This document shows, one piece after another, positions 1-19,746 of a DNA stretch of 19,746 nt (positions are counted from its first letter, which is position 1; every line of letters begins with the position of its first letter). The translations under genes and the position numbers were made by a program. Source of the DNA: Pseudomonadota bacterium (GTDB lineage: Bacteria > Bdellovibrionota_B > Oligoflexia > Oligoflexales > RGVZ01). The stretch lies in NCBI GenBank assembly GCA_041178085.1, contig JBEGVZ010000087.1, positions 1 through 19,746 on the forward strand, written 5' to 3'. The notes under the pieces were generated by a model, which saw only the letters and a program-made list of their open reading frames with translations, had not been told where the DNA came from and did not search any database.

Positions 1-1
1 C

Positions 2-226
2 GACCCGACCCTTGTTGCTGCATTGAACAGCGCCAAAAAAGAACTTGCGGACCGCAAGCCGGCTCTTGAGAAGATCATCAAGGAAATTTCTGAGGAAATC
101 GCCAGCCTGGAAAAGCACCGCGCCGAAAAAAAGAAGGAGCTGGAAAACGATCAGTCAGCAACCAAGATGGTCATCGACACGCTTCCACAAGGGTGCACCG
201 CTCTGGGTATTCGCCAAGCGACTTGA
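2..226 (+). CDS. 3' end of a hypothetical protein with a coiled-coil-like C-terminus (truncated by the window start)
   Basis: The frame is open from base 2 (DPTLVAALNSAKKELADRK...LEKIIKEISEEIASLEKHRAEKKKELE) to TGA at 224-226. It has an E/K-rich heptad pattern and is followed by a terminator. Confidence 0.7.
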   Translation, partial: DPTLVAALNSAKKELADRKPALEKIIKEISEEIASLEKHRAEKKKELENDQSATKMVIDTLPQGCTALGIRQAT

Positions 227-262
227 GCGGCACACAAGGTTGAATCCGAAGTCCAGAAAACC

Positions 263-297
263 AACCAGCCCATGGGAAGTCCTGGGCTGGTTTTTTT
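263..297. terminator. Rho-independent terminator, probably bidirectional, between convergent genes
   Basis: AACCAGCCCA (263-272) pairs with TGGGCTGGTT (283-292). A T7 run follows on + (291-297), and an A-rich run at 257-264 gives a minus-strand U tail. Confidence 0.8.
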
Positions 298-2126
298 CAT
301 CCACCCCAGCTTGCAAGATGGGCTTCTGCGCTGTCCCCCATCGCAACCTCGCCCGTCGGGAAATACTCTTTCCACCTGCGGTCAACCAGCAATGATGTTT
401 GTTCGTCACAAAAAAGCTCTTCCGGATACCATGGCTTCATGCGCGCATCGAGCACAACCGGACCTTCGTACTCAACCTTGTTGCGCCCCAGGCTCGTGCG
501 GGCTGCATGCAGGTCGCTCTGTGGATTGAAACGAGTAAACGCCGTCCAAATGAACGATGGCTCGTTCCGCGTGGCACGTTTTGCGTTGTCGACCGCGACA
601 ATCAGGGGCCAGTCCTTGAATTCAGGCAACGCGGCGATCTGAGCTGCACAGTTGGGTGAATCCTTGTACCCAGGGACTTCGACGACCAGACACCCAGGGC
701 AGAAGACCCTGACGTCCCGGATCCGCGAGTCACTCACGACGCCACTCCACTCAACCGGCAAACGACGGACCGGATCGCCAAGCCCCAGGATGACTCCCTT
801 GCTGCCTTTGTTAAGTTCAGGCCCGGCATAATCAAGGGTATCCATGGAGGTCTCAGAGAAAATCAGCAAGTCCTTTCGCCAGTCGACACGCTCCAGAACA
901 TGAGCCAGCACGCGGGAGAATTCACGCAGCGGAATTGGCTTGTCAATCGCCAGCAGGAACTTGGTGAGCGCCAATTGCCCTTCACCCAGAATCCTGAAAA
1001 CAGAAGACAAGGATTCACGGCCGTAGCGTTCCTTGATAACTGCCGACGCCAGCGCATGATATCCCGACTCGCCGTAACTCCACAGGTCACGCACAGCCGG
1101 CATCACCACCGGAAAAAGCGGCGAGAGAAGCTCGGTCAGATAATCACCAAGATAAAAATCTTCCTGCCTGGGCTTGCCCACCACTGTGCACGGGAAAATA
1201 GCATCTTCCCGGTGATAAATTGCCTTCGGACGGAAAACCGGAAAATCGTGAACCCAGGAATAGTAACCGTAATGGTCGCCAAACGGCCCCTCAGGACGCC
1301 GAACGCCGGGAGGAATGAAGCCTGAGAGGCAGAATTCCGCTTCGGCGATGCCAGTGAGTTCCGGCTGCGCCGGCAGTTTGCAGCGGCGCAATTTGGAATT
1401 TTGCAGCAGCGACGCCAGAAGAAGTTCGGGCACATTTTCTGGCAGTGGCGCAATTGCCGACAGGATCATCGCCGGCGGCCCACCAAGATAAACATTCACA
1501 GGCAGCGGCTTTCCGGCTTTCTCTGCTTCGTGTAAGTGAAAACCAGCCCCTTTTCCGATCTGGAAATGCATCCCGGCTTCACCCGGCTCGAAGATCTGCA
1601 CACGATACATGCCAAGGTTTTCCGGTTTGCCGCCCCAGCCCGGGGTGTGAACAAGCGGCAGCGTCAGGAAAGGCCCACCGTCTTTTTCCCAGCTCGTTGT
1701 CGCCGGCAAGCGGGTCAAGTCTGCGCTGGGAACTTGACGAGCCAAAACCGGGGCTCGCGAGGAAACCTTGAATCCGATGCGCGCGGCCTTCAGGCCTAGA
1801 TCGCGCAAGCCCCAGATCTTGCGAACGGAAGGTGGCAACAACTCTTCGGGCAAGGCTGCCACACGCCGGACGAATTCCTTGGCTTCCTCGCCAAAGGCAA
1901 GGTCAACGCGGCTGCGCGTGCCAAACATGTTGCAGACAACGGGAAAATCCTTGCCCTTGACGTTACGAAACAGCAGCGCGGGCCCGTTGGCAGCGATCAC
2001 CCGGCGATGGATCTCCGGCAACTCAAGACGGGGATCAACCGGCGCGTCAATCTCGATCAGGTCTTTTCGCGCGCGCAAGGCATCAAGAAAGCTGCGCAGG
2101 TTAGTGAAGTTTGAAGCGTCTCCCAT
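297..2126 (-). CDS. ubiD: UbiD-family prFMN-dependent decarboxylase, long form (609 aa), MqnL-like
   Basis: UbiD motifs present: LRSFLDAL..., GPALLF.NV, NMFGT, DGGPFLTLP, NLGMYRVQ, EGPFGDHYGYY, VVGKPRQED, DTLDY. It carries an extra C-terminal region relative to the ~490-aa E. coli UbiD. Confidence 0.9.
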   Translation of the reverse strand: MGDASNFTNLRSFLDALRARKDLIEIDAPVDPRLELPEIHRRVIAANGPALLFRNVKGKDFPVVCNMFGTRSRVDLAFGEEAKEFVRRVAALPEELLPPSVRKIWGLRDLGLKAARIGFKVSSRAPVLARQVPSADLTRLPATTSWEKDGGPFLTLPLVHTPGWGGKPENLGMYRVQIFEPGEAGMHFQIGKGAGFHLHEAEKAGKPLPVNVYLGGPPAMILSAIAPLPENVPELLLASLLQNSKLRRCKLPAQPELTGIAEAEFCLSGFIPPGVRRPEGPFGDHYGYYSWVHDFPVFRPKAIYHREDAIFPCTVVGKPRQEDFYLGDYLTELLSPLFPVVMPAVRDLWSYGESGYHALASAVIKERYGRESLSSVFRILGEGQLALTKFLLAIDKPIPLREFSRVLAHVLERVDWRKDLLIFSETSMDTLDYAGPELNKGSKGVILGLGDPVRRLPVEWSGVVSDSRIRDVRVFCPGCLVVEVPGYKDSPNCAAQIAALPEFKDWPLIVAVDNAKRATRNEPSFIWTAFTRFNPQSDLHAARTSLGRNKVEYEGPVVLDARMKPWYPEELFCDEQTSLLVDRRWKEYFPTGEVAMGDSAEAHLASWGG

Positions 2127-2358
2127 GGGGGGAAGTCATAATGCAACCGCTCGCTACCGCCAACCTGTCAATTTCTTGTACAGGCACCATTGATTTCAGG
2201 CACCAGTCAGACCCCAAAACCGGTTCCATGCGCTTCGTTGCAAGGACGGGTACCGCCTCCTTTGGCCACAATTGAGGGACCTCAAAGTATCGGAATCAAT
2301 AAGATATTTGCTATCCGATCCGGCTGTGGCCGGGTCGATCCTCCTGGCCGACTCAACC

Positions 2359-2375
2359 TTGGCCTGCAGCTTGCT
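2359..2375 (+). promoter_or_regulatory. Candidate sigma54 (-24/-12) promoter for the Lys/His-rich gene
   Basis: TTGGCCTGCAGCTTGCT: GG at 2361-62, exactly 10 nt, then GC at 2373-74 within TTGCT. Close to the consensus YTGGCACGRNNNTTGCW. Confidence 0.55.
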
Positions 2376-2490
2376 CCAGAGTCCACGGGGCGGGAGCGGT
2401 CCCGCCCGAAGTTCTCCTTACAGAAAAGGAGTCAACTTGAGTTCTGTTCAGATGAAGCGGCTGTGGTTCAAGCGGAAAGCGGAGGGTTCC

Positions 2491-2853
2491 ATGCGGAGCG
2501 GTAAAAGAACGTCAGGTAAACTTAAGAAGCATTTAATGACTGCCCTGATCGGCACATTGGGGCTGGCAGGCATTGCAGGAGCAGGTTACGTGACCTGGTC
2601 TGCACTTCAAGACAGTCCGGGCAAGCGCCCATCGCACGTCTACCAAGAACCGTCCAGAAAACACGTCAGTGTGGCGAGTGCCCAAAAGGGTAACCACAAG
2701 TCGAAGTCGTCGAAGACCATGAAACGAGGCACGTCCTGTAAAATCACCAAGTCAGCCAAGCACAAAACTTCACGGCATAAGTTGAAGAAGCATGTGGCTG
2801 CAAAGAAGGGCAAAAAAGGCAAGCACGCGAAAGGTTCAAAATACGCCCACTGA
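2491..2853 (+). CDS. Hypothetical 120-aa single-TM protein with a Lys/His-rich basic tail
   Basis: GGAGG at 2481-85 precedes ATG 2491; an alternative start is TTG 2437 after AAGGAG. A hydrophobic segment LMTALIGTLGLAGIAGAGYVTW is followed by the tail ...KHKTSRHKLKKHVAAKKGKKGKHAKGSKYAH and a strong terminator. Confidence 0.75.
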   Translation: MRSGKRTSGKLKKHLMTALIGTLGLAGIAGAGYVTWSALQDSPGKRPSHVYQEPSRKHVSVASAQKGNHKSKSSKTMKRGTSCKITKSAKHKTSRHKLKKHVAAKKGKKGKHAKGSKYAH

Positions 2854-2891
2854 GCCTTGCCCACACCGCCAGTTTGGTTGTCAAAACAGAG

Positions 2892-2927
2892 AGTTTCCGC
2901 GACAATAGGTTGCGGAAACTTTTTTTT
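2892..2927 (+). terminator. Rho-independent terminator
   Basis: AGTTTCCGCGAC-aatag-GTTGCGGAAACT forms a 12-bp stem with one G-U pair, then a T run at 2920-2927. Confidence 0.85.
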
Positions 2928-2947
2928 GCTGGCGGGACAACGGGCTG

Positions 2948-4030
2948 ATGAATCTCAGGAATCTCATGGCTGCGATCCTTTTGCTGGTGGCGATCCCGTC
3001 AGCGGTCCGTGCGGAGGACCCTCCGCCGCCTCCCCCGGTTGACAATCCCCCACCAGAGCCGCCACCTCCACCGGAACCAGACAGCGGACCTGAACCTGCT
3101 TACGAACCTCCGGGCTCGGGTGACTTTCCGACTTCCGGCGGACGCGCCCGGTCTGGCGGCTCAAAATTCAAGCCGGGCCAGAGCGCCAGTGACATGGATA
3201 AGGCGGAGGATGCGCCCGAGGAAGTCGACGACACGATCATCAAGGTGCCGCGCCCCCAACCCGCCAAACCACGCCCCGTGACGGCTGCGGAAAGAAAAAC
3301 TGCATGCGCTAAATACGAGGGCCGCTTCATCAGCTACTACAGCGAAATCTACAAAGTGGAAAAATGCTCACGACGGCAGGTCCAGGACCCGGCAACCCTG
3401 CAACGGCTGATGCGGGGCACCACCAGTATTGTTGAAGTCGAAGTTCCCGTCATCGCTGCCCTGCCGCCCGGTGCTCCCTTAGTTGCGGCCGCGAAGGCCA
3501 GACGCGGATGCCGTCAGCTTGAGGGCAAGTTTGTTTCGTTTTCCTACACCGATGTTTACCTGGTGCAAAAATGCCATCGCCGCATGTTCCCTGACTGGGA
3601 GACGTTCACGACCTTCAAGAAAAAGAAGCCTGGCAAGACGGCAGCCAGCGGCGACATCCTTGCATTGACCGAGGACGAGTTCTACGGACTGCCCCAAGGC
3701 CCGGACATGCCCTCTGCTGTGGACATTGAATTCTTGAAGCAATACGACCGGACAAAATCGATCGACATCATTCCAATCGACGAAGCTTGCCGTGGAATCG
3801 AGGGCAAGGTGGTTTCGTTTTATTCGAAGCTCTACAAGATTGAGAAGTGTCGCAAACGCGAAATGAACGCAGAACTCGCAACCATGCGCAATCCATCGCT
3901 CAAGCCGCGGGAGCTGACTCCAGAACAGTGGATTTCCTTGCCGGATGGCAAAAGTCTGATCGACGAAAAATCAGGCGGACGTCAGCAAAAACCACAGCAG
4001 TACAAACCGCTACCGCACACCGGCGGATGA
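2948..4030 (+). CDS. Secreted Pro-rich protein with three tandem Cys-paired repeat domains
   Basis: Sec-type signal peptide (..IPSAVRA|ED), a poly-Pro/acidic linker, then three repeats C-x3-EG(R/K)(F/V)(I/V)S...Y-x-(V/I)-x-KC-x-(R/K)R...LPxG. Confidence 0.8.
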   Translation: MNLRNLMAAILLLVAIPSAVRAEDPPPPPPVDNPPPEPPPPPEPDSGPEPAYEPPGSGDFPTSGGRARSGGSKFKPGQSASDMDKAEDAPEEVDDTIIKVPRPQPAKPRPVTAAERKTACAKYEGRFISYYSEIYKVEKCSRRQVQDPATLQRLMRGTTSIVEVEVPVIAALPPGAPLVAAAKARRGCRQLEGKFVSFSYTDVYLVQKCHRRMFPDWETFTTFKKKKPGKTAASGDILALTEDEFYGLPQGPDMPSAVDIEFLKQYDRTKSIDIIPIDEACRGIEGKVVSFYSKLYKIEKCRKREMNAELATMRNPSLKPRELTPEQWISLPDGKSLIDEKSGGRQQKPQQYKPLPHTGG

Positions 4031-4057
4031 CCCGCCAACCTGCCCGGGTTCAGCGCC

Positions 4058-4954
4058 TCATCCTGCCGGGAGCAGGGCGTCCTTGATCCGCCGGTTCATC
4101 AAATTGCGCGACAACCAAAAAGTCTCTGCCAAACGCGCGGCCAGGTCATGCGCCGGATCCGAGGCTGCAATCTCGCGCCGGACGAGGGACAGCGGGGCCA
4201 ACAACTCCAGCGCGAAGACATTTGCCTCGACTGCCGCAAGATGATCGTTGAGGGGAAGCGGCAAACTGCTGCGCCCGGGATTGGCGATGTCCTTGAGCAG
4301 TCCCGGGGCCATGCCGCGCGCCGAGTCAAAGCGGACATACGGCCGCTGATTTCGCAACTCCGGAAGATAAAACGGCGGTGACTCGAAGCCGCTTGCCTGG
4401 TGGACTGCCCTGACCTTGTCGACGATTGCCGGCCGGTTGATCCGGCAATGCTGCCTTGCCAGCAGTTCACGTTCTGCCGTCCACTGCCCGGGATGGGCCT
4501 GACGAAGCGATTCAATCGCTGCCTCAACGACCGTTGGATCCAACTCGAAAGGGCCGTAGCCTTTGACCTCGCACACACCCTCTTCCGCATCCATGTCGCC
4601 GCTGATCACCGCGGCGACGATCCATTCCTGAACGGATAATTTTGCCGCGAGGGCGCGGAGTGCATTGAGCGAGCGGATCTGCTTGCGCCCTTTTTTCCAG
4701 TGCGTGCACTCGGCCGGGTCAAGTTCAAGCAACTCCCCAACGTGCTGATCCATGATCCGCACGCCTGGGCGACGCAGACCAAGAACCATTCGACAAAACT
4801 GGAACAACTCCATTGAGGCCCGGAAGCGCCCTGCCGCCGGGTCTGCTTCTGGCACCCGGACAGCCCCGGACACATCCCCTGAAAGGCCTGCGGGACAGGG
4901 TTTTTGAGGCTTCGATGAAATCGCTGGAACGTCTGGTCCGGAAACTTCGGGCAT
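4058..4954 (-). CDS. XRE-like HTH protein with a degenerate ImmA/IrrE-like C-terminal domain
   Basis: AGGAG RBS before ATG 4954. HTH-like segment DQHVGELLELDPAECTHWKKGRKQI. The C-terminus EANVFALELLAP...LAETFWLSRNLMNRRI resembles ImmA/IrrE tails. No HExxH motif is present. Confidence 0.6.
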   Translation of the reverse strand: MPEVSGPDVPAISSKPQKPCPAGLSGDVSGAVRVPEADPAAGRFRASMELFQFCRMVLGLRRPGVRIMDQHVGELLELDPAECTHWKKGRKQIRSLNALRALAAKLSVQEWIVAAVISGDMDAEEGVCEVKGYGPFELDPTVVEAAIESLRQAHPGQWTAERELLARQHCRINRPAIVDKVRAVHQASGFESPPFYLPELRNQRPYVRFDSARGMAPGLLKDIANPGRSSLPLPLNDHLAAVEANVFALELLAPLSLVRREIAASDPAHDLAARLAETFWLSRNLMNRRIKDALLPAG

Positions 4955-5084
4955 GACCGGCTCCTGGCCGCAAATCGTTATTGCTTCCGGCTACTTACCA
5001 CTGTGTTCAGGCATCCGTCAATTAACGCAAAAAACCATAAAAAAAGCTGATCTAACGGCAGAAACCTCCGATAAGATAGAGGGG

Positions 5085-5113
5085 TTGACAGAAGGCGTAC
5101 CCGGACCAATGGT
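5085..5113 (+). promoter_or_regulatory. Possible sigma70-family promoter for clpS-clpA
   Basis: Perfect TTGACA at 5085-5090, but only a weak -10 (AATGGT, 5108-13) at 17-bp spacing. Confidence 0.3.
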
Positions 5114-5136
5114 GAAGGGACGGGACAGAGGTAAAA

Positions 5137-5490
5137 ATGACGGAAAAGTTACCAGTCATCAGGGGAAACAGCGGACAGGGCGAAGGTGGCGGCCAGTCCG
5201 GCACCTCGGTTATCACCGAGCGCAAGGTGCAAGCCCGCTCGCCGGCGCTGTACCGGGTGCTGTTGCACAACGATGACTACACCCCAATGGAATTCGTGGT
5301 GATGATCCTGGAAACGTTCTTCAACAAGGACCGGACCGTCGCCACCGAGATCATGTTGAGTGTGCATACGAAGGGTGTCGGCGTGTGCGGAGTTTTCCCG
5401 TTTGAAATCGCCGAAACCAAGGTTGCGCTGGTGATGGAGTGTGCCCGCGAAAACGAGCACCCCTTGCAGTGCACGATGGAAAAGGTTTGA
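5137..5490 (+). CDS. clpS: ATP-dependent Clp protease adaptor ClpS
   Basis: Motifs [39 protein letters not shown] and EHPLQCTME; lies directly upstream of clpA. Confidence 0.97.
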
Positions 5491-5596
5491 GGGGTGTCCA
5501 GCCGCGCCGGCTTGCTTCAAGTGGGCGCGGGGTTTGCAAGTGGGGGTCTTGCGGGCGCAAGACCTGCACAGGTGCGATGGCGAAAGTGAGGGGCTT

Positions 5597-7993
5597 ATGA
5601 TCAGCCATGAACTTGAAGTCAGCTTGAACCTGGCCGTGAGCGAGGCCGCACGACGCGGTCACGAATACGTCACGGTCGAGCATGTGCTCTTCGCACTTTT
5701 ACAAAACGACACGGCGGCCAAGGCGCTGCGCGCTTGCGGCGGGTCCCTCGATTTCACCCGGCAAAAACTTGAAGAGTTCTTTGACGAACACATCCCGCCG
5801 GGAACCTTGCGTCCTGGCCAGATGCCGCAACCGACCATCGGCTTTCAGCGGGTGATCCAGCGAGCCGCGCAGCATGTGCGGGCCGCGGGCAAGGAAAAGA
5901 TCAAGGGCGAGAACATCCTTGTAGCCCTGTTCTCTGAGCGCGATTCCTTCGCAGTTTACTTTCTGCAGCAGCAACACATCAGCCGTTTTGATGTCATCAA
6001 CTTCATTTCACATGGCATCTCGAAAACCGGTGATGAGGGGCAAAACGACACCCCGGAAGAGTCGGATGGAGCAGATGCACGCGCGAACAACCGCTCTGGC
6101 GGTACACCGCGCATCGGTTCCGGCGACCCCTCGCGTCATGAACAGGAACGCAGCGAACCCCATCGTGAAGAAGAGGACGAATCCGAAAGCGGTCCGGCGG
6201 AACGCCAGTCTGGTCGTGATCCTCTGGCCCTGTACGCAGTTGACTTGTGCGCCCGCGCGAAGGAAGGACATATCGATCCGCTGGTGGGGCGCGACGCTGA
6301 AATCGAACGCACGGTGCAGGTGCTCTGCCGGCGCCGGAAAAACAACCCACTGCTGGTCGGTGACGCGGGGGTCGGTAAAACCGCAATTGCGGAAGGACTT
6401 GCTCTGCGCATCACCGAAGATCGCGTACCAGCCCCTTTAAAGGGCGCCTCGATCTATGCGCTCGACATGGGCAGCTTGCTGGCAGGCTCCCGGTTCCGCG
6501 GCGATTTTGAGCAGCGCCTCAAGGGTGTCCTGTCCTCGCTGAAAAAGAAAAAGAACGCGATACTTTTCATTGACGAGATCCACACCGTGATCGGCGCCGG
6601 ATCCGTAAGCGGCGGTACTCTCGACGCATCGAACCTGCTCAAGCCGTCCCTGGCCAACGGCACACTCCGCTGCATTGGGTCGACCACCTTCAAGGAATTC
6701 CGCAGTCACTTTGAAAACGATCACGCCCTGGTGCGCCGTTTCCAGAAGATCGATGTGGAGGAACCTTCCATCGATGACACGGTTGCGATTCTCAAAGGCT
6801 TGAAGTCACGCTACGAAGAACATCACAAGGTCCGCTACTCCAGCGACGCGATCCGGGCTGCGGTAGAGCTGTCTGCCCGTTATTTGCGCGATAAGAAGCT
6901 GCCCGACAAGGCCATCGACGTGATCGATGAAGTTGGCTCGGCGGCTGCACTTGCACGTGACCCGGCGAAGGCCCAGAAACCGCGGAACATCACCGTCGAC
7001 GATGTACAGGTTGTCGTCGCCAAGATGGCACGCATCCCGCCGCAAAAGGTTTCCAACTCCGACAAGACCCAGCTCAAAGAGCTCGACTCACGCCTGAAAT
7101 CGGTCGTCTTTGGCCAGGACGAAGCCATCGATGCACTGGCCGCAGCGATTAAGTTGTCGCGCTCTGGACTTGGCTCCAGCGAGAAACCAATCGGCAGCTT
7201 CCTGTTCGCCGGACCGACCGGCGTCGGCAAGACTGAAGTCGCCAAGCAGTTGGCCAGTATCCTGGGAATCGAATTCATCCGCTTTGACATGAGCGAGTAC
7301 ATGGAACGGCACACCGTTTCGCGATTGATCGGGGCGCCCCCCGGTTATGTCGGCTTCGATCAGGGTGGACTGTTGACGGATGCCATCAACAAGACGCCGC
7401 ACGCTGTCTTGCTCTTCGACGAGATTGAGAAAGCGCACGGCGACCTGCAGAACATCCTGCTTCAGGTGATGGACCACGGGACCCTGACCGACAACAACGG
7501 ACGCCAGACGGACTTCCGCAATACGATCATCATCATGACCACCAATGCAGGTGCCCGAGAGCTGCTCCACGGGTCGATTGGCTTTACGCGCGGCGCCGGG
7601 GTAAACCCTGGCCAGGCGGAAAAAGGCGATCTTGAAGCCGTGAAAAATGCCTTCTCGCCGGAATTTCGTAACCGCCTGGACAGCGTGATCTACTTCCAGT
7701 CGCTGCCACGCCAGGTGGTTTTGTCGATCGTGGACAAATTCACCGGTGAGGTCGTTTCAAAGCTCGCAGCCAAGAAAGTCGCCGTGACAATCGACGATGC
7801 AGCGCGCAACTACCTGGCTGACAAGGGTTTTGATCCTTCATTCGGGGCCCGCCCTCTGGCGCGGTTGATCCAAAACGAAATTGCCCGCCCCCTTGCGGAT
7901 GAAGTCTTGTTCGGAAAGCTTGCAAAGGGCGGAGCCGTAAAGATCACAGTCAGCGACGACGCGGGAGCGAGGAAGCTTTCGTTTACTTTCTGA
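5597..7993 (+). CDS. clpA: ATP-dependent Clp protease ATP-binding subunit ClpA (798 aa)
   Basis: Starts [10 protein letters not shown] after GAGGGG. N-domain HEYVTVEH. First AAA+ module [14 protein letters not shown], second [15 protein letters not shown]. Also [15 protein letters not shown], the IGF ClpP-docking loop and FGARPL. No ClpB/ClpC middle domain. Confidence 0.97.
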
Positions 7994-8013
7994 AAGCCTC
8001 CTGAACTTGCGCC

Positions 8014-8063
8014 AGTAAGGCTCGGCACGCTGCCTTCCAGGCACGCGCCGGGCCTTCGTTACT
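8014..8063. other. Long GC-rich hairpin downstream of clpA (terminator or mRNA-stabilising stem)
   Basis: AAGGCTCGGCACGCTGCCT (8017-8035) pairs imperfectly with AGGCACGCGCCGGGCCTT (8039-8056), extendable through AGTA/TACT. No strong U tract. Confidence 0.5.
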
Positions 8064-8220
8064 CCGGCCAAGAAAACTATTTTCCTTGTAATTCCGGACT
8101 TATAGCTACCAGTCCCTGAGGAAGGGCCAGGTTAAAATCCCGTCGGCTCCATTGGAGGCTGATTGGAATTGGACCTCATCTGCTTATTTTTTAGGCAAAT
8201 CGGACCTTGATTGGCCCCCG

Positions 8221-8237
8221 CCGGCACGGTATACGCT
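8221..8237 (+). promoter_or_regulatory. Candidate sigma54 promoter for the 8272 lipoprotein
   Basis: CCGGCACGGTATACGCT: GGCACG -24 box, with GG(8223-24)-N10-GC(8235-36), about 35 nt before the ATG. The TT before the -12 GC is missing. Confidence 0.4.
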
Positions 8238-8271
8238 GCCCACGGTAAGAATGACGATCGGGGGTAAGACC

Positions 8272-8667
8272 ATGAAATCCAAATATCTCGTTTCCGCCAC
8301 CTTGGCATTTGCCGCAATCAGCGCGCTCCTCACATCCTGCGGCCCCGGCGACCCCCTTGAACGTCCAAAAGATCACAAATATGAATTCGTGGTCGAAAAC
8401 CAGTCCAACCAACCAGTGAAGATATCGGCGGATGCTTACTACGGCGGATACTGCGATCGCGGTTACGTCACGGCTATCATCCCCCCGAAATCCAAGGAAA
8501 AAGTGAAAATCACCTTCGCAGGCTGTGTCAACGGCGGCGGTGAGAGAGTTGACTCCCTGTCCTTAACCATGGATCCGGAAAAACGGGACTACGTCCAGTA
8601 CCCGGTCAGCGGAAGCAAGATCGTGTGCACGGATGAAAATGGCTGCATCGTAAACCAGTCGAATTGA
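8272..8667 (+). CDS. Small lipoprotein (131 aa), beta-rich, four mature Cys
   Basis: MKSKYLVSATLAFAAISALLTS|C lipobox after a G-rich RBS. The segment YEFVVENQSNQPVKI suggests a beta-sandwich. Confidence 0.8.
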   Translation: MKSKYLVSATLAFAAISALLTSCGPGDPLERPKDHKYEFVVENQSNQPVKISADAYYGGYCDRGYVTAIIPPKSKEKVKITFAGCVNGGGERVDSLSLTMDPEKRDYVQYPVSGSKIVCTDENGCIVNQSN

Positions 8668-8681
8668 CGAATCTGTTCTGA

Positions 8682-9794
8682 ATGAACTTAACGGGGATCA
8701 ACCTCACCAGCGCAATCAGGAAGCTGCGTCCAAGGCGTTCTCGCCCACCTCGCGGCACGCCCCCTGGGACCGTGCGTGGTGTTCAAACAACCAGTCCGAC
8801 CAAAGTGGACGTCATGGCCTATGGTCACGCTGGTTTCATTGAGAAGAGTGAACCCGCAGATTCAGACATCCGGGAACTCCTCAAGTCCCACGAAGTCGTC
8901 TGGATCAACATCACCGGCTTGACCGACGTCGAACGCCTGAAAAGCGTGGGCAAGATCTTTGACCTTCACGCACTCGCCCTGGAAGACGCCACCAACCTTT
9001 ACCAGCGCCCAAAGATCGAAGATTACGGGCACTATTACTACGTGGTCGCACGCATGGCCGACGTGCAGCGGCAGGAAACGTCGCTCGAGCAATTCAGCCT
9101 TTTTTTCGGCAAGGGTTTCGTCCTGTGCATCCAGGAGCACCCCGGAGACTGCTTTGACCCGATCCGGGCGCGCATCCGCGGCGGCAAGACTTCCCTCTAT
9201 GCTCACGGATCTGACTACCTGGCTTCGGCCTTGCTGGACGCTGTGATCGACGACTTCTTCCCCCACGTGGAACGGATCGCCGACCGCCTTGAATTACTGG
9301 AAAACGAGATCATGAGCGCGCACGGCAAAGACACCGTGACGAAAATTTACGGCATGCGTCAGGAACTGCTGCAGATCCGCAGGGCGATTTGGCCGTTGCG
9401 CGACGCGCTCGGAATCATGCACCGCGAACAATCCCCGCTGGTGGACGCGGGTACCCGCTTTTACTTCCGGGACTGTTATGATCACACCGTACAGATCATC
9501 GATGCTTTGGAATCCTACCGCGATCTTGTCTCCAGCATGATGGAAATCTATCTGTCGAGCGTCAGCTACCGCCTGAACGACATCATGCGTACACTGACCG
9601 TGATCTCGACCCTGTTCATGCCTCTGAACCTCATCGCTGGAATTTACGGCATGAACTTCCACACTGAAAAGTCGCCCCTTAACATGCCAGAGCTGTCTTG
9701 GTACTACGGCTATCCATTCGCACTTGGGCTCATGGCGGCGCTGGTTCTTGTGCTGATGGTTCTTTTCCGTTGGCGTGGCTGGCTTAAAACATGA
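8682..9794 (+). CDS. corA: Magnesium/cobalt transporter CorA
   Basis: GxPPGT N-terminus, VWINITGL, LHALALED, QRPKIEDY, YFRDCYDH, the GIYGMNF signature, MPEL loop and two C-terminal TM helices. Confidence 0.96.
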   Translation: MNLTGINLTSAIRKLRPRRSRPPRGTPPGTVRGVQTTSPTKVDVMAYGHAGFIEKSEPADSDIRELLKSHEVVWINITGLTDVERLKSVGKIFDLHALALEDATNLYQRPKIEDYGHYYYVVARMADVQRQETSLEQFSLFFGKGFVLCIQEHPGDCFDPIRARIRGGKTSLYAHGSDYLASALLDAVIDDFFPHVERIADRLELLENEIMSAHGKDTVTKIYGMRQELLQIRRAIWPLRDALGIMHREQSPLVDAGTRFYFRDCYDHTVQIIDALESYRDLVSSMMEIYLSSVSYRLNDIMRTLTVISTLFMPLNLIAGIYGMNFHTEKSPLNMPELSWYYGYPFALGLMAALVLVLMVLFRWRGWLKT

Positions 9795-9818
9795 CCTGTC
9801 AAAGGTAGAGCCTGACCA

Positions 9819-11873
9819 ATGGCCAGATCCAGTCGACTGAATTTTGAGTTGCTGAAGGTTGCGCGCGGATCGCGGGCGCGGCTGACGCGGTTTCGTACCT
9901 TGCACAATGAAGTCACGACACCGATCTTCATGCCGGTCGGGACCTTTGCGACAGTCCGCACCCAGCCCCTCGATGTGCTGGATGAACTGGGCGCGCAGGT
10001 GCTGCTTGCCAACACTTTCCACTTGATGCTGCGCCCCGGGCCGGAACTGTTCCGCAAGTTTGGCGACATCCACCGCTTCATGCGCTGGCCCAAGTCGGTC
10101 CTGACAGACTCCGGCGGGTTCCAGATTTTCTGCCTGCCAGAAGCCCGCCAGATGACGGAGGAAGGCGCGCGTTTCCGTGCGTACACCGACAAGCGCGAAA
10201 TCCTGCTTACGCCAGAACTCAGCATCGAAATGCAGAAGACCATCGGTAGCGATATCATGATGGTCCTCGACGAATGCATCCCCAGCACCTCGCCCCACGA
10301 AGTGGCTCGCGCCGCCATGGAACGCACGCACCGCTGGGCAGCCCGCTCGCTCGCGGCCCGCGGGGAATCTCCCCAGTCGATGTTCGGCATTGTGCAAGGC
10401 GCCTGCTACCCGGATTTGCGACAGGAAAGTGCGCGCGTGCTGACCGACATGCCGTTTGACGGTTTCGCCATTGGCGGGCTTGCGGTCGGCGAGACTTCTG
10501 CGGAACGCGAGGACTCAACAGCAATCGTAACCGAATTCCTGCCACATGACTTGCCTCGCTACCTGATGGGCGTGGGCACGCCGCGCGATTTGCTGGAGGC
10601 AGTCCACCGCGGCGTGGACATGTTCGACTGCATCCTGCCGACATCGCTCGCGCAGCAGGGAGTTGTCTTTACCTGGAATGGCAAGATTGACCTGCGACGC
10701 GGACGTTACCGCATGGACGACGTTGAGCTTGATCCAGATTGCCACTGCAACGTCTGCCGCAACTACAGCGTGGCCTACCTGCACCACCTGCAACGGGTGA
10801 AGGAACCCCTGGCCTGGCAATTGCTGGCCACCCACAACCTTACTTTTTACATGAAGCTGATGGCGGGCATGCGCGCAGCGATTGCTGAAGACCGCTTCCT
10901 TGAATTTTACCAGCAGCACCGCGAAAACCTTGGGCGTTCGGACGGCCTTGATCCACCGAAGCGCAAACCGGCGCACAAGAAAAGCAAGCCGCCGCCCCGC
11001 CAGCTGGGTCGCTTCGAAGTGATCGAACGTCAGATGGAAACTGGTGACGGTCAGCAATGCGCGCAGGGCAGCATCCGCGACCTGGCTTCGGGCGAAGTGA
11101 TGCACTCTGTGAACGACCCGCAAGAAGAAGCTAGGCGCTTGTACATCGAGCAATCCGGTCTGCCCGCGCTGATGCAGGAAAACACCACCGAACCTCTGGT
11201 CGTGTGGGATGTCGGACTGGGCGCAGGCTTTAACGCCATGGCGCTGATCCGCGCCTACGAGGAACTCGTGGAACAGGGAACGACCCTTCGTCCGCTGCAT
11301 CTTTGCAGCTTCGAAATCGACCTTGATCCGCTGCGTCTTGCCATAAGCAATCCATGGCTTTTCCCTCACGCGCGCCACCCAGGACCGCACCTGATCGCAA
11401 GTGACCGCGTCTGGCAGTCAAAAAAACTTCCTGTGAAGTGGCAGCTTTTCGAAGGTGACTTCCTTGCGGAACTCGACCATGCGCCAGCGCCACGCGTCAT
11501 CTTCCACGATCCGTTTTCGACCAAGGTCGATGGCCCCTTGTGGCACCTTGAATGCTTCAAAAGGATCCATGGCGCCGCCACCGGCGAGGACTGCATGATG
11601 CTGACGTATTCGCGCAGCACGGCCATTCGTTCGGCCATGCTTGCCGCAGGGTTTTACGTAGGTGCCGGACTCCCTTCAGGTCCCAAACCGGAAACCACGA
11701 TCGCGGCAAAACGGGGCTCGGATATCACCCGCTGTGGCCGTCCGTTGCTGGGTGCCGACTGGCTGGCCCGCTGGGAACGCAGCCAAGCCCGCTTCCCGGC
11801 TGACATAACATCCGAAAAGTTCACGGAATTTGAGGGGTTGATCAGGACGCACCCGCAGCTCTATGATCATTGA
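9819..11873 (+). CDS. tgt: tRNA-guanine transglycosylase fused to a C-terminal MnmC/MnmD-type SAM methyltransferase (684 aa)
   Basis: Tgt part: TPIFMPVGT, NTFHL, DSGGFQ, LDEC, IVQG, GGLAVGE, RYLMGVG, DMFDC and Zn site CHCNVC...H. After a Lys/Pro linker (~10941-11005) comes the methyltransferase part: MHS, DVGLGAGFN, SFE, IFHDPFS...LW, TYSRSTAIRSAMLAAGF, GPKPE. Confidence 0.93.
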   Translation: MARSSRLNFELLKVARGSRARLTRFRTLHNEVTTPIFMPVGTFATVRTQPLDVLDELGAQVLLANTFHLMLRPGPELFRKFGDIHRFMRWPKSVLTDSGGFQIFCLPEARQMTEEGARFRAYTDKREILLTPELSIEMQKTIGSDIMMVLDECIPSTSPHEVARAAMERTHRWAARSLAARGESPQSMFGIVQGACYPDLRQESARVLTDMPFDGFAIGGLAVGETSAEREDSTAIVTEFLPHDLPRYLMGVGTPRDLLEAVHRGVDMFDCILPTSLAQQGVVFTWNGKIDLRRGRYRMDDVELDPDCHCNVCRNYSVAYLHHLQRVKEPLAWQLLATHNLTFYMKLMAGMRAAIAEDRFLEFYQQHRENLGRSDGLDPPKRKPAHKKSKPPPRQLGRFEVIERQMETGDGQQCAQGSIRDLASGEVMHSVNDPQEEARRLYIEQSGLPALMQENTTEPLVVWDVGLGAGFNAMALIRAYEELVEQGTTLRPLHLCSFEIDLDPLRLAISNPWLFPHARHPGPHLIASDRVWQSKKLPVKWQLFEGDFLAELDHAPAPRVIFHDPFSTKVDGPLWHLECFKRIHGAATGEDCMMLTYSRSTAIRSAMLAAGFYVGAGLPSGPKPETTIAAKRGSDITRCGRPLLGADWLARWERSQARFPADITSEKFTEFEGLIRTHPQLYDH

Positions 11874-13196
11874 ATGTCCACTCTGATTGTCGAAGCGCTC
11901 GTCATCCTGGTCCTGATCGCCTGTAATGGCGTACTCGCCATGTCTGAAATCGCCGTCATTTCGGCGCGCAAAGCGCGCCTGCAGCAGATGATCCAGAAAG
12001 GATCCCATCGCGCCCAGGTGGCGCTGGATCTTGCCAACACCCCGACTTCTTTCCTTGCCAGCGTGCAAATCGGGATCACGATGATCGGCATCCTGGCCGG
12101 TGCGTTCGGGGGCGCTACGATCGCAGAAGAATTGGCTCCGTTCCTAAAGGCAGGCGCAACCCCGGATGGAATTATCCACGGTTATGCCGAAGAAATCGCC
12201 TTCGGGATTGTGGTGGTGACCATCTCGATCTTGTCACTTGTTCTGGGTGAACTCGTCCCGAAACGCATGGGCCTCAACCACCCGGAAAGCATCGCCGTCA
12301 ACGTCGCGCTGCCCCTGAAGTTTTTTGCACGCGGCACTAAACCCCTCGTCCGCGCCTTGTCATGGTCGACTGACCGGATCCTCACCCTGCTTGGAGCCAA
12401 CCAGGTCGCCCGCGATGAAGTCACGGAAGAAGAAGTGAAGCTGATGATCGAGCAGGGAGCCGCCGCCGGGGTCTTCCAAAAGGAAGAAGAATCGATCATG
12501 AAACGGGCCCTCCGCCTTGGCGACCGCCGCGTGGATGAGTTGATGACGCCGCGGCTCAAGATCGTCATGCTGGACCTTGCCGATTCTTTTGAAGACAACA
12601 TGCGCAAAATGATGGCCAGCCCCCACTCTTACTTTCCTGTTTATGAAGCCAACCCGGACCAGGTAACCGGGCTCGTTTCGGTGAAGCAGCTCTGGCAAGT
12701 ACTGGCATCCGGTAAACGCCCGGAATTGCGCCGGATGTTGATCGACCCGCTTTTCGTGATGGAAACGACGCCATCACTCAAGGTCCTTGAGATGTTCAAA
12801 TCATCGGGAAAACACCTTGCGATCGTGATCGATGAATATGGCGGCACGGCAGGGATCATCACCCTGATCGATGTCCTCGAGGCTATCGTTGGCGACATCC
12901 CGGACGACGAGGCTAAAAGCGAGAAATCGGCCGTCAAACGCAAAGACGGAACCTGGCTGGTTGAAGGCATGATCGGAACCCAGGACATGAAGGAGCTTTT
13001 TCAAATCCATGCTTTGCCGCATGAAAAAGACGGTGGCTACCAGACCCTGGGCGGCATGATCATGATGTGTATCGGGCGGATCCCGCGAGAGACAGACGTG
13101 GTATTATGGCAGGGCTGGCGTTTTGAAGTCATCGACATGGACGGTCACCGGGTCGACAAGGTCCTGGTTACGCCGCCCGACCGGAGCAAGTCGTGA
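11874..13196 (+). CDS. HlyC/CorC (CNNM, CorB/TlyC-like) family protein: DUF21 + CBS pair + CorC_HlyC
   Basis: NGVLAMSEIAVISARKARL, VQIGIT, VLGELVPK, MTPR, HSYFPVY, VIDEYGGTAGIITLIDVLEAIVGDIPD, YQTLGG, MDGHRVDKV. Confidence 0.94.
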   Translation: MSTLIVEALVILVLIACNGVLAMSEIAVISARKARLQQMIQKGSHRAQVALDLANTPTSFLASVQIGITMIGILAGAFGGATIAEELAPFLKAGATPDGIIHGYAEEIAFGIVVVTISILSLVLGELVPKRMGLNHPESIAVNVALPLKFFARGTKPLVRALSWSTDRILTLLGANQVARDEVTEEEVKLMIEQGAAAGVFQKEEESIMKRALRLGDRRVDELMTPRLKIVMLDLADSFEDNMRKMMASPHSYFPVYEANPDQVTGLVSVKQLWQVLASGKRPELRRMLIDPLFVMETTPSLKVLEMFKSSGKHLAIVIDEYGGTAGIITLIDVLEAIVGDIPDDEAKSEKSAVKRKDGTWLVEGMIGTQDMKELFQIHALPHEKDGGYQTLGGMIMMCIGRIPRETDVVLWQGWRFEVIDMDGHRVDKVLVTPPDRSKS

Positions 13197-14572
13197 TGCG
13201 CAAGATCCAAGAATTGGCAGGTTTTTCTGCGTCTGGTGTTTCGCTGGCTGGCATCGCTCTTGCCAGTGTTCTGGGCCTTGCCTTTGCGTGTTCACCTAAG
13301 GGTTCAAACGACTCAAATTCGGCAAGCCTTGCGGACATGGCGGGCTCAGTCAAAAGCCGCACCGGCAGCCAGGCTGACATGGCCAACTGGACCGTGATGT
13401 CCCTGGAACGCCAGACAAATTTCGGGCGTTCCGATTTGATCAGCGAAAGCGGCACCTTCATGCTGACCAATGTCCGGAGCGACCGCCCCAGAACCATTGC
13501 CTTGCTGTCTCCAGATCATCTGTTGAGGTCTGTCCTGTCCATTCCGACCAGTAGCCTGGAATTCATCAACCAGTATTTCCTTGGCACTCCGAGTCAACTT
13601 CCACCCCTGTTTGAACGCGGGCCCATCATGATCTTCGGTTCACTCGAGGGGATCACACCGTTTGATGACAGGATCAAAAGTGACAAGAAAAACGGCGTGC
13701 CGAATGCAGCCTATGGCGACAACGGCTACGGCCTGATCGACAACAGCTCTAATGTCGACTTGACTGGATTGCCCGCAGTTTTCAACCCGGACCGGAATGC
13801 CAACGGCAAGCTCGATATTTTTGAAACCGATGTCGATAGCGATGGCAATGGCGATGCCTCACAGGGTACGGGCCCCAACTACTTCAGTGAGGGACTCGAT
13901 TACGCTGCCGTACAATACGAACTCTCTACCGCCACTGGTGGAACCTCGACTGCCCAGGTGACCTTCGTCGCAAAGGTAAAGGCCGGGCTTGACGTGAAGG
14001 ACGTCAAGATTCACGGTTCGTCCACTCTGACCAGCGGGTCAACCACCCTGGTCGACGGAAACTCAACGGCGTGGGACCTGACGCTGGCGGATGACGGCAA
14101 GAGCGATGACGGCGTTGCTGCGGACGGCATTTTTGCCCGCCGCGTTACCTTGCAGAACGCCACGGCGCTGAAGGGCTACGAAGTGATCCTGTTTGAGCCC
14201 CGCCGTGCTGACGGTGCAGAGAATCCGGGAGCCCAACCCATTGCCGGAAGTAAATTTATCGTGACGGCGCCGCCGGTTTCGCTGAGCGCACTCAGTGCGC
14301 CCCTGTGGGATCCGGTAACCCGCACCGTGAACCGTGTCGGCAGCCCATTTGGTACGGTGACGGACTACACATGGTCAGTGACCGTTTTTGACGCCAATAA
14401 CCGCCCCGTTTACAGCTCAGCAGCAATCGCCGGGTCAGAGGACACCGTCGTTCTACCCGACAATGCCTTTGATACCATCGGCACATTTACCGCCAAGGTC
14501 ACAGCCAAGTGCCAGGAGCAGGTACCCGGTTATTCATTTTTTGTCGTGACCAGCCCAAAGGTGTCCCTCTGA
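13196..14572 (+). CDS. Lipoprotein with Asp/Gly Ca-binding-type loops and a choice-of-anchor-X-like motif
   Basis: ATG overlaps the upstream stop (TGATG). Lipobox LAFA|C. DRNANGKLD and DVDSDGNGD at 13790-13855; LADDGKSDDGVAADGIF at 14084-14134; beta-rich C-terminus. Confidence 0.75.
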   Translation: MRKIQELAGFSASGVSLAGIALASVLGLAFACSPKGSNDSNSASLADMAGSVKSRTGSQADMANWTVMSLERQTNFGRSDLISESGTFMLTNVRSDRPRTIALLSPDHLLRSVLSIPTSSLEFINQYFLGTPSQLPPLFERGPIMIFGSLEGITPFDDRIKSDKKNGVPNAAYGDNGYGLIDNSSNVDLTGLPAVFNPDRNANGKLDIFETDVDSDGNGDASQGTGPNYFSEGLDYAAVQYELSTATGGTSTAQVTFVAKVKAGLDVKDVKIHGSSTLTSGSTTLVDGNSTAWDLTLADDGKSDDGVAADGIFARRVTLQNATALKGYEVILFEPRRADGAENPGAQPIAGSKFIVTAPPVSLSALSAPLWDPVTRTVNRVGSPFGTVTDYTWSVTVFDANNRPVYSSAAIAGSEDTVVLPDNAFDTIGTFTAKVTAKCQEQVPGYSFFVVTSPKVSL

Positions 14573-14583
14573 TCAAAAGAGGG

Positions 14584-14614
14584 TTGCCGGCCTCGCCCCA
14601 TGGGGCTATAACTT
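14584..14614 (+). promoter_or_regulatory. Candidate sigma70 promoter with a palindrome in the spacer
   Basis: TTGCCG (14584-89), 17 nt, TATAAC (14607-12). A perfect palindrome GCCCCATGGGGC lies at 14595-14606. Confidence 0.4.
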
Positions 14615-14666
14615 CCTGAAAAGATCGAACAATTGATTTGCAGAAAACTCAACCGGGAGCCCTGAC

Positions 14667-15314
14667 ATGTTTGCTAAACGCATTATGGCCGTCGCCACTG
14701 CCGCTGCTGCCATTTCCCTCGCGTCCACCAGCCTGTTCGCCGCCGAGCTGACCGTCGGCTCACTGGCCTTCAGTTCCCAGAAGATCAAAGCTGACAAGAC
14801 GGATGCCGGGTCCAAATCCGTGTTTGGTGTGAACGGCCGCTACCATGACACCCTCAGCCAGACCATGAGCTGGTACGCCATTGGTGGCATCAAGGCCAAC
14901 AGCTACTCTTCGGGGGCCAGCGGCCTTGCCCCGGACAACTCCATGGGCATCATTGTCGGCGGCGGTGCCCGCTACTACTTCAGCCCCTTCAGCCCCAGCG
15001 CAGTGCCTTTCGGCTTCATCGGCGGGTCGTTCAACGTCGACTCCGATGCTACCTTTGACGGCAATGGTTACACGGAAACTACCAAGAACGGCATCTACCA
15101 TAGCGCGGGACTCGGCCTGCGAATGGCGCTCGATGAAATGCTGTTTTTCGAACTGGAGTCGGCATTCTACGAGACCCCCCTCTATGCAGTTGAGAAGACC
15201 ACCAGCGTCACAGCCGCAGGAGAGAGCAAGTCCGAAAGGACCACCATGCAGCTCTTCGCCCAGACGTTCGGGCCGTTCAACAATGTGTTTTTGAGCTTAG
15301 GGGTTCGCCTCTAG
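14667..15314 (+). CDS. Outer-membrane beta-barrel protein (about 8 strands, OmpA/OmpW-like size)
   Basis: GGGAG RBS; signal peptide ..SLFA|AE; amphipathic strands (VFGVNGRY, VGGGARYYF, PFGFIGGSF, AGLGLRM); C-terminal strand VFLSLGVRL. Confidence 0.8.
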   Translation: MFAKRIMAVATAAAAISLASTSLFAAELTVGSLAFSSQKIKADKTDAGSKSVFGVNGRYHDTLSQTMSWYAIGGIKANSYSSGASGLAPDNSMGIIVGGGARYYFSPFSPSAVPFGFIGGSFNVDSDATFDGNGYTETTKNGIYHSAGLGLRMALDEMLFFELESAFYETPLYAVEKTTSVTAAGESKSERTTMQLFAQTFGPFNNVFLSLGVRL

Positions 15315-15340
15315 AACTGCTCTACTTGGCTGCGCCTCAC
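15312..15340 (+). repeat. Terminal inverted repeat at the transposase 3' end
   Basis: TAGAACTGCTCTACTTGGCTGCGCCTCAC versus the reverse complement of the other end, TAAAACTGCTCTCCATCCCTGCGCCTGAC. Confidence 0.8.
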
Positions 15341-16278
15341 GCGCTGAGTGACATACATTCGAGAGGCCAGACCCGCCATTGAGCCGGACTGGCCTCTCGT
15401 GGCCTCCCCTCTATCTCCTCCCGCATTTCGATCCTCGTATTATGGGCGCACACGTAAAGATCCAGCCGGCACTGCAGCCGGTCGATTCGTTTGTTGGTGC
15501 ACCACGTCCGGCGAGCCAGGCACTTCAAGTTGTCTCGCACCATGGCGCAGGTCTGATTCAAGGAAAACAGGGGGTCTCTGCCACCGGCCTTGAGTTCTCC
15601 CAGGCCGACCACACATCCACGGCGTCCCTTAAACGTCTTGTGCACAGCCGTGGGCAAATGCTTCTTCACAAGATCCGGATACCGGGGGCACTGGTCCGAT
15701 TTAACAATAAGACCGGGCTTTGCGACTCCGGCGATATCCCGTAAAACCGCAGATAAAGCTGACTTTCTGTCGTCTCTTCGCTTGCCGTAGCGGCGGCGGG
15801 AAATCTTTGCCAGCCGCCCCTTCGCCGGCATGCTGGCGGCCTTCAGGCGCAAAATTATCCGTGTTGGCTCCTGGACGGCCGCGGCAATCGCGACGGGTTT
15901 GCATTTGGTGTGTTCAGAGGTTTCCATCTCGTCAAAATCAGCAGTTTCAACCGAGCATTTCATACGGAAAAGCCTCCGATTCTGATCAGAATTCGCAAAC
16001 TTAGCCATGAGGACAAGTTTTCTGGCGACGGTGATCTGCGTGGTGGCACAAAGAAGCGCGATGCGGCGCTGCGAAACGCCGGAAACAATCAAATTGAAGA
16101 TGGGACGGTGAAGATCAGGTCGCCTCTGACGGGCATTCAGGGTGCCATTGGTTTGCGAGAACCAGACGTGACATTTTTTGCAGAGGAATCGCTGGCTCCT
16201 TCCGCCGGGGATGGTCCGATGAGGAAAAAAACCTTTTCTTATGGCGCACTTGGAACTTCTGCACTTCGGGCACTCCAT
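15337..16278 (-). CDS. IS1-like single-ORF transposase (Zn ribbon + HTH + DDE-type fold, D-D-N)
   Basis: CPKC...CKKC Zn ribbon; HTH GVSQRRIALLCATTQITVARK; FDEME and KSDQ acidic motifs. LNQTCAMVRDNLKCLARRTWCTNK aligns by eye with the IS1 InsB segment [30 protein letters not shown] RBS. Confidence 0.85.
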   Translation of the reverse strand: MECPKCRSSKCAIRKGFFPHRTIPGGRSQRFLCKKCHVWFSQTNGTLNARQRRPDLHRPIFNLIVSGVSQRRIALLCATTQITVARKLVLMAKFANSDQNRRLFRMKCSVETADFDEMETSEHTKCKPVAIAAAVQEPTRIILRLKAASMPAKGRLAKISRRRYGKRRDDRKSALSAVLRDIAGVAKPGLIVKSDQCPRYPDLVKKHLPTAVHKTFKGRRGCVVGLGELKAGGRDPLFSLNQTCAMVRDNLKCLARRTWCTNKRIDRLQCRLDLYVCAHNTRIEMREEIEGRPREASPAQWRVWPLECMSLSA

Positions 16279-16344
16279 GGCTCTCCCCCTTTAGAAGGAA
16301 GCACAATGGACCGGAGCTAAACGGGGGATGAAGTGACATCCGAA

Positions 16345-16373
16345 GTCAGGCGCAGGGATGGAGAGCAGTTTTA
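16345..16373 (-). repeat. Terminal inverted repeat at the transposase 5' end
   Basis: GTCAGGCGCAGGGATGGAGAGCAGTTTTA is the inverted counterpart of 15312-15340. Confidence 0.8.
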
Positions 16374-16451
16374 AAAATTCAGTGGCATCAAGTCCGCCCC
16401 TTGGTGTAAACCCCACGGACCTGTTTTTTTTGAGATTTTTCGGAGATTCCC

Positions 16452-16574
16452 ATGCGCAAGAACCGTCCGCCCCGCAACCGCAAGAAAACAGCCCGCAAAC
16501 GTGCCGCAATGAAGGCTCGTGTGAAGCGCCGGAAGGCCAAGAGCCCACACGGAAGAAGGCTGAAGAAGGACTGA
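16452..16574 (+). CDS. 40-aa highly basic small protein (not in the ORF track)
   Basis: GGAGA at 16442-46, ATG 16452, MRKNRPPRNRKKTARKRAAMKARVKRRKAKSPHGRRLKKD, TGA 16572-74. It has 11 Arg and 10 Lys and fills the gap up to the convergent pfkA stop. Confidence 0.75.
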   Translation: MRKNRPPRNRKKTARKRAAMKARVKRRKAKSPHGRRLKKD

Positions 16575-16582
16575 ACTGACGT

Positions 16583-17686
16583 TCAGCCCTGACCCCCGCA
16601 ATAGATCCCTAGATCCTGCGCCGTTATGATAGTCGGGTCCCTTGGGTCAAGGCGCCGCGCGCCAGAGCCGCCGCGGCTTCGGGGTGCAGGATATTGCCCC
16701 ACTTCCACTTCGCCTTTTTTCAGCACGACAGTTGTCCCGAAGCGTTTCTCCAAGGCAAGCCGCATCGCCTTGGTGGCAAAGCGCGCCGCCAGGATCCGGT
16801 CGACCGGTACCGGACGGCTGCCCCTCTGGGTGTGCCCCAGGGCCGTGCAGCGGGTCTCGCAGCCCAGATTCTGGTGCAGCCAGGTCGCCACAGCGTCCCC
16901 GATTCCACCCAGATGTTTCGTACCGCTGCTGGAAGCCCGGTAACGGATTGCCTCACCCGAGGCGTGGGCCCCCTCGGCACAAACGACCAGCGCGTGGTTG
17001 CGCAGGTTCATTACCTTCGTCGAAAGATGTTTGCCCAGGTCTTCGTAAGAAAACGGGCGTTCCGGCAGCAAGATCGCATCGGCCCCAGCCGCAATTCCCG
17101 AATTCAAGGCAATAAATCCCGCATTCCGTCCCATAACTTCCACCACCATGATCCGGCCATGGGAGGCGCCCGAAGTTTTCACGCTGAGCAGAGCCTCAGC
17201 AGCAACATCCACCGCGGATGTGAAGCCGACTGCAAGTTCGGAGTCCATGTAGTCGTTGTCGATCGTTTTCGGGATCCCGATGAGCTTCACTCCGGCGTCA
17301 GCCAACTCAGCCGCAATCGAATGGGTGCCGTCCCCACCGACCACAATCAGCCCGTCCAAACCAAGCTTCTGGTAGCCGCGCACGACGCTTTTCTTGAATG
17401 CGTCCGCAGCCGGCCCCGGCTCCTTGAACGGATTTCCGGCATTTGATGTCGTCAGGTACGTTCCGCCAAGAGTCAGCAGGTTTTCGAGGACGAACTCATC
17501 GACCCCTTCGCCGCCGGGAATGTACAGATTTTTGGTCTTCGGCGGATCAAACGACAGCCCGTTGATCCCCTCAAGAATACCGATGATGGCCGTGTCGGCG
17601 CGGGTTCTCGCGCACAGGACAAGAGCCCTCAGGATTGCATTCAAACCGGCGCAATCGCCGCCGCCGGTGCTTACACCCAACCTCAA
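16583..17686 (-). CDS. pfkA: 6-phosphofructokinase, PfkA family, probably ATP-dependent
   Basis: TGGGDCAGLN, GGTYLTTS, VGGDGT (Gly, not the Asp of PPi-type GGDD), PKTIDND, EVMGRNAG, LGHTQRG, DRILA. The TTG start overlaps the upstream stop (TTGA). Confidence 0.92.
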   Translation of the reverse strand: MRLGVSTGGGDCAGLNAILRALVLCARTRADTAIIGILEGINGLSFDPPKTKNLYIPGGEGVDEFVLENLLTLGGTYLTTSNAGNPFKEPGPAADAFKKSVVRGYQKLGLDGLIVVGGDGTHSIAAELADAGVKLIGIPKTIDNDYMDSELAVGFTSAVDVAAEALLSVKTSGASHGRIMVVEVMGRNAGFIALNSGIAAGADAILLPERPFSYEDLGKHLSTKVMNLRNHALVVCAEGAHASGEAIRYRASSSGTKHLGGIGDAVATWLHQNLGCETRCTALGHTQRGSRPVPVDRILAARFATKAMRLALEKRFGTTVVLKKGEVEVGQYPAPRSRGGSGARRLDPRDPTIITAQDLGIYCGGQG

Positions 17687-18288
17687 TTCTTCGTCCTCGC
17701 CTGACGGATCTTGATGAATGAATCGATCAATGCAACATGCCGGGGTGCGTTTCGGGGGTTGGCCTGGACGATTATGAACCGCGTCTTGACGTCGAGGGGT
17801 CCGTTGTCCGCAACCCTCACCAGATGTACGGCCTCACGCTGGATCGAATCGAATGCGGGTTCAATGAAATCGTCCAGTTCATCAAAGAAGGCAAATTCCT
17901 TCCTCAACAGCAGCAAATCGGCCGCAGAAACCGAAGCCAGCTGCTTGACGGTCCTGGCCCCGGGGGCAACTGACTCAACGGCGGCTGTCCCGGAAGGAAG
18001 CACGAAAATCATGATCTGTCCGTCATCCACATAGCCAGCCTCGGAAAAGAGGCCCCATGCCTCAGTTGCTTGAAGGGCAGTTGCGCGCGCCGTAAAAGCC
18101 TGCTGCCAGGCTGGCTGAATGCGAGCATCGATCAACTTGGCTGCCATCGACGCCTTGGGCTTGCTGGCGGTTTGCAAAGTAGGAGAAGCCTCGCGGTCCT
18201 GCTTGTGAAAAGTACAGGCGCTGTTACCACAGGCGACCCCAAGAAAAGCCAGGATTGGCAGAAGGACGAGCCTCAGGAATGATCTCAT
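17683..18288 (-). CDS. Hypothetical lipoprotein
   Basis: GGAGGT RBS; MRSFLRLVLLPILAFLGVA|C lipobox; its stop overlaps the pfkA start. Confidence 0.75.
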   Translation of the reverse strand: MRSFLRLVLLPILAFLGVACGNSACTFHKQDREASPTLQTASKPKASMAAKLIDARIQPAWQQAFTARATALQATEAWGLFSEAGYVDDGQIMIFVLPSGTAAVESVAPGARTVKQLASVSAADLLLLRKEFAFFDELDDFIEPAFDSIQREAVHLVRVADNGPLDVKTRFIIVQANPRNAPRHVALIDSFIKIRQARTKN

Positions 18289-18345
18289 GACAATCGCACC
18301 TCCGTTGTTTTCCCGGTATCATTGAGGAACACTGGGAATGCCGGG

Positions 18346-19455
18346 ATGGCAAGGGACGATGATCTCACAACTTGGACGTTTGGTGAAAGCGCAAGTCGTC
18401 AGGGGCATGCAGGAGTCTTGAAGTTGGAAGTAGGCAGCAAAATTGAAGCATTCAGGTTAGCCCTGCGGCGCGCAGCCGCGCGGCTGCCGTCCCGTACCTG
18501 GGCCCCAGACTCTGTGATTCTTGCGGGCGATGCGGCTGACCTTGCGATGCTGGATCCAACCCCAACCAGTGATCTCCTGGCCGGTGAAAAAAGCATCTGT
18601 CTGACACTCACAGCCCTGGTCCACGGCAACGAAACGGGTGGGATCGATGTCCTGATCGCCGTTCTGGAGGCAATTGCAGCCAGACAGATCAGGCTGCTGA
18701 AACCGGTCGCAGTGGCACTGGGCAACCCGCAAGCTGCCATGTCCGGCCAGAGATTCCTGGACAAGGACCTCAATCGTTCCTTCGGCATGAGTAGCCTAGG
18801 GACCGGACTGGAACCACTGCGCGCCCGTGAACTGCAGCCTATCCTGGGCTGCAGCCGCTACTTGTTGGATTTCCACCAGACCCGGGAACCGTCCCACACT
18901 GCGTTTTTCATCTTTCCTTGGAGCAGAAAGTCATTTGACTTCGCACGGTCGATCACAGATGGGCTACCGGTCGTAACGCATTGGGGAGCTTCTTTTTCCA
19001 AGGATGGGATGTGTACCGACGAGTACGTTAATGCCCGGGGCGGCACAGGCATTACCCTGGAACTCGGCCAATGTGGCTTTGACGAAGGACAAGCGCGGCT
19101 CGGATGGGGTACTGCCATGCGGGCACTTCATGCAACCGGCGCGGTCTCAGGGGCCGAACTCCCCTCTATAGAGTCGCACCCATCCTTTCATGGCACCATC
19201 TATACCTGGAACGCGACCATTCCTTACCCAGATGGGCCGGTCGTAGATCTGCGGCCTGGGCTGGTCAATTTTGCAGATGTCGAGCGCGGAGAGGTCCTGG
19301 GCCAGCAAGGGAACAACACCGTGACAGCCCCGGCAGGCGGACGCATCCTGTTTCCCAAATACATCCGTCCGGGATCCCTCGAAGCCAAAGCCCCCCGACC
19401 GGCAGAACTTTTGCGTATCATGAAGCCAATCACCAAAGAGGAACTTCCAGGATGA
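18346..19455 (+). CDS. Succinylglutamate desuccinylase/aspartoacylase (AstE/AspA, M14-like Zn hydrolase); start uncertain (18322 to ~18424)
   Basis: HGNETGG Zn motif, GNP, RFLDKDLNRSF, LDFHQ, TLELGQ, and C-terminal NFADVERGEVLG...ILFPK. Confidence 0.88.
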   Translation: MARDDDLTTWTFGESASRQGHAGVLKLEVGSKIEAFRLALRRAAARLPSRTWAPDSVILAGDAADLAMLDPTPTSDLLAGEKSICLTLTALVHGNETGGIDVLIAVLEAIAARQIRLLKPVAVALGNPQAAMSGQRFLDKDLNRSFGMSSLGTGLEPLRARELQPILGCSRYLLDFHQTREPSHTAFFIFPWSRKSFDFARSITDGLPVVTHWGASFSKDGMCTDEYVNARGGTGITLELGQCGFDEGQARLGWGTAMRALHATGAVSGAELPSIESHPSFHGTIYTWNATIPYPDGPVVDLRPGLVNFADVERGEVLGQQGNNTVTAPAGGRILFPKYIRPGSLEAKAPRPAELLRIMKPITKEELPG

Positions 19456-19746
19456 AAAAGACCATCCTCTTGTCGCTGTGCATCATGCCTTCACTGGTTT
19501 TGGCCCAGTCCCCGTCGCCTTCAACCACTGCCCCATCAGCATCGCCTGCTGCCTCTGCAGGGCCATCGCCATCAGGTTCACCATCGCCATCCGGATCGCC
19601 GACGCCCTCACCGACGCCAGACCCAGCCATCACAGCGCGCGCAGAGGCAGCCGATTTCATCCGCTCGTGCACCAAGGACTTTCACCTTTCACTCAGCCGA
19701 CGACTGGTATTCTCCCTTGATGGGACACGGGCATACTTCATCGTCC
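19452..19746 (+). CDS. Secreted protein with a Ser/Pro/Thr-rich N-terminal linker (runs off the window; not in the ORF track)
   Basis: ATGA overlap with the upstream stop. Translation MKKTILLSLCIMPSLVLA|QSPSPSTTAPSASPAASAGPSPSGSPSPSGSPTPSPTPDP...VFSLDGTRAYFIV has no stop before the window end. Confidence 0.8.
   Translation, partial: MKKTILLSLCIMPSLVLAQSPSPSTTAPSASPAASAGPSPSGSPSPSGSPTPSPTPDPAITARAEAADFIRSCTKDFHLSLSRRLVFSLDGTRAYFIV

Follow-up and report, generated by a model that had tools for sequence, protein, structure and literature searches.

The window, that is, the whole stretch of 19,746 nucleotides analysed here, contains a gene that encodes a bacterial-type tRNA-guanine transglycosylase, hereafter Tgt2, and a methyltransferase of the MnmC2 fold in one chain (Table 1). 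The joining of a complete Tgt to an MnmC-type methyltransferase in a single 684-residue frame, as the original prediction had it, is borne out by the open reading frame and by Pfam and TIGR profiles. Pfam TGT spans residues 19–370 with 463 bits, and Methyltransf_30 (PF05430) lies at residues 547–631 with 37.6 bits. The motifs were found where they had been placed, DVGLGAGFN at residues 464–472 and HDPFS at residues 563–567 (nucleotides 11505–11519), and the Tgt residues are as claimed, namely D97 of DSGG, C153 of LDEC, V223 of GLAVGE, D270 of DMFDC and the zinc ligands C308, C310, C313 and H339. Profile searches of the fusion protein returned no FAD-oxidase family, the feature of the bifunctional MnmC, in agreement with its predicted absence.

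Table 1. The fusion gene, its parts and its two neighbours (nucleotide positions in the window; aa, residues of the fusion protein)
Feature	Position	Strand	Evidence or remark
corA, upstream neighbour	8682..9794	+	adjoins fusion in same genus; elsewhere no conserved partner
Tgt2-methyltransferase fusion gene	9819..11873	+	684 aa, no internal stop (ORF and profile matches)
Tgt2 domain, aa 1-375	9819..10943	+	bacterial-type tRNA-guanine transglycosylase, separate clade
DSGG motif, D97 (E. coli D89)	10107..10118	+	alignment
Nucleophile D270 (E. coli D264) and rebuilt loop I272/S276/Q279/Q280 (E. coli V266/R270/R273/N274)	10626..10658	+	
Zinc site C308, C310, C313, H339	10740..10835	+	invariant in 111/111 aligned rows
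Linker, aa 376-396	10944..11006	+	basic, rich in proline (sequence)
MnmC2-fold SAM-dependent methyltransferase, aa 397-684	11007..11870	+	profiles, predicted model, fold match
Motif I DVGLGAGFN, aa 464-472	11208..11234	+	sequence, alignment
Motif IV DPFS, D564 (catalytic Asp of DXF motif)	11508..11519	+	D564 in 106/106 fused rows; PMC3527978
CNNM/CorC-HlyC transporter	11874..13196	+	begins right after fusion stop; beside fusion in same genus, elsewhere not conserved

The possibility that the fusion is an assembly artefact is ruled out, because 119 of the 120 best-listed homologues (of 1122 matches to residues 396–684) have both Pfam domains and, within the phylum, 30 of the 104 genomes show an open frame of 651–736 residues over the match. 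Named homologues suggest a host from Oligoflexia. A genome scan gave at least 599 matching stretches, and the record titles of the 80 stretches kept name Bdellovibrionota/Oligoflexia, Verrucomicrobiota, Binatia, Spirochaetia, Myxococcota-type bacteria, and Gamma- and Alphaproteobacteria. Phage records contain no full fusion, and nothing in plasmid records matches the methyltransferase. As had been anticipated, such fusions are already known from databases: a preprint (bioRxiv 10.1101/2023.12.21.572861) has a single sentence on TGT/MnmC2 fusions, which combine PF01702 with COG4121/MnmC2 as here; they are listed among four further types of fusion, there with no function, no remark on a second Tgt and no split forms. 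A search of the literature, drawn mostly from outside the subscription journals, returned no work on what the fusion does, and N-methylated preQ1 was met there only in phage DNA and in two papers on synthetic chemistry, with no natural occurrence in RNA. The fusion is thus real and already catalogued, but its function is uncharacterised in the literature searched.

In its own genome, which is 96% complete, the fusion coexists with another tgt, of the canonical kind and located where a contig ends, with queA, queG, mnmE and mnmG, with a stand-alone MnmD-like gene and with a Vut_1/YhhQ-type transporter. The second tgt, the queA and queG genes and the separate MnmD for which a check had been proposed are therefore all there, and both halves of the fusion are extra copies. 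Since queC and queF were not found in this genome, it would presumably salvage a queuosine precursor. No unusual tRNA set is evident among its 42 tRNAs and one tmRNA. Profiles were then applied to 80 fusion genomes (30 of the same phylum and 50 of 79 from the scan, long contigs being favoured), which are mostly metagenome-assembled and include kin that are not independent of each other. Among the matches listed, a second Tgt is present in at least 78 of the 80; queA is present in 76, queG in 71 (over the cut-off in 66) and a QueF match in 47 (weak in six), whereas MnmM, the other enzyme to be checked, is present in none. As nearly all fusion genomes retain tgt, queA and queG, replacement of the QueA/QueG route is ruled out, and the proposed QueA/QueG-independent end product stands as an addition to queuosine but not as a substitute for it.

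What kind of transglycosylase is Tgt2? The fusion scores 434 bits against the bacterial Tgt profile TIGR00430 (cut-off 307) but only 145 bits against the archaeal TgtA profile TIGR00432 (cut-off 350), and has no match to the DpdA profile at E 0.001. The domains of 105 fusions were aligned with 31 canonical Tgts from the same genomes, four short rows being dropped, and E. coli numbering was applied to 73 Tgt2 and 38 canonical rows. The features common to Tgt2 and the bacterial enzymes of E. coli and Z. mobilis are the catalytic pair D89/D264 and the zinc ligands, kept in 73/73 Tgt2, and C145, L215-A216-V217 and E219, likewise in 73/73, which we take to form the preQ1 pocket. Position 39 is also occupied by lysine or arginine throughout the 73. 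A difference overlooked in the original prediction is located in the loop after the nucleophile (D264 in E. coli; PMC13416341), which reads PTSLAQQG in the fusion and PTRNxRNG in canonical Tgt. The residues R270 and N274 are found in all 38 canonical rows and in none of the 73 Tgt2. Altogether, V266 is changed to I, R270 to A, Q, S or N, R273 mostly to Q, N274 to Q or R, and N288 to R. The I101/K103 loop is altered too, including the position of I101, which in E. coli Tgt stacks on A37 (PMC13416341). Near the base pocket Tgt2 has further changes of its own, at positions 152, 156–157, 195–196 and 230, and E. coli D251 (Z. mobilis D267) is retained in 73/73. The PTRNxRNG loop, through R270, R273 and N274, is presumably what reads U35 of the UGU site; by our assumption R286, R289 and V282 do so in Z. 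mobilis, where D267 reads U33.

The Tgt2 sequences form one clade apart from canonical Tgt, with a support of 0.989 in a tree holding 55 of the 109 fused rows and a UFBoot value of 100 in a maximum-likelihood (ML) tree of 41 sequences, and share 43–49% identity with canonical Tgts. In contrast to the canonical enzyme, Tgt2 is nearly always an extra copy, often accompanied by the methyltransferase. Stand-alone Tgt2 genes exist, and some of them nest among the fusions, which suggests that the second domain has been lost several times. A divergent Tgt of 40% identity, placed by the ML tree as the sister of Tgt2, is the sole Tgt match in two other genomes (G008, locus L230:2886-4049, and G009).

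These features make Tgt2 unlikely to be an ordinary G34/GUN Tgt, and position 34 of tRNA-Asp/Asn/His/Tyr, where the original prediction had placed its action, may therefore be the wrong site. With the presumed U35-reading loop rebuilt and the presumed U33 reader kept, and with the canonical route intact beside it, the data suggest a site other than U33-G34-U35. Could the same two steps nevertheless proceed at the ordinary G34 of these four tRNAs, N-methyl-preQ1 competing with queuosine on one tRNA or under one condition? The score above the TIGR00430 cut-off, the intact pocket, the basic residue at position 39 and the retention of R273 in 9/10 copies of the split family f16 (see below) would fit. 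However, nearly all the genomes have the complete canonical route, and the loss of residues invariant in 38/38 canonical Tgts would go unexplained, so that we consider this arrangement unlikely.

The predicted model of the methyltransferase half has a pLDDT of 92.6, and its best fold match is the MnmC2 of Aquifex (DUF752, PDB 3vyw). Taking the residues for SAM binding and catalysis in MnmC2 from PMC3527978 and PMC3648344, we found G466, G468 and N472 of the motif I GXGXN, E499 of motif II and D564 of DXF in 106/106 fused rows, D547 of motif III in 98/106, and F566 and Y597 (motif VI) in 104/106. The fold, motif I, the acidic motif II, DXF and the substrate-stacking Tyr are shared with Aquifex MnmC2 and the N-domain of E. 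coli MnmC. In contrast, the proline of DXFXP and the adjacent Asn (Aquifex N200), each present in 28/29 MnmD-like/MnmC rows, are replaced by T568 and D571 in this protein; across the 106 fused rows Pro is outside the two commonest residues at its position and Asn occurs in 16. The fusion reaches 59.7 bits against the MnmC2 profile NF033855 (cut-off 136), while the MnmD-like paralogue of the same genome reaches 115, also below. In a FastTree phylogeny rooted on four MnmC domains, the fused domains cluster with a stand-alone class that has the same tail (support 0.908), and this fusion-type group is separate from 23/25 MnmD-like genes (support 0.969). The C-terminal tail was considered as a family-specific element and dropped, since in the alignment it pairs with the C-terminal module of Aquifex MnmC2. 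Several genomes (G050, G051, G053, G054, G056, G027, G029, G058, G064 and others) carry three to four MnmC2-family genes each, counting fused, stand-alone fusion-type and MnmD-like ones, and loci L253 and L254 of family f16 (genomes G093 and G099) hold a further divergent MnmC2-like gene that is not of the fusion type.

Is this domain simply an MnmD, converting nm5s2U34 to mnm5s2U34 next to a Tgt2 that works on its own? All the catalytic features of MnmC2 are there, the best fold match is a proven nm5U34 methylase, Tgt2 can survive alone, and in 35/80 genomes, all without MnmM, PF05430 is matched by nothing but the fusion. In the other 45 there is a further PF05430 match, weak in some, and the fusion coexists with MnmD-like genes and in 4/80 even with a full bifunctional MnmC; in its own genome the stand-alone paralogue fits NF033855 better. 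Nor is the gene constant within a family. Among the 71 genomes of the family of G146, a fusion-sized match (fusions being called here from frame length) occurs in 21, only weak other matches in 2, and no PF05430 match at all in 48, which makes the fusion gene accessory and patchy and speaks against MnmD function.

A sharper test is offered by genomes that lack the enzymes supplying nm5U34. MnmE and MnmG are each present in 75/80 of an overlapping set of fusion genomes, and both are absent in three. MnmG was found in 0/18 genomes of the family of G128 (minimum completeness 90). The whole fusion occurs in 4/17 of this family, G231 being left out, and MnmE over the cut-off was found neither in these four nor in a further genome, G131. 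The usual substrate of the methyltransferase should thus be absent there. Its motifs are nevertheless intact in the four, with dN/dS (Nei-Gojobori, Jukes-Cantor correction) of 0.16–0.34 for the methyltransferase and 0.18–0.21 for Tgt2. This purifying selection where MnmE and MnmG were not found is the strongest argument against an nm5U34 substrate, and it comes mainly from the metagenome-assembled genomes of one lineage, plus G131. The plain MnmD label of the original prediction should not simply be applied to the fused domain, and we regard a chain that holds two wobble enzymes working independently as rather improbable. The absence of MnmG from the G128 family is unusual for genomes of 3.4–6.9 Mb.

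In family f16, Tgt2 and the fusion-type methyltransferase are separate, unlinked genes, and this split pair is the first branch in both the Tgt and the methyltransferase trees, the remaining Tgt2 group having only 64% support in the ML tree. Both partners are present in 61 of the 104 genomes of the phylum, 30 of these being intact fusions; Tgt2 is without an intact partner in 9, the partner without Tgt2 in 2, and neither is present in 32. For this tally, identity and length served to class most f16 genes, and the sequence itself was used for 10 Tgt2 and 5 methyltransferases; the association reflects few independent events since 24 unfused cases with both partners belong to f16. The 2 genomes that have a stand-alone fusion-type methyltransferase without Tgt2 are 85–87% complete, and about a dozen have such a copy beside an intact fusion, so that this methyltransferase may have another job. 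In four genomes of the genus to which the window belongs (G073–G076, loci L200–L203) the fused methyltransferase ends at the catalytic motif and E499 is lost; a stand-alone partner is present in three of them. The dN/dS of the cut, inactivated remnant is still low, about 0.1 in the closest pairs. Methylation would come last in the pathway, and some lineages would carry it out in trans or do without it.

The imperfect co-occurrence, the stand-alone copies next to intact fusions and the repeated loss of the domain could also mean that Tgt2 serves a new RNA site while the methyltransferase acts on some other amine, be it at another nucleotide of that RNA, on some other 7-deazaguanine or on a small molecule. 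However, preQ1 carries a CH2-NH2 group, a known methyl acceptor of this fold, and the neighbourhoods of 109 loci yielded no candidate substrate and no conserved operon partner, the largest neighbour cluster comprising 9/109 and a tRNA lying nearby in 4/109, a different one each time. We therefore judge another amine unlikely, about as much so as methylation at the ordinary G34.

We propose instead that Tgt2 inserts preQ1 at a non-standard guanine of an RNA and that the second domain N-methylates it. The conserved pocket suggests that Tgt2 would exchange guanine for preQ1 through D270; the site would differ from U33-G34-U35, most simply by lying in an anticodon loop U33-G34-N35 in which N is not U; D564 would, as it does in MnmC2, prepare the primary amine to attack SAM; and the product would be 7-(methylaminomethyl)-7-deazaguanosine. 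The coupling of insertion and methylation put forward in the original prediction gains from the retention of the domain without MnmE/MnmG and from the matching basal splits in the two trees, but not its plain G34/GUN site. Against our proposal count the nine genomes with Tgt2 but no intact partner, the four cut domains, and the methyltransferases that stand alone or beside an intact fusion. So do the genomes in which the fusion is the sole PF05430 protein, given that MnmM is missing and MnmE and MnmG are mostly present, and the closeness of the fold to a proven nm5U34 methylase, C-terminal module included. The U35 and U33 roles of the loop residues are moreover our assumption, and the MnmEG-less cases stem from one lineage plus G131. 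Taken as a whole the proposal is tentative, with nearly an even chance of being right. Somewhat more tentatively, the evidence may be read as a second Tgt lineage in several phyla that places a 7-deazaguanine in a non-GUN anticodon or another RNA, where a partner methylates it. That N-methyl-preQ1 occurs in RNA by one route or another is, on balance, probable.

One such route would have the methyltransferase act on free preQ1, with Tgt2 inserting the premethylated base. In its favour, E. coli Tgt takes amine-substituted preQ1, and several of the changes peculiar to Tgt2 are close to the base pocket. The E. coli enzyme is described as highly promiscuous (PMC13416341). However, C153 and V223 are invariant, the characterised MnmC2 enzymes work on tRNA, and a free methylated base would presumably reach the canonical Tgt as well, and we hold this order of events to be very improbable. 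Insertion followed by methylation has a counterpart in phage, where DpdA2, a transglycosylase, inserts preQ1 and DpdM then gives N-methyl-preQ1 (PMC10516641). Unlike the proposed pair, these two act on DNA, and DpdM is an unrelated DUF3109 metal-binding protein (PMC10516641).

If the proposal is true, N-methyl-preQ1 would be a new natural RNA modification at a new site, parallel to queuosine, and bacterial Tgt would no longer be confined, as the rule has it, to G34 of GUN tRNAs. An MnmC2-fold enzyme would have taken up a deazaguanine in place of a uridine as its substrate, in convergence with DpdM of phages. The Tgt2 lineage would lie hidden in databases as tgt and, because it passes the tgt equivalog cut-off, many such annotations would need correcting. 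For RNA labelling, a Tgt that prefers another sequence could supply a second, independent tag.

No Rfam family, riboswitches included, reached its gathering score in the window. A 298-residue protein without a family match is encoded at 4058–4954 (−), and one of 459 residues, with a short match to choice-of-anchor X as its sole family hit, at 13193–14572 (+). An IS1-family-like transposase ORF at 15337–16278 (−; NF033558, 34 bits, under the cut-off) is flanked by 29-nt imperfect inverted repeats, the whole element occupying 15312–16373.
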